From: Candidatus Heimdallarchaeum endolithica
Lineage (GTDB): Archaea > Asgardarchaeota > Heimdallarchaeia > Heimdallarchaeales > Heimdallarchaeaceae
Reading direction: 5' to 3'
DNA: 64,000 nt
Assembly: GCA_021513715.1 (NCBI GenBank)
Contig: CP084167.1
Coordinates: 1,536,001 to 1,600,000, forward strand
Part shown: positions 1-64,000 of the stretch, piece after piece
Layout of the letters: the number at the start of each line of letters is the position of its first letter
Position numbering within the stretch: the stretch's first letter is position 1
Made by a program: the position numbers and the translations under genes
The notes under the pieces: model-generated
The model's input: the letters and a program-made list of their open reading frames with translations, nothing else
Database searches by the model: none
Told to the model about the DNA's origin: nothing

Positions 1-1020
1 TTTATCAATATCGAAGTGTATTTTTTGTCCGTCAAGTTTGCATTTTCCAGAAAATATTAGAGCATCTTTTTCTTCTTTGCATGATAAAACAACTCTATGT
101 CCATTTTCACATTCATAGAAAAAGGGAGAATAACTATCTTCTTTTTTTGGAGTTGTAGGGCGAAAGCCTAAAGAAAGAAGTTTGTTAGAAGCTCTATTAA
201 ACTCTTCAATATATTCAACCCTGTTTTTAAGAATAGGTTTGTATCCCTTTACAAGTAGTTCTCTAATTTCGGGATGTGATGTTGGAAACAATATTAATCC
301 CCAATCGTTAATAATATTAGCTTGAACCCCATAAATTAAGGCAATCCAATCACCAAAAGAATAAGAAGAACGGTAAGTTTCTCTCATGAATGTGAGTATA
401 TGTTCAACTCTCTCAAAAAACAGATTTTGTTTTTCTTTGGGTAGAAGAGAGCGAAATTCAAAAAATATGTTCTTTATTATCCCTAAATTCTCATTTAACC
501 AATCAAACTTTTTCATTGGAATTGCAAAAGAGGCAATATTTTCTTGAATACCAGTTAAAGAAATAGGTTTAGTAAATGATGATTGAGCATTTGGTATGTG
601 GATTGTTGCGATTTCTGGTTGGATTACATCATGTGTATTAACCAGAAAAACGGGTGATAAACGTCTTCCGTATTCATTACTTAATTCTGAAAGTGCGATT
701 GTAGCAGCAATTTTATTCCCAATTAAACTTACCCCCCCAAAAATTGTTGCTTGTTGACCAGCTAGGACAACACCATTATTAATGTTATCAATATTGAATT
801 TTACAGTTTCTGTAAGTAAACCTAATTTTTCATGATATGCTAGTAAAATTCTTTTTAGAGAGTCAATGGTTTTTTCTTCTATATATACTTCAGGAAGTTT
901 ACTTGCTTTTTCCAAGGCTTCATGAAAATTTTTGGGTACATAATTATAAAAATACTCTAAATCTGGATTTTTTTTATCTTCCCAAATGTATGATGAATAT
1001 AAATCTCCTGCAGTATTCAT
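1..1020 (-). CDS. bshC: Bacillithiol biosynthesis cysteine-adding enzyme BshC-like protein; 5' part only, runs off the window edge (not in ORF track)
   Basis: Manual translation from ATG at 1020 is open to base 1: MNTAGDLYSSY...NGVVLAGQQATIFGGVSLIGNKIAATIAL...LSPVFLVNTHD, resembling BshC motifs VxxGQQxxxFGG...K and PVFW...DHD. Confidence 0.7.
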   Translation of the reverse strand, partial: MNTAGDLYSSYIWEDKKNPDLEYFYNYVPKNFHEALEKASKLPEVYIEEKTIDSLKRILLAYHEKLGLLTETVKFNIDNINNGVVLAGQQATIFGGVSLIGNKIAATIALSELSNEYGRRLSPVFLVNTHDVIQPEIATIHIPNAQSSFTKPISLTGIQENIASFAIPMKKFDWLNENLGIIKNIFFEFRSLLPKEKQNLFFERVEHILTFMRETYRSSYSFGDWIALIYGVQANIINDWGLILFPTSHPEIRELLVKGYKPILKNRVEYIEEFNRASNKLLSLGFRPTTPKKEDSYSPFFYECENGHRVVLSCKEEKDALIFSGKCKLDGQKIHFDIDK

Positions 1021-1331
1021 TAAAAAATTAAACAAATAGATAGATAAGAATGTTCTGTTACGACAAAATATTCATCATATTAAAGAATAGAGGATTTCAT
1101 TTTTAATGTTCTTTATTTTTTTGTTTTGGTTCATTTAAAATTCATTTTTTTAGAATCGTCCCTTTTTAAAGAAAATAACAATTACTGTCTAAAAACACTC
1201 AAAATTTAACTAATTATTCATTATTTGTATTTTCTTTGCCTAAACAAGATAGTCACTCTTGCAAAAAAGTTTTAAATGAATAATTCTTAATGTCTCAAGA
1301 AGAAAATCGAAGTTTTCTTAAAGGTGAGAAA

Positions 1332-1490
1332 ATGGCAAGAGTAGAATGTCCTAAATGTAAGAGTTTAAATGTAAAAGAGGTAGAAGACAAGAGTAAAGTG
1401 ATTGCATACTTTAATCACGTACCAGTCTACAAGAAAAAGATTGTTTGTAAAGACTGTACGTATGAATGGTATCCTGATGAGAAAGAATAG
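1332..1490 (+). CDS. Small Zn-ribbon protein
   Basis: CPKC...CKDC; AGGTGA RBS before ATG 1332 (ORF track starts at 1290). Confidence 0.7.
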   Translation: MARVECPKCKSLNVKEVEDKSKVIAYFNHVPVYKKKIVCKDCTYEWYPDEKE

Positions 1491-1555
1491 AAATACTCTA
1501 CCTTTAAAACTTTTTTTTATAATTTTCAACAGCCCATATTATTTTTGTTAAAACT

Positions 1556-2278
1556 TTAAAAGCCTTTTGACAACCTATTTATTAAAAATTTATTAAATCC
1601 TTTTTCTTTCATTTTTTCTTGAGTGGTTTCAACATCATATTTTAATCTAACGAGTTCATAGTCAAAATTCAATGTTTCTTCATCTATATTGAAAACCATA
1701 AAAGAGGCTCGAGGATCACCATCTCTTGGTTGTCCAACTGAACCAGGATTAAAAAGGTGTTTTCTTCCAACAACAATATGTAAAGGTTTATGTGTATGAC
1801 CCAAAAACAAAAAATCTATTTCTGTAAAATCATTGGATATTTCAAAAAAGACTGTATATGTCCATGAAGGAAGGTCTGGGCTGACATAATCTTTTAGAGG
1901 GCTTCTTGGGGAACCATGTACAAACATCGCATTTTCTCCACTCTTACTAAAAGGAAAAATAGAATAAAATGGAAGTGAACCTAATTTCTTTTTTTCATAA
2001 TCGGTTAGTATATCTCTTGTCCAGAAGAAAGATTCTCTTGGGATTTCGTTAAAATGCTCGTATTCGTTTTTATAAACAGCATAATCCCAATTTCCTATAA
2101 TTTGGATATTAGCCTTTTTTTCAATTAAATGCAAGCATTCTCTAGGATTAGGTCCATATCCAACTATATCACCTAATGAAATAATAATGTCAGGAGACAA
2201 ATCATCAATGTAATCTAGCACAGTGGTTAAAGCCTCTAGATTACTGTGAATATCTGAAATAATTGCGTAAGTTTTCAT
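1556..2278 (-). CDS. Calcineurin-like metallophosphoesterase (YfcE/PrpA-like)
   Basis: SDIHSN, LGDIVGYG, GNWD, VHGSP, GHTH, NPGSVGQPRDG motifs. Confidence 0.9.
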   Translation of the reverse strand: MKTYAIISDIHSNLEALTTVLDYIDDLSPDIIISLGDIVGYGPNPRECLHLIEKKANIQIIGNWDYAVYKNEYEHFNEIPRESFFWTRDILTDYEKKKLGSLPFYSIFPFSKSGENAMFVHGSPRSPLKDYVSPDLPSWTYTVFFEISNDFTEIDFLFLGHTHKPLHIVVGRKHLFNPGSVGQPRDGDPRASFMVFNIDEETLNFDYELVRLKYDVETTQEKMKEKGFNKFLINRLSKGF

Positions 2279-2331
2279 TAGTTGACACTTATAATTGGAG
2301 AAATGGAATTCAATATTTAAAAATTTTTAAG

Positions 2332-2347
2332 GTACAATTAAACGAAT
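2332..2347 (+). repeat. Target-site duplication of IS481, left copy (right copy 3358-3373)
   Basis: Exact 16-bp GTACAATTAAACGAAT immediately outside both TIRs. Confidence 0.9.
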
Positions 2348-3357
2348 TGTTTACTCAATAGACTTGGGTTACACTTTTGGGTACTAGAGAAACATAGGGG
2401 TGATTCATAAATCTTTCTCCTGGGGTGAGGAAGTTAAGAGATTGGTGAGGACGACTAAAATTGTAGTAAGAGCGATAGTAGGAGAGGTCGGGGTTGCAGT
2501 ATTTTAGACCTAATCTTTCCATCTCACGGATGATTGTCCCATGTAGTCTTTCTACTTTTCCACATGTTTCAGGGTGAAAAACTCTAGCTCTGATGTGCTT
2601 TATTCCTTCTGTTTGACACCAACGGGAGAAGGTACTTGTTCCTCCTCTAACGGAAGAGAAGAGTGCTCCATTGTCAGTAAGTATAGACTCGGGGTAACCG
2701 TACTCTTTTATTGCTTCCTCTAGCAAACTTATTATCTGCTCTTTTTTTGGTGCAAAAGGGTGGAATTCAGCTCCCAGACAGAATCGTGAGTGGTCGTCTA
2801 TCAAGGTTATGAGGTGGAGATGTTGTCCCTGTTCTTCTACCCAGAATGGTCCTTTCACATCTATTTGCCAGAGTTCGTTAGGTTTTTGACGTTCAAAACT
2901 CTTGTATCGAGGTCTTTTCCTCTTTTTTCTATTAACCCATAAAGGAAGACCTAACTCTTTTATTACTTTCGTCACTGTCGTCTGAGAGAGTGCTTTTCCT
3001 TCTCTCTTCAACAAATAAGCTATCTTCTCCACATTCATTCCTTGTTTTATTCTTAACTCCCTTATCCTCTCTTTTAACTCCTCATCTACTTTCCTGTGTA
3101 TAGTTTTTGGTCTGGAAGATCTATCTTTCCACCATACTCCTTCAGGGTTCTCTCTGAACCTCTTCAACCACTTATACACAAACTTCCTACTCACCATATA
3201 CTTGTGAGCTACCTCTTTTATCTTCTCTCCTTCCAAAGCTTTTTTAACCACAATCTTTCTTAGTTTCTCCAGGTTACGTTCGTTTTTGTTCATAATATAT
3301 CACTTACCCACGTAACCCACTTCTATTTATTTGTTACCAATGTGAGTTGAGTATACA
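2348..3357 (-). mobile_element. IS481-family insertion sequence, 1010 bp
   Basis: TGT...ACA ends; 26-bp imperfect TIR (TGTTTACTCAATAGACTTGGGTTACA vs TGTATACTCAACTCACATTGGTAACA, 19/26); flanked by direct repeat GTACAATTAAACGAAT. Confidence 0.9.
2355..3293 (-). CDS. IS481-family DDE transposase (HTH + rve integrase core)
   Basis: WQIDVK, IDDHSR, ILTDNG, GKVERLHGT, YNFSRPHQSL. Confidence 0.92.
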   Translation of the reverse strand: MNKNERNLEKLRKIVVKKALEGEKIKEVAHKYMVSRKFVYKWLKRFRENPEGVWWKDRSSRPKTIHRKVDEELKERIRELRIKQGMNVEKIAYLLKREGKALSQTTVTKVIKELGLPLWVNRKKRKRPRYKSFERQKPNELWQIDVKGPFWVEEQGQHLHLITLIDDHSRFCLGAEFHPFAPKKEQIISLLEEAIKEYGYPESILTDNGALFSSVRGGTSTFSRWCQTEGIKHIRARVFHPETCGKVERLHGTIIREMERLGLKYCNPDLSYYRSYYNFSRPHQSLNFLTPGERFMNHPYVSLVPKSVTQVY

Positions 3358-3407
3358 GTACAATTAAACGAATAAAAAAGAATAAAAGTAACAAAGTTTT
3401 CAAAAGG

Positions 3408-5840
3408 TTGAATAAGATGGCATTCAATGATTTATTAATTTATTTTTGGTCTTATATTACATCAGATACTAGAATAGTCTTAGGGCTTTTAATTGCGTTA
3501 ATTGGGTTTATTTTCCTAATTTCAGAAATATATACGAAACTAAAACATGATACAACAAGTGAAAATATGGTTTTATCCGCGATAGGATTAACATTTGGTT
3601 TAATTTTATTTTTCCTGCAGGATTGGCTAATTGCAATCGCATTTAGTTTTTTCATTTTAGCAGTATATCAAACATGGCAACTAAGAGAGTCTCCTGTGTG
3701 GAGAGAACTAATGATTACTTCAGTAGCTACATATTTTGTTTTTTTAGTTGGAACTGTTGCTGACAAGATATATGAAATTGTGAAAGGAGAAGAAACAGAA
3801 ATATTCACTGGATGGGCATACAATTTAATGATTTATGTTTTCCTTATCATGGCTTTAATATTCTTTGGGAAAAAGTTCATTTTAGTTACAAGGTTTATGT
3901 CTCCGCAAATCTTGTATCTAACACTGTTTGCATTTGCTTACCTTGCTTTATGGACAGTTGGTAAATTTATCCCTAATTTTGATAATCTTACATTAAACTA
4001 TTTGCCAATAAATCCTGAAATTTCAAAAAGAATTATTTTTCTTTCTTTTGGACCTTATGAAATAATAATCATTTTATCATTTTTCTTATATTTTATTTCA
4101 GGGTGGCTTCTTGACGTACTATTAGGTATAAAGCGTACAGAAGATGAGAGATTAAGAAGACTTGTGAATGAAGTAAAAGAAAGATTAGAAATTAAAAAAG
4201 AAATTAAGATTGGAACAGTGAAAGCACCTATTCTCAATGCAATGGCATATGGGCCGTTTTTTGACCAAAGAGTGGCTTTTATTTCTAATGATTTAAACGA
4301 ATTTAGCGATGATGATATCAGAGGAATTGTTGCACATGAGCTAGCACACAATAAAAGAGCTCATGTCATTTGGTTACAAGTCATTTCATCGATGGAAATG
4401 ATAATAAAAAAAGCGTTTCTACTCCCAGCAACAACTCTAGATTATGCAGTAGTAAAAGAAAATATTCCTTTCATTCAATACTTCTTTCTTAGTTATGGGA
4501 TTATTGCTTTTTTAATGATATTTGTTAGAATTATGGAAGGAGATGCAGATAGAAAAACAAAGGAAGTAGGATATGGAAAAGAACTAGCGCAAGCATTATA
4601 CAAATTAGAAGGATTTTATCAAGGAATAGCTGGTGATTTTGGACTAAATGTTCAATTGTTAACTGGAAAAGAATTTACTGAATCTGAAAAACTTCGTTTT
4701 AGGGGAGAAGCAGCTATTTCTCTTTACACTCAATTATACAAACCTAGTAGATGGGCAATGTTCTCTAATATTTTCATGTCTCATCCTAGAACATCATTCA
4801 GAATCGTAGCAGCTATTGATGACAGTTTATCCCCAGTAAAAGGTGCCTTACTACCATATTGGTTAATTCTTCCCAACTTTATAAGAAAAAAAGCAGTAAA
4901 AAATCTAACTAAAAAAAGAGATACTTTTGATGAACTAATATCTAGTAGATTCAGGGAGTATTATGGGAGTGAAGGAGTAAAGCAATTCCTAGAGATTACC
5001 CATTTTAATGAGCTATACCAACCTTATTTTGGAAAAAATGTTGTAGCGTTTGACAAAACTGAAAATGTCATTATTTCAGGTAAAGCAAAAGAATTAATAA
5101 TTAAAGAATCTATTTGTCGTCCCTTACAATTGCTTATTGTTACAGAAATAGAAGAAAAACCGATATATGTAACTGATTACATCATTAATGAAGCAGAAAC
5201 AGGTGAAAAGTACATACTAAAGAATGGAAAGATGGGAGAATTAAAATCCTACATTGTCAAAGAGAAAAGCAACAGACCTATTTTCATTCTAATTGATCAT
5301 AAAGGAAAAGAAATCGAAAGTTATTCAACAGGAAAATCACTCGAATACTTACTATCTAAAGTTAACCAACAAATATTCATTTACAAAGATGGAATTGATC
5401 AAATTACTAAATTATCAAACATTAATGTTGCTGAAACTTATGACGAAACAATTTTTGAGTTTGAAGAAGCAAGTGGAAAACTTTTCTCAATAAAAGGAAA
5501 AGAGCTTATCATTGAATTTCCTCCAGTTCTATTAAGGATTAGAGGTAAAAACAATGAATTGCGCCATCAGCTACTAGAAGGATTAGAAGGTATGTCAGTT
5601 ATTTTGTACACAAAAGAGGAGATAGAAGTAGGAATAGCTTGCAAGATCAAAGGTATTGAAGAAGACAAATTAACTTATGAGACCAGAGAAGGCGAGAATA
5701 AAGTACAAATAAATAAAATTGACTATGTTACTGTATATGCAGACAAACCAAAAGTGTTTTTGAAAAAGCACTTAAGCGCTATAGATAGATTTTTTATCTG
5801 GTGGGAGAATAAAAATAATGATAAATACATTTTTCCATAA
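3408..5840 (+). CDS. Polytopic membrane M48 (HtpX/Ste24-like) zinc metalloprotease with a large C-terminal soluble extension
   Basis: Many TM helices; NAMAYG, HELAH (HExxH), EGDAD, SHP motifs. Confidence 0.8.
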   Translation: MNKMAFNDLLIYFWSYITSDTRIVLGLLIALIGFIFLISEIYTKLKHDTTSENMVLSAIGLTFGLILFFLQDWLIAIAFSFFILAVYQTWQLRESPVWRELMITSVATYFVFLVGTVADKIYEIVKGEETEIFTGWAYNLMIYVFLIMALIFFGKKFILVTRFMSPQILYLTLFAFAYLALWTVGKFIPNFDNLTLNYLPINPEISKRIIFLSFGPYEIIIILSFFLYFISGWLLDVLLGIKRTEDERLRRLVNEVKERLEIKKEIKIGTVKAPILNAMAYGPFFDQRVAFISNDLNEFSDDDIRGIVAHELAHNKRAHVIWLQVISSMEMIIKKAFLLPATTLDYAVVKENIPFIQYFFLSYGIIAFLMIFVRIMEGDADRKTKEVGYGKELAQALYKLEGFYQGIAGDFGLNVQLLTGKEFTESEKLRFRGEAAISLYTQLYKPSRWAMFSNIFMSHPRTSFRIVAAIDDSLSPVKGALLPYWLILPNFIRKKAVKNLTKKRDTFDELISSRFREYYGSEGVKQFLEITHFNELYQPYFGKNVVAFDKTENVIISGKAKELIIKESICRPLQLLIVTEIEEKPIYVTDYIINEAETGEKYILKNGKMGELKSYIVKEKSNRPIFILIDHKGKEIESYSTGKSLEYLLSKVNQQIFIYKDGIDQITKLSNINVAETYDETIFEFEEASGKLFSIKGKELIIEFPPVLLRIRGKNNELRHQLLEGLEGMSVILYTKEEIEVGIACKIKGIEEDKLTYETREGENKVQINKIDYVTVYADKPKVFLKKHLSAIDRFFIWWENKNNDKYIFP

Positions 5841-5948
5841 CTTATTTGCATTTTTTATTATTTAATTTTCTTTTTTTTTGTCGATAGATATTATTGTGAT
5901 ATTATTTCAATAATTCTTAATAATTTAAATAATCTTTAAAACATTTAA

Positions 5949-6308
5949 TTGAGACCTATGGAAGCCAAACAAGTACTAAGAGATCAATTTAATGAAAGAA
6001 AGCTCAATATAAGTGAAAATGTTAGAATAAGAATGGGAAGAAAGGATTATAGAGTAGACTTTTATTTAAAAGATTATAAAATAGGAATTATAACTTTAGA
6101 CTGGAATAGAACCATCCCAGTAAGTAAAATTTTGCAGTTAGAAAGAGTAAAACAAGCATTAAAATTAAAGAAACTAATCTTAGTATGTAATTCAATCAGC
6201 GAAAATGCAAAGGAATTTTTAACATACAGAAATCAAATCAACATACAAGTTGTTCATTCTTCAGAAATAGAGAAATTAGAAAGAAAAATTGATGATTTCG
6301 TTAGTTAA
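5949..6308 (+). CDS. Small restriction-endonuclease-fold (Mrr-like) protein, catalytic motif apparently degenerate
   Basis: RVDF strand followed by alpha/beta pattern LILVCNSISENAKEF; no clear ExK. Confidence 0.45.
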   Translation: MRPMEAKQVLRDQFNERKLNISENVRIRMGRKDYRVDFYLKDYKIGIITLDWNRTIPVSKILQLERVKQALKLKKLILVCNSISENAKEFLTYRNQINIQVVHSSEIEKLERKIDDFVS

Positions 6309-7340
6309 TCACAGATAAAAATCTAAAGTTTTTTGTTTTGTTAGCGGATAAGCATTAAAACCTCTTCTCTTTAGTTCAGAAGCAAAACAGAGAGAAGAAC
6401 CATAGATTGTATATACTTTTCTGGGATTACATTTTTCTACTATACCAAGTAATTCATTAAAATCAGCATGGTCACTAACAATAATTCCGTGATCAATTGA
6501 CATTTGAAACTTATAGCTGGAAAAATTACACCAACCTGAAAAGGCAAATAATCTCGCATTATATTTTGATTTTAGATTTCGAAGAAACTCATTTCTTCCA
6601 CTAATTAAAGGAGAAAATAAAATCCAGGGTTTCTTATTTTCCAATAAATTATTTTCTCTCATACATTTATATGAATTATAATTAAAACTCAGATTATGGT
6701 TAACAGATTCAAGAATTTTCTGTATCTTTAGGTTAGATTCATGCAAAATAAGATTATCAGAGAGACTTGAAAAATTGTCGTATAATATTTGAGCTTTGCC
6801 ATAAGGATACCCCATCAAAACTACAGGTATATTTTTTAACAAATAGTCTTCAATAAGGTCTTTTGCTCTTTTAATCTCTTCTTCAAATGGTGGAAATTGG
6901 TACTTAGGCTCTCCAAAAGTAGATTCAATGATTAATGTATCACATTTTTTTGGTCGAAAGGGTTCAATTAGTTTTCCTTTTTTTTGAATAGAAACATCAC
7001 CAGTATAAATTACTCTTTTACCGTAAGAATCAATTTGTAAAGCAGTAGAACCTAATGTATGTCCGCTTGAAACTTGACTAAATTTTACTTCTTCGAACTC
7101 CAAATTTCGAACAAAATTATTTGTTTTTAGTTTTGGAAAAAAGTGTTTTATTAAAGCTTCAGTGTAATGACTACTAAGAATAGTTGTATTTTCTAAAACA
7201 TGTCTAGTTGTATGATCAGAGTGGGCATGACTTACAAATAAAAGATCTGTTTTATTTTTCCTTGTAACGTCACAAGCAATAGACCAACCTCTATCAATTA
7301 ATTGAATACCAGAATTCTTTATGATTTTCATTTCAATCAA
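6309..7340 (-). CDS. Metallo-beta-lactamase / beta-CASP-type nuclease
   Basis: SHAHSDH, GHTLGS, YTGD, ESTFG, GKAQ, SDHAD. Confidence 0.85.
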   Translation of the reverse strand: MIEMKIIKNSGIQLIDRGWSIACDVTRKNKTDLLFVSHAHSDHTTRHVLENTTILSSHYTEALIKHFFPKLKTNNFVRNLEFEEVKFSQVSSGHTLGSTALQIDSYGKRVIYTGDVSIQKKGKLIEPFRPKKCDTLIIESTFGEPKYQFPPFEEEIKRAKDLIEDYLLKNIPVVLMGYPYGKAQILYDNFSSLSDNLILHESNLKIQKILESVNHNLSFNYNSYKCMRENNLLENKKPWILFSPLISGRNEFLRNLKSKYNARLFAFSGWCNFSSYKFQMSIDHGIIVSDHADFNELLGIVEKCNPRKVYTIYGSSLCFASELKRRGFNAYPLTKQKTLDFYL

Positions 7341-7374
7341 TAAAAAACAAGAATTCTTAAAGAAAAAAAGAGAA

Positions 7375-8025
7375 TTATTGAATGGGTATGGAAACCACCA
7401 TTATGTCTTTCTCATCTACTTCGTCTTTGACTATTTTCTTAATAACATCTTTTGCTAATGTTTCCATCTCTTCAATAGTTAAATCTTCTTTATAGTTTTC
7501 TTTTAGAATAGATATAGCTTCAGTATCTCCTTCTCCTATAGCTTTTGCTTTTACAGAGATTACTCCACCACCAGGATCTACATAATACAAAGATGATCCT
7601 GTGTCATCTACGCCTCCTATCAGCAATCCTACTCCAAAAGGTCTTACTCCTCCTTGTTGTGTATAAAGTTGGCAGTAATCCCCTATTTTTGTAGATAATC
7701 CTTTAATGTCTGTTGGAAGGTCATAGGTCATTCTAAATATTTGAGCTTCTAGTCTTGCTCTTGAAATTAACACTCTTCCATCTGCTGCAACACCAGCAAA
7801 AGTCGCATACACGTTGTCATCTATTTTATGTACTTTAGCATCTGGTTCGTTTAAATCGACAACACGTAGCAATCCAGCTAGAACCACACCATTTTTGCTT
7901 TTTATTCCTACTGCAATGCTTCCTCGTCTTACTGATTCTCTTGCATATTCTACTTGTATTAATCGTCCTTCTGGACTATACATAATTGAAGTTCTATCAT
8001 ATCCCATTGATTGTGGACCTAACAT
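7375..8025 (-). CDS. psmA: Proteasome alpha subunit
   Basis: GYDR...SPEGRLIQVEYA N-terminal signature; RPFGVGLLIGG. Confidence 0.92.
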   Translation of the reverse strand: MLGPQSMGYDRTSIMYSPEGRLIQVEYARESVRRGSIAVGIKSKNGVVLAGLLRVVDLNEPDAKVHKIDDNVYATFAGVAADGRVLISRARLEAQIFRMTYDLPTDIKGLSTKIGDYCQLYTQQGGVRPFGVGLLIGGVDDTGSSLYYVDPGGGVISVKAKAIGEGDTEAISILKENYKEDLTIEEMETLAKDVIKKIVKDEVDEKDIMVVSIPIQ

Positions 8026-8026
8026 T

Positions 8027-8689
8027 TTATAACTCCTCCAATATTTTCTTTATTTCTTCTTCAGTTAACCATCGGATTCCGTCTTTGTTTACAACCAATG
8101 CATCCATACCATTACCTGTTGCTGTATCTCTACTAATTGAAGTAGAGAGTGCTCTTAATCCTAGTTTAATAGCTTCCTTTTCTGTAAGATCTTCTTTCCA
8201 GAAAGCTTCTAATACACCATAAGTGAAGAGTGAACCAGAACCTGTAGAAGCGTAGTCTTCATCAATTATTGCTCCTGATGCATCCAAATTGTAAACATGG
8301 GGACCATATTTATCTAGACCACACACTAACATTGCAACATAGAAAGGCATGTAAGATCTAAATTGTTCATATAATACAGAAGCAAGAAGATTACCTGCCA
8401 TTTTTGTTGTAGGAGGATAACCTCTGTTTAGTTCATATAGATTTAAGTTAGCTTTAGTAAGATTAACTAAATATTGGGCATCAGCTACTAAACCAGCGAT
8501 CGTTGCTACTGTATAATCATTTAATTGATGAAGCTTTTTAGCTCTTTTTGAAGCAACGAAGGTTCCTGCAGAAGCTCGTCTATCAGTTGCAACAACAACA
8601 CCATCCTTAAATCTAAGAGCAACAGTTGTTGTCCCTTTCATTGGATTTTCAAATGGATTTTGTTGTCCATAATTATTCATCATATTCAT
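8027..8689 (-). CDS. psmB: Proteasome beta subunit
   Basis: Propeptide then G/TTTV catalytic Thr; ATDRRAS; STGSGS; SRD. Confidence 0.95.
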   Translation of the reverse strand: MNMMNNYGQQNPFENPMKGTTTVALRFKDGVVVATDRRASAGTFVASKRAKKLHQLNDYTVATIAGLVADAQYLVNLTKANLNLYELNRGYPPTTKMAGNLLASVLYEQFRSYMPFYVAMLVCGLDKYGPHVYNLDASGAIIDEDYASTGSGSLFTYGVLEAFWKEDLTEKEAIKLGLRALSTSISRDTATGNGMDALVVNKDGIRWLTEEEIKKILEEL

Positions 8690-8869
8690 TTTTAAACCTC
8701 TATTTTTTTTTAATTACCAATATTGTGATTGTTGCTATATATCAATTATTTTTTTTCCTTTATAATGACTCACTTTTTACAGAAACTTAAAGGAGAAAAT
8801 TGCTAATTTTACAATCAATCACAATTCGTATATAAAGATATATTTATTATATTTGCTACTATTTTAATA

Positions 8870-9565
8870 ATGAATGCAATGAATCTGCATAGAGACTATT
8901 TTGAGAAATTCGAATATAGTGAGCCTAACTTAGGAAACTTACCATATGACCTTTTTTACTCAAATGAATATAATTACATCACTCTTCCTGAAGTGCAAGT
9001 TCTCTTTGCTTTAACAGATTCAAGTACTTCATATACCTTTTCAGGTTTAAGAAAGAGAACTCAACTACATCAATATAAAATCTCTAAATCTTTAAAGAGG
9101 TTACAAGAACGGGACTTAATAGATAAGGAACAAGATGGAACATATTCTTTAACAGCTAAAGGAGAAGAATTTTCACGAAAACTTATTAAAGAACTATTAA
9201 AAAGAAAAGACATTTCTTATCCAAAATATAATAATTTTCAAATTCAAAGAGTAAAATTGTTTGCAAAAAGAAATTTAGACCAAAAATACATAAAAAAGAA
9301 ACTTTATGGACGTTGGTTCGGTGATTTCAGATTTCTGTACGCTAAAGAAGATGAAAAAAGTTTGAAACTTTGTTGGGAAGATACAGAAAATTGGCAAATA
9401 ATTTTAGAGAACACCATATATAACCAATTGTACATTCAATTTAATCTCAGAGATTACGAAAAAACAAAAATTGATAATTTTACTAATTGGTTATCCAAAG
9501 AACTTCTCACAGAGGTTGATATTCCATCTTATTCACTAAACCAAAAATCTGAAGTTTACAATTAA
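8870..9565 (+). CDS. Winged-helix (MarR/ArsR-like) DNA-binding protein with C-terminal domain
   Basis: FSGLRKRTQLHQYKISKSLKRLQERDLIDK...YSLTAKG. Confidence 0.65.
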   Translation: MNAMNLHRDYFEKFEYSEPNLGNLPYDLFYSNEYNYITLPEVQVLFALTDSSTSYTFSGLRKRTQLHQYKISKSLKRLQERDLIDKEQDGTYSLTAKGEEFSRKLIKELLKRKDISYPKYNNFQIQRVKLFAKRNLDQKYIKKKLYGRWFGDFRFLYAKEDEKSLKLCWEDTENWQIILENTIYNQLYIQFNLRDYEKTKIDNFTNWLSKELLTEVDIPSYSLNQKSEVYN

Positions 9566-9598
9566 ATAAAATTCTCTACTAAATTTTTTCATATCCAA

Positions 9599-11344
9599 TT
9601 AGTTTTCAAAAACTGAATGCATATCTGAAAGATGGTCTTCTGGTGCCTCTGCAGTGGGGTGTAAAAACACTTCACCATCTAATATTGTAAATGGGATCCT
9701 CCTTTTATCGATCCATGGAGCAATTTCCCTAAATTCCTTAAATAGGTCATTACTCACAATCATTGCTGTTTCTTCTTCTGCAATACGAAGAATAAATTTA
9801 TCTCCATCTACTCTTGCAGGTAACATCTTTATTGCACCTTCTTTTACTAATTGATCCAGTCTCTTTTGATTATCAATCTGATATCGAAGTGCAGCGTCAG
9901 CCACAGTAATTATTTTCTTAAAATTAGACCTACTAAGTTTGTTTATCATTGCTTCAATGTTAGCTAACTTTGGATGTCCAGCAGAATCTTTTTCTTCCCA
10001 AGCAACATTACTACCATCTACAATAACTATATCATAAGGATATGTGGTTTCAGGAAAGATGCGTTCTTGCTCTCCTCTAGTCATTTTTACTAATCCTTTA
10101 ATAATATCTCTTGAAAAATAACCTATTCCTAAAAGTATTGTTATCAAGAGAATAATAATTGTAATATTTTTGTCAAAAGGGTTCAATGGTTCATCATTAG
10201 ATATAATTTGTATATAGAACTCTCCACTAAAATAGAAACTTGTAAACCAATAAATCTCTGGTTGAATTTTCCAAGCAATTTGAATCGAGAGAGTGATACT
10301 TGTATTACCAGCTTCTATAGGTTCATCTTTTAAGATTATATGATGCCCTGAAAAACTAGGAGATATGGCAAATATTTTTCCATTAATTTCAGAGAATGAT
10401 ATGAGAGAGCAAGTAATCTCATGCTCAATGTAAACAACATCAGTTTCGTAATTAGCTATGTCATAAGTAATTAGATATTCCTTGTTTAGCGATGCATTCA
10501 CAGAAAAATGAACATTACTGACTGAAATATTTGGGTAACAGATTATATACAATGGTTCACTTAAAACAATAACAGGATTATCTGGATCATCAAGATTTGT
10601 AAATGAAACTTGATACGAATGTTTTTGATATAAGGGTTCATTTGTAAAAAACCTTATCGTTCCTTTATAACTTTCTCCACTATTTAACATTAGATTCAAA
10701 TATGGAAGATAGATAATTGGACTAGCTTCTGTTCCTTGGCGATCAACTAAGGCTGAGATAGTTACATTAGTAACAGCTGTTCCACCTACATTTACCAACT
10801 GAAAGTCTACTTCAGTAGTTGAATTACGTTTTAAAATAATTTTATTATTGACGAATGTCATTTCTATTTGTCCACTAGGTAGAACCTCAAGGGTAAAAGT
10901 AGCAGTTTGATAAGTAGTTATAACATTTGTACCGTTAACAAAACTTTCGACAGAATAGTTTCCTGTTGGTTGACTATAAAAATCTTTTTTGTTAATTTGA
11001 ACAACATAGTCTAATGAAGAATTAGTTATTATATAGTTATTTTCAATTATTTTTGTAGTTTCATAAGAGATGTTATAAAAAATAGTAGCATCATCGTCTA
11101 CTGGACTACCATTAAGCCAAGACAGGTGGAAAAGTATAACTAAATCGTCAATTCCACGCTTTATTACAGAAGAATTCAGCGATAAGGTAAAATTTACTTC
11201 TGATTTTTCTGAATGATAATAATATCTGGAAATAGGCTCTTGTGATTCAGTTACTTCAGTATTTAACATTGGAGAACGAATAATGAAGCACGAGATTGTG
11301 AGGAACGTAAGAATGGATAGCATGATTAGTAGTTTTTTTTTCAT
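9599..11344 (-). CDS. Single-pass membrane protein: signal peptide, Ig/CARDB-like ectodomain, TM helix, cytoplasmic NYN/Zc3h12a-type PIN RNase domain
   Basis: MKKKLLIMLSIL...; LVNVGG...LNSGES; TM ITIIILLITILLGIGYF; IVDGSNVAW, DAAL, DGDKFIL, IVSNDLFKEF. Confidence 0.8.
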   Translation of the reverse strand: MKKKLLIMLSILTFLTISCFIIRSPMLNTEVTESQEPISRYYYHSEKSEVNFTLSLNSSVIKRGIDDLVILFHLSWLNGSPVDDDATIFYNISYETTKIIENNYIITNSSLDYVVQINKKDFYSQPTGNYSVESFVNGTNVITTYQTATFTLEVLPSGQIEMTFVNNKIILKRNSTTEVDFQLVNVGGTAVTNVTISALVDRQGTEASPIIYLPYLNLMLNSGESYKGTIRFFTNEPLYQKHSYQVSFTNLDDPDNPVIVLSEPLYIICYPNISVSNVHFSVNASLNKEYLITYDIANYETDVVYIEHEITCSLISFSEINGKIFAISPSFSGHHIILKDEPIEAGNTSITLSIQIAWKIQPEIYWFTSFYFSGEFYIQIISNDEPLNPFDKNITIIILLITILLGIGYFSRDIIKGLVKMTRGEQERIFPETTYPYDIVIVDGSNVAWEEKDSAGHPKLANIEAMINKLSRSNFKKIITVADAALRYQIDNQKRLDQLVKEGAIKMLPARVDGDKFILRIAEEETAMIVSNDLFKEFREIAPWIDKRRIPFTILDGEVFLHPTAEAPEDHLSDMHSVFEN

Positions 11345-11417
11345 TTAATGACCTCCAATGCTTTTATTGAAGTAATAATTCCATATAATATATTCACTTA
11401 ATAAGTTTTTATCTTAA

Positions 11418-11738
11418 AGGGTGTGCGGGAATACCCCTGATTCTGTTCGGAAGTCATTTAGATGAAACTTCCTAGCAACATTCATCTATGCGCTTTACCC
11501 GACTTAGAAAGTCCTATTTAAGCTTGCACCACGATGTATGATCGTTTCATCGCTCCCTCTTTACTCCTCAATAACTTCACAGGTCACCCTATGTGCCATA
11601 TCATTGTCAACGTAAAGAGGACGTGTCGTTTCTATTTCAGGGACCACGTTCTCACGTGATGGGTTTGCACCCATATCGTTTTTTAGGTGTCAGGAGGTTC
11701 CTCAGGTTTAACCCGAAAGTTGCTCTCCCGCTCACCCT
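11418..11738 (-). ncRNA. rnpB: Archaeal RNase P RNA
   Basis: Reverse strand: P1 ends GGGUGAGCGGGA / UCCCGCACACCC; GAGGAACCUCCUGA pairing with AACAGAAUCAGGGGUAU (P4); internal GAAAC and GCAAG conserved elements. Confidence 0.9.
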
Positions 11739-11908
11739 AATAGTACTATATTTTTATCAAAAATAAAGCTAGCTGTTACAGATTGTTAAATAAATTTTGA
11801 AAATGGAACAAAAATATTAAATCTTAAGTCGATACTTTATAACAAAAGACATTAAATATCGAATGATTTATTTAGGTAGGGAAAATTCAATGTTTGAAGA
11901 GTGAAAAA

Positions 11909-11986
11909 GGGCCAGTAGTCTAGCTTGGATAAGGCACCTGCCTGCGGAGCAGGGTATCGCAGGTTCAAGTCCTGCCTGGCCCGCCA
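11909..11986 (+). tRNA. tRNA-Arg(GCG), CCA encoded
   Basis: GGGCCAG...CTGGCCC-G-CCA acceptor; anticodon arm CCTGC-CTGCGGA-GCAGG; GGTTCAAGTCC T-arm. Confidence 0.95.
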
Positions 11987-11989
11987 TTT

Positions 11990-12640
11990 TTACAAAAGTG
12001 AATGTTTTGTTTTATAAAAAGGGCTTGTTTTTTTCAAGGGGACCTCCAAAAATGCTTCTGCAAACTCCACTTGTGCTTGTGTACCTCTCATTTTTGTTCT
12101 ATACTTATGAAACTCGATATAGAAATTATTTCCTCCTTTGTCGAGCTGAGAACTATAACATTTCATAGCTTTTTCTTTTACTTCAACAAAATCTGAAATG
12201 TCAACAATTACATGAGGATTCGACAATAGAACAGTCGTTTCAGTGAAGTAAAGCTTAGAAACAACAAATGAGTTTGAATACTGTGTTTCATGTGCTGCCC
12301 ATTCTATTGCCTCTTTAACCATAGAACTTGTTAAACGATGTTCAACGTGATAATCATCATCCATATGGGTCACTATTATTTCAGGACGATAAGTGAGAAT
12401 AAATTCAATAATTTGATTTTTTATTTCTACTTCATTATTTTCTATTTCTTTATAATTTAGGATTATTGCTTTTTTAACGTTCAGAATCTTTGTAGCTTCT
12501 ATGTATTCTTTTCTTCTTACCCCATTTGAAGTTAAACAAAGCGAATACACATCATTTCCCAAAGCGGAATAGCGAGCAATAGTTCCCCCTGTACTAAAAC
12601 TTTCATCATCAGGGTGCGCAAAAATAAAGGCAATGTTCAT
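11990..12640 (-). CDS. PIG-L/LmbE family N-acetylglucosaminyl deacetylase (BshB-like)
   Basis: AHPDDE, RxxE, THxxxDxHxEH, YxSQ, AEAF. Confidence 0.85.
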   Translation of the reverse strand: MNIAFIFAHPDDESFSTGGTIARYSALGNDVYSLCLTSNGVRRKEYIEATKILNVKKAIILNYKEIENNEVEIKNQIIEFILTYRPEIIVTHMDDDYHVEHRLTSSMVKEAIEWAAHETQYSNSFVVSKLYFTETTVLLSNPHVIVDISDFVEVKEKAMKCYSSQLDKGGNNFYIEFHKYRTKMRGTQAQVEFAEAFLEVPLKKTSPFYKTKHSLL

Positions 12641-12693
12641 AAAGAAAATTAAAAAAAAGTAGAGATAAAGATTTCTATCTTCTAAAAAACAAA

Positions 12694-13737
12694 TTATTTT
12701 TTGTTGATATAGTTTACTGCATTAATTCCAGCCTTGTATCCTTCACCCATTAATATTGCACAATAATCTTCTTCTCCTGTTATTACTCCTGCTGCAAAAA
12801 TCCCTGGAATGGTTGTTTCTTTTTTACTATTTGTCACTAAAAATCCTTCTTCATTAATTTTTATATCGAGTTCTTTCAACATTGAGAGATCAGGCTTATC
12901 TTTTAATTCTATAAAAACTGCATTTACTGAAAGTTCTTTTTCTTCTCCATCTTCAACAAATTTTATTCCAGTTACAAACTGTGTTCCTACTACTTCAACT
13001 TTTGATAGATCAATTCCATATTTTATTTTTACATTTGGGGATTTTTCTAATTTTTTCATAAAACGCTTGTCAATGTCAAGAGTAGAAGATGGACAAATAA
13101 CAGTGACTTTTCTGCAATATTTTCTCAAGAAAAGAGCTCCTCTTGCTGCAAAATTATCCTTTCCAATAATACAAACTTTTTTTCCTCTGAACAAAGCCCC
13201 GTCACATACTGCACAATAAGAAAGGCCCTGACTTTCAAATTCTTCTTCTCCTTTAATTGCCCCTTTTAATTCTGGGAGATCATAAGCGAGGATTACAGCT
13301 TTCGCTCTAATTGTTTCTCCTTCTTCAGTTACTAAAACAAAGTTTTCTTCTTCTTTCTTAATCTTTGAAATTTTCTCTTCTTCAATTTCAATTCTTTTTC
13401 CTTTCATTTCTAAATTGTCATTTTGCTCTTCAGAAGATGAAAAAGAAGAAATATACTCGTTGTTAAACTTTTCAATTTGCCCTAAAATCTGAACAATATA
13501 GTCAACTCCTACTACACTTTCAATTCCAGGGATCGTATCAATAGTTCCTTTTTTTGCTGTAATAGTATTATAGGGTATCCCAAAAAGTTTTACTTTAAGG
13601 TCAGGGTTTTTTGAATAAGCAGCTATTGCAGCTGATAATCCTGTTAATCCTGAACCAATTATAACTAAATCAATAGTCCCATCTTTTTTGTTCATATAAG
13701 TAGTAAACACAGAATTAAAAATAAAGTTAACTGTCAT
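12694..13737 (-). CDS. Thioredoxin reductase-like flavoprotein
   Basis: GSGLTGLSAA FAD motif; GLSYCAVCDG; TTIPGIFAAG; NADPH motifs atypical. Confidence 0.8.
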   Translation of the reverse strand: MTVNFIFNSVFTTYMNKKDGTIDLVIIGSGLTGLSAAIAAYSKNPDLKVKLFGIPYNTITAKKGTIDTIPGIESVVGVDYIVQILGQIEKFNNEYISSFSSSEEQNDNLEMKGKRIEIEEEKISKIKKEEENFVLVTEEGETIRAKAVILAYDLPELKGAIKGEEEFESQGLSYCAVCDGALFRGKKVCIIGKDNFAARGALFLRKYCRKVTVICPSSTLDIDKRFMKKLEKSPNVKIKYGIDLSKVEVVGTQFVTGIKFVEDGEEKELSVNAVFIELKDKPDLSMLKELDIKINEEGFLVTNSKKETTIPGIFAAGVITGEEDYCAILMGEGYKAGINAVNYINKK

Positions 13738-13817
13738 TTGTTTTGCGGATAATTTTTCGACATCCTTTTTATAAAATAAAGAGAAAATATATATAGAAAA
13801 TTTTATGGGGACTTAAA

Positions 13818-14036
13818 ATGGGCAAACAAGAAATTTCTGTTTCAGGAAAAAGATTAATACAATTACTAGAAGAAAAGGGGCCTTTGACACAAAAACAACT
13901 AATTATTGAGTCTGAGATACCCGCTCGAACAGCTAGATATGCTTTAAAGAGATTAATCGAAATGGGGTTAATCATAAAGAGAAATAACCTAGCTGATATG
14001 AGAAGCGTTTATTATTTCTTAGTTGAGGAAAACTAA
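13818..14036 (+). CDS. Small winged-helix protein
   Basis: GPLTQKQL...PARTARYALKRLIEMGLI...DMRSVYY. Confidence 0.8.
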   Translation: MGKQEISVSGKRLIQLLEEKGPLTQKQLIIESEIPARTARYALKRLIEMGLIIKRNNLADMRSVYYFLVEEN

Positions 14037-14076
14037 TTTAATAGTAACTTCCCCAACTTTCTATTGTATATTCTCT

Positions 14077-15648
14077 TTAAATAATCTTTGAGTTAACATT
14101 ACTATTTATTTCAGTTCCTGGGAATATTCCTAATATCCTTCTAAAATTAGAGGGTATAAAAACTTCAGATACCACAATTGCTCCATCTGAAGAAATATCT
14201 ATTATATTGAAGCTATTTTCACTACTTGCTGTCTTTTGAGATGAAAAAGTATTGCAATTCACAAATACTGTTTTTTCTACTCTAGTACAAAAAGCTTTAC
14301 CCAAATGTCCAGACAAAACTAAATTCACATTAGTGTCAACTAATAACCTCAACACATCTCCAGCATCTTCTAATGCAGAAGTCTCTCTAGTACCAGGAAT
14401 AGGAACAAGATGATGGTGCATTACAACACTATTAAATTGCTTACTTTTTTCCTTCTTAGTTTGATGTACATAACGATGTAACTTTAATTGTGTTCTTCTT
14501 CCAACCACTCCAATATCTGTTCCAGCCTCAGAAGTGTTGAGAATATAAAAATTAGAATTCTCTTTCTCGATCAAATGCTCAATATCAAAATATTTGTTTA
14601 GGAGAGATTCTCCATACCCTCTTAAATCTCTTGGACCAGGACAAAAAATAAATTTCTCTTTATATTTCAGAAAATGTTCTATTGCTTGTTCATACTCGTC
14701 AGAATATCCACTATATGTTAAATTTCCATTATGGATTATTACATCAGGGTTAGTTTCATCTATTAGTTTCATTCCTTTTTTAAAATACTCAAATTGTTTA
14801 TTCCAAGAAGAACCAAAATCAGTACCAGATAATTGAACAATACGCAACCATTTTCCTCCAGAGGAATTAACCATACGAAAACTTCTTGTTATGGTTTTAA
14901 TCTCTTCATGGAGAGCATTTCCTTTAGTGTTTATTGTTTTAATTTTCACATCTTTTTGAGGTCTTATTTCAACTAAGTTAAATGAATGAGGTTCTCCACT
15001 TCTTGTTTTATAACTCGAAATTGATCCAGAAGAAATAATGATAGTATCTTCCACTTTGTATACGTTAGGATGGTGTTTATGACCTGTAAAAACTGCATCT
15101 ACACCATAATCAAGTAAAATTGAAAGCATTTCCCCAGAATCCACTGCATTAGACCTTTCTCTTCCTACTTTAGGAATTGGTAGAAGATGATGATGGAAAG
15201 ACACTATCTTTATTCTATCCTCGCCAAATTTTCTAAGTATTTTTTTGGCAAAATCAAAAGCCTTCCTTCCAAAACGCCCACTATCCCTATCTGGAACACA
15301 AGAGTCTAATCCAATAAAAAGAACTTTTTCATCAACATCAAAAAAATCTCTTTCTCCCACCATTTTTTCCCAAACTTCAAAACCACCAGAACGACTATCG
15401 TGGTTTCCAATGATCCAGTGAATCTTAGGAAGTTTAATTAGTTCTCGCAACTTGTTTGCAAACACATAGTCTTCAAATAACCCATCTTGAGTTAAGTCTC
15501 CAGAAAAAACTCCAAAGTCAACTTTCAATCTATTTGCCAACGAATTAATTTCATTGACAGCTGCAAAATATTCAGAAGAGACAAATTGTGGTCTAGAAGT
15601 TATGTGAGTGTCACCAAAGTGGATTATCCTAACAGCAGAATCACGCAT
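14077..15648 (-). CDS. Tandem two-domain Icc/CpdA-like metallophosphoesterase
   Basis: Domain 1: DTH, GDLT, GNHD, HHH, GHKH; domain 2 has the same layout with degenerate motifs. Confidence 0.85.
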   Translation of the reverse strand: MRDSAVRIIHFGDTHITSRPQFVSSEYFAAVNEINSLANRLKVDFGVFSGDLTQDGLFEDYVFANKLRELIKLPKIHWIIGNHDSRSGGFEVWEKMVGERDFFDVDEKVLFIGLDSCVPDRDSGRFGRKAFDFAKKILRKFGEDRIKIVSFHHHLLPIPKVGRERSNAVDSGEMLSILLDYGVDAVFTGHKHHPNVYKVEDTIIISSGSISSYKTRSGEPHSFNLVEIRPQKDVKIKTINTKGNALHEEIKTITRSFRMVNSSGGKWLRIVQLSGTDFGSSWNKQFEYFKKGMKLIDETNPDVIIHNGNLTYSGYSDEYEQAIEHFLKYKEKFIFCPGPRDLRGYGESLLNKYFDIEHLIEKENSNFYILNTSEAGTDIGVVGRRTQLKLHRYVHQTKKEKSKQFNSVVMHHHLVPIPGTRETSALEDAGDVLRLLVDTNVNLVLSGHLGKAFCTRVEKTVFVNCNTFSSQKTASSENSFNIIDISSDGAIVVSEVFIPSNFRRILGIFPGTEINSNVNSKII

Positions 15649-15714
15649 TGTGACAAGTATTAGTAAATAGATAAAAAACCTTTTTCTAAAAAATTCAAAA
15701 TGAAGATTTAAATT

Positions 15715-16101
15715 TTAAACAACAAGTAAATTCAGTGGGTTTAACATCCCTATTATTTTTTCTCCATCTTTAACTATTAAGTGGTTAATACGCTTTTCTT
15801 TCATTTTAACAAGAGCTACTGAAATTGTTTCTCTTGAAGAGATTGAAATTAAAGGACTAGTCATAATTTCTTTAATCTTTGTTTTACCAAAATCTAGTTT
15901 CTTGAATAGAGCTTTTACAATGTCCTTAGTTGTAATAATTCCTGCTGGTTCATTGTTTACTGTTACAAGAACAGAACCTACATCAAAATCAGCGATTATT
16001 TTAACAGCATCATTCAGATTCTTTTCTCCCTCAATAAATAATACACCTTTGGTCATAACACTTGTAACAGGTTCTTCATAAATTGGTTCTCGCAGAGTCA
16101 T
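15715..16101 (-). CDS. CBS-domain pair protein
   Basis: VTSVMT, GSVLV, GIITTKDI, IKEIMTSP, HLIV. Confidence 0.9.
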   Translation of the reverse strand: MTLREPIYEEPVTSVMTKGVLFIEGEKNLNDAVKIIADFDVGSVLVTVNNEPAGIITTKDIVKALFKKLDFGKTKIKEIMTSPLISISSRETISVALVKMKEKRINHLIVKDGEKIIGMLNPLNLLVV

Positions 16102-16252
16102 TATTCTCAGGATAAGATTGTTTTTGATTTTTTAATGTTTTTGGGAGGAATAAACGAAAAGAAAAAGAAAAAAAGAAAAAATTCGATACGAAAAACTAAT
16201 ATGTAGAATTATTATAATAATAGAATCGAGAGAACTAGGAGTAGGAAAAAAG

Positions 16253-16699
16253 TTGTATACCGACAGTCAAGAGATATTTCATTTAGCGACACAATTACAA
16301 AGGATAAATTACTTAGGGCATGTACAGACTTTTCAAATAGAATTTGACCTTTTAGAAGAAGAAATGAAAAAGAAACTTTTAGATGTGTTTAATGATTCTA
16401 CAGGTATTGGTCAATTTAAATCAGATATGATTATAATAGAGCAAGTAGGAGAAAGAGATTTCCTTAAAACTGTTGAAACATTTCAATATTTAGCTAAGGT
16501 CATGGGAGATTTGTCAGCTATAGATAGTATAACAGCCTTAGTAGAAATAAGCTACAAAAACGATGTTCATTTTATTGTTGTTTCGTTTATTCCCCCTGAT
16601 TCATTAGAACTAATAAGTACCAGTGAGAGTAAACTATACTTTGAGCTTTTAAACTATGTGAGAACAAAATGGGCATTTTCAAAGACATTTATTAGATAA
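16253..16699 (+). CDS. Hypothetical protein
   Basis: 148-aa ORF with AGGAG upstream; no recognised motif. Confidence 0.6.
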   Translation: MYTDSQEIFHLATQLQRINYLGHVQTFQIEFDLLEEEMKKKLLDVFNDSTGIGQFKSDMIIIEQVGERDFLKTVETFQYLAKVMGDLSAIDSITALVEISYKNDVHFIVVSFIPPDSLELISTSESKLYFELLNYVRTKWAFSKTFIR

Positions 16700-16714
16700 T
16701 ATTTTTTAGTTTCA

Positions 16715-17800
16715 TTATGCAAATGGTCTTTCTCTCAATAATGCTCGAAGTAGTTCTAAATTTGTTTGTATTTTAGAAGAATCAATTGACAATTTTTCAT
16801 TTTTTATTGCATCGATTATATCATACAGTATATATGTGGCTACATGAAAATCTATTGTATAACCATCTGGATACATTGATTGGAGATCTTGCTCTACTCC
16901 AATTTCTTTAAGAGTTTTATCGTATTCATATATAAATTTCATAATTTTATTTTTAATTGAAATAAAAGATTTATTATTTTTATATTCAGTCAAAACATCA
17001 AGAGCAAAATAAGCACCAATATCTTCACATCTATCCCTATTTGCTTCTATAAACTCTGAATTAAAAACGTAAACTTTTACTTTTTCACAATTTTGTGTAG
17101 TTAAACTAGAATGATCTGAAGATGAATCAACAACCATTTTTAAGTTAGATTTATGAAAATCACCATGAATAACAGCAGAACCTTTAGATATTTTTAAAAT
17201 AGCTAATGAAGGAACGAGAAGATTAATCAATTCTTGTTCTAAAGATTCATTGTTTAGCAAGGAAATCAAAAAAAGTATGACAGTTTTATAGGGTTCAATA
17301 TCAATCTCTTTTGATCCTACACCATGAATTAAGGCCAATGTTCTTGCTGCAAATTTAAGTGAATCATCTTCTGAGATATTACTTTTTGCATCAACTCCTA
17401 AACCAGCTTCATAAATAATGCACTTGTTTTTTGCACTCTTATAAATAATAGGAGGAACCAAAACACATGGATAACTTTTCAATGAAGAGGATAGAATCTC
17501 ATAATTACTAATTTCTTTAATATAAGCTTCTTCATCCTTGCTGAATTTTACTATTAGAGAAACGACGTGTTTACCTATTTCAGTTTCCAAATTATAAGTG
17601 ACAAAATGTGTTTTTGAACGAGATGAATGGAAATCCTGAGAAGTAACATCAATAATGGATATTTCATTAGGAGTAATGTTAGTTTCTTTTTCGATAGATT
17701 GTTTGAAATATTCTTTTAGACTCTCTCCAATAATAGTTAGTATTCTTCTTAATTTTTCGAAATTTTTTTCATTGTTTGGAGAGTTATTTACTTTTTGCAT
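16715..17800 (-). CDS. Aminoglycoside-phosphotransferase/choline-kinase-like protein
   Basis: IVKF...E; LALIHG; IHGDFHKSN (Brenner motif). Confidence 0.7.
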   Translation of the reverse strand: MQKVNNSPNNEKNFEKLRRILTIIGESLKEYFKQSIEKETNITPNEISIIDVTSQDFHSSRSKTHFVTYNLETEIGKHVVSLIVKFSKDEEAYIKEISNYEILSSSLKSYPCVLVPPIIYKSAKNKCIIYEAGLGVDAKSNISEDDSLKFAARTLALIHGVGSKEIDIEPYKTVILFLISLLNNESLEQELINLLVPSLAILKISKGSAVIHGDFHKSNLKMVVDSSSDHSSLTTQNCEKVKVYVFNSEFIEANRDRCEDIGAYFALDVLTEYKNNKSFISIKNKIMKFIYEYDKTLKEIGVEQDLQSMYPDGYTIDFHVATYILYDIIDAIKNEKLSIDSSKIQTNLELLRALLRERPFA

Positions 17801-18184
17801 TTAATTCAACTTATAAGTATAATTCAAACTTATAAAAGCTTTATGTGTTTACTTCACTAATTTCTTCTACAAGAATAAAAAAGACAAAAGGTTAAAGCAC
17901 GTTTTCCAAAAAAACTTTTCAGAAAAAAATAAAACTTTATTTATCAAAATAAATTAAAATACTAGTAAAACTAATATATAATTGTAAATAGAATAAAGAG
18001 AGGAGTTAATCTTTTTCAGATAGGATTTAAATAGAATGATATACAGAATTGTTTTAATGAGTGATAATTATCGAAAAATCGGAATAATATTTACTTTAAT
18101 AGTCTTATTTAATGTAAATTTTACAAATCCAATAGAACAAAAAAATGCTTTAACAAATATAAGCAACAATATTTTCGACAATAT

Positions 18185-19188
18185 AAGCATGTCCAAAAAT
18201 TCTTTTTCACCTACTAAACGGTCCGAAGGAGTAAAAGGTAGTTGTAACAGAGGAGAGAACTATAAAGCGTAGAGAGAATGGTGGAGGGTAAACGATCAAG
18301 GATTGGGGGAAGAGAGAGTTTAAGGAGACCAAAGACGTGTTCAATACTACTACGATACTCGGGATGATGATTACGACGATACAGACCAGGGTAGAGACGA
18401 TGAGCTTGAACTATTGGTCCGAGGGGAGGAGGAGAGGGATAACGAGCATTACTTTTTGGGGGAATAACAGGAAAAAAGGAATGTTGGCTAAGAAGTCCAA
18501 CGATATTTTCTGTCCAGTAGGCACAGTCTCCATAAAATCGCAAGAAAGGTCTCAAGAGTGCAGAAGGAAGTTTCTGCCAGAGTAAACCGAAGACTTTACT
18601 ATCGTGAGTGTTACTAGCAGAATGAGCGAGAGAGACTATAGCTCGAGAGGGTAAACCAACTATAAGGTGTATCTTCCAGAAAAGTTTAGAGGTTTTCTTT
18701 AGTGTCCCTCTTGACCATTTGAGAAAACGCCAAACAGAAGCTTGACGGATTTTAAACCCTGAACTATCCACTGCCATAGCTTTCAAGCCTTTTTTCCTCA
18801 CTATTTCCCTACCTAACTCTATTATCCACTGCTCTAAGATTTTACTTTCTGTCGCTCTCCACACTGCATGAAAAGTAGATTTAGAAGGAATCTTCTTCAT
18901 CCACCCCTCTTCTATCAAAAAATCGCATAAAGACAACTTTTCCTCTAACTTCCTCCAAGCTATCCCTTCTATTCTAGCAATGATTGCTAAAGCCAGTATC
19001 ACCCATCTTTCTGCTATTCTCTTTCTCCCTCTCTTGCTTTCTCTCGGTTCCTCTTTCACCAGTTTCTTAAGGAAAGGTTCATTAATGATTATGAATTCTC
19101 TTGCTTTGTGGGGGTCTATGATCTGAAAGAAATTCATACTTCCGACATAAACCCCCACATTAATAAAAATTAATTTTTGGACATGCTT
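18185..19188 (-). mobile_element. IS5-like (DDE_Tnp_1) insertion sequence, 1004 bp
   Basis: Perfect 17-bp TIR AAGCATGTCCAAAAATT; 8-bp TSD GACAATAT at 18177-18184 and 19189-19196. Confidence 0.9.
18214..19158 (-). CDS. IS5/IS4-superfamily DDE transposase
   Basis: PSKSTF, AVDSSG, KIHL, HDS, GDCAY, YRSSIEHVFGLLK. Confidence 0.9.
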   Translation of the reverse strand: MGVYVGSMNFFQIIDPHKAREFIIINEPFLKKLVKEEPRESKRGRKRIAERWVILALAIIARIEGIAWRKLEEKLSLCDFLIEEGWMKKIPSKSTFHAVWRATESKILEQWIIELGREIVRKKGLKAMAVDSSGFKIRQASVWRFLKWSRGTLKKTSKLFWKIHLIVGLPSRAIVSLAHSASNTHDSKVFGLLWQKLPSALLRPFLRFYGDCAYWTENIVGLLSQHSFFPVIPPKSNARYPSPPPLGPIVQAHRLYPGLYRRNHHPEYRSSIEHVFGLLKLSLPPILDRLPSTILSTLYSSLLCYNYLLLLRTV

Positions 19189-22100
19189 GACAATATAGAC
19201 AAAAGTAATTCAACAAATAAAATTCAAGAACCAAATAGTATAGAAGAAATAGGTATAAAACAAGAAGTAAGACCAGAAGAAAAAGGAACGTCTTATACTG
19301 CAATAACTTCAACTAAAGGAGCAGGAAGTATCAAAATATTAGAGATGACCTAAAATATTCAGAAAGTCACTCTTTAAGTTTAAAAACTACACATACGAAC
19401 TCAATCGATAATTATTTTATTGGAGATCAATATTCTGTTAGTGATATTGGATACAGTCAAGATTCTATAGACTATCAAATAAACTCTATGACACCTATAA
19501 CTGACTTTTATGAAATAGAAGCTCACCCTGATTATAACAATTATAAAAAGCTGAGCTTGGATGATAATAGATTATACGCTCAAGGTTTTGAAATAAAATG
19601 GGATTATGCTAATTTTACGCGAGCAGGTATATATTTATATAAAGATGGAGCAGCGCCGAGTAGTGATAATATTAGTATTTATATAGTTCCTGAAGGTTCA
19701 GATAGTAAACCCAATATCACCAATATTCTCACAAGCACTGGAAATATATCAATCAATGCGCTACCTAGCGCAACTTTTTCATGTTCTCAGTTAGTTAGAT
19801 TACCTATATATGATTTTACAGATATTACTCTTAGCAAAAGAAAATACTATGCTGTTGTTGATTTAGTTGAAACAAGTGATAGCGAAAGTATACATGCAGT
19901 TTGGTATGCTAATGATATAAACGCTGGAGGTTACCCAACTTACAGAAGTGTCGAAAATACACAAGGTACTGTTGTCTGGTATTCGTACAGTTCTGCTTTT
20001 GATTTCACTCTCGAAGTAGAGCTTACCCATCAATTCGTCAGGACAAGTATTGGAGATTACAGACCCAAAAACTATTGATTTAAGTGACAACGGAATAAGA
20101 ATAAATAGTACAAATGAAAAAATTACTGGAAATTTTGTTGGTACATATAAAATTACATCAAATACATCAGTTTCACTTGATATGAATACATATTACAACT
20201 TTTATGATTCATATACTGCAGTTTCATCATTTGAAGCTTCAAACTCTTCTTTTAATTCACATTCAATAAACTGGGAAATAACATGGAGTTCAAATTCTAT
20301 TGATACTACATATACTTTAACTTCTAGAATTCAATCATTAGTTGTTCGAGATGATTGGAATGATTCTTTCAACTGGTTATATAATGGTACTTCTTCTTTC
20401 TCTTCTTCACGAGTTGGTAATAAATATACATGTACTATTGGTACAAATACAAGTGCCGGGGATTGGAAAATAACAACTACATCACCCAATCACATATATT
20501 CAGTATCATTAAGTGAAGATGGAATAGAAACAGATAGATTTTATTTAGGAAATTGGTCAACTGATCAAACCAATGTTTATGGACATAATGGTTCTCAAGT
20601 TGATTTTGAGACTGTAATAAGCGGAAACAATGGTTCAGTTTATAATGAAACAACAGGAACACTAAATATCACCTTATTTGATCCTAATGGAAATGTTCTA
20701 CCGAACAAAGGCAACTTAACAACAATTGATCCAAAATATATTTTCAACGATGTAACAGCCTATACAAAAGCAGGGTTAGGTTTTTCTAGTCCAGGATTAG
20801 TTAAAGATAACATTATTATTGACCCTTCAAATGGAACTGACCTTCCTGGCTTTTGGACAGCAGTTGTATTTTGGAATAATGGAACAGAAGTAGGATTTTA
20901 TACAAAAAGAATTATTGTCCAATCTCAAACATTTTTCACAGCAGAATGGGAGACAGAACCATCTTCTGGTGTTTGGACAAATAGTAATATTGCAAGGAAA
21001 AGTGGAGATACAATAAGAATTAACACAACATTTTACAATATTTCAGAACCATTTTTCAGCGGTTTAGGAACCCCCATACCTGATGCTAGGGTCACTTACA
21101 CTACAGAGTGGGGTAGTTCTGATAATTTAACGGATTATCACCCCATTTACAATGGAACAATATCTGTTTCCACAGGAGTGGGTGTATATTTAATTAGCCT
21201 TGTTGCAACAGGAGCTTTTGTTGAAAATCAAACAAATAATTTTACTGTAAGTGTTTTCTACGAATCAAATATTGATCCAGATTACTTATCTTACACAACC
21301 AATTATACTAATGATGCTATCTTTAAATTTGATTTCCAGGATGTTACAGGTTCTACATCTATGTTACCTGATGATTTAATTGTAAGAATAAATGGGTCTG
21401 TGTTAAACCCAAGTTTCTACTCATATGCTGATAATGGAGGAAAAGTTAAAGTTACAATAAATACTAGTTCTGCTAGTTTGAATCCAGGCTACTGGGAAGT
21501 GGAAGTAGAAGCCTATAAACTTAATTTTAGAAAAAGTTATAGTCAACAGAATGCAACACAACTTTTTGATCTAACAATTACTGATAATCCTACAGATATT
21601 ATTGTTGACTCTGCTGATTCAGAAGTTTATGTTTATTATAATGCCAGCATTGATTTTCGATATAGAGACTTAAACCATTCAGTCGACCTTTATGGTACTA
21701 CTTACTTGGTCTACTCCAACGCTTCCAATGTTGATATTTCTGTTAGTGAATCTTCAGGAGTATATCATATTGATTTACAGAACAACAATTATTCTGTAAC
21801 TGTAATTGGAATCTTTGTCAATATTTCCAAACTAGGATATGAAAGTCAAGAAAAGATTTTACTTGTAGAATTAAACGTAAAAACTAACCCAACAGAAGCC
21901 ACTGTTGAGACTGCTCCAACTGACTGTTACATAGGTTATAACTCTTCAATAGAGATACTTTATAATGATACTGTTCATGATACTGGAATAGAAAGTGCAG
22001 TAGTTACAAACGTAGAAGTTAATGCTACATCACCAATTGACTGGTGGGTTGAGGAACTAGGAAGTAGAAAGTATAACATTACTTTTCTTAACACTAATTC

Positions 22101-24995
22101 ATCAGTTTCAGCTCTAAATATTACTATAACAGTATCAAAAGATGGTTACGTTCTAGCTAAGACATGGGTAATTATTAATCGGGCAGATATTCCAACACAT
22201 TATGAATATTATACTTCTCCTCCAGAAAATATTACTTATTTAGAGACAGAAACTTTCAAAATATTCTACTGGGATGATATCTCAACAATTAAAATAAATA
22301 ACTCTCAGTTATTATTCAGCGGAAATTTGACATCTGTTGCGCTTACTTCCTTCACTGTTTACTCTAATGGAACATATTTTATAACAATCTCCGACCTTAC
22401 TGCTTTTGGCAAATATCAATTAGTAGTGTTATTAACTTTAGATGGTTACGTTGACCAAAGCTTCTCTCTGAGCATTTTACTTTTAAAGAGAGAAACAACA
22501 TTGAGTTCAACTACAGGAACAAACCTACAGATTTACGCAATTGACACCTTAGACCTATTTTTAGAATACAAAGACAAAGATACTGATACAGCAATAGAAG
22601 CAGATGATAACCAAATTTCTTTTGCTCAAGGAACAGGAAATGAAACTTTAACCCTCAGTTTTTACTTTGAATCAATAAGTTACAATGGTTACACAGTCAC
22701 TCTTCATTCTTTCACTTTTGACCCTAATGAAGATACTGCAGCGGGATATGTCTTTGTTTTTAACATAACACTTTCTAAATTCGGATATTCTAACAATTCA
22801 ATTGTCATTTATTTAAGAGTTAATATTAATCCTTCTGACATTCAGTGTGTAGAGGACAGTATAGTTATTGATTCATCACAACAAGCATCATTTACAATTT
22901 TTTATATTGATACTGTTTCTAATAAAAACATTACTGGCGCATTCATTAACGTTTTTCAGTTAAATGGTTCTTCTTCTGATATTGACTCTCTTCTATCATA
23001 TAGTTCTACACCCTTTTACATCGTCTATATTGACCCCGATAATGTAAATGCAGTAGATAAGACTTTTATGTTTAATGTTACACTTTACAAAGCTGGATAT
23101 ACGAATCAATCCTACATTATCTATCTAACCGTAGTCTATAATCCTACAACAATCAATACAGAGGAAACAGAAATAACTATTTTTGCCGATCAAGAGGGTG
23201 AATTTATTCTTTATTTTGTAAATGATAAAACAGATACAAATATCGAAGATGCATTAGTGACCATTGATATAGTTAATGGTTCAATGTATATAGAAGATTA
23301 CCAAGCTACTGGAACAAGTCCATATTATGTGTACATTAACCCTTATGATTCAAATTCCTCTGATTTAACTTTTGAAATAAGCGTCACAATATCAAAAGGA
23401 GGATATGAAGAACAGTCCATTATACTTTATTTACATGTGAAGATTCATCCTACAAAGGTATTTACCTCTAGTGATACACAAACTATATATGCTGATGAAA
23501 TTGCAGAATTTACTGTTTACTACTGGGATATTTACAATGTTTCAGTGGAAGAGGCTAATTATACAGTTACTCTCACTTTTGGTGAAACAATCGATGTTGA
23601 AGGAATAACTTTCTCGTACAATCAAGTGCTGGGCTCATTCATTTTCTCATTTGACTTTAATGATTTTACAGTAACAAACGAAACGTTCATTTTTAATATT
23701 ACAATGTGGAAAGAAGGATTCGAAAATCAATCAATAATTTTAACTACAAAAATTCATGATTTCATCAAATATGATTTAAGCATAATCATCGATGGTGACA
23801 CTATTCACCTTCTGAGCACAGTAACATTTACATTAATCTTGAAAGAAGCATTATTGCAATTACTTGCTAATGATGATACAAAATTGGCTTATTCACCTAT
23901 TGGAGAAAATATAACTTTAACCTTAAATCTTCTTGACAGCTCTAATAATATTATTGAGACATCTATTTTTAACATAACAATAAATAATATCCAAAACAGC
24001 AATTACATTGGACAATTCAAATATAGAATCGAAAGCTGGAGAGCAAAAAGTCTTGAAATTGAATGTACATATCTGCCTAAACAAGCAAATATAGTTTCCA
24101 CAACAAACTTTAATCAATCTTTTGATATTAAATTCCCACTTTTCCATGATCTATTCTACGAATATCTTAGTTACATGATTACAGCGATTTCAATAATCAC
24201 AGTTACAGCAATTACTTTAGCAGTTTACTTTGGTGTAATTCGACCTAAAAAACAAAAGAAACAAGCAAAAAGGAAACAATATTGTGATACTGTTTCCAAT
24301 ATTCTCCAGAGCGTTACTTCTATGAAAAAGGTTCTTATTGTTCATAAAGACACTAGTTCTCCTGTTTATGAATTAGATCTAGGTTCTGATATGAGGGTAA
24401 GTTCAGCACTTGTAACAGGATTTTTACAAGCTGTATCTACAATGGCTAAAGAGATTACAGGAAAAGACAAAGACGTTGTCAAAAAATTAGATTATGGTGA
24501 TTTCATAGTTACTTCTGCAGGGACTAAAAACTATATTACATATATTTTCTCTGATAAAGAACTTTCAGAAGATATAACAAGTGGTTTAAAAGAGTTTGTA
24601 AAATATTTTGAGAGAAGATTTGCACATGTTGCTGAGAACTGAATTGGGTCATTAGAAGAGTATAGAAAAGCAGAAAAAGTAATTTTACGTAATCTAACAG
24701 AGCACCTATATATCTGGACACTATATTCTATTACTACCAACCCTATGATGGAGAAAGAAATAAAGAAATTAGGCCCAATGAGTCAAAAAATAATTAAATT
24801 CGTCAAAAATACTAAAGAAGTAACAATTGGAATAATACTTCAATATTTCAATAGATGGCCAAGAGAAGAAATTATTTCACTTGTCTTTGCTTTAGTTGAA
24901 GATCATTACCTTCTTACAAAAAGAATATAACCCTTCTTTTTTGTCTTTAATGTTAACTTTATTAATTTACCTTAGACTCTTTCTTTTAGATTATA

Positions 24996-25718
24996 ATGAA
25001 AAAGTGGGAAGGATATGCGATCCTTTGCGACATGGACGGAGTCATTATAAGCATTAAAGAAAGATGGATAAAACCTTTTGAAAAAGCACTAAGGAAAGTT
25101 AAACAAGATATAGACGAACATGCTTTAAAAGAGCAAGCTCCATCTTTGCTTCTAACTCATGGAGGAAGAAGTAAAAAAATATGGTTAAGAGCAATTTTTA
25201 AGGTTTGTAGTTATGCAGGTTTGTCTAGGTTTCAATCTTTAAGAGTGATCATAAATATTGGTTTAATGCTTTTAAAACCTAAAAATTTTAAGATTGTTCC
25301 TTTCGATGAAGTTGAACAAACTTTACAAAATTTAAAAGATTTAGGTTTTAAGCTTGCTTTGGTTACTACAGCTTCAAATTTCACTATTAGAAGGTTAAAA
25401 AAACTATATCCTGAAATACATTCTAAATATGATTTTATTTTTACAAGAAATGACGTAAAATTTACTAAACCCTTTCCAGACCAATTAAATTTAGCAATTA
25501 AAAAACTAGAAGTTGAAAGAAACAAATGTGTTATGATTGGAGATTTGATGACTGATATTCTTGCTGGTAAAAATGCTGGAGTAAAAACAGTAGCTATCCT
25601 TAGTGAATATCCATTCATCACTGAAGCTCTCTTGTCATCAGTAGAACCAGATCATATGATTGAATCATTTTCTTTATTGCCAGACTATTTGAACGATATT
25701 TTTAAATTATACAATTAG
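24996..25718 (+). CDS. HAD-family hydrolase (phosphoglycolate phosphatase-like)
   Basis: DMDGVI, LVTT, KPFP, IGDLMTDILAGKNAG. Confidence 0.9.
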   Translation: MKKWEGYAILCDMDGVIISIKERWIKPFEKALRKVKQDIDEHALKEQAPSLLLTHGGRSKKIWLRAIFKVCSYAGLSRFQSLRVIINIGLMLLKPKNFKIVPFDEVEQTLQNLKDLGFKLALVTTASNFTIRRLKKLYPEIHSKYDFIFTRNDVKFTKPFPDQLNLAIKKLEVERNKCVMIGDLMTDILAGKNAGVKTVAILSEYPFITEALLSSVEPDHMIESFSLLPDYLNDIFKLYN

Positions 25719-25808
25719 ACAGTTGAAAAGTTTAACACAATAGTTTTTTTTCCTAGTCTATTATAAGAAAAAGTTCAAAAACGCTATTAAAAACGCTAAC
25801 ATGTAAGA

Positions 25809-26285
25809 ATGAAAAGGCAGTTTAAATTTCCAGAAGTTCTTCTCTATCAATCAACCTATGTTTGGATAAAAGATATAGGAAGAGGCGTTTACGCAATAGG
25901 GATTACAGATTACGCTCAATACTTATTAGACGACATTGTCACAATATCACTACCAGTTGATGATTATGTAGAACAAGGTGACGAACTAATCTCCATCGAA
26001 TCAATTTATGAAACAATTGAAATTGAAAGTCCGTTTACAGGTAAGATTATAGAAATAAATGATGATGTAAAAGATAATCCTGAGCTCTTAAATGAAGATG
26101 CTTTCAGTTCATGGATACTAAAAATTGAAATAACTGATGATGAAGAACTAGATGATTTGTATACAGCAGATGAAGTTTTCGATCTATTTCAAGAAGAACT
26201 TGAAGAACAAGGAGATGAAGAATTAACAAAAGAGTTTGGTGCCTTTGTTCAATTTAACGACGACAATGAAGATGGATGGGTCTAA
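25809..26285 (+). CDS. Glycine cleavage H-protein homolog lacking the lipoyl-lysine
   Basis: IGITDYAQ, ESIYETIEIESPFTG, NPELLNED...WILKI. Confidence 0.8.
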   Translation: MKRQFKFPEVLLYQSTYVWIKDIGRGVYAIGITDYAQYLLDDIVTISLPVDDYVEQGDELISIESIYETIEIESPFTGKIIEINDDVKDNPELLNEDAFSSWILKIEITDDEELDDLYTADEVFDLFQEELEEQGDEELTKEFGAFVQFNDDNEDGWV

Positions 26286-26465
26286 TTTACTTTTATAAAA
26301 AAAGAAACCAAAGATTTTTATATTAAACTTATTGTTGAGGTGTAGATAATAATAGAGGACTTGATGCCTTGGAATTTCGATAGCGCCATTATGGAAACTT
26401 GAATTAATTGTAAATTCTAGTAGAACAATTTTAAAAGTCCTTAACTATTTTGGAGTATTGGAAGT

Positions 26466-27953
26466 ATGAACAACGATAAGGAATCTATTTTTTTACCACC
26501 AGAAGCTATTTTGATTTACAAAATAATTAGCGAAAAAAAGGAACTAGAAATCAATGAACTTGAAAACATTTCAAAACTTTCTAGAGGAAAAATTGAATAT
26601 AACCTTCCTTTTTTGCAAAAACACGACCTATTGGACAGAAAAGAGAGAATAAACAAATATTGTTCTTTAACAAAGGAAGGAGAAGAAGCAGAGAAAAATC
26701 AGTTGATTGAAAGAAGAATATACAACCTAATTAAAGAGAAAAAGAAAGTATCCTTTGCTCAACTTGGAGATTTTATCAAAGTAGACAAAAAAGAATTGAA
26801 TGCAGGAGTAGGTTTACTTCGAAAACTTGATGCTATCATAATTGAAAAAGGAGAGATAAGTATAAAACTACCAGAAAAAGATATTAACATTGAATTACAA
26901 CAACACCTCTCTAAAATAAAAAAAGAGAAAGTGAGTTATTCAGATAAAGTTTCTCCCCTTGTTAAAAGAGGATTAGTGAATATCATTGAGGAGAAACAAT
27001 CATTTTTGATAATAAAAGTTCCTTATTCAAAAATAAAGTCCAGAATTAAAGAATTAATTGAAGTAGGAAGATTGTCTTCAAACATGTTAAGAGATGGAAG
27101 TTGGAGAAAAACTCAATTGAAGGCATATAACCTAAAAGGACAACCTCCCACTTATTTTGTTGGGAGAAAACAACCTTATGCAAGATTCATTGATACTGTT
27201 AAACAGAAACTTGTTGCTTTGGGTTTTCAGGAGATGAGAGGACCTATAGTAGAACTAGAATTCTGGAATTTTGATGCCTTATTCCAAGCTCAAGACCACC
27301 CAGCTAGAGAGTGGTCAGATGTTTATAGAGTTTCAAACCCTAAACATGGTAATCTTCCTAAAGAAGAATATGTAACTAATGTTCAGCAAGCTCATGAAAA
27401 TGGGTATAATACAGGAAGTAAAGGTTGGAGATACAAATGGGACCCTAAAAAAAGTTCAAGACTGGTTTTACGAGCTCAAGGCACTTCTGTCAGCGCTCGA
27501 ACTCTAGTAGATTTGAAAATTCCTTCAAAATACTTTAGCATTTCTCGATGTTATAGACCAGATACTGTTGATGCTACTCATCTTTCTGAATTTAACCAAG
27601 TTGAAGGTATTGTCGTTGATCCTTCCATAACTTTCAGAGATCTTTTAGGAATACTAGAAACATTTGCCCTAGATGTTGCTGGAGCAGAAGAATGTACATT
27701 TAAGCCTGATTATTACCCTTTTACTGAACCTTCTGTTGAGCTTAGCGTTGTTGATCCAAATCTTGGAAGAATAGAATTTGGAGGAGCAGGTATCTTTCGT
27801 CCAGAGGTAACCAAACCATTTGGTATAGATGCACCAGTAATAGCTTGGGGTTTAGGAATTGATAGACTGTTCATGGTTAAGTACGGAATAACAGACATCA
27901 GAGAGCTATTTAGTCACAAAATGGAGTGGTTACGTTCCACAAAAATGGTATAG
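26466..27953 (+). CDS. pheS: Phenylalanine--tRNA ligase alpha subunit (archaeal/eukaryotic type)
   Basis: WNFDALFQAQDHPARE, DATHLSEFNQVEG, YPFTEPS, WGLGIDR. Confidence 0.97.
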   Translation: MNNDKESIFLPPEAILIYKIISEKKELEINELENISKLSRGKIEYNLPFLQKHDLLDRKERINKYCSLTKEGEEAEKNQLIERRIYNLIKEKKKVSFAQLGDFIKVDKKELNAGVGLLRKLDAIIIEKGEISIKLPEKDINIELQQHLSKIKKEKVSYSDKVSPLVKRGLVNIIEEKQSFLIIKVPYSKIKSRIKELIEVGRLSSNMLRDGSWRKTQLKAYNLKGQPPTYFVGRKQPYARFIDTVKQKLVALGFQEMRGPIVELEFWNFDALFQAQDHPAREWSDVYRVSNPKHGNLPKEEYVTNVQQAHENGYNTGSKGWRYKWDPKKSSRLVLRAQGTSVSARTLVDLKIPSKYFSISRCYRPDTVDATHLSEFNQVEGIVVDPSITFRDLLGILETFALDVAGAEECTFKPDYYPFTEPSVELSVVDPNLGRIEFGGAGIFRPEVTKPFGIDAPVIAWGLGIDRLFMVKYGITDIRELFSHKMEWLRSTKMV

Positions 27954-29657
27954 GTGAAAAAGATGGTCACTATAAAAGCAAGTTACACAAAAATGTTGAA
28001 AACTCTTGGAAAGAATCTTTCAATAGAAGAATTGGATAGACTACTTTCTTTTGCCAAATCTGAAATAGACGAATATGTAGAAGAAGAAGATATGCTAGTA
28101 ATAGATGTAAAAACAAGTAACCGTCCAGATTTATGGATTCCTGAGGGGATGATAAGAGAGATAAAAGGCATATGGGGAGAAGAAAAAGGTATTCCGAAGT
28201 TAGAGCTAAAAGAAAGCGATTATAAGGTTATTGTAGATCCAAAACTATCTAAATCCAGACCCTTTATTGCTTGTGCCATCGCAAAAAATGTCACACTAAC
28301 AGATTATAATATCAAACAACTAATGCAGTTATCAGAAAAAATAGATCATTCCTATGGAAGAAGAAGAAAAAGATCTTCTATTGGAATGTACAACTTATCC
28401 ATGATAAAAAGCCCTATTCAATATAAAGTAATTGACAAAAATCACAAATTCATTCCTCTTGGTTATACAGAACCACAAGATCTAGAAACAATTTTAGAAA
28501 CTCATGAAAAAGGAAAGGAATTTGGCTACATTGTTAAAAGTTATGGCCATTATCCTATTCTTTTGTCAGCAGATGGATTAACACTTTCTATGCCTCCAAT
28601 TATCAACAGTAATGATGTAGGTAGAGTTACAGAAGAGACAACTGATATGTTAATTGAAGTAACAGGAACTCACCTTTGTACAGTACATGTTGTGTTAAAC
28701 ATTCTATGCCAAACATTAGCAGATTTAGGAGCAGAATTATATAATGTAACAATAGAATACCCAAAAGAGATATTAGATAAAACTATAGTTACCCCTACAA
28801 TAGAATATGAAGAAATCGAAATTAATCTCAAAGAGATAAACAAATATCTAGGAACTAAACTAAAACCGAAAAAGGTGGAAGAGGTATTAAATAAAAGAAG
28901 ATTTGATGTCAAGAAAATAGATAAAGACATGATTACAGTACTTATTCCTCCTTATAGGACAGACATTTTACACTGGGTTGACATTGCTGAAGAAATTGCT
29001 ATTGGTTTAGATTATAACAAAATGGGTCCTACAAAATGGAAAGTTCTTACAACTGGAGGACTTTTACCAGAAACAGAAAGTGAAAACATAGTAAGAGATA
29101 TTCTTGTTGGAACTGGTGCAATAGAAGTAATAACTAACACTTTAACAGATCCTGATATACTAACAATAAAAGTAAACATTGAAGAGGACAATTTTGTTAA
29201 GATTTCAAATCCTGTAAGTAAAAACTATAGTGTTATTAGAAACAGTATTTTTCCCAATTTAATAAATATACTTTCTAAAAACACCCATGAAACATATCCA
29301 CAGGTAATCTTTGAGGTAGGAGAAATTGTTAAGTTAGACAAAGGAAGAACTTGGACACAGACCAACGCAGCCTATATGTTAGCAGACACAGAAACAAGCT
29401 TTGAGGATGCTCATAAGGTTCTAGATCAAATGATGAGATTACTTGAAACTAATTATAATCTAATCGAGACTGAACATCCATCATTTATTAGAGGAAGAAG
29501 CGCAGAAATAGAAATTGAAGGCAAAATATGTGGAATCATAGGAGAGGTTAACCCCGAGGTTTTAGAAAAAAATCAAATATGGATGCCTACAGTAGGTTTC
29601 GAAATAGAACTACCATTAATTCCCTCTTTAGAATGTAAAAAGAAGTATACTTATTGA
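27954..29657 (+). CDS. pheT: Phenylalanine--tRNA ligase beta subunit
   Basis: NRPDL, SMPPIINS, PPYRTDILH..DIAEEIAI; directly follows pheS. Confidence 0.95.
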   Translation: MKKMVTIKASYTKMLKTLGKNLSIEELDRLLSFAKSEIDEYVEEEDMLVIDVKTSNRPDLWIPEGMIREIKGIWGEEKGIPKLELKESDYKVIVDPKLSKSRPFIACAIAKNVTLTDYNIKQLMQLSEKIDHSYGRRRKRSSIGMYNLSMIKSPIQYKVIDKNHKFIPLGYTEPQDLETILETHEKGKEFGYIVKSYGHYPILLSADGLTLSMPPIINSNDVGRVTEETTDMLIEVTGTHLCTVHVVLNILCQTLADLGAELYNVTIEYPKEILDKTIVTPTIEYEEIEINLKEINKYLGTKLKPKKVEEVLNKRRFDVKKIDKDMITVLIPPYRTDILHWVDIAEEIAIGLDYNKMGPTKWKVLTTGGLLPETESENIVRDILVGTGAIEVITNTLTDPDILTIKVNIEEDNFVKISNPVSKNYSVIRNSIFPNLINILSKNTHETYPQVIFEVGEIVKLDKGRTWTQTNAAYMLADTETSFEDAHKVLDQMMRLLETNYNLIETEHPSFIRGRSAEIEIEGKICGIIGEVNPEVLEKNQIWMPTVGFEIELPLIPSLECKKKYTY

Positions 29658-30589
29658 TTAAGTTCTTTTTCTTTCTTTTTATTTTCGTTTTTTATAATTA
29701 CTAGAATACGTTCCCATATAGCATCTAATAATGAGTAGATAACTCTTTGTTGATCTTGTGTTTCAATAATAGGTATTTTATGTCGATTTGCTTCTTCAAC
29801 AAGATATCTCTGAATAGTTCGTATTTCCTCAAAAGCATTAATATAACGCTCTGCATTTCTTTCTACCACTTTTAACCCTCTTCTCTTAAATCGTTCAAGA
29901 TGTTCATGTTCATCTTTTAAGTGTAGAAGAAAAAGCATTACATGTTGTTGACTTATCGTTTCTGTTTTAAACAAGTTAGGAGATAAATGGACACCTTCGA
30001 TAATTGTGTTTTCTCTAGAGTACATAGCTGATTCAATAATAGCTTCAACACCTACAATCACTAATCTACTTTGTTCTTCAAATCCTACAATACTTCTATC
30101 TAAAATCGGATTTATTTCTGACTTTAAATACTTGTAAGCTTCATATGAACTTCCATATAACTCAGGAACTAATTTTTTTGAAATACTCTGCCTTAATATT
30201 TCCCTTATCATATCAGTTCCAATTATATTTGTTATTTCTAGTCTACGTGAGAGTAGTGAAGCGATAGTGCTTTTTCCTATTCCAGGAACTCCAGCTAACA
30301 AAATAATGATTGGCTTGTATACACCCTTTTGTTCAAAAGCGATATATCTCTGTGCATACAAGGGATTAAATTTTTCAAGACTATCTAGGACTATCTGTGA
30401 AAAAGATTCCTGAGAGAGTGTTTTACTTGTCTTACCTACTTGTAATTCTATTTGAGTTGCTAATTCATAAGCATTAATTTCATCTAAACCTATAGCATAA
30501 AAAGTACGAGAAAGAATCCCTTTAGAAAAAATTGTTTTTTTTCCTGATTTTGTCCTAAATTTGATAAAGTTAGATGAAGGTTTACTCAT
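29651..30589 (-). CDS. 2-phosphoglycerate kinase-family protein (ATP-cone-like N-terminus)
   Basis: FSKGILSRT; GVPGIGKS; GTDMIRE; IIEGVHL. Confidence 0.8.
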   Translation of the reverse strand: MSKPSSNFIKFRTKSGKKTIFSKGILSRTFYAIGLDEINAYELATQIELQVGKTSKTLSQESFSQIVLDSLEKFNPLYAQRYIAFEQKGVYKPIIILLAGVPGIGKSTIASLLSRRLEITNIIGTDMIREILRQSISKKLVPELYGSSYEAYKYLKSEINPILDRSIVGFEEQSRLVIVGVEAIIESAMYSRENTIIEGVHLSPNLFKTETISQQHVMLFLLHLKDEHEHLERFKRRGLKVVERNAERYINAFEEIRTIQRYLVEEANRHKIPIIETQDQQRVIYSLLDAIWERILVIIKNENKKKEKELNQ

Positions 30590-30733
30590 TGAGAAGTTTA
30601 GGTTTTAAAGATATAAAAATTTGGTGTGATTCGAGCCATTATTTTATAATTTCAATTTTGAATCAAAAAAACAAACTGCTTGGATTAGGCTATCAAAACT
30701 TTATTATATAAAAACTATCAATTTTTTCTCAAT

Positions 30734-31624
30734 ATGAACTTTGAATCCCCAATATACGTGAAGAGAGAACAAGCAAGTTACTTATTTAGTAGAGGGATTC
30801 TGGCTACAAGATTAGAAGTTATAGGGCTTAAGTTTCAGCAAGCATATGAGTTATCAAACAAAATCTATCTAAAAATCAAGAAATTACACAAAAATACCAT
30901 ATCAAAGAGTAAACTGGACGAATTTGTCTATAATTCAATTAAACAAGAATACTCTAAAGAGTTAGCAGAAGAATACTTAATGATTGAAAAATTAAGAGAT
31001 ACAAGTATCCCTCTATGGATTGTTATTGCAGGAGCTATTGGAGTAGGAAAAAGTACTTTGTCAAGGAAAATTGCTTCTGATTTTGGAATTAGACATGTAA
31101 TTGGAACAGACATAGTAAGGGACATTCTAAGAAAAACTCTCTCTAAAGATATTGCTCCACAGTTACACACTCCATCATATCTAGCATATAAAACATTGAG
31201 ACCAATTTATAATACACGTTATGATGAAGTGATTATTGGTTACGAAAATCACTCGAAGTATGTTAATATAGGAATTGAAGCTTTACTAAATAGAGCTGCA
31301 ATGGAAAATATTTCTATAATAATTGAAGGAGAGCACTTATTACCTTCTTTTTTTGACAAAGAAACAATAAAAATCTCTAATCTAATTTACATAACTATAT
31401 CTCTAGAAGATGAAAAGGTGCATTTGGAAAATTTAAGTTCACAGTATTCTAGAGAAAAAGATGAGCTAATTAAGCATTTCAAGAATATTCGAAAAATTCA
31501 TGATTTCCTTGTTCATGAAACAAAGATCAGAAAACTACCAGTCATTGAATCTAATGATAAAGAGGCAGTTCTTGCAAATGTTAGGAAATACATAATTGAA
31601 AAAACTAAAAAGGTAATTTTCTGA
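30734..31624 (+). CDS. 2-phosphoglycerate kinase-family protein, second paralog
   Basis: FSRGILA; GAIGVGKS; GTDIVRD; IIEGEHL. Confidence 0.8.
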   Translation: MNFESPIYVKREQASYLFSRGILATRLEVIGLKFQQAYELSNKIYLKIKKLHKNTISKSKLDEFVYNSIKQEYSKELAEEYLMIEKLRDTSIPLWIVIAGAIGVGKSTLSRKIASDFGIRHVIGTDIVRDILRKTLSKDIAPQLHTPSYLAYKTLRPIYNTRYDEVIIGYENHSKYVNIGIEALLNRAAMENISIIIEGEHLLPSFFDKETIKISNLIYITISLEDEKVHLENLSSQYSREKDELIKHFKNIRKIHDFLVHETKIRKLPVIESNDKEAVLANVRKYIIEKTKKVIF

Positions 31625-31669
31625 ACGGTATACAACATAGTTTCTGAACTAAAATCAAATAGTAAAATA

Positions 31670-32524
31670 GTGAACCAAATGGTAACAGATCAAGTTTGTT
31701 TAGAATGTATAAAAAGAACAGCAGAAAGAGCAATAAATAAATTAAAAATAAATGAACCTCAAAAGAAAAATATTGTTAAAAATATCAATCTATTATTAGA
31801 GAAAATAGATAAAACATATTCGCCAATCGAGATAAATTTTGAGGTTTTCAGTAAAATAAGTTCTCTTTCAGGGATTTATGATCCATTGAAAGAATTAAAA
31901 GAACAATCTAATCTTAATGCCTATCAACTTTTACCTTATGTTAAAGAAGAAAAGAGAAAATCAAAAGATGTTTTATTTTCACTTATTAAAGCAGCAGTAG
32001 CAGGAAATATTATTGATTTCTCTATTGATAAAGAAGTAAATCTTCAAAAAACTCTAAAAGAAGTGTTAAAAAGTAACTTCGCAATAAATGATTACAAACT
32101 ATTCCTTGAAAAACTAAAAGATGCAAAAAAGGTACAGCTTTTAACAGATAATGCGGGAGAAATTATTTTTGATTTAGAGTTGTTAGCCTTTCTACAGAAG
32201 AGATTAAATAAAAAAGTCATTATAATAACAAAACGTTATCCTTTTTCTAACGATATTACACTAAAAGAAGTTAAAACTCTAACTAAAAAAATCAAATTGA
32301 AAGGAAAAATAATTAGTATTAATAACAAAAATTATCAAAATTACAAGAATGAAATAAAGAAGAAACTAGACAACAAAGCAGTAGTTATAAGTAAAGGACA
32401 GGGGAATTATGAACTTTTGTCAGACGAAAAACTGAATATTTTCTTCCTTTTAATGATGAAATGCCCTATTATTGCTAAAGAAATAGGTTGTAATGTTGGA
32501 GATGTAGTCTTTTTTCAAAAATAA
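31670..32524 (+). CDS. DUF89/ARMT1-like damage-control phosphatase
   Basis: CLEC, AGNIIDF, DNAGEIIFD, ND, SKGQGNYE, KC. Confidence 0.88.
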   Translation: MNQMVTDQVCLECIKRTAERAINKLKINEPQKKNIVKNINLLLEKIDKTYSPIEINFEVFSKISSLSGIYDPLKELKEQSNLNAYQLLPYVKEEKRKSKDVLFSLIKAAVAGNIIDFSIDKEVNLQKTLKEVLKSNFAINDYKLFLEKLKDAKKVQLLTDNAGEIIFDLELLAFLQKRLNKKVIIITKRYPFSNDITLKEVKTLTKKIKLKGKIISINNKNYQNYKNEIKKKLDNKAVVISKGQGNYELLSDEKLNIFFLLMMKCPIIAKEIGCNVGDVVFFQK

Positions 32525-32783
32525 TCTTTCTATGCCAAATTACTAAAAAAGATTATAAACAAACTGATTTAAGTCAAAATAACGAGATATTTATTCATTG
32601 TAAAACCTCACTCAAGAAATGGTGAAGTAAAAAAAATGGGCATTAGTAGAAGAAGAAATTAAAAGAAGAGATCTAGATTACCAAGTGCAGCTTACGAAAA
32701 AAAGAAGGCATGCTTCTATTTTTTACGTAATTTACAGCTGTTGAGGAAGAAGGAGGAAAAAGAGAAGAGAGGAAGGAGAGGGG

Positions 32784-32791
32784 TTTTTATA
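32784..32791 (+). promoter_or_regulatory. Probable TATA box for tnpB
   Basis: TTTTTATA embedded in a polypurine tract ~60 nt upstream of the ATG. Confidence 0.4.
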
Positions 32792-32853
32792 GGGAAAAAA
32801 AGTAAAATAAAAAGAGAAGAAGAAAAAATAAAACAGAAAGAGGAAGGAAAAAA

Positions 32854-34314
32854 ATGGTGGAGGACGTCGTCAAAACCTTGAAAGTGAGAATAAAGAAGGA
32901 GGTATTGACGACGAGGAAGAAGGAAAGGCTAAGGCGAATAACGGGGAGAGACACGAGGATAATAGAGAAGTATGTGAGAATAATACATCATAACAGAAGA
33001 AAAATATGTACTAAAACTAAAAAAGGGAAAATAAGAGTGCATAGAGGAAAATTAGATGAACTGACACTAACTACTTCAAAAGTTAAAGAAGAAGAGAGAA
33101 GAACAACTGTTCCTCACGATCTGAAGAAAATGTTCCCTTATTGTTCTCACAATGAATTCCAAGAGTGTAGAGATATAGCCGTACAATTATATGAACAAGG
33201 GTATAGACCCAGTCCTACTCGTCCTCCAATAAAGAGAGCAAGAAGACAATTAATTAACAAAAAGAGGTTCATTCTCGTTCATCTGCCAAAAGAGAAGAAT
33301 AACACTCTCACTCGTTGGTGGGTGGGGATAAGAGACTCGTTAGATACGTGGAAAAGAAACACTCCTTATCATCAGAAACTATGGTTACCTTTAGAGATGA
33401 GCACTTTCCACCAGAAGGAATTGAAGAAAGGGAGAATAAAAAGTCTAGAACTAAGATATAGACATTCTACACGTGAGTGGTGGGTATATTTCCAACTGAG
33501 AGTTCTTCCTCCTTCTTTTTATCTCACAAGTCAAGGAGATAATTCTTCTTCTCTTCCCCCAGCTGTGCTGGGAATAGATCTAGGTATAAACATTCTTGCT
33601 ACAGGAGTGTTACTGACCCCTAAAAAGAAGTTAACAAACAAAGAGATAAAGTTTTGGTATACCAAACAGTGGAATAGAGTCAATCATAGATATAAACTTA
33701 AACTTTCCCGTCTTCAGAGGAAAGGGGATTTAAATGACCAGTCGGGTAAAAAACACCAACTTTACCGTTTTCTCGGTCTTCTCCGAAGAAGATATAGAAA
33801 CGTTAAACAAGCATATATTCACCAATTTATAAACGATGTTGTGCAGACGATAGAGACCTATGCACGAAGGTATGACCTATTCGTCGTTGTAGGTTACCCT
33901 AAACACATTCGAGAGGAGAAAGAAAAAGGAAAAGGTAAAAGTAGTCGTAAGTTTCGTAGAAAACTTCACCAGTGGAATTTTTTTCTTATTCTTGCTCTTC
34001 TCCGTCGGGCATTGATATTAAGCGGTTTTGAACCTCACCGAATATTAACGATAGAGGAAAAAGGGACATCTTCTCACTGTGCTCGTTGTGGGAGGAAAGT
34101 TATCCGTCCAGTAAGAGGTTTAGTGCATTGCCCCTCTTGCGATTACACTTTCCACTCTGACCTCACAGGAGCAATGAATATCGCTCGTAAGTTCCTTGGT
34201 TCTCTTTTTCGTCCTCGAGGAACTACTATTACTGATTACCTCACTGGTTATAGATACAGTTCTACCCATTTCACCGTTTGTCGAGGGCTCAGCCATTGGT
34301 TGCAGCCCCAGTAG
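32854..34314 (+). CDS. tnpB: TnpB-family RNA-guided endonuclease with rearranged RuvC-II
   Basis: RuvC-I LGIDLG; VVVGYP in place of canonical E; EEKGTSSHCARC...CPSC Zn finger; RuvC-III HSDLTGAMNIA. Confidence 0.9.
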   Translation: MVEDVVKTLKVRIKKEVLTTRKKERLRRITGRDTRIIEKYVRIIHHNRRKICTKTKKGKIRVHRGKLDELTLTTSKVKEEERRTTVPHDLKKMFPYCSHNEFQECRDIAVQLYEQGYRPSPTRPPIKRARRQLINKKRFILVHLPKEKNNTLTRWWVGIRDSLDTWKRNTPYHQKLWLPLEMSTFHQKELKKGRIKSLELRYRHSTREWWVYFQLRVLPPSFYLTSQGDNSSSLPPAVLGIDLGINILATGVLLTPKKKLTNKEIKFWYTKQWNRVNHRYKLKLSRLQRKGDLNDQSGKKHQLYRFLGLLRRRYRNVKQAYIHQFINDVVQTIETYARRYDLFVVVGYPKHIREEKEKGKGKSSRKFRRKLHQWNFFLILALLRRALILSGFEPHRILTIEEKGTSSHCARCGRKVIRPVRGLVHCPSCDYTFHSDLTGAMNIARKFLGSLFRPRGTTITDYLTGYRYSSTHFTVCRGLSHWLQPQ

Positions 34315-34558
34315 ACAAAAAGGAAAGCACTAATTCTCTCCTCTTGTGTTAGAGTTAGTTCTTTCTTTTTTGTCTCTCGTGGAGTGAAGAAAAGAGTTTT
34401 TAGTTCTTTTCTTCTTTATGATTCCCACGATTCGTGTATGCTGTCTGTCTCAACCCCTTCATAGCATTGTATGGCTTGGTTGAGTTCAAGAGATTAAACT
34501 TTTACTTATTTTTCTCTTGCAAGACTGAGTGCGAAAAACTTTACGTAAAAAAGTAAAT
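34315..34558 (+). ncRNA. Putative omegaRNA (reRNA) scaffold of the TnpB element
   Basis: Non-coding right end with three stem-loops: 34329-34359; 34377-34430 (includes perfect GAAGAAAAGA/TCTTTTCTTC); 34449-34484 (CTCAACC/GGTTGAG). Confidence 0.6.
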
Positions 34559-35448
34559 CATGCAACAGAAATAACAAAAGACAATATTAAGGATTTTGAT
34601 GTTTTTGTTTCTTGTGGTGAAGATGGAACAGTTAATGGAATTATAAATGGTTTAGCTGAAACAGATAAAACTCTTGGGATACTACCCATAGGTAACGGAA
34701 ATGATTACGCGACCTTACTTAGCGTTAAAGGATCATATATTCAAGCTCTTAATATTCTTGAAGAAAATAAAAAAACAGAATTAAACCTTGGGTTTGCTAT
34801 CGCTGACACAAAACACTATTTTGCAAACATAGCAGAAACAGGAATCACTTCAGTAATCGCTAAAGCTTCATATACTGAATTAAAATGGATAAAAGGATTA
34901 CCAAAGTATTATATTCTTGGATTAAAAAAAATTTCCAGCTATAAACCTATTCAAGCTCACATCAGAGTTGATAATTATGAAAGAAAAACAAAACTAATTG
35001 TTTGTGCTATTGGCCTTGGTTATCGTTTTGGAGGAGGATTTAACGTTTTACCTGGAAATAAACCCTATTTTGGAGACTTTCAAGTTTGTATTGCTGGTGA
35101 TGTACCAAAATGGAAATGGTACTGGATGATCAACAAAATAAAAAATGGTACACATGGGGATATTAAAGGAGTGAATTTTGTAAGAGGAAAAAAAATCGAA
35201 ATAGAAACTGAAAAACAATTACCTATTGAAGGAGAAGGAGAAGTATTTAGCGAAAATTCAACTAAAGCAACATTTGAGTTATCACAATCAAAGTTAAAAA
35301 TTATTGTTGGAAAAGAATTCTTAAAAAACAAGATTGAATTTGAAACAAGAAACAAAAAGTAATATAACAGAAATTTTGATTTCTTAATAAACTTTATTTT
35401 TTTAAAAATGGTTAATATAATCAATAATATCTTTCTGAGGAAAATCTA

Positions 35449-35901
35449 ATGCATAAGGGGTTTATAACAAGAGAACTCACTAGTGAAGAAATAAGCCACA
35501 AAAAGATATTCATTAAAATCGAAGATAGAGTCTTGTTTCCCCGAGGTATCTTTTTCATAGATTATTTAGATAATTCATTTGGAGTTTACTTATCAGACAA
35601 AGGTTTTTTGGAGGGATTAGAACAGTGGTTTAATGAATTTCCTTCTTTAAAAAAAGGAGATATTATTATTATTGCTAAACACAGTTCTGGTTTTTCCTTA
35701 AATACTACATCACCAATAGTTCAATCTCAGATTTCTTTAATAATGGAAATGCAGAGGGTACAGATGTTAACTGTAGATGATATTCTATGTCCTAACTGTT
35801 ACTACTCTCTAGAAGAGGAAAAACTACCTAAAAATTCTCCTCATTTGTTAAAATTAAAATGCAGTCGATGTGGTTTTATTCTTATAAAAACCAAAATTTA
35901 A
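35449..35901 (+). CDS. B3/pseudobarrel-like domain + C-terminal Zn ribbon, paralog 1
   Basis: FITRELTSEEI...IFI...LFP...GLEQWF...LKKGDIIII; CPNC...CSRC. Confidence 0.6.
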   Translation: MHKGFITRELTSEEISHKKIFIKIEDRVLFPRGIFFIDYLDNSFGVYLSDKGFLEGLEQWFNEFPSLKKGDIIIIAKHSSGFSLNTTSPIVQSQISLIMEMQRVQMLTVDDILCPNCYYSLEEEKLPKNSPHLLKLKCSRCGFILIKTKI

Positions 35902-35963
35902 TTTTAAAGGAAATTTGGCAGAAAATTAATTAATCAATATCATAATATGGAGTATGTTAGACA

Positions 35964-36431
35964 ATGCACGTTGGATTCATTATCCGAGAATTAACAGAAG
36001 AAGAGATTAACCATAAGTGTCTATATGTTTTTGAAAGGGACAGAATACTTTTTCCAAATGTAGGAATTCTTTTTTTTGTCGAATCATATGAAGAAACCTA
36101 TGGAGTAAGAATAGATCAAGAAGGGTTTCTTAGAGGGCTAGAAACATGGTTCTCAAAGTATCCTCACAACCCGGGCGACACAATAATCATAGCTAAAACA
36201 GCTGAAAGTTTTTCTTTAAGTAGTTCTTCTGAACTCATTCAACAAATTATTGGAGAAACATACGAAAAAGTTCGTGTCGATGAAATGGATGAAAAATCTG
36301 AATCATGCCCAAATTGTCAATATCAATTAGAAAGGGCGGCGAAAAAGGAAGATCGTACCATTTTCAAGTGTGCTCGTTGTGGGTTTACTATGGTTAGAAG
36401 AATAAAAGATAATGAAAGTAAAGAGAACTAA
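35964..36431 (+). CDS. B3/pseudobarrel-like domain + C-terminal Zn ribbon, paralog 2
   Basis: FIIRELTEEEI...LYV...LFP...GLETWF...PGDTIII; CPNC...CARC. Confidence 0.6.
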   Translation: MHVGFIIRELTEEEINHKCLYVFERDRILFPNVGILFFVESYEETYGVRIDQEGFLRGLETWFSKYPHNPGDTIIIAKTAESFSLSSSSELIQQIIGETYEKVRVDEMDEKSESCPNCQYQLERAAKKEDRTIFKCARCGFTMVRRIKDNESKEN

Positions 36432-36441
36432 GTTTTTCATT

Positions 36442-36720
36442 TTAGGTATAAACAAACAGAGCACTCCCAATTACTCCCAAAATGAGAATTAGAAATATCG
36501 ATGTAATAAGAATGTTTTTTATTTTTTCTATTCTCAAACACTTAGGACATAATAAAAGTTTAACATTTTGTGGCTTTTGAGGTGAAAACATTGCTGAAAT
36601 AGCATTTGTTTTCCAATATTCATTAGTACAAGAAGTGCAAATAGGTTTATAGCACCTATCACATTTTGTTTCTGCTTTGACTTCTGTGTGAATATAACAT
36701 TTTTCTTCCATTATAATCAA
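36442..36720 (-). CDS. Small B-box-like Zn-finger protein with C-terminal TM anchor
   Basis: CYIH...CDRC.KPICTSC...CPKC then hydrophobic tail. Confidence 0.7.
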   Translation of the reverse strand: MIIMEEKCYIHTEVKAETKCDRCYKPICTSCTNEYWKTNAISAMFSPQKPQNVKLLLCPKCLRIEKIKNILITSIFLILILGVIGSALFVYT

Positions 36721-36868
36721 CCAAGTTATTGAAGCCTCAGAAAAAGTCGTTACATCATCATTCAGCTCGTTGCAACTTCATCATAGGCATGTAAGTTTTT
36801 TCTATAGTTTTAAAACCGTTTCTCTTCTACTCAATTTTATTGAATTTGAGTTAAATGTTTTTAAAATT

Positions 36869-36889
36869 AAAAATCAGGATTCCCTGATT
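36869..36889 (-). terminator. Possible hairpin/T-tract terminator downstream of tRNA-Thr
   Basis: AATCAGG-4 nt-CCTGATT inverted repeat followed by a T-run on the minus strand. Confidence 0.3.
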
Positions 36890-36901
36890 AAAAACAAATT
36901 A

Positions 36902-36976
36902 TGGAGCCCCGGAGGGGAATTGAACCCCTGACCTGCGGATTACGAATCCGACGCTTTACCACTTAGCCACCGAGGC
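36902..36976 (-). tRNA. tRNA-Thr(CGT), CCA encoded
   Basis: Reverse complement GCCTCGG...CGGA-TTCGTAA-TCCG...GGTTCAATTCC...CCGGGGC-T-CCA. Confidence 0.95.
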
Positions 36977-37210
36977 GAAGTATTCTTTTTTGAAGGTTTC
37001 TTTGTTTGTTCCCTTTTTAATTCTAAAAATTTTTTCATTTGTGATAATGCGAGGGAATTCAATATTCATATAATAATGACTGGGATTTTTTCTGTATGAT
37101 GTGTTGCAGGGTTGGGTAGAGCTCCGAAGAAATTGAGCAAAATTTCAGCTCATATCATCAAAGTATTACAACGTCATTTATTTAGAACCATATTATTCAT
37201 GTTGGAGGAA

Positions 37211-37825
37211 ATGATACACAATATTTGGATTGCTAAGGATACTGGTGAATGCTTATACCATAGAAGATATAATGATGATATTAACGTAGATGAGAATTTA
37301 ATAACAAGTTTTCTCTCTGCAATTGAGATTTTTGCTCAAAATGTCGATTCTGGCTGTGAACAACTTGAAACGAAAAGATACAAATTTGTTTATGCTCAAA
37401 CAGATAATACTGTCACAGTTGCTTGTATCGACAAACAAGATGATGATGCCTATATTAAAAAAGAAGTTGAAGCAATTCAAAATGAGTTTAAATCCCGTTT
37501 CAGCAAAATGTTAGAAAATTGGAATGGAAGAGTGGAATTATTTAGCACAATGGACGAATTTGTTGATAAAAGATTATCCTCTTTTAATTCTATTCTAGGT
37601 TCGTTTAAAAACAAAAAATTGGAGCTGAATGAGATGATCATTAAACAAAAACCTAAATTAAAACTCAGTCCTCAGCAAGAGAAAGTCATATCACTGATCA
37701 GATACAAGGGAACAGCAACATTACAAGACATTTGTAAATGGATGAAATTGACAGAGCCAGATGCAGAGATAGCAGCAAAGAGTCTTTTACACAACAACAT
37801 TATACGTGAGGTTACTAGCGCTTAA
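37211..37825 (+). CDS. Longin-like domain + C-terminal winged-helix protein
   Basis: GGAGG RBS before ATG 37211; MIHNIWIAKDTGECLYHRRY...LITSFLSAI..F...F..RF...LENWNG...F; KLSPQQEKVISLIRYKGTATLQDI wHTH. Confidence 0.7.
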   Translation: MIHNIWIAKDTGECLYHRRYNDDINVDENLITSFLSAIEIFAQNVDSGCEQLETKRYKFVYAQTDNTVTVACIDKQDDDAYIKKEVEAIQNEFKSRFSKMLENWNGRVELFSTMDEFVDKRLSSFNSILGSFKNKKLELNEMIIKQKPKLKLSPQQEKVISLIRYKGTATLQDICKWMKLTEPDAEIAAKSLLHNNIIREVTSA

Positions 37826-37837
37826 TTATTTCTTTTT

Positions 37838-38089
37838 CTATTTTACTTTCTTTTTAGGTGAAGACTTGCTCATCCATTCAGGTTCAACTTGTTTTCCAAG
37901 CTCTTTATTAAATTCTTGAACCAAAACTCTAGCTTGCTTAGAAGTATCGACAGTTCTTATTTCACGTTTATAAACGTCAATTCTTTTATTACAATAGGGG
38001 CATTGTTTTGTTTTTTGTCCTGTTTTACAATAAGTAAATTTTCCACAATATCTATTTGAACATCGTACTATTGTATACACATTTTTCAC
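37838..38089 (-). CDS. DUF1922-like Zn-ribbon protein
   Basis: YTIVRCSNRYCG...KTKQCPYCNK; GTG start overlapping the yjbQ stop (ORF track start 38164 overlaps yjbQ). Confidence 0.65.
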   Translation of the reverse strand: MKNVYTIVRCSNRYCGKFTYCKTGQKTKQCPYCNKRIDVYKREIRTVDTSKQARVLVQEFNKELGKQVEPEWMSKSSPKKKVK

Positions 38090-38499
38090 TGTCCAATAAT
38101 TGTAACTGCAACCCTTCGATGTCGACTTCTGACATCTAAGCAGATGAAAACAGCTTGCTGCCATGTTCCTAACTGTAACCTCGAATTATGGATAGAAAGA
38201 GACAAACTCGGACCAATTAAACTTGCTCTTAAATGTGAATGAGCATTTGAATCGATCAGGTCATGTTTGTAACCTGCGCCTTTTGGCACTAGTTTCTCCA
38301 ATATCTGCTTAAAGTCAGTTAGTACTCTTGTTTCATACTCTATCGTAGTTAAAGCACCAGTCGAACCTATTACATTTGCAGATAAAACACCATTCTTTAT
38401 TTTTGATTTAGAAACAAGATCTTCAAACATAGAAGTTAAATCTACAATTGTTATTTCTCCCTTTGTATCAAATTCTAATATTTCAGAATAGACTTCCAT
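38086..38499 (-). CDS. YjbQ/UPF0047 family protein
   Basis: STGALTTIE, YKHD, NAHSHLRASLIG, LGTWQ. Confidence 0.9.
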   Translation of the reverse strand: MEVYSEILEFDTKGEITIVDLTSMFEDLVSKSKIKNGVLSANVIGSTGALTTIEYETRVLTDFKQILEKLVPKGAGYKHDLIDSNAHSHLRASLIGPSLSLSIHNSRLQLGTWQQAVFICLDVRSRHRRVAVTIIGQ

Positions 38500-38610
38500 T
38501 TTCTTCTCGAAATACTATTTGTATTATCTTTTTTAATTCTTGGTTTTCATTAAAAGATTGATTTATTTCAAAATCGTAAAAATGTTTATTATCTTTTATA
38601 CGTAAATAAA

Positions 38611-40890
38611 TTGAATAGTATGGTAATACAAGAAGAAAGTAAAGACATTATAGAAGACTCACCTTTTAATCGCCTTGTTCTTGCAGAAATGGAGAGAGAA
38701 CGGCTATATTCTACATTTGCTTTAGTTGATGAATTTAATGAAATTGCATCTTCATGGTTAGAATTTTCAGATTTTTGTGCAAAATCATTATTTAATTTAG
38801 CTAATTTATCATTTCTTCTCTATGAAAGGTATCTTGATGAATTTAATAGGGATAAACAACAAATAGAAATAAATTTTGAACGTAAGAACTTTATTATTAA
38901 AAGAATAGAGAATCTACAACAATTTCAAATGGAAGCAGCTATTTTAATGATTCTTTATGCAGATATTGTTAACACAGGTATTTTTGCGTCTAATCCAGCA
39001 AAAAATTTTTGTTATCTAAATATTGAAGGATATAAGGTTCTTGAGAAAATCTCTTCTACTTATTTTGATACTACTCATCCTAGGGCTTCGTCGATTGAAG
39101 ATATAATGGTAAAGCTATTTACAATAAGTCAAAAAGTTCAAATTGTAAAAATACTGAATGATTCACCAATTAAAAAGGCAAAAGAAACATCTTTTATTCA
39201 GGAACAACTAGAATTGGAGAGGTTGTTAGCTGATTTCGAATTTAATTTTATTTCAAAATTAATTGAAGAACTTGGAAAAAGATGGTGGTGGTATGATCCC
39301 ATTGCTGTACATTTTAGCTATGAAAGAGCGATGAAACATTTAGAAAAAACATTAACTCTTTTAGAATATAGTGAGGAAAATGTTCTTCAAATTAAAGAAG
39401 AAATTAATATCAAACTTTCAACAATTGATAAGATTTGGAGAAATAAAACATTAATTGATCATTTTTATAGAATTACATTAGAAGCAGCCAAAAAAGACAA
39501 CTTTATTGCAAGTATCGAATATCTTAACTTAATATTAGGATTAATTGATGAAATTGTTGAATATTTACAAGATAATATTCATTCAGAAAATGAAGAACAG
39601 TTAAATGAAGAAATACAAGAGAGAAAAACTGATCTAAAGATTTTCCACATTGTCGCTAAACTTGCTTTTTCTGTAGCAGAGATAATAAATAGACAAACTT
39701 CAATAGATGATAAGTGGTTAAAGGAAAAACTTACAGAAATAGAAAATATATGTAAAGATTCCTCTTTATTTTCTAGCTTAAGTTATCTTTCAGAAATTGT
39801 TTACATCTATCAAAGCTTTGTTCAAACAGCAAAAATTGGCATATTAAAAAAGCAAAAAATTGATAAAATTTTGAACAATGCCATTGCACAATTCGAATAC
39901 TATATAGTCAAACTTGAGAATGGTTTAAAAAAGATAGCTAATGATTTTTATAAGAAAGTACATAAAGGAACAATAAAAAGTACAGATTTTAAAAATTACT
40001 TAAAGAGCATTGAAGAGTTAAAGTACATTAGTTTCTTTTTACCTAACTTAGAACAAAAGCTCAATCTCACAAGAGAGATTGAATCAATGGAATGTTATAT
40101 TAAATCAATTGCAGTATTAGAACAATCACAATCTCTAGAATTGTCAGAAATTGAAAAGCTTATTTACTATTCAAAAGCTCATTATTTTTCCAATAAAGCG
40201 TTGGACTTATCTCAAAGCAAAGAAAAAGCTATAATTCCAGACATTTGGCTTGAAGAACAATTCCTTAAAACCTTTACTGAAGGAAGAGAAGTGGAGTTAA
40301 AACTCTTTGAATTGTCTCGCCAATTTCTCTTTTTAAATAAGGTAATAGACGAAATTGCTTATTGTTTTGACATTTCAGAAAAGAGACAAGAAAAAATTGA
40401 AAATTACGGAACAATTATTCAATTTCACTTCAGAAAATTTGAACTCTTTGAAATCATTAACAAACAAATCGAAGAAAATTGTTTAGAGACTTTAAAATAC
40501 AAGGAAATGGCTGATGAAACTGTATCGATTCGAGATAAAAATATTAATTGGCAAATAATAGAAGCTAAAAAGATATTGGCGTCTTCTGCTGATAAATTGA
40601 CTAAAGCACTGAAAAAATGTGCTCTTGGTTATGCTGCAGATAGAGTTAAAGACAACTATAAAGCTGCTGTCTTATTCAACGAAAGCTACAAATTAGTTCA
40701 GGAAGCCTGTAATATTTTAGACCCACTAACTGCATATGATGAGCAATTCGCTGATTTAGCAAAAACAACCTACGAGTTTAATCTTTTTCTAAAAGAACTT
40801 GAACGTTTAGAACTTGAAAAGAAAAAAATAAATGAATTTCCTTTAGAAAAAGTATTGTCTCTTATTAAGAAAATAATTTTCTTTTCGTAA
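38611..40890 (+). CDS. Large all-alpha-helical hypothetical protein
   Basis: 759 aa, E/K/L/I-rich amphipathic helices, no catalytic motif recognised. Confidence 0.65.
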   Translation: MNSMVIQEESKDIIEDSPFNRLVLAEMERERLYSTFALVDEFNEIASSWLEFSDFCAKSLFNLANLSFLLYERYLDEFNRDKQQIEINFERKNFIIKRIENLQQFQMEAAILMILYADIVNTGIFASNPAKNFCYLNIEGYKVLEKISSTYFDTTHPRASSIEDIMVKLFTISQKVQIVKILNDSPIKKAKETSFIQEQLELERLLADFEFNFISKLIEELGKRWWWYDPIAVHFSYERAMKHLEKTLTLLEYSEENVLQIKEEINIKLSTIDKIWRNKTLIDHFYRITLEAAKKDNFIASIEYLNLILGLIDEIVEYLQDNIHSENEEQLNEEIQERKTDLKIFHIVAKLAFSVAEIINRQTSIDDKWLKEKLTEIENICKDSSLFSSLSYLSEIVYIYQSFVQTAKIGILKKQKIDKILNNAIAQFEYYIVKLENGLKKIANDFYKKVHKGTIKSTDFKNYLKSIEELKYISFFLPNLEQKLNLTREIESMECYIKSIAVLEQSQSLELSEIEKLIYYSKAHYFSNKALDLSQSKEKAIIPDIWLEEQFLKTFTEGREVELKLFELSRQFLFLNKVIDEIAYCFDISEKRQEKIENYGTIIQFHFRKFELFEIINKQIEENCLETLKYKEMADETVSIRDKNINWQIIEAKKILASSADKLTKALKKCALGYAADRVKDNYKAAVLFNESYKLVQEACNILDPLTAYDEQFADLAKTTYEFNLFLKELERLELEKKKINEFPLEKVLSLIKKIIFFS

Positions 40891-40933
40891 TACCTTACAT
40901 AATCTTTAAAATTTTATCAAAAAATTAACACAC

Positions 40934-41782
40934 ATGAATAGTTTTCAGCTAAACGATGAAGAAAAAAAACAAATACTATCCAAATACGCAGAATTCTCAT
41001 CTTTACGAGGTGAACCTAATCAAGAATTAGACCAGTATTTTGTCACACAAGATACGAGTTTAAAGCGAGCCTTACTATTTCAACCAGAGGAATACGAAAA
41101 TAAGTGGATTATTTTTCTTGGTGACATGGACTTAGTAGGTTTTCATTTAGGATTATTAGCAAAACCTAAAGATTTAGCAGTACTTGACATTGATAAGAGA
41201 ATGCCAGAAATAGTTTTTTCAATGAAATTTAACTATAAAATCCGTTCAGCTCGCTATATTAACCATGATTTAAGAATAAGAATGTTAGCTGTACTAAAAA
41301 ACCAATATGATTTTATTTTTACTGAATCACCTATGACAATTGAAGGTAACGAAGTTTTTCTTTCTCGAGCTGTACAATGTGCAAAAAAAGATGGTGACAG
41401 TAGAATAATATTGTCAACAGATATTAAAGAAGAAAAAAAAGATGAGTTATACTCACTTTTCGATCAAATGAATCTTGAAGTTGAACAACATATTAAAGAT
41501 TTTAACAAATACTCTTTCAAAACAGTTTTAGGTAAAACTAATTCAGACTTGTTTATTCTTCGTGTTCTAGAAAATTCAAAAGAAAACATAGTTAATCATT
41601 ATTTAGGTCCGATGTTTTTTAGAGAAATAGAACAAAAAACAAAGCCCTATAGGTGCAAATGTGGAAATATTATAGAAATAGGAAAAGAAATGTCTTCAGT
41701 TGATGAACTATACGAAAAAGGTTGCCCTAAATGTGGTCATAAAGAAGTATTTGTGTATAACTCTTCAATAAAATTAGAGTAA
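40934..41782 (+). CDS. Branched-chain polyamine synthase BpsA (DUF43)-like protein with C-terminal Zn ribbon
   Basis: LDQYFVT..T..KRA, FLGDMDLVG, LDIDKR, HDLR, FLSRA; CKCG...GCPKCG. Confidence 0.7.
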   Translation: MNSFQLNDEEKKQILSKYAEFSSLRGEPNQELDQYFVTQDTSLKRALLFQPEEYENKWIIFLGDMDLVGFHLGLLAKPKDLAVLDIDKRMPEIVFSMKFNYKIRSARYINHDLRIRMLAVLKNQYDFIFTESPMTIEGNEVFLSRAVQCAKKDGDSRIILSTDIKEEKKDELYSLFDQMNLEVEQHIKDFNKYSFKTVLGKTNSDLFILRVLENSKENIVNHYLGPMFFREIEQKTKPYRCKCGNIIEIGKEMSSVDELYEKGCPKCGHKEVFVYNSSIKLE

Positions 41783-41786
41783 ATTA

Positions 41787-42140
41787 GTGAGAAATATGAC
41801 GCAATTTCAAACTGAAACAAGGTGTGCAAACTGTGATAGACCAATAAAACTAACACCAGAAATTTTAGAGTCTGGTTGTCCAGATTGTGGTTCATTCAAA
41901 TTTATTACCAAAAGGATTTTAACAGATTTAGAGAAACAACAAAAAGAAGTAAAGGTCTTGATAGATAAAGAAATGAAAGAGGAAGATATTACAAAAGATA
42001 TATCCTCTATAAGATTAAGCACTGATGGGACATTTGAAATTGATTTAGAGAAACTGTTAGAAGAAGTAACAGAAGACAAACCAATAATAACAAGGAATAA
42101 AGACGGAACTTATCATGTCAAGTTCCCTGAAAAAAAATAA
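41787..42140 (+). CDS. OapC/ArvC-like (DUF2072) Zn-ribbon protein
   Basis: RCANC...ILESGCPDCGSFKF...SIRL..DGTFEIDLEKL...DGTYHV. Confidence 0.8.
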   Translation: MRNMTQFQTETRCANCDRPIKLTPEILESGCPDCGSFKFITKRILTDLEKQQKEVKVLIDKEMKEEDITKDISSIRLSTDGTFEIDLEKLLEEVTEDKPIITRNKDGTYHVKFPEKK

Positions 42141-42224
42141 TTTGAATAAGCAAAATTTACTTTTAAATCACAACTTTTAAATCAAGACTAGAAGAACTAG
42201 AAATGAAATAGGAGTACAAAAAAA

Positions 42225-42890
42225 ATGGTCGCTAAAGATCAACTTGATAAGGAAGATAGAATAAAAAAGGGAGTAGAAGAGATTCTAAGTTTCAGAGGAT
42301 ACGAAATTAAAAAAGTTAACACAGATGATGATTATATTGATTTTTATGCTGAAAAAACTGATGAAGACGGAGAAGAAACGAATTTAATTGTCAGATTTCC
42401 TAGAAAAGCGAGCATAGGAGTAAAAACAATAAGAGAACTTGATCAATATAGAAAAGATGAAGACATTCAAGATGCAATAATTATAGCAGAAGGAGCTTTA
42501 ACTCATTATGCTAAAAGAGAATGTCTGGAACGAGGAGTTGAAATAATAAGCGGAACAAATCCCCTTTTCAACATCTTTGATCATATGATGGTTCCACTTC
42601 ATATAAAACTTGAAGACGATGAAGTAGAAGAAGTTTTGGAAAAGTATCAAATAAAGAAGCATCAACTACCAAAGATTCTAGATTCAGATCCTGCAATTAA
42701 GGCAATTCAAGCACAGCCAGGAGATATAATAAAGATAATAAGAAATCCAAATATGGGAGAATCAGGAGCCTATTATCGGTATGTTATCAGATCTACATCT
42801 AGATTAAGATTGGCAACAAAAACTCGACATCCATCTTTAGAAGAAGTTGTTGAAGATATTGATGAAGAAGAAACAGAAGAAGAACTTTAA
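42225..42890 (+). CDS. rpo5: RNA polymerase subunit Rpo5/RPB5 with eukaryote-like N-terminal domain
   Basis: C-terminal NIFDHMMVPLH...QLPKI...DPA...GDIIKIIR...YYRYV; ~115-aa N-terminal RGY...IGVKTIR domain. Confidence 0.9.
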   Translation: MVAKDQLDKEDRIKKGVEEILSFRGYEIKKVNTDDDYIDFYAEKTDEDGEETNLIVRFPRKASIGVKTIRELDQYRKDEDIQDAIIIAEGALTHYAKRECLERGVEIISGTNPLFNIFDHMMVPLHIKLEDDEVEEVLEKYQIKKHQLPKILDSDPAIKAIQAQPGDIIKIIRNPNMGESGAYYRYVIRSTSRLRLATKTRHPSLEEVVEDIDEEETEEEL

Positions 42891-42919
42891 AAATTTCTTT
42901 CCTAAAATAAAAAAAAGTT

Positions 42920-43912
42920 ATGAGTAGTTTTTCTGAAAGATTTATTACATCCTTCTTTTCTTTTCATTTAATGAAAAAAAAAGGTAAAATTATTTTTTTA
43001 GGTGGAGGTACAGGAACACCTAAGCTTATACAAGGGTTTAGGAGAATTATTAATGAAGAGGACATCACTGTAATTGCAAATACAGCAGATGATATAACCC
43101 TTTATGGCTTATATATATCTCCAGATGTAGACACATATCTTTACCTTTTTTCAAATTTACTTGACATCAAAAAATTCTGGGGAATAGATAGAGATTCTTT
43201 CTATACTCATTCGTTTCTCAAGAAATTTGATAAAAATGCTTGGTTCACTTTAGGAGATAAAGATTTAGCTATTCATCTTTTTAGATCACAAAAATTGCAA
43301 GAGGGAAAGAACCTCTCAGAAATAACAACTATCTTAGCCAACCGTTTGAGCATAAAAGCTAAAATTTTACCATGTACAGATAACCATATAGAAACAAGAA
43401 TCATTACAGAAGATGGAAATGACATTCATTTTCAAGAGTTTTGGGTACGCGAAAAAGCAAACCTATCTATTAAAGAAATATACGTTAAGGGAATAAAAAA
43501 TGCGATTATTCCTGATGATATTTTTAGAGAAATTGAAGAAGCTGAGAAAATTATTTTAGGTCCTAGTAATCCAATAACTAGTATTGGTCCTATCATTTCA
43601 ATAAAAAAAATAAGGCAGTTATTAAGGAAAAATAAAGAAAAATGCATAGCTATTAGTCCTATTGTCGGAGATAGAGCAATAAGTGGACCTACATGTCAAT
43701 TTCTCGCAACTAAAAACAAAAATTGCTCAATAGAAGATATAATTTCTCTTTATGAAGACTTTATTACATGCTTTGTTATTGATGAGTCAGACAAGAATAT
43801 AGAAGAACAAATTAAAAAAATCTATCCAAATTTAGATATTCAAAATGAAAATATAGTAATGAAAAACATTAATATCTCACAGAATTTAGCAAAAGCATTA
43901 CTAAAGGTGTAA
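42920..43912 (+). CDS. cofD: 2-phospho-L-lactate transferase (F420 biosynthesis)
   Basis: GGGTGTPKL, NTADD, SPDVDT, LGDKDLA, HFQEFWV, GPSNPITSIGPI. Confidence 0.93.
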   Translation: MSSFSERFITSFFSFHLMKKKGKIIFLGGGTGTPKLIQGFRRIINEEDITVIANTADDITLYGLYISPDVDTYLYLFSNLLDIKKFWGIDRDSFYTHSFLKKFDKNAWFTLGDKDLAIHLFRSQKLQEGKNLSEITTILANRLSIKAKILPCTDNHIETRIITEDGNDIHFQEFWVREKANLSIKEIYVKGIKNAIIPDDIFREIEEAEKIILGPSNPITSIGPIISIKKIRQLLRKNKEKCIAISPIVGDRAISGPTCQFLATKNKNCSIEDIISLYEDFITCFVIDESDKNIEEQIKKIYPNLDIQNENIVMKNINISQNLAKALLKV

Positions 43913-43914
43913 AA

Positions 43915-44703
43915 ATGGAAATTTCTCCGCCTATTATTCAATCTGCATTAGCAGGATATACAACACCATCATTCATTCAATCAATATTAGATAATGGTGC
44001 AGGTATAGCTACATTTGGAGGTTATTCCTTAGATAAATTAACAAATGAGGGAACAATTGAAATAATTAAGAGAAATAGAAAAGAGATTTTACTTCCACTA
44101 GATGAAACTGAATTTCAAAAGTGGTGTCATCTAAATTTAAATGTAAAAAAAAGTTCAGATAAACAACAAATAGCAATTAATTTAAGAATATCTAAAATAG
44201 ACCAAGAAGCATTAAGAAAAATAAATTTTTTGTCAAAGTTTATTGATATTATAGAATTAAATGCTCATTGTAGACAGAAAGAAATAGTAGAAAGGAGAGG
44301 AGGAGAGTATTTACTCAAAGATATTAATCGTTTGGACTATATATTGAAAAAAATCAGAAAAGCTTCACTGAAAGAAAAGAAGATTGGGATAAAAATCAGA
44401 GGTTATATTGTAAAAGACAAACATAAACTAGTGAATGTTCTTGAGTCAAGATCTGTTGACTATTTACATGTTGACTGTATGGAACCAGGAAAACCTTATG
44501 CAAACTTAAAAATACTAACATCTTTTTCTGAATTAACAGATATTACACTGATAGGAAATAACTCTGTTAGAAATGTAAAAGATGTTCAACAAATGATTGA
44601 TGCTGGAGCTTCTGCTGTTTCAATCGCAAGACCTTTAATTGCTAACCCTAGTTCAATCAAAAGGTTAATATCAGAATGCAAAACTAAAGGAATTCTAAAA
44701 TGA
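43915..44703 (+). CDS. MJ0144-like TIM-barrel (Dus/DHOD-like flavoprotein)
   Basis: SALAG, GGYSLD, ELNAHCRQ.E, GGE.LL, HVD, IGNNSV, GASAVSIAR. Confidence 0.8.
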   Translation: MEISPPIIQSALAGYTTPSFIQSILDNGAGIATFGGYSLDKLTNEGTIEIIKRNRKEILLPLDETEFQKWCHLNLNVKKSSDKQQIAINLRISKIDQEALRKINFLSKFIDIIELNAHCRQKEIVERRGGEYLLKDINRLDYILKKIRKASLKEKKIGIKIRGYIVKDKHKLVNVLESRSVDYLHVDCMEPGKPYANLKILTSFSELTDITLIGNNSVRNVKDVQQMIDAGASAVSIARPLIANPSSIKRLISECKTKGILK

Positions 44704-45305
44704 CCAAGACAGCCTTTCTCATTCCATATAAAGGAACAAATAAAGCAAAAACCAGATTAAGAAGAAAGCTTAATGGAGAAGTCGTAGATAAACTCCTTTT
44801 TCGTCTCTTCGGAGCAGTAATTCAGGAATTATCAGAAATAAAAATAGAAAAGTCTATTTACATCTTAACAAAAAACTCTAATCTTCGCCTTAATGACAAT
44901 TGTATAAAGATAATCGATAAAAAAGATAACTTTAATGAAGCCATTGTTGAAGCTGTTAAAGATCTAAGTGAAGAAAATATCATAATTATTATGGCTGATC
45001 TATACAAAATTAGGAAAAGAGAGATTAGACGAATTATTAAGTTAAGGAAAAAGTATTCTGTAGTTATTGCGCCCTCAGAAAATGATGGAACTAGTATTTT
45101 TGCATTTTCTAAAAAATTACTTTCTGAAATAGAATTCTGCTTTGGAAATAATTCTTCATTAATATTTGAAAAACAATTTAAGCAAAAAGGAATAAATTAT
45201 TTTAAATTACGTTATAAGAATGTTTTTAAGGATATAGATAACCTTGAAGATATTCTTAGTATAAAAAATTTAGCAAAAGAATTAAATTTATTCAATAAAA
45301 ATTAG
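44700..45305 (+). CDS. cofC: 2-phospho-L-lactate/PEP guanylyltransferase
   Basis: IPYK...AKTRL, IMADL, IAPS..DGT, FG..S, DID..EDI; clustered with cofD. Confidence 0.8.
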   Translation: MTKTAFLIPYKGTNKAKTRLRRKLNGEVVDKLLFRLFGAVIQELSEIKIEKSIYILTKNSNLRLNDNCIKIIDKKDNFNEAIVEAVKDLSEENIIIIMADLYKIRKREIRRIIKLRKKYSVVIAPSENDGTSIFAFSKKLLSEIEFCFGNNSSLIFEKQFKQKGINYFKLRYKNVFKDIDNLEDILSIKNLAKELNLFNKN

Positions 45306-45314
45306 GGATAAAAG

Positions 45315-46460
45315 ATGAAAGAAAAAATAGAAAGAGTACAACAAGTTCTAAAAGAACATAAAATAAATAGTTGGATTGTATTTTGCCATCATAGTTACGA
45401 TATCCACAGTAAGTATTTATTGGAAAAAAACATTACATCAGCCACTTTTATTATGATTAAGCAAGAAAATAAACCCATTGTAATCACCTCTCGAATGGAA
45501 TCTATGATGATTGATAATGATGTATATGATGTTATAGCCTATAAAACACGTAGTGAATTAATAGAATTATTAAAAAATTCCTTATCTGGTCTTGAAAATG
45601 GGAAAAAGATAGCTATAAATTATGTGCCAAAGGATAATTTATTTGATAATTTTTCTATGGATATTCTTCCTGCAGGAACATTTGAATTCCTAACTTCACT
45701 GAATAATAATATAAATTGGGTTTCAGCAAAAGATATCATTAGAGATGTCCGCAGTGTCAAAACAAAAAAAGAAATTGAAAATCATAGAATTGCTGCTAAA
45801 CTAGCTGAAGAGTTAATGGAAAAAGTTGTGGAACAGAAAATTAAACCTGGAATGACTGAAAAAGAAATTAAAGCGCTTATTGAATACGAATGCAATAAGC
45901 GAGGAGGAATAGCCTTTGAAGCAATTGTAGCTTCTGGTGAAAATTCTGCTATCCCTCACCATCATGCCTCTAAAACTAAAATTAAAGAGAACCAAGTTTT
46001 ATTAATAGACTATGGGGTTTCTTATAATTGGTCAAACAGCGACATAACAAGAACTTATTGGATAGGAAAAAATCCTCCAGAAGAAGTCTTAAGAGTGTAT
46101 GAAGCAGTAGATGCAGCAAAAGAAGCTGCCTACAAACATATTAAGGCAGGAGTTTTCGCTTCAGAAGTTGAAAACGCTGTAAGAGAAACAATGAAAGAAT
46201 TTGGTTATGATCCTGAAAAGTATTTTATTCACTCTACAGGCCATCCTTTAGGTATAGAAACACATGATGTAGGAGTTGGGATATACAAAGCTTCAGAAAC
46301 AGTAGCTGATAAGCGCTTAATAGAAAATTCTGTTGTAACTGTCGAACCTGGTTTGTATTTTGAAGGAAAATTTGGTGTCAGACTAGAAGACGATTGTGTT
46401 GTCACAAAAGATGGTAGCATAAGATTATCAAATACTCCAAAAAAGATTATTACCATCTAA
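45315..46460 (+). CDS. M24 Xaa-Pro peptidase
   Basis: SAIPHH, IDYG, SDITRT, HSTGHPLG..THD, TVEPG, GVRLED. Confidence 0.92.
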   Translation: MKEKIERVQQVLKEHKINSWIVFCHHSYDIHSKYLLEKNITSATFIMIKQENKPIVITSRMESMMIDNDVYDVIAYKTRSELIELLKNSLSGLENGKKIAINYVPKDNLFDNFSMDILPAGTFEFLTSLNNNINWVSAKDIIRDVRSVKTKKEIENHRIAAKLAEELMEKVVEQKIKPGMTEKEIKALIEYECNKRGGIAFEAIVASGENSAIPHHHASKTKIKENQVLLIDYGVSYNWSNSDITRTYWIGKNPPEEVLRVYEAVDAAKEAAYKHIKAGVFASEVENAVRETMKEFGYDPEKYFIHSTGHPLGIETHDVGVGIYKASETVADKRLIENSVVTVEPGLYFEGKFGVRLEDDCVVTKDGSIRLSNTPKKIITI

Positions 46461-46562
46461 CATCTTTTTTTTATTTTTTAATAATGTAATACCCGCGTGT
46501 TTTTAGGATATTATTTTCTTTTAAGGTTCAATTTACAGTTTCTTATTTTAAGGTGAAACAGT

Positions 46563-47177
46563 TTGTCTTGGAAAACTTGGTTAAAAAGTAAACCCAAACA
46601 TGTTAGACTTGGATTTTATGGGGAAGTAAATGCTGGAAAGACAACGTTGGCAAATGTTATGGGGATAGATTGGGCAGGACAAGAAGTGGGAAAAGTTTCT
46701 GAAATCCCTCACGAAACTAGAGAAATTGCAAAGCTAGAAAAAGTGAATTTTAATGTAGATGGAACAAATATAGATTTAACTTTGATAGATATGCCTGGTA
46801 TAGCTACAACAGTTGACCCAAAATCATTTGTTAATTATGGACTAAGCGCTGGAGAAGCTATGCAAAGAGCTAAAGAAGCAACAAGAGGAATAGTAGAAGC
46901 TATCAAGTATTTAGAGCAAGTAGATGTTGCACTTGTAGTTTTAGATTCTACAAAAACACCATTTGATCAAGTTAATTTTACTATTCTTGGAAACTTAGAG
47001 CATCAAAAGAAGCCATTTATTATTGTTCCAAACAAAATAGATTGCCCTGAATCAGATGTAAAAACAGTACAAGAAGCCTTTGGTGATTATGAAGTTGTAC
47101 CTATCTCTGCCTTGAAAAAGGAAGGTATTGACAAACTCTATGATAGCATTGCAAAGTTAGCTAAAAAGGTGAAATAA
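46563..47177 (+). CDS. Era-like GTPase OapA/ArvA
   Basis: GEVNAGKT, VSEIPHETR, DMPG, RAKEATRG, NKID, ISA. Confidence 0.85.
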   Translation: MSWKTWLKSKPKHVRLGFYGEVNAGKTTLANVMGIDWAGQEVGKVSEIPHETREIAKLEKVNFNVDGTNIDLTLIDMPGIATTVDPKSFVNYGLSAGEAMQRAKEATRGIVEAIKYLEQVDVALVVLDSTKTPFDQVNFTILGNLEHQKKPFIIVPNKIDCPESDVKTVQEAFGDYEVVPISALKKEGIDKLYDSIAKLAKKVK

Positions 47178-47178
47178 A

Positions 47179-47532
47179 ATGTCTTACAGTGTAGATTTTA
47201 TTCCAGAGTATGAAACAGGTAAGTTTTCATTAGTTGAAAAAACTAGATATATTCTCTCTCAAGTCATGCGAAATAAAATTCTTATTTTAGAAAATGCACT
47301 AAGTCCTGAAGAAGAATTGTACTTAATCGAGAAAACTATGAATAAGATAGACTATAGAAACTTCGTTGGAATCAAACTTTTTTCATTTGATTCAGGAGAA
47401 GACAACAGATTTTCAAAAATATTCGGTAAGTCATCTAAAAAACGTTCTACTTACACTATTGTGGCTCCAAATGATGCAGTCTCTGTAGTAAAAGATGAAA
47501 GAGGGATACTATCAATTAGAATCAATGTTTAG
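47179..47532 (+). CDS. OapB/ArvB-like (DUF2073) protein
   Basis: EK.RYIL..V...ILILE..LSPEEE..LIE.TM..ID...F.GI; coupled to oapA. Confidence 0.8.
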   Translation: MSYSVDFIPEYETGKFSLVEKTRYILSQVMRNKILILENALSPEEELYLIEKTMNKIDYRNFVGIKLFSFDSGEDNRFSKIFGKSSKKRSTYTIVAPNDAVSVVKDERGILSIRINV

Positions 47533-48027
47533 TAACGATTCTATTTTTTCTTTCATTTTTTTATAGGATTCTTCAATATCCCCATCGGTATTAATTACAG
47601 TTACTTTTTCTGGAGAGTATAAATCTAACATATCAGTTAAAACTACTTCCATAATTTCTGCTTCTACGTTTTCATCTATTTTTCTTTGTTTATAGTCCCT
47701 TTCTTTTAAGCGTAAAATTAGATTTTTAATTGAACACCGTAAAACAAAACAATGAAAAAGAAAATCTTTTGGTATTTCGACCAAATGACTGTCTAACACT
47801 AATGGAAATTTATTTTTATTAGCTTCTATTAGCTTTATGAGTTCTTTTTCCAATTTCTCTTCATCAACAATTAAAGTATCTAGTTTTTTGTCATAAGTTT
47901 CGTACAATTCTTTTTCGCGAACTAGATTTGTAATATTAACAACAAGATAACCATCACCTTCTAGTTTTTTTGCTAGAGTTGTTTTTCCTGTCCCAGGAGT
48001 ACCAGTGATAATTATTGCTTTTTTCAA
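47512..48027 (-). CDS. AK6/Fap7-type adenylate kinase
   Basis: ITGTPGTGKTT, LDSH, RL..RDY...KI.ENVEAEI. Confidence 0.88.
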   Translation of the reverse strand: MKKAIIITGTPGTGKTTLAKKLEGDGYLVVNITNLVREKELYETYDKKLDTLIVDEEKLEKELIKLIEANKNKFPLVLDSHLVEIPKDFLFHCFVLRCSIKNLILRLKERDYKQRKIDENVEAEIMEVVLTDMLDLYSPEKVTVINTDGDIEESYKKMKEKIESLLNIDSN

Positions 48028-48036
48028 TTTTCTCGC

Positions 48037-48744
48037 CTACTTTAGCATCTCTTCTGATATTTTTGATTCTTTTTTGAGAGCTCTTAATAGTTTTATCTTT
48101 TCAAGCTCACCAGTTCTGAATTTTTTAATGTTATCAACTTGTCTTGTCATCATAAGAAACGCAATTCCATACAATATCAGAGCTATTTCCAACCTACTCA
48201 TAGAAATCCAGGGCATCAACCATATTTCTGGTAGAAATAGTGCAAAGGTTGCAACTAATAATGTAGTAGCTATATAAGTAAGCGCAGCATAACCTACAAA
48301 TATAATAACTATTGGCCATAAAATCAACCATACAGCGATCAATGCAGGGTTTACCAATATCATTGTTCCAACAATAACTGTAATTCCTCTTCCCCCATGA
48401 GAACCGAGAAATAGTGGCCAATTATGACCTACAACTGCAGCTATACCTGCAACAGTAAGAAGAAATTTACCATCAGTTAATCCAACAAAGCTAACAGGAT
48501 GCTTTATTAAGATATAAGGGATGAAAATAGCTAGAAAGGAACGAGAAACATCCAAAAGACCAGCGAATAAAGCCCATTTTAATGAGCCTGTAGCACGGTA
48601 TACATTTCTCCCACCTACATTTTTTGAACCAATATTACGTAAATCCTTACCAGTTTTTAGTTTTACAATAATCCAGCTAAATGGAATAGAGCCAACAATA
48701 TAGGCTATAAAAAAAACAAATACATAATCAACTAGATACCCCAT
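48037..48744 (-). CDS. plsY: PlsY-family glycerol-3-phosphate acyltransferase homolog
   Basis: YIVGSIPF...DLR.IGSKNVGGRNVYR; GHNWP.F...GGRG; DNI.K...G. Confidence 0.75.
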   Translation of the reverse strand: MGYLVDYVFVFFIAYIVGSIPFSWIIVKLKTGKDLRNIGSKNVGGRNVYRATGSLKWALFAGLLDVSRSFLAIFIPYILIKHPVSFVGLTDGKFLLTVAGIAAVVGHNWPLFLGSHGGRGITVIVGTMILVNPALIAVWLILWPIVIIFVGYAALTYIATTLLVATFALFLPEIWLMPWISMSRLEIALILYGIAFLMMTRQVDNIKKFRTGELEKIKLLRALKKESKISEEMLK

Positions 48745-48827
48745 AATATTTTGTTTGATTTTAAATACTTAAGGTTGTTTATTCTCAAAAGCAATCAAAT
48801 TTTTAAATTAAAGTTTTTTTATCATTC

Positions 48828-50225
48828 TTGTTGATTTTAATGAACATCCAAGAGCACATTTTCAGAGCTTATGATATCAGAGGTTTGTTTAACAAAGATC
48901 TCACTTCAGGAGTGATGTATAAGATTGGATTAGCTGCAGGAACATATACTAAAAAGATCCTTAAAAAGCAAGAAATTACCGTAGGTAACGATATCAGGTA
49001 TTCTAGTATTCCATTAGCTTTCGCTTTTATTTCAGGAGTTTTATCTTCTGGAGTAGATGTGGTATATGTTGGAACTACTGCTTTCGGACAAACTTTATTT
49101 AAAGGATGGGAAAAGAAAAAAGGGCCCATTGCTTTTATCACTGCGAGTCATCTTCCTCCAGAATGGAATGGAATCAAGTTTTACTATTCTGATGGAGTTG
49201 GATTTCCAGAAGGAGAACTAAAAAAAATAAGAAACTTTTGCTTAAATAACAATGTTGAACTTGCAAATTGGGACCAAATTGGTAAGCTCTCTCAAGAGGA
49301 TGCTAAAGAAAACTACTTAGAATTTTTCAAAAAGAAATTCAAATTTGAAAATAAATTAAAAGTTGCAGTAGATTGTGGAGGAGCTAGTACAACCCTTTCT
49401 GCTCCTGAAATTTTTCAATCAATTGGAATTGAGTTTGTTCCAGTTTTTTGTAAAACAGACCCTAGTTTTTCAGCTAGACCTTCAGACCCTAAACCAAAGA
49501 ATCTTGTTGAATTGAAAAAAACTGTTATAGAACAAAATTGCAATTTTGGAGTTGCATTTGATGGTGATGGTGACAGAGCTGTAATTGTTGATAACAAGGG
49601 GAATGTTCTATCTGCAGATCAAACAGGTATAATAATCGCAAAATACGGGTTAAAGGAAAAAAGAGGTACAATAATCGCAAATGTGGAATGTTCAAAGGCA
49701 GTAGATGAACAATTAACACCTCTTGGATACAAAATAAAAAGAATACCAGTAGGACATACTTTTCTAACTCTAGAAGCTAAAAAAGAAAATTCACCATTAG
49801 GAATAGAATCATCTGGACACTTAATATTACCTGAATACTTCCTATTTGATGATGCTCTAGTAATTCCTCTAAAAGTAGCTGAAATACTCACAAAATCCGA
49901 TAGGAGCTTAAATAAACTTGTTAAAGAAATTCCTATTTACCCCATTCAGAAGGAAGAAGTGGAGTGTGAAGACAAAATTAAGTTCGAAATAGTGAAACTT
50001 TTAGCAGATGAAGTTAAGAACGATTTCTCAAATGTATCAACTTTAGATGGGGTTAGAATAGAATTAAAAAATGGTTGGGTTCTTATAAGACCTTCTAACA
50101 CTAGTCCTTTAATTAGATTAACCGCTGAAGCTGATACTGAAAACATTTTAAATGAAATTATAATTACTTTTAAAGAAAAATTAGAAAAAACAATTGAAAA
50201 CTATAAAAAGATGGTGAAGATTTGA
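48828..50225 (+). CDS. Phosphomannomutase/phosphoglucomutase
   Basis: FRAYDIRG, TASHLP..WNGIK, FDGDGDR, ESSGH, RPSNT. Confidence 0.93.
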   Translation: MLILMNIQEHIFRAYDIRGLFNKDLTSGVMYKIGLAAGTYTKKILKKQEITVGNDIRYSSIPLAFAFISGVLSSGVDVVYVGTTAFGQTLFKGWEKKKGPIAFITASHLPPEWNGIKFYYSDGVGFPEGELKKIRNFCLNNNVELANWDQIGKLSQEDAKENYLEFFKKKFKFENKLKVAVDCGGASTTLSAPEIFQSIGIEFVPVFCKTDPSFSARPSDPKPKNLVELKKTVIEQNCNFGVAFDGDGDRAVIVDNKGNVLSADQTGIIIAKYGLKEKRGTIIANVECSKAVDEQLTPLGYKIKRIPVGHTFLTLEAKKENSPLGIESSGHLILPEYFLFDDALVIPLKVAEILTKSDRSLNKLVKEIPIYPIQKEEVECEDKIKFEIVKLLADEVKNDFSNVSTLDGVRIELKNGWVLIRPSNTSPLIRLTAEADTENILNEIIITFKEKLEKTIENYKKMVKI

Positions 50226-50635
50226 AAAACACCAACTCTTTTTTTTATTGTAAATATGCTTCTCAATGTTTTGAATGCTGTAAAGAGACAGAAATGGTTC
50301 TTTCAAATGCAGATATTCTAAGAATAGAAAAACTAGGTTATAAAATACAAGATTTTGCTTTTTACGAGGATGGTTTTTTTATATTAAAGAACATAAATGG
50401 ACATTGTGTTTTCCTAGTAAATGGTAAATGTTCTATTTATGAAAATAGGCCAGAAGGTTGTAAGTATTATCCATTAATATTTGATGTTGAGAACAATTCA
50501 GTTGTTATCGATAAAGATTGTCCAAAAAGAGATAAATTTAATTTGAATAACTATGAATACCTTAAAAGTCATGTTTTACATTTTGTTTTTCGATTATTTA
50601 AGGAAAAAGAAGAAAGAAAAAAAAATAAGAAATAA
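50222..50635 (+). CDS. YkgJ-family cysteine-cluster protein
   Basis: C...QCFECC, CVFL...CSIYENRP.GC..YP. Confidence 0.85.
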   Translation: MKNTNSFFYCKYASQCFECCKETEMVLSNADILRIEKLGYKIQDFAFYEDGFFILKNINGHCVFLVNGKCSIYENRPEGCKYYPLIFDVENNSVVIDKDCPKRDKFNLNNYEYLKSHVLHFVFRLFKEKEERKKNKK

Positions 50636-50660
50636 AAAGAGAGTATAGTTTATTTAGTCA

Positions 50661-51761
50661 TTATTCGTCAGTAAACATATTTTCAAACTTCTTAAGAACC
50701 TCAGGTAAAGTTGTATATTCCATTTCACTTAACGGTAATCTGCTTGGTTCAAAAGGTCCATGTGCTCTAATATAATCTGCAATTTCATTTGCCCTTCTTC
50801 TGACATGATCAAAAGAAACATCATCAAACAAATCAACAGGACCAACTATTTTTCCATTTTTCAATTGGAAACCTAAACTAACTACTCTTGGAGGACCGTC
50901 AAATCTACCATTTTGGCTATATTCAAGGCTAACAGGCATTAATGGGCCTCTATGACTTCCTCTCATCCATCCTGAAACAAGATGTCCAAGTGTAAAAGCT
51001 TCTAAAACTTCTCCCACTGCAGGAAAGCCACTTTGAGATCTCACAACAGCTACTGGATCATCCTTTCCAACATATTTTCCTGCAATAAGAGAAAGTTTGT
51101 CTGTTGATATTACTGCAGCTTGACCCAACTCTTCATTTTTAGAGAACACTGATTTGATAACATAATGACCTGGAGCACCGACTAGTGCCAGCAGATCATA
51201 CATCTGTTCTGGACAAGAAAGACTTAGATATTTATTATGATATATGTCCATTATATTGAACTTAAATCCTTCATGTAATTTCGGATCGATCACTAGTCCA
51301 GCAGTATTAAATGGGTTAGCAAAAATGTTGAAAATAGGATAATTAAAAGCCCCTGGTTCTGTTTTATCCATTGCAAATACAATGATTGGTTCTGCAGGCC
51401 TTTCTTCTATTTCCATTTCAGCTACCCCAGGGCCCATTCCTTTGACATTTCCTGAAAAGGTATCAGTAAGAAGATCTTGCCCGGCACCATATAGACCATA
51501 TTCTCTTGCATCCTTTCCAAGATCCATGAAAATATCCCAAGCTAATTTATGAATTTCCTCACTATTGACACCTTTTTCATGCGTCATAAGTAAGTTAGTA
51601 TCATCCCCTGCATTAAAGACCATAAAATCAATAAGCAGTCCATTCTCCTTTGCTTTTTCTAGAAGCTCTTCTGCCTTTTCCATTAATGGTTCATAGACAA
51701 CCACATGTCCAGGTGAAGAACCTATATCTGCTTTAATTAAACTAATTGTTGTTTTAGTCAT
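50661..51761 (-). CDS. fbp: Bifunctional fructose-1,6-bisphosphate aldolase/phosphatase (class V)
   Basis: KADIG..PGH, GDD, LYGAGQDLL, DKTEPGAFN, YVGKDDP, GWMRGSH.GP, RFDGPPR. Confidence 0.95.
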   Translation of the reverse strand: MTKTTISLIKADIGSSPGHVVVYEPLMEKAEELLEKAKENGLLIDFMVFNAGDDTNLLMTHEKGVNSEEIHKLAWDIFMDLGKDAREYGLYGAGQDLLTDTFSGNVKGMGPGVAEMEIEERPAEPIIVFAMDKTEPGAFNYPIFNIFANPFNTAGLVIDPKLHEGFKFNIMDIYHNKYLSLSCPEQMYDLLALVGAPGHYVIKSVFSKNEELGQAAVISTDKLSLIAGKYVGKDDPVAVVRSQSGFPAVGEVLEAFTLGHLVSGWMRGSHRGPLMPVSLEYSQNGRFDGPPRVVSLGFQLKNGKIVGPVDLFDDVSFDHVRRRANEIADYIRAHGPFEPSRLPLSEMEYTTLPEVLKKFENMFTDE

Positions 51762-51915
51762 AAAATATCACCTTATATTAACAATTTTTAATATGTATTC
51801 GACACCCGTAGCCTATATAAACTTTCTCCAATAACGATACACTACTCTGGAAAAGTCAACAAATAAAGAGAAGAAGACCAATAAAGGATAAATATGAGAA
51901 AAAAAGAGAAGAAAA

Positions 51916-52809
51916 TCACAAAAGATCTACAAGATCTGAAGATCCACCTATAAAACCAATTTTCTGATGCAAATAGTCCATTTCAGTTAGCCTATCTGGT
52001 TCTAGTGGAGGAGCAGTTTCAAGAGAAAGGATTTCCTTATCCTTTGTGATATAATAGCCTTTACCATTTACTTTTGAAAGGATGTATAAGTAAGGCAAAA
52101 TTTCATAGCACAGTCTCAATTTTGGTGAAAAATAGGCAAAAACACCAGTTTTATCAAGTATATTGTTCATATCTTGAACTAGACACCCTCCATATCGCAG
52201 TTTTCCAACCTTTTTGATTTTATTCACAAAGTTTTTTTCTTTTTCTGAAAATTCTTCTTCTTTTCCACCAAAACCATAAACTGGCTTTGAGCTTGGGGAT
52301 ATAGACAAAGTGTCTTTTAGTACAATGAATTCACCTTCAGCACGAATAAACTGAAGATAACCAGCTTCTGTAGCCAAATCAAAGCGTAAGAACAAAGTAT
52401 AACTTACAGTTATAGCTGCTTTGATATTTCCTTGTTTATCTATGATGAGAATAATTCCACCCGGACCTCTAGATCTTACTATTGAAGAACCGTCTATAAA
52501 ATCTCCCAGAATGATAAATTCTCCTGTTCCTTTTACTATATTTTCTGGTGTTGTTTCTTCTCCTAAAAGAAGATAGTAATCTTCTTTTGGAAGTTTTTGC
52601 AAGAACAATTCGTGCGATGCAACATCCAAGCTCAGTTGCATATCTCCAGAGACATTTATTGTTCCAGCATAATCTTTTTCTTCCTTCATAAAACTTAGAA
52701 TTTGTTTTGGTATCTCTAGTGTCACTTCCAGAATATCTTTTATTAGTTTTGATAAAGATACATCTAATTTTGCCAGATATTCATCTAAAGTTGAATATTT
52801 TTCTTTCAT
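51916..52809 (-). CDS. Class I FBPase/SBPase-family phosphatase, divergent
   Basis: N.SGD.QL.LDV, GEE, DFIDGSS, LRYGG..V.D, KLRL.YE..P. Confidence 0.8.
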   Translation of the reverse strand: MKEKYSTLDEYLAKLDVSLSKLIKDILEVTLEIPKQILSFMKEEKDYAGTINVSGDMQLSLDVASHELFLQKLPKEDYYLLLGEETTPENIVKGTGEFIILGDFIDGSSIVRSRGPGGIILIIDKQGNIKAAITVSYTLFLRFDLATEAGYLQFIRAEGEFIVLKDTLSISPSSKPVYGFGGKEEEFSEKEKNFVNKIKKVGKLRYGGCLVQDMNNILDKTGVFAYFSPKLRLCYEILPYLYILSKVNGKGYYITKDKEILSLETAPPLEPDRLTEMDYLHQKIGFIGGSSDLVDLL

Positions 52810-52819
52810 TTCAATCCCT

Positions 52820-53989
52820 TCAGTAAGTATCTGATAGATTATTAGAAGTGATGTGTTGATAACAAAGTTCTGCTGTGTTTTCCATTTTTAGAGCATTAAT
52901 GAACTTCAACATTTCTTCTTCAGCTTTTTCAATAATTTTTTCTTTGGTATCTGTTTTTAAATTCTCAATTTTGTTGAAAAATGGTTTCCAAGCTCTTTTT
53001 GCATTAGAAGCAAATATTTTATGCTCATCAACACCTTCTTTCATATATTTTTCAAGTACCCATGTACGCATTTCTGAATAGAGTTCCGGCTCATATTCTT
53101 CTAAAACAGAGTAAACAACATTTTGCCAGTGTGTGCCTATATTCCCTTTAGCTACATCTCCATGCGGAAATGTTGATTCTATAACATCAATTGGTGTCCC
53201 AGTTATTCCATGTTGCGCGATTCTTGTGTTAAAACCTTCTTTTTTTAAGGCTTCAACAATTTCCATTGTTCGTTTGACATTAATTCCTAGTTGGGGAATA
53301 ATGTTACCTTCAGCGTCAACGTTTACTCCATGCTTTGAACCATTAGCAATGGCTAAATAATCTAAAAATACTCCATTCTCTTTCAGACTTTTTACATAAT
53401 AAGTAGCTTCCTCAACTGTAGTGTACTCTGTAATCCCTATTTCTCCAACTTCACCTTCTAAACCATAATCTCTTCCTTTCATCTGTTCTTCTAGAAATTC
53501 AAATAAGACTAATCCCTTCTTAATAATTTGTTCTAGTTGTCCTTTAACGCTAGGTTGAGTTCTATCAAAAAGAAAGGATGTATCAATGGCAAATCCAGTA
53601 AAGCCTGCCTTCACTCTTGCTTCAATTTCTTTTTTTACTGTTTTCATTTCTTCATCTGTACCTTTTTTTACTGTAAGGTGGTCAGCATGCAATGCATATG
53701 CAAACCATTTTTCTTTTTCTGCTGCGTTTTTACACCTTTTAGCGAAGAGTTCAGGAGTATAACCAGTGTATCCTCCTGAAATTGACATTTCACTTAATGC
53801 TAATTCAAAAATTACAACTGCATTCTTTTGTTTGGATGCCCTTAGAACTCCTCGAATTACTTCTTCTGTTGCTCTAGGATTAATGGCAGCTATTATTGAG
53901 TTGCTATTTAATGTTCCTTTAGCAACATAATTTAGCGGTAATGGAGATCTTGGATTTTCAAAATAGGATATTACTTCTTCACTTGTCAT
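52820..53989 (-). CDS. fba: Class II fructose-bisphosphate aldolase
   Basis: LHADH, IDTS, EGEVGEIG, AIANGSKHG, AQHGITG, KGNIGT. Confidence 0.88.
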   Translation of the reverse strand: MTSEEVISYFENPRSPLPLNYVAKGTLNSNSIIAAINPRATEEVIRGVLRASKQKNAVVIFELALSEMSISGGYTGYTPELFAKRCKNAAEKEKWFAYALHADHLTVKKGTDEEMKTVKKEIEARVKAGFTGFAIDTSFLFDRTQPSVKGQLEQIIKKGLVLFEFLEEQMKGRDYGLEGEVGEIGITEYTTVEEATYYVKSLKENGVFLDYLAIANGSKHGVNVDAEGNIIPQLGINVKRTMEIVEALKKEGFNTRIAQHGITGTPIDVIESTFPHGDVAKGNIGTHWQNVVYSVLEEYEPELYSEMRTWVLEKYMKEGVDEHKIFASNAKRAWKPFFNKIENLKTDTKEKIIEKAEEEMLKFINALKMENTAELCYQHITSNNLSDTY

Positions 53990-54173
53990 TCTGAATAGAA
54001 AATATCATACCAATAATAACATTTTCGATATAAAATAGTACTTCCGAATTATCTCAAAAAGTATGAATTGAGAACACGCCAATGATAGTATGAACGCCTA
54101 TAATTTTAACCTATAGAAATCGGTCAACTTATTGCGGAAGTACTAATAAAGATGAGAAAATAAAAATTAAAGT

Positions 54174-54485
54174 TCAAACAAAAATAACTTCTTCTCGCAC
54201 CATTGTTTCTACATTTTGCATTTCCTTTGTCCACTCATGATAAAACTTCGAAATTTCTTCTTCACTACGTAGAAGCTTATTCAAATCTGTATAATCTTGT
54301 AACCAAAAAAGCCAAATGGAAGTCGCACCTATTCCTATCCCTCCACTTGCAGCAACGATTTCCCGTATCCAAAGAGCTTTCTCAACAAGTTCATGAAACT
54401 CTCTGACTTTTTTTGACAACTCACTACTAACCTCTTCAGGCCAATCAAACATGACAATATAATATATCCCTGGTTTTTTCGACAT
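54174..54485 (-). CDS. Hypothetical protein (possible dimeric alpha+beta barrel)
   Basis: 103-aa ORF with AAGGTG upstream. Confidence 0.55.
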   Translation of the reverse strand: MSKKPGIYYIVMFDWPEEVSSELSKKVREFHELVEKALWIREIVAASGGIGIGATSIWLFWLQDYTDLNKLLRSEEEISKFYHEWTKEMQNVETMVREEVIFV

Positions 54486-54625
54486 ACTATAGCACCTTTT
54501 AATAACAATATAGAAAACAAATTTAAAAAGAGTTCGAAATTATAATTACTATTACTAATTAGTTATTTTTTTAGTAATTTTTTTTCTTTAGCAAATATTA
54601 TTAACACTGAAAAAAACGATTCTCA

Positions 54626-55555
54626 ATGAAGTATGGAATAATTATCCACGGAGGAGCTTGGGATATTCCTGATGAATTAGTTGATAACCATTTAAATGGA
54701 ATAAATAACGCTTTAGAACTAGGTTACTCACTTCTTGAAGATAATAGTAATGCTATCGATATTGCTGAAAAAGTTATTGTTCTCTTGGAAAATGATCCTA
54801 CATTTGATGCTGGTAAAGGCTCTTTTTTAAATGCTTTAGGCAATGTTGAGATGGATGCCATAATTGCTACAGATAACTATAAAATTGGTTCTGTTGCAGC
54901 TCTAAATAATTACCCTAATCCCATAAAAATTGCAAGAGCAATATATGATTTCGATGGACCAGTGTTGTTAGTTGGAGAAGGTGCCAAAATTTTCGCAGAA
55001 CAATTTGGGTTCCAACAATGTAAAATAGAAGACTTGCTTGTAGGAAGAGAACTTAAGAGATATTTAAAATTAAAAAATGACAATTCTTTTGTTCCTAAAG
55101 ATGCTTTTAAACAAAAAACAAGAGGAACAGTCGGTACGGTTGTTTTAGATAAAAGAGGGAGAATAGCAGTAGCAGTTTCAACAGGAGGGACACCAAAAAA
55201 ACCTCCAGGGAGGGTTGGAGATACACCATTATTCGGTGCAGGAGCATATGTGGAAAAAAACAAATTAGGAGTTGCAGCAACAGGATATGGTGAGGATCTA
55301 ATTAAAGTCCTAATTTCGAGGAGGGTCCTTGATTTTTATGATAGAGGGTATAACCCTCTAGAATCTACTGAGCAAGCTATATCTTTTCTTTCCAAAAGTG
55401 TTAAAGGTTTAGGAGGAGTTATCACTTTAGGAAAAGAAGGATTAGGATTAGCTTTTAATACCCCAAGAATGGTTTTCGGTGTTCAAACAGACGAGATTAA
55501 GAGTTTTATTGGAATTAATCAAAAAGACAGAGAAAAACTACTAAAACAGTTATAG
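54626..55555 (+). CDS. Isoaspartyl peptidase/L-asparaginase (Ntn hydrolase)
   Basis: IHGGA, EMDA, GTVG, STGG, GRVGD.P..GAG, TG.GE. Confidence 0.92.
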   Translation: MKYGIIIHGGAWDIPDELVDNHLNGINNALELGYSLLEDNSNAIDIAEKVIVLLENDPTFDAGKGSFLNALGNVEMDAIIATDNYKIGSVAALNNYPNPIKIARAIYDFDGPVLLVGEGAKIFAEQFGFQQCKIEDLLVGRELKRYLKLKNDNSFVPKDAFKQKTRGTVGTVVLDKRGRIAVAVSTGGTPKKPPGRVGDTPLFGAGAYVEKNKLGVAATGYGEDLIKVLISRRVLDFYDRGYNPLESTEQAISFLSKSVKGLGGVITLGKEGLGLAFNTPRMVFGVQTDEIKSFIGINQKDREKLLKQL

Positions 55556-55613
55556 AAGAATTTTTTTTAATTTTCTACACAAAAAATAAAAAAGACTTTC
55601 TCAACTCGTCTTT

Positions 55614-56438
55614 GTGAAAGAATTAACATTAATTTCATGGAATGTCAACGGTATTCGAGCTCTATCTAAAAAAGTAGTTTACAAAAATATGAACTTCAGA
55701 GAATGGGTACTATTTTACGCTCCGCATATTATTTGTATACAAGAAACTAAAGCATCTCAAGGACAAGTTCCTGCTTCAATAAGCATGATACCAGGTTATC
55801 ACACATATTGGAATTCAGCCTTTAGAAAAGGATATAGTGGTGTTTTGACCTATACTAAGGCCAGAGCTAGAAGTGTAAATAAAAATTTAGGAATTGAAAA
55901 ATTCGATATTGAAGGAAGAGTGTTGGAAACAGAATTTAAACACTTTGTACTCTTTAATGTTTATTTCCCAAATGGGAAGAGTAGTAAAGAGAGATTAGAT
56001 TACAAGATGGAATTCTATGACGTTTTCTTGGAATATATAGAAAAAGTAAGAAGTAAAGGAAAACCAATTATTGTATGTGGTGACGTAAACACAGCTCATA
56101 AGGAGATTGATTTAGCAAGACCAAAGGAAAATGAATCGATTTCTGGATTTTTACCTCAAGAAAGAAAGTGGATTACAAAACTTCTAGACTACGGGTATTA
56201 TGATACTTTTAGACTAATTAACGGGGACATACCAAACAAATATTCATGGTGGAGTATGAGGACTAGAGCTAGAGAGAGAAATGTGGGGTGGAGAATAGAT
56301 TATTTCTTTGTTTCTGAAGAGCTAAAGGATTCTGTAACTGACGCCTTTATTTTAGATAATATTTATGGTTCAGACCACTGTCCAATTGGAATAAATATAA
56401 AAATAAATCATAATTTAGAAAATAAAAAAAATGTTTAG
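55614..56438 (+). CDS. xth: Exodeoxyribonuclease III / AP endonuclease
   Basis: SWNVNGIRA, QETK, GYSGV, EGR, YFPNG, GDVNTAH, GWRIDY, SDHCP. Confidence 0.95.
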   Translation: MKELTLISWNVNGIRALSKKVVYKNMNFREWVLFYAPHIICIQETKASQGQVPASISMIPGYHTYWNSAFRKGYSGVLTYTKARARSVNKNLGIEKFDIEGRVLETEFKHFVLFNVYFPNGKSSKERLDYKMEFYDVFLEYIEKVRSKGKPIIVCGDVNTAHKEIDLARPKENESISGFLPQERKWITKLLDYGYYDTFRLINGDIPNKYSWWSMRTRARERNVGWRIDYFFVSEELKDSVTDAFILDNIYGSDHCPIGINIKINHNLENKKNV

Positions 56439-56439
56439 G

Positions 56440-57546
56440 TCATTTTTTTTGAATTTTCCTTTTTGCTGCTTCAATCAACCCTACAGGCCCAGTCATCATT
56501 ACATCTCCAGAAGGAGAGGCAAAGTGTATAGGAATTGAAGCTTTTTCCAAGAGTTTTCTTTTAGGGCCTGTAGCTGCTACAATTTCAATATCCTCCCATT
56601 TTATATTATTGTCGAGATAAACTACTCCGTGCCCTCCTTCATTAAAAACTGTCTCATTATTCAGCTTCCCATTAGAGAGAGCTATTATTTCATTTACTAA
56701 CTGTTCAGTTGAGAGCATATGTGTGTGATGCTCCATTATTGCTTTAATTTCATTATCGTGGATAACTGTGACCATTGTATGTGAATTTCCCACATCCATA
56801 GCAACAACTTTCTTTTTAGAAAAAACTATTGGGTCATTCATTGCGCCTAGAATAGCTGCTGCAGAAGTATCCATTACTAAAGACCCAAATTTGGTTTTGT
56901 GTTTTCTATTATAGTTTTGTACTTCTCTTACTACAGAATTCATTCTTAAAAAAGGATCAGGGATTTCATTTTCTAAAAAAGCTAGTGTCCAAGGATAAGG
57001 AGAGTCATGTAAGATCTTTTCTATTAACCTTATTCTAAATTTTCTATCACTTATTCCAGGTGGGGCTTTTCCGTGGTCAAGTACTGCTACTGCGATTGTT
57101 TCTATATCAGAGAAATTTTCTTCTAACTTTGAGAAAATAGAAAAAATTTCTTCCAAAAAGACTTCATGCAAGTTAATATGCTCAGTTTTTGAAAGATGAT
57201 CTACTGTTTCAATATCTGAAAAAACATTTACTCCAAGAGCTTTAACTTCTTCTATTTTATTTCTAATACTTAAAGCAGTATTAATATTCATATAGACCTT
57301 ATTACCAGTTTTAATGTGATTCTTAATAGCTTTTGTAAAAGCTCCCCCACCTATTGTTTCTCCACAAATAACAAGATCTTTTCTCTTTTCTGTAACTTTT
57401 TTTATTTTCTTTGCAAAAATTTGTGTTGGTGAAGGAAAAACTAGTTTAATATTATTTTCTATATTTTTTTCTGAATCATATAGCAATATATCTTGTGTCC
57501 CTGCTCCAATGTCAATTGCTAGAATTTTCATTAAGATCCTTTCCAA
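56440..57546 (-). CDS. DUF1786 family (ASKHA/actin-like fold) protein
   Basis: AIDIGAGTQD, PSPT, DHG, MDT..AA, DVGNSHT, EHHT, GGHG, GD.MMTG. Confidence 0.85.
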   Translation of the reverse strand: MERILMKILAIDIGAGTQDILLYDSEKNIENNIKLVFPSPTQIFAKKIKKVTEKRKDLVICGETIGGGAFTKAIKNHIKTGNKVYMNINTALSIRNKIEEVKALGVNVFSDIETVDHLSKTEHINLHEVFLEEIFSIFSKLEENFSDIETIAVAVLDHGKAPPGISDRKFRIRLIEKILHDSPYPWTLAFLENEIPDPFLRMNSVVREVQNYNRKHKTKFGSLVMDTSAAAILGAMNDPIVFSKKKVVAMDVGNSHTMVTVIHDNEIKAIMEHHTHMLSTEQLVNEIIALSNGKLNNETVFNEGGHGVVYLDNNIKWEDIEIVAATGPKRKLLEKASIPIHFASPSGDVMMTGPVGLIEAAKRKIQKK

Positions 57547-57625
57547 TTTTTAGATGGACATCTTTTATCCACTATGTTTAAAAACAAGTTGGTCTATGTA
57601 TCATAAACATATTGGAGAGATAAAT

Positions 57626-58879
57626 ATGGGAACAATTTATGATGGTTTAGAGGAAATCGGTCCTCATTTTGAACTTAGTGAAACTCATAAAATGGTTAGA
57701 CAGAGTGTAAGAGAATTTGCTGAAAAAGAAATAGCCCCTTACGTAAAAGAGTGGGATCAAGCACATGAATTTCATAAACCAATATTGAAAAAAATGGCTG
57801 AACAAGGTATACTTGGTATATCCCTACCAGTTAAATATGGAGGCGGAGGACTAGATTATATATCACTAGCTATTGCATGTGAAGAACTCGAAAGAATAGA
57901 CACTTCAATGAGAGTAATTTTGTCTGTCCATAATGGATTATGCTCCTCAACAATTTTCCAATGGGGAAATAAGGAACAAAAGGAAAAATACTTACCAAAA
58001 CTTGCAACTGGAGAAGTAATCGGAACATTCGGATTGACAGAACCAGCTGCGGGAAGTGACCCTGCAGGCATAAAATCTCGTTGTAGAAAAGAAGGAGATG
58101 AATGGGTAATTAACGGAGAGAAAATGTGGATCTCGTACACAAATTCATCTGATGTTTTTCTAATTTTTGCTTATGAGGAAGACGTCAAACATAAGGGTAT
58201 GAGAGCTTTTATCGTTGAACGAGCTTTTGGAGGAGTAACGACAGGAAATATTGAACACAAAATGGGTGTCCGTGCTGGCGAAACAGGTTGGATTCATCTT
58301 GATGAAGTTAGAGTCCCTTCTGAAAACCTATTGGGCGAACCTGAAGAAGGATTTAAGATTGCAATGTCTTCTTTAGATTGGGGAAGATATACTGTTGGAG
58401 CTGGAGCTGTAGGTGGTGCTAAAGCCTCACTTGAAGCTTCTGTTGCTTATGCAAATGAGCGAGAAACATTCGGAAAGAAAATTGGACAGCATCAATTTAT
58501 TCAAGGAATGATTGCAGATATGGTTGCTGATATTGAAGCTGCTGAACTACTAGTTTGGAAAGCAGGGTGGGTAAAGAATCAAGGTAAAATAAATACAAGA
58601 GAGACATCTCTATCAAAATGGTATGCTACTAACGCGGCAGTTCGATGTGCAGATAGAGCCATACAAATTCATGGTGCATATGGATTCTGCGATGATTACC
58701 CTGTAGCACGTTATTATAGAAACGTTAGAGGAGCAACAATTTATGAAGGAAGCAATGAAATACAGAAAATAATTCAGGCTAGATACGCTCTTGGATACTT
58801 CAAAGACAAACCTTTACGTTGCATGCCTCCTAAGTATGATCCTGAAGAATGGATGAATCCAGATACTGATAAATACTAA
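57626..58879 (+). CDS. Acyl-CoA dehydrogenase
   Basis: GLTEPAAGSD, INGEKMWI, KMG.R, R..FGK.I, QIHGAYG, IYEGSNEIQ; GGAG RBS before ATG 57626. Confidence 0.93.
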   Translation: MGTIYDGLEEIGPHFELSETHKMVRQSVREFAEKEIAPYVKEWDQAHEFHKPILKKMAEQGILGISLPVKYGGGGLDYISLAIACEELERIDTSMRVILSVHNGLCSSTIFQWGNKEQKEKYLPKLATGEVIGTFGLTEPAAGSDPAGIKSRCRKEGDEWVINGEKMWISYTNSSDVFLIFAYEEDVKHKGMRAFIVERAFGGVTTGNIEHKMGVRAGETGWIHLDEVRVPSENLLGEPEEGFKIAMSSLDWGRYTVGAGAVGGAKASLEASVAYANERETFGKKIGQHQFIQGMIADMVADIEAAELLVWKAGWVKNQGKINTRETSLSKWYATNAAVRCADRAIQIHGAYGFCDDYPVARYYRNVRGATIYEGSNEIQKIIQARYALGYFKDKPLRCMPPKYDPEEWMNPDTDKY

Positions 58880-58941
58880 TTTAAATTTTTTATTTTTTCA
58901 CAAAAAGATTAAATACCTTTTTTTTTTTTTTAAGTACTACA

Positions 58942-59589
58942 ATGCCAGGAGAATACTTTGCCTATATCTTTGATTTTAAAGAGAAAAGAATATGCGAGAT
59001 TTTAAAATCAAACTATGAAATATTTTCAAAACATATTCAATATTTAAAAAATGTAAAAGAGTTAGGAAAATTACAAGTTGCTGGAATAACACAACAAAAA
59101 GAAAAAGAGGTAATTTTGCTTAATGTTCAAGATGAAAAGCTAGCAGAAGCAATCTTTTTGAATGATCCTTTAAGAAAATCCAACTTTTTTTGCTCATATT
59201 TTTATCGAGCAAATATCTCACATCAATCAATATCTTTTTTATGTAAACACAATAAAGACTGTAAAAATGAGGAAATTTTAGAGAATTATAAAAAAACAAA
59301 AACAAAGTTTTTCTTAAGTTTTTTTAGAAAAAATAGGAATATTCCCAGTAGTTCTGTTATTACACAGTTAGATATATTGCATGAGCATCACGAGTATGTG
59401 AAGGAAAAGACTCTTTCTAATAAGTTCATAATAACAGGTTTAATTAATGATGAAAAAATTGGAAATATTACTCTTATATATGCTGAAGATATCGATGAAG
59501 CTACTTTCCTTTTAAAAAATGATTCCATAATTTCCAAAAAACTTTTTGATTTTGAAGTATATCCATTTAATATTCTACTGGTTGGATAA
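58942..59589 (+). CDS. Tandem YciI-like domain protein
   Basis: Two units: H..Y.K......G...AG ... A......DP/DS. Confidence 0.6.
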   Translation: MPGEYFAYIFDFKEKRICEILKSNYEIFSKHIQYLKNVKELGKLQVAGITQQKEKEVILLNVQDEKLAEAIFLNDPLRKSNFFCSYFYRANISHQSISFLCKHNKDCKNEEILENYKKTKTKFFLSFFRKNRNIPSSSVITQLDILHEHHEYVKEKTLSNKFIITGLINDEKIGNITLIYAEDIDEATFLLKNDSIISKKLFDFEVYPFNILLVG

Positions 59590-59606
59590 AAAAAGAATAG
59601 AACGCA

Positions 59607-60890
59607 TTATTTATCGGCAATACGTTCTTTACCCACTAATGGAATTAGAAAGATAATTGGAATAAGTCCTAAAATGTAAATTCCTCCAGTTACTAGAAAG
59701 TTTAATCTAAAATTGTAAGGTTCAACATCACCAACTAGATATCCACCAATAACAGCACTTACATTCCAAAATAGACCCCATGCAATTGCTTCTAGACTAT
59801 TCCATTTCGCTCTATTCTTTTTGTTAACAACGTCCATTAATATTGATCTTGAGAGTGGTTGTCCAGCGTTCATCAATGACCCTCTAGCGATGAAGATTGG
59901 GATTAAAATATATAAAGGAGGATATATTGCTATAACAAATAAACATATAGTTGCAATTAGTTGGAAAAGGAATAGTGCTTCTGCCCTCCCCTTTTTCAGT
60001 GAATATTTTTGTGCTAATAAAGCTGATAAACCTGTAAAAATAGCTGTTAACCCCATTATAATTTGCACAGAAATAGGAGGAAGTTCATATTGTTTCAAGA
60101 AAAATATGGGGAAGAATTTTATAGTCATTCCTGCACCAAAACCGATTATAACATTACTTACAACGAGTAAAATAGGAATTAACTTCATTGCTTTTTCAGC
60201 TGATAAGGGTAATCCAACTCCGTTTCTCTTTATCTCCTTTTGAGTTAATTCTTCAGGTATTGATTCACTTTCTTTGCCTAAACTTTTCTTATCACTGAAA
60301 AGGAATAAGAGAATTATTGATAATGCAGAAAAACTCATACCCAATATCATTACATTCTTCAAAATCGATAGTTCCCACTCGTTTCCAAATACTAAAAACA
60401 ATAAAACATTGAAAAATGGTCCTATTGCAGATGAAATTTGTCTTGCTAAATGTAACCAAGAATAAATTTTGGTTCTGGTGCCTGATTCTAGTGAATCAGC
60501 TATTAAAGCTTCTAAAGAAGGTCTAGTTAATGCTTGATATAAACCCCATAAAGAAAGTGCAACAAAAACATATACAATATTATTGCCAATTATAATAAGT
60601 AATAGACCAATTAAACCAGCTAAGGCTGCAGATCTCAGTAAAATGTCTCTTCTAAAACGATCTGCTAAAAATCCAGAAGGAAGAACAAAAATTGTCATGG
60701 TGATTCCTGTAGCAGCAGAGGTCCAGCCAAGCAATTTATTAGACTCTGATGTAAGAAAGAATATGTAGGCTGATAGAACATTTGACATCCATATTCCACG
60801 ACCAAAACTTTGTAGAATACTGTATCCAAATGCAAGTTTAATATTCGGATTCATTTTTCGAACTATTTCTGAGAAAGTCATTGATACCAC
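59607..60890 (-). CDS. MFS transporter
   Basis: About 12 TM helices; GFLADRFRR motif A. Confidence 0.88.
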   Translation of the reverse strand: MVSMTFSEIVRKMNPNIKLAFGYSILQSFGRGIWMSNVLSAYIFFLTSESNKLLGWTSAATGITMTIFVLPSGFLADRFRRDILLRSAALAGLIGLLLIIIGNNIVYVFVALSLWGLYQALTRPSLEALIADSLESGTRTKIYSWLHLARQISSAIGPFFNVLLFLVFGNEWELSILKNVMILGMSFSALSIILLFLFSDKKSLGKESESIPEELTQKEIKRNGVGLPLSAEKAMKLIPILLVVSNVIIGFGAGMTIKFFPIFFLKQYELPPISVQIIMGLTAIFTGLSALLAQKYSLKKGRAEALFLFQLIATICLFVIAIYPPLYILIPIFIARGSLMNAGQPLSRSILMDVVNKKNRAKWNSLEAIAWGLFWNVSAVIGGYLVGDVEPYNFRLNFLVTGGIYILGLIPIIFLIPLVGKERIADK

Positions 60891-60964
60891 AGTTTTCTAT
60901 TTCGTCAGCTATTGTTAAATAAAATCTTTTAACTCTTTTAAAAATTAATCGAAACGAACAAAAA

Positions 60965-62632
60965 TCATTTGTGAGAAAAAATCACATTAACTTCAGGTTC
61001 TTTAGAATCGATTCGTCCATAACCGACCCGCTCAAGTTGAATAATCTCTCCAACAGGATAGTTCTGAATAGTTGGCTCTGCATAACCTTTGACAGTGATT
61101 AGTTTCTTTCCTTCAGGAATTATAAGATTCATCTTAACAAAGTCTGATGGCACCCATTGAATTACCTCTGTTCCTTTTTCAAACACTTCTGTTAGGAATT
61201 TTGCTTTATATTCTTCTCCTTCTTTTTTAATTTCTATTGTATAAAGATCCTTTAGACGCAACTTACCTTCATGTAAATCATCTTTAGCTAACCATATAAC
61301 TCCATTAGTCTTTATTTTTCTTTTACCTAGTTTCTCATTTTTTGGATGAACAGGAATTTCTGCTTCCTTCTCAGGAGCTCCTTCAACTATCAATTTTATG
61401 GGGTCAGCAACAAAAAAACAACGTTTTGCGATTGGATCAATAAGTTTCTTATTAGTTCCTGAAATATGTTTATAATCCAAATTAGTCTCAGCAAGAGAAA
61501 TACCCACATTAATTGCTAATAATTTAAACGTTTCAGGATTTATACCTCTTCTAAGTAACGCACGAATAGTCATTAGACGAGGATCATCCCAAGTAGTATT
61601 TTCTTCCTGAATTAATTTTCTTATTTCTCTACCAGAAGTTAATCCTCCAATGATATTTACTCTGCTGTAGTGAATAATTTCAGGGTTTTTTATGCCTAAA
61701 AGACTTCTAATATGATTTTGTAGAGGAGTTCGTTGAAGAAATTCTGCTCCTCGCAAAACATGTGTAACATTTAATCCATCTTCTATTGCAACTGCAAAGT
61801 CGTAAGAAGGCCAAACTCTATATTTTCTCCCTTGTAATGGGTGTTCTGCATCTATTATTCTAAAAATGGTAGGGTCTCGAAGGAGTGGATCTTTGTCTTT
61901 CATATTTCCTTTTAATCGAATAATAAATTCTCCCTCTTTTACATCGGCATGCATCGCCTTCCAAATCGAGAGATTTTCCTCTGTGCTTCTATTTCTACAA
62001 GAACATTCTTTTTCATTCCTACGTTTCTTACTTATCTCTTCTTTACTGCATGAACAAGCATAAGCTAAATTTTCTTTAATTAGTTGCTCTCCATAGGAAT
62101 AGTATTGTTCCATGTTATTTGACTCGATTATCTCTTGATCGTAATGAATGTTGATTGCTTTCAAATCTTCTCTTATCGCATTATAATACTCTTTTTTTGG
62201 TATCTGAGGGTTGGTATCTTCAAAACGAAGAATCAATTTCCCTTTATACTTTTGAGTGTAAAGATAGTTAATATAAAATCCAATAGCATGACCAACATGT
62301 AAATATTTACCAGGTTCTGGTGGAAGACGAGCTACAAATTTACCTTCCACAGCATTGGGTAAATCTTTCAGACTTTTTTTTCTCTTTTCTTTTTTCTCTA
62401 ATAATTCAGGAGCTAAATCACGTAATTGATTTATCTGCTCTTCCAAAGTTAAAGAGTTAATTTCTGAAACAAGAGCATTAACTTTCTCAACAACTTCTTT
62501 GATATTTTTTTTAGCTTCAGGAAAAGCCCCCAAGATCTTGGGAACGACAGATTTAGCGCTAGCTTTTCCTTTATAATCAATTGCATTTTTAAGTACGATT
62601 TTACGAATCTCGGTATCCATTTGAATCAACAT
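60965..62632 (-). CDS. gltX: Glutamate--tRNA ligase (archaeal type)
   Basis: RLPPEPGKYLHVGH, RFEDTNP, WPSYDFA, THVLRG, WDDPRL.T, QLERVGY. Confidence 0.95.
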   Translation of the reverse strand: MLIQMDTEIRKIVLKNAIDYKGKASAKSVVPKILGAFPEAKKNIKEVVEKVNALVSEINSLTLEEQINQLRDLAPELLEKKEKRKKSLKDLPNAVEGKFVARLPPEPGKYLHVGHAIGFYINYLYTQKYKGKLILRFEDTNPQIPKKEYYNAIREDLKAINIHYDQEIIESNNMEQYYSYGEQLIKENLAYACSCSKEEISKKRRNEKECSCRNRSTEENLSIWKAMHADVKEGEFIIRLKGNMKDKDPLLRDPTIFRIIDAEHPLQGRKYRVWPSYDFAVAIEDGLNVTHVLRGAEFLQRTPLQNHIRSLLGIKNPEIIHYSRVNIIGGLTSGREIRKLIQEENTTWDDPRLMTIRALLRRGINPETFKLLAINVGISLAETNLDYKHISGTNKKLIDPIAKRCFFVADPIKLIVEGAPEKEAEIPVHPKNEKLGKRKIKTNGVIWLAKDDLHEGKLRLKDLYTIEIKKEGEEYKAKFLTEVFEKGTEVIQWVPSDFVKMNLIIPEGKKLITVKGYAEPTIQNYPVGEIIQLERVGYGRIDSKEPEVNVIFSHK

Positions 62633-63112
62633 TATTACAAAACTTATATGAACATAGATTTGAAGAGGGTTTTTAAAATTCTTGATAACATATTTTTTGA
62701 AAATAAAGAGATAATAACAAAGATTTTAGAAAAAGAAAAGTTGTAAAAAGTCAAACTTTGCAAATATTTATCGATTAATATGAAGATATTTATCTATAAT
62801 ATTTCCAATAGCTTTTTCCATTTTTCCTTTTCCATTTCTCTCATTTCTTCTTCTTATTTTCTTTTTCTTTAATTTCAGTTTGCTTCTGCAATTTTTGAAA
62901 CACCCTTTTTTCTCCTTCTGAAAATGTTAATAACCCACACCTTCCTATATGCTCTACATTATGAGAATAATATGCAGAAAATTGTATTATGATAAAGCAA
63001 AAAAGTCATTTCAACATTTTGCAAAAGGTGTAGAATATGTGCATTAAAACAGCTAAAAAAACATAATAATTTGTTCACATGTTTTATTAATTGACTCATC
63101 TACTAGTAATCA

Positions 63113-63670
63113 ATGACTGACAATAACCAAATAACAACAGAAAAAAAACAGTTTGTTCCTCGTGAAGGATCTATAGAGTATAAAATGCTTTTTGGAACAC
63201 CAAAAGAACAGAAAAAAATGACTGCAAAGTTTAAATTTGCCAACAAGTTTTTTACTATTCCTCTATACAAAATTGGGATATTACCACTGTTTGGTGCAGG
63301 ACAAATTTTTCTTTTACTATACACTAAAGGTCGGAAAACAGGTAAGATCAGAACTACTCCTCTTGAATATCGAAAAATGGATGGAAAAATGTATATTTTT
63401 GCTAGTAGGGGAAACAAGACAAACTGGTTAAGAAATCTAAAAACTAATCCGGATGATGTGCGAGTAAAGATTGGATTCAAAAAATTTGCTGTAGAGCCAA
63501 GAATTCTATCTGTTGAAGAAAGAGCAAAAGTGTTTTATCAATATGTAAAGAATTACCCAACTGCTTCAAAGGCCTTAATGGGATGGAATCCGAAGGAAGA
63601 TAAGCTGGAAGAAACAGATTTTTCGTTTATTGCGGAACACATTCCAGTTGTACAGTTAATTAAAAAATAG
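63113..63670 (+). CDS. Deazaflavin (F420)-dependent nitroreductase family (Ddn-like) protein
   Basis: LLLYTKGRKTGKIRTTPL, AS.G...W.RNL..NP.V, IPVV.L. Confidence 0.85.
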   Translation: MTDNNQITTEKKQFVPREGSIEYKMLFGTPKEQKKMTAKFKFANKFFTIPLYKIGILPLFGAGQIFLLLYTKGRKTGKIRTTPLEYRKMDGKMYIFASRGNKTNWLRNLKTNPDDVRVKIGFKKFAVEPRILSVEERAKVFYQYVKNYPTASKALMGWNPKEDKLEETDFSFIAEHIPVVQLIKK

Positions 63671-63840
63671 GTTCTAAACTTTTTTTCTGTTATAGAAGAT
63701 AAGGAAAATAAAATTATTCAATCATAAGGAGGAGTATTTGATCGTTTATCCATACTTATAGACTAATATAGTCTTTTACCGATTTTATAATGTTTCCGAA
63801 TTATTGTAAAAGTTAAGTGGTGAAAGGACGAAAATGATAG

Positions 63841-64000
63841 ATGATGCTTATGAAACTCAGTGAATATACGTACAATGGGTATGATTATAAAGTAAAATAT
63901 AGACATCTTGACGACATTTATTATTATAATAACTTTGATGTTGAGGATACTTGGGATGCTTATGGATATGATCAATATACTGATACTAACCTGGTTTGGC
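63841..64000 (+). CDS. Possible Tyr/Asp-rich ORF running off the window edge
   Basis: MMLMKLSEYTYNGYDYKVKYRHLDDIYYYNNFDVEDTWDAYGYDQY... open to the end. Confidence 0.3.
   Translation, partial: MMLMKLSEYTYNGYDYKVKYRHLDDIYYYNNFDVEDTWDAYGYDQYTDTNLVW

Follow-up and report, generated by a model that had tools for sequence, protein, structure and literature searches.

A predicted membrane-spanning protein with an Ig-like ectodomain and a cytoplasmic Zc3h12a-type NYN ribonuclease domain, conserved in Heimdallarchaeales

The 64,000-nucleotide window of the genome of Candidatus Heimdallarchaeum endolithica analyzed here (contig CP084167.1) carries, at positions 9599-11344 of the (-) strand, an open reading frame that encodes a receptor-like protein of 581 amino acids with a candidate RNase domain. 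The upstream neighbor on the same strand is rnpB, the gene for the archaeal RNase P RNA (11421..11735; Rfam RF00373, 179.7 bits). The original prediction had placed rnpB in this position and orientation correctly, although the spacer that separates it from the ATG is 76 nt, not 74 nt. A GGAGG Shine-Dalgarno-like motif (11352..11356, (-)), 7 nt upstream of the ATG, and a TATA-like AT-rich stretch (approximately 11382-11393), both read from the sequence, suggest that the fusion gene possesses translation signals, and possibly transcription signals, of its own, apart from rnpB. The gene surroundings are of the housekeeping type and include, in addition to rnpB, a tRNA gene and the genes for the proteasome alpha and beta subunits; this synteny is stable, and the gene lies outside any variable island. 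The adjacency to rnpB is synteny of one family only: it is kept in 23 of the 26 genomes of the same family, within which it holds down to approximately 40% protein identity, and is found in 0 of the 11 sister-family genomes and at none of the loci L005-L007, which have the same fusion.

A Kyte-Doolittle scan of the 581-aa protein detects exactly two hydrophobic segments, residues 3-27 and 387-415. The first is part of a putative signal peptide or signal anchor at the N-terminus (residues 1-27; 11264..11344, (-); windows above 1.6 over 3-27), in which a KKK n-region precedes a hydrophobic core of 18 residues; of the 46 homologues in the alignment, 43 have a comparable hydrophobic N-terminal segment, and AF2 models residues 2-20 as a helix and residues 23-45 as a linker of low confidence. 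The second corresponds to a single TM helix (residues 392-415; 10100..10171, (-); residues 392-422 in the AF2 model), and each of the 46 homologues has a matching segment, approximately 25-30 residues ahead of the DGSN motif. The helix is followed by a basic, cytoplasmic juxtamembrane linker (residues 416-437; 10034..10099, (-)), which contains a conserved FPE..YP motif in the consensus of alignment A1 and is modeled with low pLDDT at residues 422-429 (AF2).

The mean number of K and R residues is 0.35 ahead of the TM helix and 4.0 behind it, the latter exceeding the former in 46/46 homologues. The numerous N-x-S/T sequons that had been pointed out previously are also confined to one side: all 13 are located within residues 51-393, compared with 5.7 expected from composition, and the tail contains none. 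The same distribution is seen in the homologues, with 531 sequons observed vs 243 expected in the ectodomains (a 2.2-fold enrichment) and 16 observed vs 39 expected in the tails (a depletion). Because the positive-inside rule holds in all of these homologues and the sequons are distributed in this manner, the NYN domain is assigned by these sequence rules to the cytoplasm rather than to the outside of the cell, and the ectodomain is probably N-glycosylated. The proposed order of the parts, from a signal peptide or anchor through an Ig-like ectodomain and one TM helix to a PIN/NYN tail, is upheld, and the Heimdallarchaeales protein is very likely to be a single-pass type I membrane glycoprotein, with three Ig-like domains outside and the NYN RNase domain in the cytoplasm.

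The AF2 model bears out the prediction of a beta-rich ectodomain and resolves it into three all-beta domains, with pLDDT >90 over residues 47-381. Domain 1 (residues 47-155; 10880..11206, (-)), an all-beta sandwich with pLDDT >90, matches nothing above the Pfam cut-offs and has conserved sequon columns at N78, N91, N108, N129, and N137; a match of this domain to the tail-fibre family gp37_trimer (16.9-19.4 bits vs the cut-off of 21.7) was taken as chance. Domain 2 (residues 158-262; 10559..10873, (-)) is modeled as a CARDB/ASH-like beta-sandwich, with little or no variation at N185, G187, and the N193 sequon (alignment A1). Domain 3 (residues 265-381; 10202..10552, (-); pLDDT >90 in AF2) is a membrane-proximal beta-sandwich. 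The suspected relationship to CARDB stands in part. The beta-sandwich fold and a profile-level relatedness to CARDB/ASH repeats are recovered, the ectodomain profile matching, at positions ~106-260, tandem repeats in giant proteins with CARDB, HYDIN/VesB Ig (HYDIN_VesB_CFA65-like), ASH, and NPCBM_assoc domains; the Pfam CARDB score remains below the cut-off of 22.7, at 14.4 bits for the whole protein and 17.5 bits (E 0.0048) for domain 2 alone. A Foldseek search with the whole model yields only generic tandem Ig, MG, integrin-calf, and HYDIN/CFAP65-type beta-sandwich arrays at low TM, and a feature search of the ESM Atlas with the ectodomain gives scores of 0.82-0.87, which are below the meaningful level and provide a weak CARDB lead. 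Apart from the gene itself, no ectodomain paralogues are found in the same genome, and in profile and homologue searches the complete three-domain ectodomain occurs solely with the NYN tail. Judging from the models, the ectodomain has no recognizable ligand-binding fold, and generic Ig-like domains of the spacer or adhesion type would fit a structural role as well as sensing. A homodimer prediction for two copies of residues 158-581 with alignment A1 gave a score of 0.00, which weighs neither way.

The tail (residues 438-562; 9659..10033, (-)) is a Zc3h12a-type NYN (PIN-like) endoribonuclease domain by its match to the RNase_Zc3h12a profile, Pfam PF11977, which covers residues 438-556 and profile positions 3-135 of 154 (58.3 bits vs a cut-off of 23, E 9.5e-16; 61.5 bits in the whole-genome scan). 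All of the motifs listed in the original prediction were located, namely DGSNVA (443-448), DAAL (483-486), DGDKFI (513-518), and SNDLFKE (531-537), and phmmer matches the tail to the NYN domain of KHNYN (E 2.6e-4). Since the NYN matches are swamped in the Foldseek search with the whole model, the tail was folded and searched separately. The resulting AF2 model (pLDDT 89.2, pTM 0.82) has the anticipated PIN-like alpha/beta/alpha fold, and its nearest PDB structures form the Zc3h12/KHNYN group: ZC3H12C, ZC3H12B, KHNYN, and MCPIP1 (7ndk, 6sjd, 9s2d, 3v33, 5h9v; TM 0.66-0.71, E ~1e-8), with TM 0.67-0.71 and 19-25% identity in the best matches. PRORP (PRORP1/2) ranks just below this group, and generic PIN domains (Utp24, FEN) are far weaker. 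In the ESM Atlas, the tail is structurally nearest to bacterial PF11977 clusters (TM 0.72-0.78).

Seven residues of the tail, D443, N446, D483, D515, N532, D533, and E537, are invariant in alignments of 46 and of 39 sequences, and the invariance of D443, N446, D483, D515, D533, and E537 spans the Heimdall proteins and their actinobacterial relatives. Through the alignment with KHNYN, the catalytic residues D141, N144, D226, D244, and D248 of MCPIP1 (as listed in PMC5499597) correspond to D443, N446, D515, D533, and E537, respectively. The equivalent of MCPIP1 D225 is Gly514, so that four of the five acidic catalytic positions are kept, and D483 is an additional invariant Asp; the same Gly and the extra Asp run across the prokaryotic PF11977 branch. 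The CCCH zinc finger that directly follows the NYN domain in the Regnase (ZC3H12A-D) subfamily proper is missing: no zf-CCCH domain is matched in Pfam, and the only Cys residues of the protein are at 19, 269, and 312, none of them in the tail. All that follows residue 562 is an acidic, disordered C-terminal extension of 19 residues (563-581; 9599..9658 including the stop codon, (-); pLDDT <50 at 570-581), which has a pI of 4.2 and varies in sequence and length between homologues. The tail comes without a CCCH finger, KH, S1, or other accessory RNA-binding domain that would explain its specificity. From its conserved active site, the tail is likely to be an active, metal-dependent RNase.

The fusion is a conserved, near-universal core gene of the Heimdallarchaeales, being present in 25/28, 10/11, 1/1, and 3/3 genomes of four families of this single order; fused homologues are thus the norm in the order, and the gene is single-copy in the source genome (whole-genome scan). 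Both halves are under strong purifying selection, the dN/dS vs the same-genus orthologue being 0.066 in the ectodomain and 0.013 in the NYN domain; the mean pairwise identity is 31% for the ectodomain and 69% for the tail. Other Asgard families commonly have standalone NYN proteins, of 132-200 aa. These were obtained by genome scan; a word-based search for shorter homologues of the tail, which does not reach divergent standalone Asgard forms, returned only 12 proteins, all of them close relatives and none standalone, of which several were marked as partial or came from very short contigs.

In other Asgard genomes, the NYN domain is placed after STAND/AAA, TPR, HEAT, BrxL-Lon, and SF1-helicase modules. 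A protein of 670 aa from another Asgard family (L011:2157-4169) consists of a signal peptide or anchor, a PQQ beta-propeller ectodomain, a single TM segment, and a C-terminal PF11977 domain, and in the same search PQQ-propeller ectodomains of that kind were found fused also to Ser/Thr kinases. This protein has the same design as the Heimdallarchaeales protein, and their NYN domains are 35% identical; the fold of its ectodomain is different (a BamB/PQQ-like propeller), and its TM helix and linker are not alignable with those of the Heimdallarchaeales protein. The propeller-TM-NYN lineage is narrow, with only three closely related sequence clusters found, and its fusion is probably independent of that with the Ig-like ectodomain. 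Given that the NYN domain is joined to PQQ propeller, STAND, TPR, BrxL, and helicase modules, it behaves as an output module.

Endoribonucleases that work from the inner side of the cell membrane are known in bacteria: RNase Y is attached there by an N-terminal TM anchor and RNase E by a membrane-targeting helix. The predicted location of the NYN domain is the same, whereas the catalytic domains of these two enzymes are unrelated to it and neither has a sizeable extracellular domain. The layout of the protein is like that of IRE1, in which a single TM helix connects a sensor on the far side of the membrane to a cytoplasmic endoribonuclease. The likeness is limited to layout, because the domains are unrelated: IRE1 combines a kinase with a KEN RNase, neither of which is present here (no Pfam match to Pkinase or Ribonuc_2-5A at E up to 1). 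With the eukaryotic Regnase-1/MCPIP1 (ZC3H12A), ZC3H12B-D, KHNYN, and N4BP1, the protein has in common the PF11977 domain, the PIN-like fold, and the active-site motifs DGSN, D(K/R)F, and SND..(D/E). However, the eukaryotic proteins are soluble and contain CCCH zinc fingers, KH, UBA/CUE, or other RNA- or ubiquitin-binding domains, all lacking here, and the protein differs from them further in the TM helix, the 340-residue, predicted glycosylated ectodomain, the substitution of Gly for D225, and the extra D483. The prokaryotic PF11977 branch, which includes standalone NYN proteins of ~150-170 aa and the actinobacterial NYN-S1, Hsp70-NYN, and NYN-IF2_N fusions (PMC5499597), has the same residues invariant as the tail, D483 and the G-D pair among them, whereas the forms seen in that branch are cytosolic and all lack signal peptides, ectodomains, and TM helices.

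The best explanation overall, to which we assign a probability of about 0.5, is a membrane-tethered NYN RNase with an activity that is set by the ectodomain. Under this scheme, the short basic linker would keep the endoribonuclease close to the membrane on its cytoplasmic side, where the enzyme would cleave RNAs that come near, such as mRNAs being translated by membrane-bound ribosomes. A cue from the cell envelope or from outside the cell could change the conformation of the ectodomain or cause its lateral clustering and thereby set the RNase activity, and the result would be a one-component outside-in receptor with RNA cleavage as its output. [quoted passage not shown] Control of the RNase by the ectodomain along IRE1-like lines is, by analogy, plausible if tentative. 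It is more speculative that clustering of the glycosylated ectodomain would switch on an RNase that prunes membrane-proximal mRNAs, making the protein a functional equivalent of IRE1/RIDD in a prokaryote, assembled from unrelated components, and an instance of a general Asgard design principle, the last of these suggestions being prompted by the probably independent propeller-TM-NYN fusion.

The status of core gene and the housekeeping neighbors suit a constitutive enzyme equally well as a receptor. The protein could accordingly be a constitutive, membrane-tethered housekeeping RNase, with no signal passing through the membrane and with an ectodomain that serves as an anchor, positions the enzyme in the envelope, or has a separate surface or adhesion role. 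Such a function would agree with the single-copy, near-universal occurrence of the gene in the order, with its neighborhood of rnpB, the tRNA gene, and the proteasome genes, with the very low dN/dS over the whole gene, and with the generic CARDB/ASH-like Ig domains, which resemble those of surface proteins and adhesins. Nevertheless, we regard it as rather unlikely, given that an ectodomain of three domains and 340 residues, which is maintained by purifying selection and found only with the NYN tail, goes far beyond the needs of an anchor, that a second lineage joins a propeller of the sensor type to the same RNase via a TM helix, and that an unregulated membrane RNase without a specificity domain would probably be harmful. 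A different objection could be raised against the tail itself, which might be a pseudo-enzyme that binds RNA or protein, might act as a nuclease on DNA, or might lie outside the cell if the topology were inverted. The Gly at the position equivalent to MCPIP1 D225 and the fact that biochemical data are nil for any prokaryotic PF11977 member (PMC5499597) are compatible with this notion. It seems very improbable, however, considering that the remaining catalytic positions are all invariant under very strong purifying selection, that the same Gly is seen across the prokaryotic branch together with the extra invariant D483, and that the positive-inside rule and the depletion of sequons in the tail both argue for the cytoplasm.

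The original prediction had also suggested antiviral defense or abortive infection. In such a role, virus attachment or envelope damage would be sensed at the surface and answered by indiscriminate cleavage of RNA. The eukaryotic relatives MCPIP1, KHNYN, and N4BP1 target viral RNA (PMC5499597), the NYN domain is fused elsewhere in Asgard to modules of the conflict type (STAND/AAA NTPase, BrxL-like Lon protease, helicase), and the ectodomain diverges far faster than the tail. This function is nonetheless improbable for a single-copy gene that is kept in most genomes of the two main families (25/28 and 10/11) in stable housekeeping synteny rather than in a variable island; the ectodomain dN/dS of 0.066 shows no sign of an arms race, and a search of PADLOC-DB 2.0 with the protein returned no defense family at E up to 0.01. 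The position of the gene 76 nt from rnpB on the same strand, an arrangement conserved through most of the family, raises the further possibility that the NYN domain, which belongs to the same PIN-like group as PRORP, assists or backs up the adjacent RNase P RNA in tRNA processing, and PRORP1/2 indeed follow closely in the Foldseek ranking. The Pfam match to PRORP (PF16953) is weak, however, at 17.5 bits vs a cut-off of 39.1, with no PPR or zinc-binding domains, and is attributed to shared PIN-group ancestry only. A function in RNase P-linked processing is hardly to be expected also in view of the lack of adjacency in the sister families and at L005-L007, the separate Shine-Dalgarno-like and TATA-like signals of the gene, and the difficulty of seeing what use a membrane tether and a glycosylated ectodomain would be in the 5' maturation of tRNA.

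Heimdallarchaeales are the archaea closest to eukaryotes, and the protein described here adds to this order a conserved, predicted membrane-spanning Zc3h12a-type NYN protein with a large extracellular domain. To our knowledge, no membrane-anchored RNase has been described in an archaeon. If the state of the ectodomain controls the RNase, as in the reading preferred here, the family would represent a new class of signal transduction, in which RNA cleavage is the output of a receptor and neither a kinase nor a second messenger is required, as well as a mode of post-transcriptional control that is new for archaea; even a constitutive enzyme would bear on the site of archaeal mRNA decay. The Zc3h12a-type NYN RNases characterized so far are all soluble proteins of eukaryotes that regulate mRNA decay and antiviral immunity, and the prokaryotic members have no assigned function (PMC5499597). 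In agreement with the earlier statement that the characterized members are soluble, our literature search retrieved no paper on a transmembrane PF11977 protein or on this Heimdall family. The sole literature match that joins Asgard and NYN is about a soluble methanogen protein.

The open reading frame predicted for the NYN gene (9599-11344, minus strand) is real and encodes a protein of 581 aa that contains all four motifs originally read in it (DGSNVA, DAAL, DGDKFI and SNDLFKE). A hydropathy scan detects exactly two hydrophobic segments, residues 3-27 and 387-415. In the AlphaFold2 model of the full protein, which is based on an alignment of 46 homologues (mean pLDDT 84.8), a helix at the N-terminus leads through a disordered stretch (residues 23-45) into three all-beta domains (residues 47-155, 158-262 and 265-381, each with a pLDDT above 90), after which come a single long helix (residues 392-422), a short linker modelled with low confidence, a compact alpha/beta domain (residues 439-561) and an acidic disordered tail. 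The Pfam family RNase_Zc3h12a (PF11977) matches residues 438-556 with 58.3 bits, above the gathering score of 23. Hydropathy, model and Pfam all match the layout of the original prediction, namely a signal peptide, a beta-rich ectodomain, one transmembrane (TM) helix and a PIN-fold domain, and we conclude with high confidence that the predicted product is a type I membrane glycoprotein bearing an intact cytoplasmic Zc3h12a-type NYN domain.

The 13 N-x-S/T sequons of the protein (5.7 expected from composition) all lie between the two hydrophobic segments, and none falls within the C-terminal 160 residues. Across the 46 homologues, the ectodomains contain 531 sequons against 243 expected (a 2.2-fold excess) and the tails 16 against 39 (0.41-fold), with eight sequon columns retained in at least 60% of the sequences. 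The mean number of Lys and Arg residues is 0.35 in the 16 positions before the TM helix versus 4.0 in the 16 positions after it, and every one of the 46 homologues has more of these residues after the helix than before it. The basic N-terminus and adjoining hydrophobic stretch would imply the same orientation whether or not this segment is cleaved. Under established topology rules, the Lys and Arg bias, the sequon distribution and the N-terminal pattern together predict that the Ig domains lie outside the cell and, as previously proposed, the NYN domain in the cytoplasm.

When folded alone (pLDDT 89.2, pTM 0.82), the tail is predicted to adopt the PIN fold as anticipated, its top PDB matches being ZC3H12C, ZC3H12B, KHNYN and MCPIP1/Regnase-1 (TM 0.66-0.71, 19-25% identity, E about 1e-8); PRORP ranks next and other PIN-like nucleases far lower. 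The KHNYN NYN domain is also a direct phmmer match. The nearest ESM Atlas models are bacterial PF11977 clusters (TM 0.72-0.78), which consist of standalone NYN, NYN-S1, Hsp70-NYN and NYN-IF2_N proteins, which places the Heimdall domain in the prokaryotic branch of PF11977, a family of two evolutionarily separated groups in which the bacterial function is unknown (PMC5499597). Mapping of the active site through the KHNYN alignment and the published list of MCPIP1 catalytic residues (PMC5499597) equates D443, N446, D515, D533 and E537 with MCPIP1 D141, N144, D226, D244 and D248, respectively. These five residues are invariant in the 46 full-length homologues and likewise in actinobacterial NYN-S1 proteins, whereas the position of MCPIP1 D225 is occupied by Gly514; an extra invariant aspartate, D483, is a feature of the prokaryotic branch. 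Unlike Regnase, the Heimdall tail lacks the CCCH finger, and it contains no cysteine.

In structure searches, the ectodomain yielded generic matches only (tandem Ig, macroglobulin, integrin-calf and HYDIN-type), and CARDB, which the original prediction had singled out for a profile search, scored below the Pfam threshold. An exhaustive search with a profile of the aligned ectodomains gave full-length matches only to proteins of about 540-620 aa that belong to the same family; partial matches, mainly to domain 2, corresponded to repeats in giant proteins. Four of these giant repeat proteins were scanned and gave strong scores for CARDB, HYDIN/VesB-like Ig and ASH, or Bact_surface_Ig-like/Big_3_5. 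The ectodomain is therefore built from Ig modules that are widespread in surface proteins, but in this search the unit of three domains was exclusive to the NYN RNase fusion, and no ectodomain paralogue was found in the genome.

A hypothetical protein of Candidatus Heimdallarchaeum aukensis is the nearest relative, at 90% identity. The architecture is found in about 76 proteins; the minority of these that carry a source label are nearly all assigned to Heimdallarchaeota or Heimdallarchaeaceae, except for one given simply as "Asgard group" and a partial record attributed to "Thorarchaeota". Among 301 Asgard genomes scanned, 139 encode a PF11977 domain. In four families of Heimdallarchaeales it is present in 25 of 28, 10 of 11, 1 of 1 and 3 of 3 genomes, in frames of about 570-650 aa, most of those inspected having two hydrophobic segments. 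The proposed survey of the architecture thus found the fusion recurring in four families of one order; among the 301 genomes none was seen outside this order, and the commonest PF11977 form in the other Asgard genomes is a soluble protein of 132-200 aa. We consider the NYN gene, with high confidence, a core gene of Heimdallarchaeales. It is present in one copy in this genome; one sister-family genome (G086) carries two paralogous genes of the same architecture (567 and 588 aa). Relative to the same-genus orthologue, the ectodomain has a dN/dS of 0.066, the TM helix and linker one of 0.029, and the NYN domain one of 0.013. Within the family, ectodomains share a mean pairwise identity of 31% and NYN domains one of 69%. 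These values indicate that both halves are functional, with the strongest constraint on the RNase domain.

Within the window, rnpB is followed in turn by the NYN gene, a gene for a 231-aa winged helix-turn-helix (wHTH) protein and the genes for proteasome beta and proteasome alpha. The archaeal RNase P RNA (11421-11735, minus strand; Rfam, 179.7 bits) adjoins the NYN gene on the same strand, as originally described, at a distance of 76 nt from the ATG rather than 74. A GGAGG motif 7 nt and a TATA-like AT-rich stretch about 40 nt 5' of the ATG suggest that the NYN gene probably has expression signals of its own. In 23 of 26 genomes of the family to which this genome belongs, rnpB is the immediate upstream neighbour, in the same orientation as the NYN gene, which is cut at a contig end in the other three; rnpB adjoins the NYN gene neither in any of 11 genomes from the three sister families nor at three distant loci encoding the same fusion (L005-L007); the adjacency is therefore a family-level synteny. 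Downstream of the NYN gene, 23 genomes of this family carry the proteasome alpha gene psmA, which, in differing arrangements, also occurs near one of the two G086 paralogues (contig C183) and in L007. In the window, the proteasome genes (7375-8689, minus strand) are followed directly by a 343-aa frame (6309-7340, minus strand) with a metallo-beta-lactamase-type HAHSDH motif that may encode an RNA-metabolising MBL-fold nuclease. The wHTH protein (8870-9565, plus strand; N-terminal MarR_2/HTH_27 winged helix, E 6e-7; C-terminal half uncharacterised) is a conserved neighbour, with 43% identity to its counterpart in L002, another compared locus; its gene is inverted in the window, and hence convergent with the NYN gene, but co-directional with it in L002 and L004. 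A tRNA gene (11909-11983, plus strand) separates rnpB from a PIG-L (BshB-like) deacetylase gene (11990-12640), and a tRNA flanks rnpB in L002 as well.

The most likely mechanism, to which we assign a probability of roughly 0.45-0.5, is that the state of the ectodomain would control cleavage of membrane-proximal RNA by the tethered NYN domain. The isolated PIN domain of Regnase-1 is active only when it assembles head to tail into oligomers, which depends on its concentration (PMC4772114), and by analogy lateral clustering is a credible on-switch for a membrane-tethered NYN domain. The main competing explanation, a constitutive housekeeping RNase localised at the membrane with an ectodomain in a structural role, is distinctly less probable. 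The antiviral or abortive-infection role, one of those initially proposed, becomes a minor possibility given the core-gene status, the synteny, the low dN/dS and the lack of any PADLOC match for the protein. A role linked to RNase P, for which the rnpB adjacency is weak evidence at best, is similarly disfavoured because this adjacency is lost outside one family and PRORP features are missing; a non-enzymatic tail is another minor possibility.

A literature search on NYN/Zc3h12a domains in Asgard or other archaea, or in transmembrane or receptor-like form, found no description of this architecture, and a 2017 census of PIN-like domains, in which PF11977 has 23 archaeal sequences, makes no mention of a form of this family that spans the membrane (PMC5499597); the protein belongs to a known family of RNases, but its receptor-like membrane architecture is undescribed. 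The scan of Asgard genomes shows that the NYN domain is a promiscuous C-terminal module in these archaea. A 670-aa protein of another Asgard family (locus L011, 2157-4169, minus strand) combines a signal/anchor, a BamB/PQQ-like beta-propeller (E 8e-76), a TM helix (residues 457-475) and PF11977 (residues 511-651). The NYN domains of this protein and of the Heimdall protein share 35% identity, whereas their TM helices and linkers cannot be aligned, and the L011 protein probably represents a second, independent receptor-like design. The propeller-TM-NYN fusion is limited to three close sequence clusters; related propellers in the same search are joined to Ser/Thr kinases. At further loci in other Asgard genomes (L026, L025, L028, L027, L012 and L014), PF11977 is C-terminal to a STAND/AAA NTPase (891 aa), a BrxL-like Lon protease (651 aa), TPR repeats (463 aa), HEAT repeats (522 aa) or an Upf1-like SF1 helicase (1327 aa). 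Some of these fusions look like conflict-system effectors, and the overall pattern is that of an effector (output) domain which has been combined with a variety of sensors or scaffolds. In a 782-aa protein, PF11977 is N-terminal, between an HhH motif and a C-terminal multi-TM block.

Follow-up and report, generated by a model that had tools for sequence, protein, structure and literature searches.

A TnpB-only mobile element of a Heimdall archaeon with inverted-repeat ends around a fixed AT core

Two types of transposase, Y1 and serine, are thought to be what TnpB nucleases depend on, the nucleases copying the target motifs of these enzymes. Elements of the IS200/IS605 group are marked by a Y1 (HUH) TnpA, subterminal imperfect hairpins on one strand at both ends in place of inverted repeats, and insertion 3' of a 4-5-nt motif with an unconstrained right flank. 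IS607 elements are described as having no terminal inverted repeats and as using the dinucleotide GG; they are further marked by asymmetric ends with short repeated motifs, a double-stranded circular intermediate and scarless excision. The ends and targets of IS607 elements share one dinucleotide and no other duplication (PMC6188088), and descriptions already exist both of TnpBs carried by transposons with inverted repeats and of repeat-flanked TnpB groups specific to Asgard archaea (PMC10691335). The suggestion, made in a first-pass annotation of the locus analyzed here, of an undescribed TnpB-carrier family was thus overstated, since fixed-dinucleotide exchange as well as inverted-repeat and Asgard TnpBs are known from these two studies.

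The window, a 64,000-nt stretch of the Candidatus Heimdallarchaeum endolithica genome, carries a 1.85-kb element that is one intact, TnpB-only copy of a mobile element of this Heimdall (Asgard) archaeon. The element proper (32712..34559, plus strand; 1848 bp, beginning with G and ending with C), delimited by homology among 12 copies, lies between two AT dinucleotides placed by empty-site comparisons and assigned to neither strand, one at 32710..32711, preceded by the flank base C at 32709, and the other at 34560..34561, followed by the flank base G at 34562. It opens with the left terminal inverted repeat GCTTCTATTTTTTACGTAA (32712..32730, plus strand), followed by a second and weaker copy of its TTTAC-type motif (32731-32740), and closes with the right terminal inverted repeat TTACGTAAAAAAGTAAATC (34541..34559, plus strand). 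As had been noted in the first-pass annotation, CATGC is present at both junctions (32709-32713 and 34559-34563), and 6 nt separate CATG from TTTTTTACGTAA (32719-32730) on the left and from the reverse complement of this 12-mer (34541-34552) on the right; an inverted-repeat computation paired 32708-32730 with 34541-34563, an imperfect repeat of 23 nt with 83% complementarity that contains both 12-mers. The single real open reading frame is an intact tnpB gene of 486 aa (32854..34314, plus strand), recognized by a match to the Pfam Cas12f1-like TNB domain. No transposase gene was found among the open reading frames of the element, which is therefore taken to be moved in trans, in agreement with the earlier proposal.

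The element interrupts a YegS/DAG-kinase-like gene, and alignment of the two pieces to the intact H. aukensis orthologue (L094:1368-2300) confirmed that this gene fixes the element boundaries. The 5' piece (32582..32711, plus strand) is decayed, with ACG as its start codon (32582-32584) and 2 nt missing after 32628; in the 3' piece (34560..35362, plus strand), which matches Pfam DAGK_cat and YegS_C, the GGDG motif reads GEDG (GAA at 34619-34621). Once the element and one CATG were removed, the junction aligned without gaps to the intact 310-aa orthologue (GGCATGCAAC versus H. aukensis GACACGCAAC).

Five informative empty sites served to define the extent of the core, along with the empty kinase orthologue, where the insertion site reads AC, and two reading frames, those of the kinase and of a Y1 tnpA gene, that are restored by removing the element together with one AT. 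The empty orthologous sites read CATA, ATG and ATA as against CATG...CATA, AATG...CATG and CATG...CATA when occupied. What the two junctions share is AT alone, present as a single copy in the empty site, and this dinucleotide is the core. The same comparison of empty and occupied sites assigns the G at the left junction and the C at the right one to the element; the flanking C and G of C-AT-G lie outside it and reflect a target preference, and the fifth letter C of CATGC is a coincidence of this copy. Flanks compared across copies therefore bore out a fixed core as opposed to variable duplications, but the core is AT and not CATG, and the earlier view that CATG is duplicated as a unit had to be given up. 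As a control, an integrase-type (rve) IS of the same genome makes variable 6-bp duplications, so that the fixed AT is specific to the elements studied here. A Helitron-like insertion between A and T was also considered and rejected, AT being present on both sides and not split.

The target logo is constrained on both flanks: the base at -1 is C in 36/39 left ends, and at the right ends the flank base is mostly G (34/49) or else A (11/49; together 45/49), G being the mirror equivalent of the C on the left. Read inward, the outermost base of the element is G in 35/39 left and 49/49 right ends. T at -2, just 5' of C-AT, was found in 2/39 left ends (P=1.5e-5) versus 18/49 right ends, and the element's own right end reads TCAT. 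This left-only depletion of T, taken with the TCAT right end, suggests a TnpB motif VCAT by which empty sites would be told from self. The TGGG versus TCGG of a Clostridium IS607 IStron follows the same logic as VCAT versus TCAT (10.1101/2023.11.20.567912).

Full copies with the same ends number 12 in this genome, besides fragments, and 10 in the sister species H. aukensis, and since all of them share these ends, the latter are not due to chance. No two copies are identical and the closest pair reaches 92%, which we count against the explanation preferred below as far as recent activity is concerned. The ends are true terminal inverted repeats, which measure 22-37 nt and reach the tips. Each is built of the outermost G, 6 nt of spacer, a run of T and a short motif that is palindromic or repeated, and has two subsites in tandem (for instance TTTTGCGTAA-TTTTGCGAAC, and TTTTCCCCAC twice). 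DNA folding of both strands gave no stable subterminal hairpin at either end (z-scores -0.9 to +0.2), and in the same analysis the resident IS605 ends formed clear hairpins. Together with the true inverted repeats, this upholds the earlier statement that the ends are not IS200/IS605-like. The same end design with different inner motifs recurs in at least four other TnpB families of the genome, in a gene-less 380-nt family of the genome and in relatives from another genus whose TnpB is 45% identical. One chimeric copy combines an A-type left end with a B-type right end, weakening the notion of a strict covariation of both ends. Distant Thor-type relatives carry the motif GTTCACTC, which the 1.85-kb element lacks.

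An autonomous copy with these ends was not found: whole-genome motif scans gave only known short families, genome self-comparison only IS elements of the ordinary DDE and integrase (rve) types, whose ends are different, and a scan of two further genomes (G004 and G158) for terminal inverted repeats only 1.76-kb TnpB elements and 340-bp mini-elements. No abutted, circle-junction-like ends were detected in the genome, the one apparent match being due to chance. A group I intron or IStron, as well as an archaeal bulge-helix-bulge intron, were rejected, as Rfam gave no match on the element or the 380-nt family; end-to-end pairing, which is nearly perfect in subfamily B, moreover has symmetric mismatches instead of staggered 3-nt bulges.

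The closest parallel is IS607 with its dinucleotide exchange, AT replacing GG and true terminal inverted repeats being added. Like the members of the IS607 family used for comparison (IS607, IS1535, ISC1926, the Clostridium IStron and ISXfa1, with serine TnpA and TnpB), the element has one fixed dinucleotide at both junctions, present once in the empty site, and no other duplication, short repeated motifs in its ends, a tnpB guide RNA (here a candidate) at the right end, and a target motif equal to its own right end bar one base. Unlike them, it has an AT core and inverted repeats of 22-37 nt, no serine transposase was found in or near any copy, and its TnpB has no more than a remote relationship to those of sister-genus IS607 elements, which measure 622-652 aa.

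We assign a probability of about one half to the reading that this is a non-autonomous TnpB-only double-stranded DNA transposon that uses an IS607-like serine-type exchange across the AT core, with its enzyme encoded elsewhere or lost. The family would be Asgard-specific and move as double-stranded DNA; because the ends are inverted repeats of common design, one protein could recognize both. Insertion takes place at an AT dinucleotide, usually within C-AT-G, leaving AT on both sides of the element, and excision by a serine-type transposase exchanging a 2-bp core in the manner of IS607 would yield a circle with the ends abutted around AT and a scarless donor. A guide RNA would be read from the 3' end across the right repeat and on into the flanking DNA, and TnpB would cut the emptied site via the VCAT motif while sparing the occupied site, which has TCAT at the same position; the cleaved site would then regain the element by repair from a sister copy. 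Against serine-type chemistry counts the palindromic AT core, which gives a serine recombinase no directionality, and this part of the reading is further weakened because no serine transposase is linked to about 75 related loci and the ends of sister-genus IS607 elements differ from those of the AT-core elements. A serine transposase with an N-terminal MerR-type domain was found in neither of the carrier genomes G000 and G027. The genome does have two serine recombinases, each present in a single copy; they measure about 250-280 aa and lack the IS607 domain order, and no matching sites lie near them.

Several other readings were weighed against these data. A literal reading of CATG(C) as a core or duplication of 4-5 bp, in the manner of a tyrosine or large-serine att site, accounts for CATG at both junctions of most copies and yet is given next to no credence, being refuted by the empty sites: in several copies the fourth letter differs between the junctions, following the empty site on the right and the element on the left, and some left junctions start with a base other than C (AATG, GATG). 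TnpB-only elements are usually filed with the IS1341 group of IS200/IS605, and a single-stranded intermediate, a Y1 TnpA acting in trans and insertion 3' of CAT, identical to the element's own right end, would formally fit the junctions as [G...CAT] after (C)AT. The TnpB-only content, the multiple copies and the 3' guide RNA region (here a candidate) are shared with that group, and a Y1 tnpA-tnpB element does exist in the genome. Such a membership is nevertheless highly improbable, for the ends are hairpin-free inverted repeats reaching the tips, and the G or A on the right flank is not predicted by insertion 3' of a left motif, the target being constrained on two sides. There is also no usable Y1 enzyme: a gene-less element of this superfamily has inserted at codon 3 of the sole Y1 gene of the genome and split it, the tnpA-tnpB element has unrelated GC-rich hairpin ends, and H. 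aukensis has its 10 copies and no Y1 gene. No Y1 gene adjoins any of the about 75 related loci, and no orientation bias was seen along the GC-skew arms, a weak test with uncertain replichores.

A DDE cut-and-paste enzyme would account just as well for the long symmetric ends and the fixed 2-bp duplication, and we hold it as a tentative possibility that such a transposase, encoded elsewhere, binds the repeats and makes a staggered cut C^AT^G, giving a true 2-bp AT target-site duplication, by analogy with Tc1/mariner-IS630 and its TA or with eukaryotic Fanzor carriers. Two tandem subsites in each true terminal repeat and a palindromic target constrained on both flanks speak for it. TnpBs inside inverted-end, IS630-linked DDE elements are known (PMC10691335), and Fanzor elements have terminal inverted repeats and short fixed duplications that enter the guide RNA (PMC10711439). 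With these carriers and with Fanzor1 and Fanzor2* elements (PMC3627910, PMC10711439) the present family shares symmetric ends, a short fixed duplication, many nuclease-only non-autonomous copies and a repeat plus duplication that are probably part of the guide RNA scaffold; it differs in AT instead of TA, in having no known DDE partner and in its archaeal host. Evidence to the contrary is that IS630-type DDE_3 (PF13358) had no match in three carrier genomes (G000, G027 and G004), that the resident DDE IS families differ in their ends and make duplications of 6 bp and, as a weak point, that more distant Thor-type relatives have seemingly asymmetric ends yet AT at both junctions. Excision footprints were not seen either, although data of the present kind would not be expected to reveal them. 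An enzyme not yet recognized as a transposase, be it an Asgard Cas1 variant, a host-encoded recombinase or a virus- or plasmid-borne protein, seems improbable to us. It would agree with the outcome that no Y1, serine, IS630-type, Cas1 or other known transposase gene is linked to the elements in two closed genomes or lies in or beside about 75 related loci, and two conserved serine recombinases with no assigned role occur in 20/21 genomes of the family, yet in many Thor carriers serine recombinases are altogether absent. Casposase-type integration produces duplications of about 14-15 bp, as against 2 bp here. The Cas1 genes of the genome lie at three other places and none was found beside any tnpB copy, and there is no positive pointer to a particular protein; the only recurrent neighbor gene is a giant ORF beside Thor-type relatives, absent from this genome. 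In favor of such an enzyme, Asgard TnpB groups linked to Cas1 variants have been described (Cas1H-Asgard-1 and -2; PMC10691335), and like them the present elements belong to an Asgard-specific TnpB clade with repeat-flanked loci and have relatives in Thorarchaeota-like genomes that carry the above-mentioned motif, which is mentioned in the same paper. Unlike them, neither the element nor its close relatives have Cas1 beside them, and the element itself is without the motif.

Inverted repeats around an AT core, found across a large and diverse Asgard set, represent a third end design for TnpB elements. The missing enzyme, once found, would be a new TnpB partner and explain how non-autonomous nuclease-only elements spread, and it might show the origin of Fanzor-type arrangements in which repeat and duplication are built into the guide RNA. 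We regard as doubtful the broader view of a distinct Asgard-wide class in which unrelated TnpB lineages and guide-only mini-elements share one AT-core end design and an unrecognized, possibly host-encoded recombinase. If true, it would supply a prokaryotic counterpart, located in the archaeal lineage closest to eukaryotes, of the carriers of eukaryotic Fanzors with their terminal inverted repeats and short duplications.

The predicted VCAT motif and the compact 486-aa nuclease are directly testable. A structured 3' region (34232..34561, plus strand) that overlaps the end of tnpB and spans the right inverted repeat is, judging from its sequence, a candidate omegaRNA scaffold; in a consensus fold computed from 24 copies, conserved stems enclose variable loops, and compensatory changes occur at 7 pairs, mostly reflecting the split into two subfamilies. 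The protein combines the RuvC fold, conserved acidic residues and zinc-ribbon TNB domain of TnpB/OMEGA nucleases, and its AlphaFold model (pLDDT 83.8) gave Cas12f, TnpB and Fanzor2 as best fold matches. Residues D242, E402 and D436 are invariant in 51 relatives; the canonical position of the RuvC-II glutamate is occupied by GY, and the invariant E402 may replace it.

The TnpB-only element (32712-34559) lies within a YegS/diacylglycerol-kinase-like gene, the two pieces of which flank it (32582-32711 and 34560-35362), and an intact 310-aa orthologue of this kinase is found in the sister species Candidatus Heimdallarchaeum aukensis (sequence locus L094:1368-2300). The first-pass annotation had placed the boundaries of the element by means of the interrupted gene, and this placement is borne out: once the element and one CATG are removed, the junction aligns without gaps to the H. 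aukensis orthologue (GGCATGCAAC versus GACACGCAAC). CATGC could be read at both junctions (32709-32713 and 34559-34563), as could the inverted 12-mers described earlier, TTTTTTACGTAA at 32719-32730 and its reverse complement at 34541-34552, and a repeat finder returned one 23-nt inverted repeat, 83% complementary (32708-32730 / 34541-34563). AT borders the element proper of this copy at 32710-32711 and 34560-34561. An 8-nt palindrome is located just inside the left repeat (32735-32742) and at the same place in other copies, the variants being ACAGCTGT, ACAGTTGT or ACAATTGT, of which two of the three forms are palindromic. In the window kinase the start codon has changed from ATG to ACG (32582-32584), 2 nt of an A-run are absent after 32628 and GEDG stands in place of the GGDG motif; the gene is thus a decaying pseudogene.

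As annotated, no transposase is encoded between the ends, where the one real ORF (32854-34314, 486 aa) is TnpB and carries the Cas12f1-like TNB zinc-ribbon domain of this protein. An AlphaFold model built with 51 relatives as input reached a mean pLDDT of 83.8, and its top fold matches were Cas12f, TnpB (ISFba1, ISDra2) and Fanzor2. Residues D242, E402 and D436 are invariant among the 51 relatives, and GY occupies the usual RuvC-II glutamate position, from which we infer that the catalytic glutamate has probably been relocated. A 155-aa ORF (35964-36431) some 1.7 kb past the downstream end of the element resembles the TnpB zinc ribbon weakly and below threshold (36270-36398, 21 bits, E ~1e-3); this is probably just a zinc ribbon.

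Occupied and empty sites were also compared. Of the H. aukensis insertions, six correspond to orthologous sites in this genome, and a readable empty site is present in five cases, among them gaaCATAgctg against occupied gaaCATG[...]AAATCATAgctg, ataaATGttta against ataaATG[ACTTAC...]AAATCATGtcca, and tgcATAatct against tgcATG[...]AAATCATAatct. AT is thus single in the empty site and flanks the insert on both sides when occupied, and it follows that two bases, the G that comes after the left AT and the C that precedes the right one, are part of the element. CATG is indeed seen at the junctions, but the empty sites show that the shared core is AT and not the duplicated CATG proposed earlier. A target logo was built from 39 left and 49 right ends, the latter read inward. 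The flank base next to AT is C in 36/39 left ends, and in right ends C in 34/49 (top-strand G) or T in 11/49 (top-strand A); at the next base out (-2), T occurs in only 2/39 left ends (P=1.5e-5) and in 18/49 right ends, where it is not depleted; the outermost element base is G in 35/39 left and 49/49 right ends. We conclude from this logo that the target is a palindrome, C-AT-G, constrained on both sides.

The element does not belong to IS200/IS605. In agreement with the earlier claim that its ends are not hairpins of this type, no stable single-strand hairpin was detected at either end on either strand (z-scores -0.9 to +0.2), and as a control the one classical IS605 of the genome displayed clear GC-rich hairpins at both ends. 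The sole Y1 tnpA in the genome belongs to this IS605, and its frame is split at codon 3 (ATG CCA T/CG GGA, the slash marking the split) by a member of the 380-nt gene-less family described below, which shares the end design of the TnpB element. H. aukensis, where the TnpB element is present ten times, has no Y1 gene, and no orientation bias along the GC-skew arms was seen, although this test is weak.

Known IS607 elements have GG ends, target GG and retain one GG per junction with no further duplication, and their junctions are read as serine-transposase exchange across a 2-bp core via a double-stranded circle (PMC6188088; 10.1101/2023.11.20.567912; PMC10711439). Our element exhibits the same junction behaviour with AT in place of GG, so that an IS607-like exchange over the AT core could move it. 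Cut-and-paste by a DDE enzyme that leaves a 2-bp stagger would account for the long symmetric repeats and for the palindromic core just as well, and there are precedents in TnpBs of inverted-repeat DDE elements and Fanzors of TIR elements; however, no IS630-type DDE was found in three carrier genomes. Given how well the repeats and the core fit a DDE enzyme, IS607-like chemistry is favoured only moderately, the junction logic being IS607-like and the ends resembling those of TIR carriers. For the IStron of Clostridium, TGGG is both the TnpB motif and the transposase target, and the right end of the element itself reads TCGG, which prevents self-cleavage (10.1101/2023.11.20.567912). Here the left junction reads VCAT, T being nearly excluded, and the right end TCAT, which we take as indirect evidence that TnpB would recognise a CAT-containing motif with a guide beginning just past the right end. 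In the last 300 nt of the element a structure is conserved around variable loops, with compensatory changes at seven of its pairs; it is consistent with a candidate guide-RNA scaffold, although the changes mostly mirror the division into two subfamilies.

The proposal of att-like ends mobilised in trans stands in part, the mobilising enzyme not having been found in the screened loci. Two single-copy serine recombinases (249 and 277 aa) are present in the genome; they do not have the MerR-first domain order of IS607 transposases, match ISC1926 TnpA only faintly, have homologues of similar length in 20 of the 21 genomes of the family, and have no related sites nearby. True complete IS607 elements of ~2.75 kb occur in sister genera (L076, L077, L078, L081-L083, L086, L088), where the MerR-serine TnpA (196-199 aa) precedes an unusually long TnpB (622-652 aa), but their ends carry a repeated CTTGCCA motif and are unrelated to those of the element. 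No Cas1 gene lies beside tnpB, those of the genome being at three other places. All other repeat families of the genome are conventional IS elements of the DDE or integrase (rve) type; an abundant rve IS of ~1 kb (genome 208366-209357, 219982-220973 and ~30 more copies), whose ends are inverted and begin with AAGCATGTCC and whose 6-bp target duplications vary, is a useful contrast to the fixed AT. When Y1, serine, Cas1, integrase-type and DDE proteins were used as a search panel against 877 kb of sequence around relatives (117 loci drawn from genomes, metagenomes and viral contigs), matches lay only beside distant TnpBs (<=29% identity) and none beside the clade itself, and clustering of neighbouring ORFs revealed no recurrent partner of Heimdall-type elements.

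The closed host genome (3.33 Mb, 30.8% G+C) contains 12 full copies plus fragments, in two subfamilies with 89-100% and ~80% identity to the window copy, the closest other copy being 92% identical. The junctions are alike in all 12. In subfamily B the inverted repeat reaches ~37 nt and encloses two tandem TTTTGCG-type motifs. One chimeric copy (genome 3321689-3323549, L006) joins a subfamily-A left end to a subfamily-B right end; either the ends need no exact match or copies have recombined. The nearest relatives of the TnpB are in the ten copies of H. aukensis PM71, which show 82-90% DNA identity to the window copy; flanking DNA is 83-97% identical between the two species and the insertion sites are not the same. 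The family must therefore have been active around or after the species split; current activity is not indicated, and loss of the transposase is possible. With these nearest relatives, the host is almost certainly Ca. H. endolithica, and the study that describes it (Wu et al. 2022, PMC8813620) counted transposase families and left the ends of these elements unanalysed.

The end design is shared more widely. The motif TTTTTACGTAA, strongly over-represented in the genome, marks a gene-less family of ~380 nt (at least 16 copies, for example L031:1881-2264, i.e. genome 925509-925892 on the minus strand, and genome 1840193-1840568) with ends CATGAGATACTTTTTTACGTAAAAAA ... GAAATTACGTAAAATTTCAACTCATG, the CATG-N6-TTTTTTACGTAA design and a GC-rich internal hairpin; no sequence similarity was found between its body and the TnpB elements. 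Four more TnpB families of the genome follow the same end plan with differing inner motifs (e.g. CATG-N6-TTTTTTGTACAA, ATGGTTTACTTTTTCCGAAA), and relatives in another genus (TnpB 45% identical) have CATG-N5-TTTTCCCCACTTTYCCCAC at both ends together with matching 340-bp mini-elements. The more distant Thor-type relatives have asymmetric ends and possibly AT at both junctions, as judged from three copies. At 28 loci of these relatives (TnpB ~35% identity; including L063, L064, L066, L067, L071, L105-L139), a protein of at least 1500 aa starts on the opposite strand ~280 nt upstream of tnpB; it matched nothing in Pfam or the Atlas, lacks a homologue in this genome, and is 24-38% identical among copies. 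In two genomes (L063 in G088, L069 in G177) the gene for RNA polymerase subunit B follows immediately downstream of the Thor-type tnpB, an arrangement that speaks for a conserved location and not for a recent insertion.

Follow-up and report, generated by a model that had tools for sequence, protein, structure and literature searches.

The window, a stretch of 64,000 nucleotides of Candidatus Heimdallarchaeum endolithica DNA, contains a tnpB gene (32854..34314) with a 486-aa product of the DLG plus alternative-Glu type (Ealt, RIIr, TnpB2). The gene, the element that carries it and the host gene around them are all read on the + strand. The RuvC-I catalytic Asp, D242 (33577..33579), is found in GIDLG (motif from residue 240) and is followed by LG, making the motif DLG and not DPG; the RuvC-III catalytic Asp, D436 (34159..34161), is found in HSDLTGAMNIA (from residue 434). 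The canonical RuvC-II Glu is replaced by G347 (33892..33894; VVVGYP, from residue 344) at the end of strand 341-348, and a profile comparison aligned G347 with the canonical Glu of Cas12f. The alternative catalytic Glu, E402 (34057..34059; TIEEKGTSSHC, from residue 399), comes after strand 397-401 and precedes a C4 zinc finger (C409/C412/C426/C429; 34078..34140) as E-x6-C409. This is the spacing of Ealt, defined as the Glu six residues ahead of the first zinc-finger Cys (Yoon 2023, PMC10711439). With Gly at RuvC-II, Ealt 55 residues further on and the Asp of both RuvC-I and RuvC-III present, the protein has the sequence features of a rearranged TnpB, a class with Gly or Pro at RuvC-II and the alternative Glu ~45-55 residues further on.

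We compared the protein with 46 relatives (33-88% identity) and found D242, G347, E402, T405, S406, D436 and the four zinc-finger Cys to be invariant. This agrees with a sequence-only reading of the window, which had noted both RuvC Asp in the 486-aa ORF and the loss of the canonical RuvC-II Glu. The same reading took a Glu pair before the zinc finger as the substitute. Position 401 varies among copies (D, Q, G or N are found there), so that of the pair only the invariant E402 is the substitute Glu. Its description as an Asgard-type TnpB is borne out by the best named relatives, which come from Ca. Heimdallarchaeum aukensis (88% identity). The protein matches NCBIfam guided_TnpB (E=2.6e-23, under that model's cut-off) and Pfam Cas12f1-like_TNB (E=6.8e-9). 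A single-sequence search of the PDB gave no useful match and the family profile was needed; no relatives of the TnpB were found in the viral contigs searched.

The AlphaFold model (pLDDT 83.9; about 87-90 around E402) matches Cas12f/TnpB folds. In it, D242 and G347 sit at one strand end each, with E402 directly past the last RuvC strand, the layout described for rearranged TnpBs (PMC10691335). D242, E402 and D436 would form the catalytic triad. In experiments, Ealt is required in the Fanzor2 protein ApmFz2, and an archaeal Ealt TnpB from Thermoplasma volcanium (TvTnpB) cuts DNA (PMC10530073). The triad is intact in 14/14 long copies in the genome, and 10 of the 14 have whole reading frames. 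Overall, the protein is probably a working DPhiG/Ealt-type (RIIr, TnpB2) endonuclease that cuts DNA under RNA guidance. The sequence-only reading had called it active; the invariant triad and a folded 3' scaffold make nuclease activity likely.

Ends, host gene and scaffold of the element

The tnpB gene is the sole cargo of an element of 1852 bp (32710..34561, AT to AT including both AT) that has no transposase gene inside. Twelve long copies with 79-92% amino-acid identity are present in the genome, along with two at 52% and numerous fragments; frames are whole in 8/12 and in both 52% copies, with the catalytic motifs in all, and conservation among the 12 stops at the limits given. The surroundings of tnpB thus go beyond what had been read from the window before: the gene sits in a multicopy element with inverted ends. 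At the left (32709..32730), the host C is followed by the AT core (32710-32711) and an inverted-repeat arm ending in TTACGTAA; at the right (34541..34561), an arm starting with TTACGTAA finishes in the second AT core (34560-34561). The two ends are imperfect inverted repeats that match better than 2000/2000 shuffles, and the repeats within them are ~10 bp apart. A TATA-like box, TTTTTATA (32784..32791), lies ~60 nt upstream of the start codon. The same box precedes tnpB in other copies and in other AT-core elements, and it is the probable promoter of tnpB and its RNA.

The element interrupts a YegS/DAGK gene. The 5' piece (32582..32709) now starts with ACG and has a 2-nt deletion relative to the orthologue; the 3' piece (34562..35362) has Pfam DAGK_cat and YegS_C domains and is 85% identical to the whole orthologue in genome G006. 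Removal of the element with one AT restores the frame, which then matches the uninterrupted G006 gene, where the empty site reads CAC in place of the CAT of Ca. H. endolithica. With the start codon and two bases of the YegS/DAGK gene gone, and with no copy of the element closer than 92% identity, this insertion is not recent.

To the right of tnpB, the predicted omegaRNA scaffold (34312..34561), a multi-hairpin region, extends up to the right end. This 250-nt region folds better than expected (z=-5.68; 0/200 shuffles as good). Double changes occur at 9/40 consensus pairs among 22 copies, which are related, so that this count is suggestive only. An Rfam search of the region found no family. The structured RNA lies between the gene and the conservation boundary at the right end, and the 20 nt of host DNA beyond it (34562..34581) differ in every copy. 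By analogy with known TnpB systems, this right flank may act as the guide, and is the predicted guide of this copy.

We next looked at these ends in 39 insertions of five element types. AT is present at both junctions in 39/39, with a single AT in the empty site. The base to the left of AT is C in 39/39 and the base to the right is G in 31/39 (background 15% each); the target preference is C-AT-G. A 4-bp CATG duplication was ruled out: which base follows the right AT does not depend on the left end, hence the repeat is the 2-bp AT. The target appears stricter on the left of this 2-bp core, which fits a TAM, and the TAM is predicted to be ~CAT.

The same end type also flanks a canonical-Glu TnpB (three copies), an RIIr-5-like TnpB that lacks the zinc finger, and two MITE families of ~380 and ~355 bp. 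Thus, three mutually unrelated TnpBs use AT-core ends in one genome. Several AT-core copies are >99% identical at different sites, which indicates recent mobility of these elements. Distant Heimdall relatives have C-AT left and AT right junctions as well, together with MITEs of their own. Only in Heimdallarchaeaceae does the canonical-Glu TnpB have AT-core ends; kin from other Asgard groups are bounded by hairpins of the IS605 type, an indication of capture by AT-core ends.

The 380-bp MITE (L152, G000 1123643-1124019) and 15 further copies retain both ends. Part of it also looks like the 3' scaffold found in the more distant members of the family, with GAGTTCCCGG...GAGATGAACCC and GGGGAGAGTCC. 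Because the ends and the scaffold-like region are retained, such MITEs may supply extra guides. Another AT-core MITE (G000 925509-925883) sits within the 5' portion of the single Y1 tnpA in the genome, a gene that precedes an Ealt TnpB with hairpin ends.

Asgard relatives and the relation to Fanzors

A maximum-likelihood tree was built from the RuvC/zinc-finger region of 83 sequences (218 columns, no Fanzors), omitting the IS607 proteins of 645 aa and any protein in which a RuvC-I motif could not be detected. The Heimdallarchaeaceae proteins in it form one clade (SH-aLRT 99.4) that is sister to the aCas1-linked Asgard TnpBs (SH-aLRT 95.7), already classified as Cas1H-Asgard-1/-2 (Altae-Tran et al. 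2023, PMC10691335). The next group out holds two TnpBs encoded immediately after MerR-HTH/resolvase TnpA genes (loci L203 and L235); the branch joining this IS607-linked group has mixed support (SH-aLRT 35-97). By this placement, the nuclease comes from an already known Asgard clade, and it has exchanged its transposon partner.

In 26/80 related loci, tnpB and a very long ORF (1100-1750 aa in full-length examples) are arranged head to head. All 26 belong to a distant group at 32-36% identity, mostly from Thorarchaeota. The top 12 structural matches of a model of the partner's N-terminal domain are all Cas1 (Z 9.2-13.4, next row 6.0). Profile comparison with three Cas1 sequences was weak (probability 0.6%) and Foldseek matches had E>=0.06; the wide structural search alone was clear. 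A profile of this aCas1 found nothing in the element, in the genome or in 30 Heimdallarchaeaceae genomes, and was positive in 3 other genomes of the order.

The TnpB described here and those of Cas1H-Asgard share the DLG/G/Ealt/D site and are 33-36% identical over most of the protein. Their loci have an adjoining aCas1 and, in Thorarchaeota, a GTTCACTCA motif ~100 nt downstream of tnpB; in contrast, the Heimdall element has neither, its TnpB is shorter, and it has short AT-core inverted ends. GTTCACTCA is absent downstream of tnpB in the Heimdall copies, which have GGAGTGAA within the 3' scaffold in its place. In Thorarchaeota relatives (L039-L094), tnpB is also preceded, at 50-100 nt, by a conserved hairpin, GAGTTCA...GAGTGAACTC. 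It is complementary to the downstream GTTCACTCA, like a tracr-type anti-repeat (e.g. L088:9870-9960 and 11790-11800). The aCas1 gene of L088 is adjoined by a RadA/Rad51-like gene and by two others of unknown kind (L088:3317-5517), which may all travel as cargo of the aCas1-TnpB element. In a Heimdall subgroup at 36-39% identity (L022-L038), the conserved 5' region is longer, at 260 nt upstream of tnpB, and includes a strong hairpin ahead of the start codon.

Rearranged RuvC-II sites are known from two major clades and eight large branches of TnpB, several of them archaeal (PMC10691335), in line with the caveat of the sequence-only reading that other prokaryotes have such TnpBs too. Within the Ca. 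H. endolithica genome, three different TnpB types have the rearranged site, hence the rearrangement alone says little. TvTnpB and other rearranged TnpBs (PMC10530073) share with the protein the Gly at RuvC-II, the Glu six before the zinc finger, a hydrophobic residue after the RuvC-I Asp and a 3' scaffold near the right end. TvTnpB differs in being part of an IS605 element with Y1 TnpA and TAM NTGAC (PMC10530073); here, the protein is longer, the ends are inverted with an AT core, and there is no TnpA. Cas12f proteins (AsCas12f, CnCas12f1, OsCas12f) are the best matches of the TnpB in both sequence-profile and structure searches. Unlike it, they have the canonical Glu and a CRISPR array.

Given the rearranged site, one could ask whether this Asgard TnpB comes from the line that gave rise to Fanzors, a reading that we consider very improbable. 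Fanzor2 (ApmFz2), Fanzor1 and cyanobacterial pro-Fanzors (PMC10711439, PMC11832414) share with it the alternative Glu, the TnpB fold and carriage by elements with inverted ends. The element has no transposase, like Fanzor elements, its host lineage is near eukaryotes, and archaeal inheritance is allowed in general (PMC10530073). The sequence-only reading had treated the rearranged site as a Fanzor hallmark; Ealt is indeed common to Fanzors, but the Fanzor/pro-Fanzor fingerprint is DPG plus Ealt, and TnpBs with DPhiG plus Ealt form a clade apart from Fanzors and pro-Fanzors (Yoon 2023, PMC10711439). The TnpB of Ca. H. endolithica has Ealt and lacks DPG. As that reading had cautioned, its motif is DLG, and this holds throughout the clade, never DPG: the DLG-type motif, Gly and Ealt are present in the TnpB and in ~60 nearest 50%-identity clusters. 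Its setting also differs, being an archaeal chromosome with no IS607 TnpA inside the element, whereas Fanzors have eukaryotic or giant-virus hosts and the pro-Fanzors published so far are mostly cyanobacterial IS607 TnpBs (PMC10711439).

Searches of the PDB point the same way. The family profile had 57 matches, with Cas12f the best (74 bits, E 7e-20) and ISDra2 TnpB at 20 bits. No Fanzor was among the 57 at E<=10, yet the genome's ordinary Y1-linked IS605 TnpB, also rearranged, matched ApmFz2 at E=1.5e-9 as a control. In structure searches, ApmFz2 ranked only 17th by Foldseek and 13th by VIA (Z 15.3 versus 18.9 for AsCas12f). The VIA superposition on ApmFz2 (PDB 9b0l; rmsd 6.1, 363 aligned) starts at ApmFz2 residue 109, and the N-terminal extension of ApmFz2 is absent from the TnpB. 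No Fanzor1 title appeared in the top 50 structure matches, although Fanzor1 may share the fold. The placement away from Fanzors is thus indirect, by motif, profile and fold rankings, the tree having no Fanzor sequences. A special relationship of the TnpB to eukaryotic Fanzors is not supported, nor is the special relevance to Fanzor origins once suggested for it; those origins are not directly informed by the TnpB of Ca. H. endolithica.

Overall, an Ealt TnpB of a Cas1H-Asgard-related clade on an IS607-like, transposase-free AT-core element is a new combination of known kinds. Within Asgard archaea, one TnpB lineage passes among elements of the IS607 type, the Cas1 type and the AT-core inverted-end type. 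This parallels, in prokaryotes, the Fanzors' change of transposon hosts, and the lineage is not their ancestor. No biochemical data on this TnpB clade were found in the literature searched; the TnpB adds a probably active Ealt nuclease with a predicted TAM of ~CAT and with defined scaffold and guide limits.

Movement of the element

The genome, one contig that is 92.6% complete, was searched for the moving enzyme. No IS607-type TnpA (MerR-HTH plus resolvase) was found in the element or the genome, no IS630-type DDE_3 transposase gene in the genome, and no transposase between or beside any of the AT-core ends found. No transposase recurs as neighbour of Heimdall-type copies in 80 loci and 20 further regions. 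Several candidates were rejected: canonical Cas1 genes belong to CRISPR loci, aCas1 is absent as described above, and the genome's only Y1 TnpA belongs to another, hairpin-ended element. IS607 elements of Heimdallarchaeaceae have other ends and are absent from the Ca. H. endolithica genome. These elements (L136-L145) encode 640-680-aa TnpB-like proteins with altered RuvC motifs (DIN in RuvC-I, His at the RuvC-III Asp position), and their ends read ACCGT... and ...AACGTG(C/T)GT. The genome has one tyrosine recombinase. Its only resolvase-family genes are two host genes for serine recombinases of 277 and 249 aa (L085:1213-2046, G000 316.7-317.6 kb; L086:1201-1950, G000 405.3-406.1 kb), paralogues that are 47% identical and consist of a resolvase domain and a short C-terminal recombinase/HTH-like part.

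IS200/IS605 elements have subterminal hairpins, no inverted terminal repeats and Y1 TnpA, in contrast to the inverted AT-core ends found here. Likenesses are seen with IS607 (ISXfa1, IS1535): both junctions have the same dinucleotide, the target is little specified beyond it, the ends contain short repeats spaced ~10 bp apart, and outgroup TnpBs reside in IS607 elements. The IS607 core dinucleotide is GG; here the core is AT, there is no TnpA, the ends are clearly symmetric, and one end type is common to three unrelated TnpBs.

We favour, with moderate confidence, a non-autonomous element that would be moved by a serine recombinase acting in trans with IS607-like chemistry, its sole-cargo TnpB recutting vacated sites. 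IS607 inserts by recombination at matching dinucleotides (PMC10711439). Dinucleotide junctions are thus the IS607 mode, and at L203 the IS607 element shows inverted ends that contain short repeats, with an AT at each putative terminus (a single locus; the end definitions for L203 and L235 come from one locus each); for these two reasons a serine recombinase in trans is favoured. The recombinase would excise the element, closing it into a circle at AT, and this circle would insert by crossover at an AT dinucleotide. A transcript through tnpB and the right end would give an omegaRNA with the right flank as guide. After excision the site would read CAT and then the right flank, and TnpB, via D242-E402-D436, would cut such vacated sites (TAM ~ 5'-CAT, then guide match). 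Cutting of element-free sites would lead to repair from an occupied copy, which would put the element back; such restoration is demonstrated for other TnpBs (PMC10690162). Against this reading, no IS607 TnpA is present in the 92.6% complete genome despite >99% identical copies, the family's IS607 elements end differently, and the copy at 32710-34561 is old, with a decayed host gene.

In a more specific form of the same explanation, which we regard as doubtful, the movers are the two host serine recombinases, either vertically inherited genes exploited by the elements or domesticated transposases. Serine recombinases act on 2-bp cores flanked by inverted half-sites, which suits the ends found here, and no other resolvase-family genes were found in the genome. 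The two genes are present in 28/30 Heimdallarchaeaceae genomes, in 0/52 other genomes of the class and in none of ~225 other Asgard genomes searched. The TnpB family (16/30 Heimdallarchaeaceae genomes) is equally limited within the class; however, a shared range amounts to one evolutionary event and proves little. The restriction of AT-core ends to Heimdallarchaeaceae in the case of the second, canonical-Glu TnpB speaks for the host enzymes, but their genes are syntenic among housekeeping genes and have no element ends. Taken further, and equally tentatively, a family-wide AT-core class might have captured at least three unrelated TnpBs, one each from the aCas1/IS607-linked Asgard clade, IS605-type elements and an RIIr-5-like source, and be moved by short, vertically inherited serine recombinases found only in the family. 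Should the two host recombinases prove to move the elements, a domesticated host enzyme would be running a transposon class, and the recombinases would offer a compact integrase with a 2-bp core.

Terminal inverted repeats with a short direct repeat could also point to a MITE-like passenger of a DDE transposase with a 2-bp AT or 4-bp CATG duplication, as with Fanzor-carrying TIR transposons. Every TnpB associated with a DDE transposase has inverted ends (PMC10691335), and the genome has several active multicopy IS families. Those inspected have other ends, however, and none of the DDE families searched lies within AT-core ends; with the lack of DDE_3 and of any transposase at these ends, the exclusion of the 4-bp duplication, and imperfect ends whose repeats are ~10 bp apart, we judge this reading unlikely. 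It is more improbable still that TnpB binds without cutting, as TldR-like proteins do, or that an Asgard Cas1 from elsewhere moves the element. The nuclease role is a prediction from sequence, and the sister clade adjoins Cas1-fold proteins; on the other side, the three acidic residues are invariant, unlike in dead TnpBs, and the aCas1 profile was negative in the genome and in the family.

Two further observations were made during these searches. The cas1 gene of a CRISPR-Cas locus is split by a frameshift (G000 3197303-3198291). In the window, 29651-31624 holds two divergent paralogous P-loop kinase genes with an ATP-cone domain, 2-phosphoglycerate kinase-like, followed by an ARMT1-like phosphatase gene.
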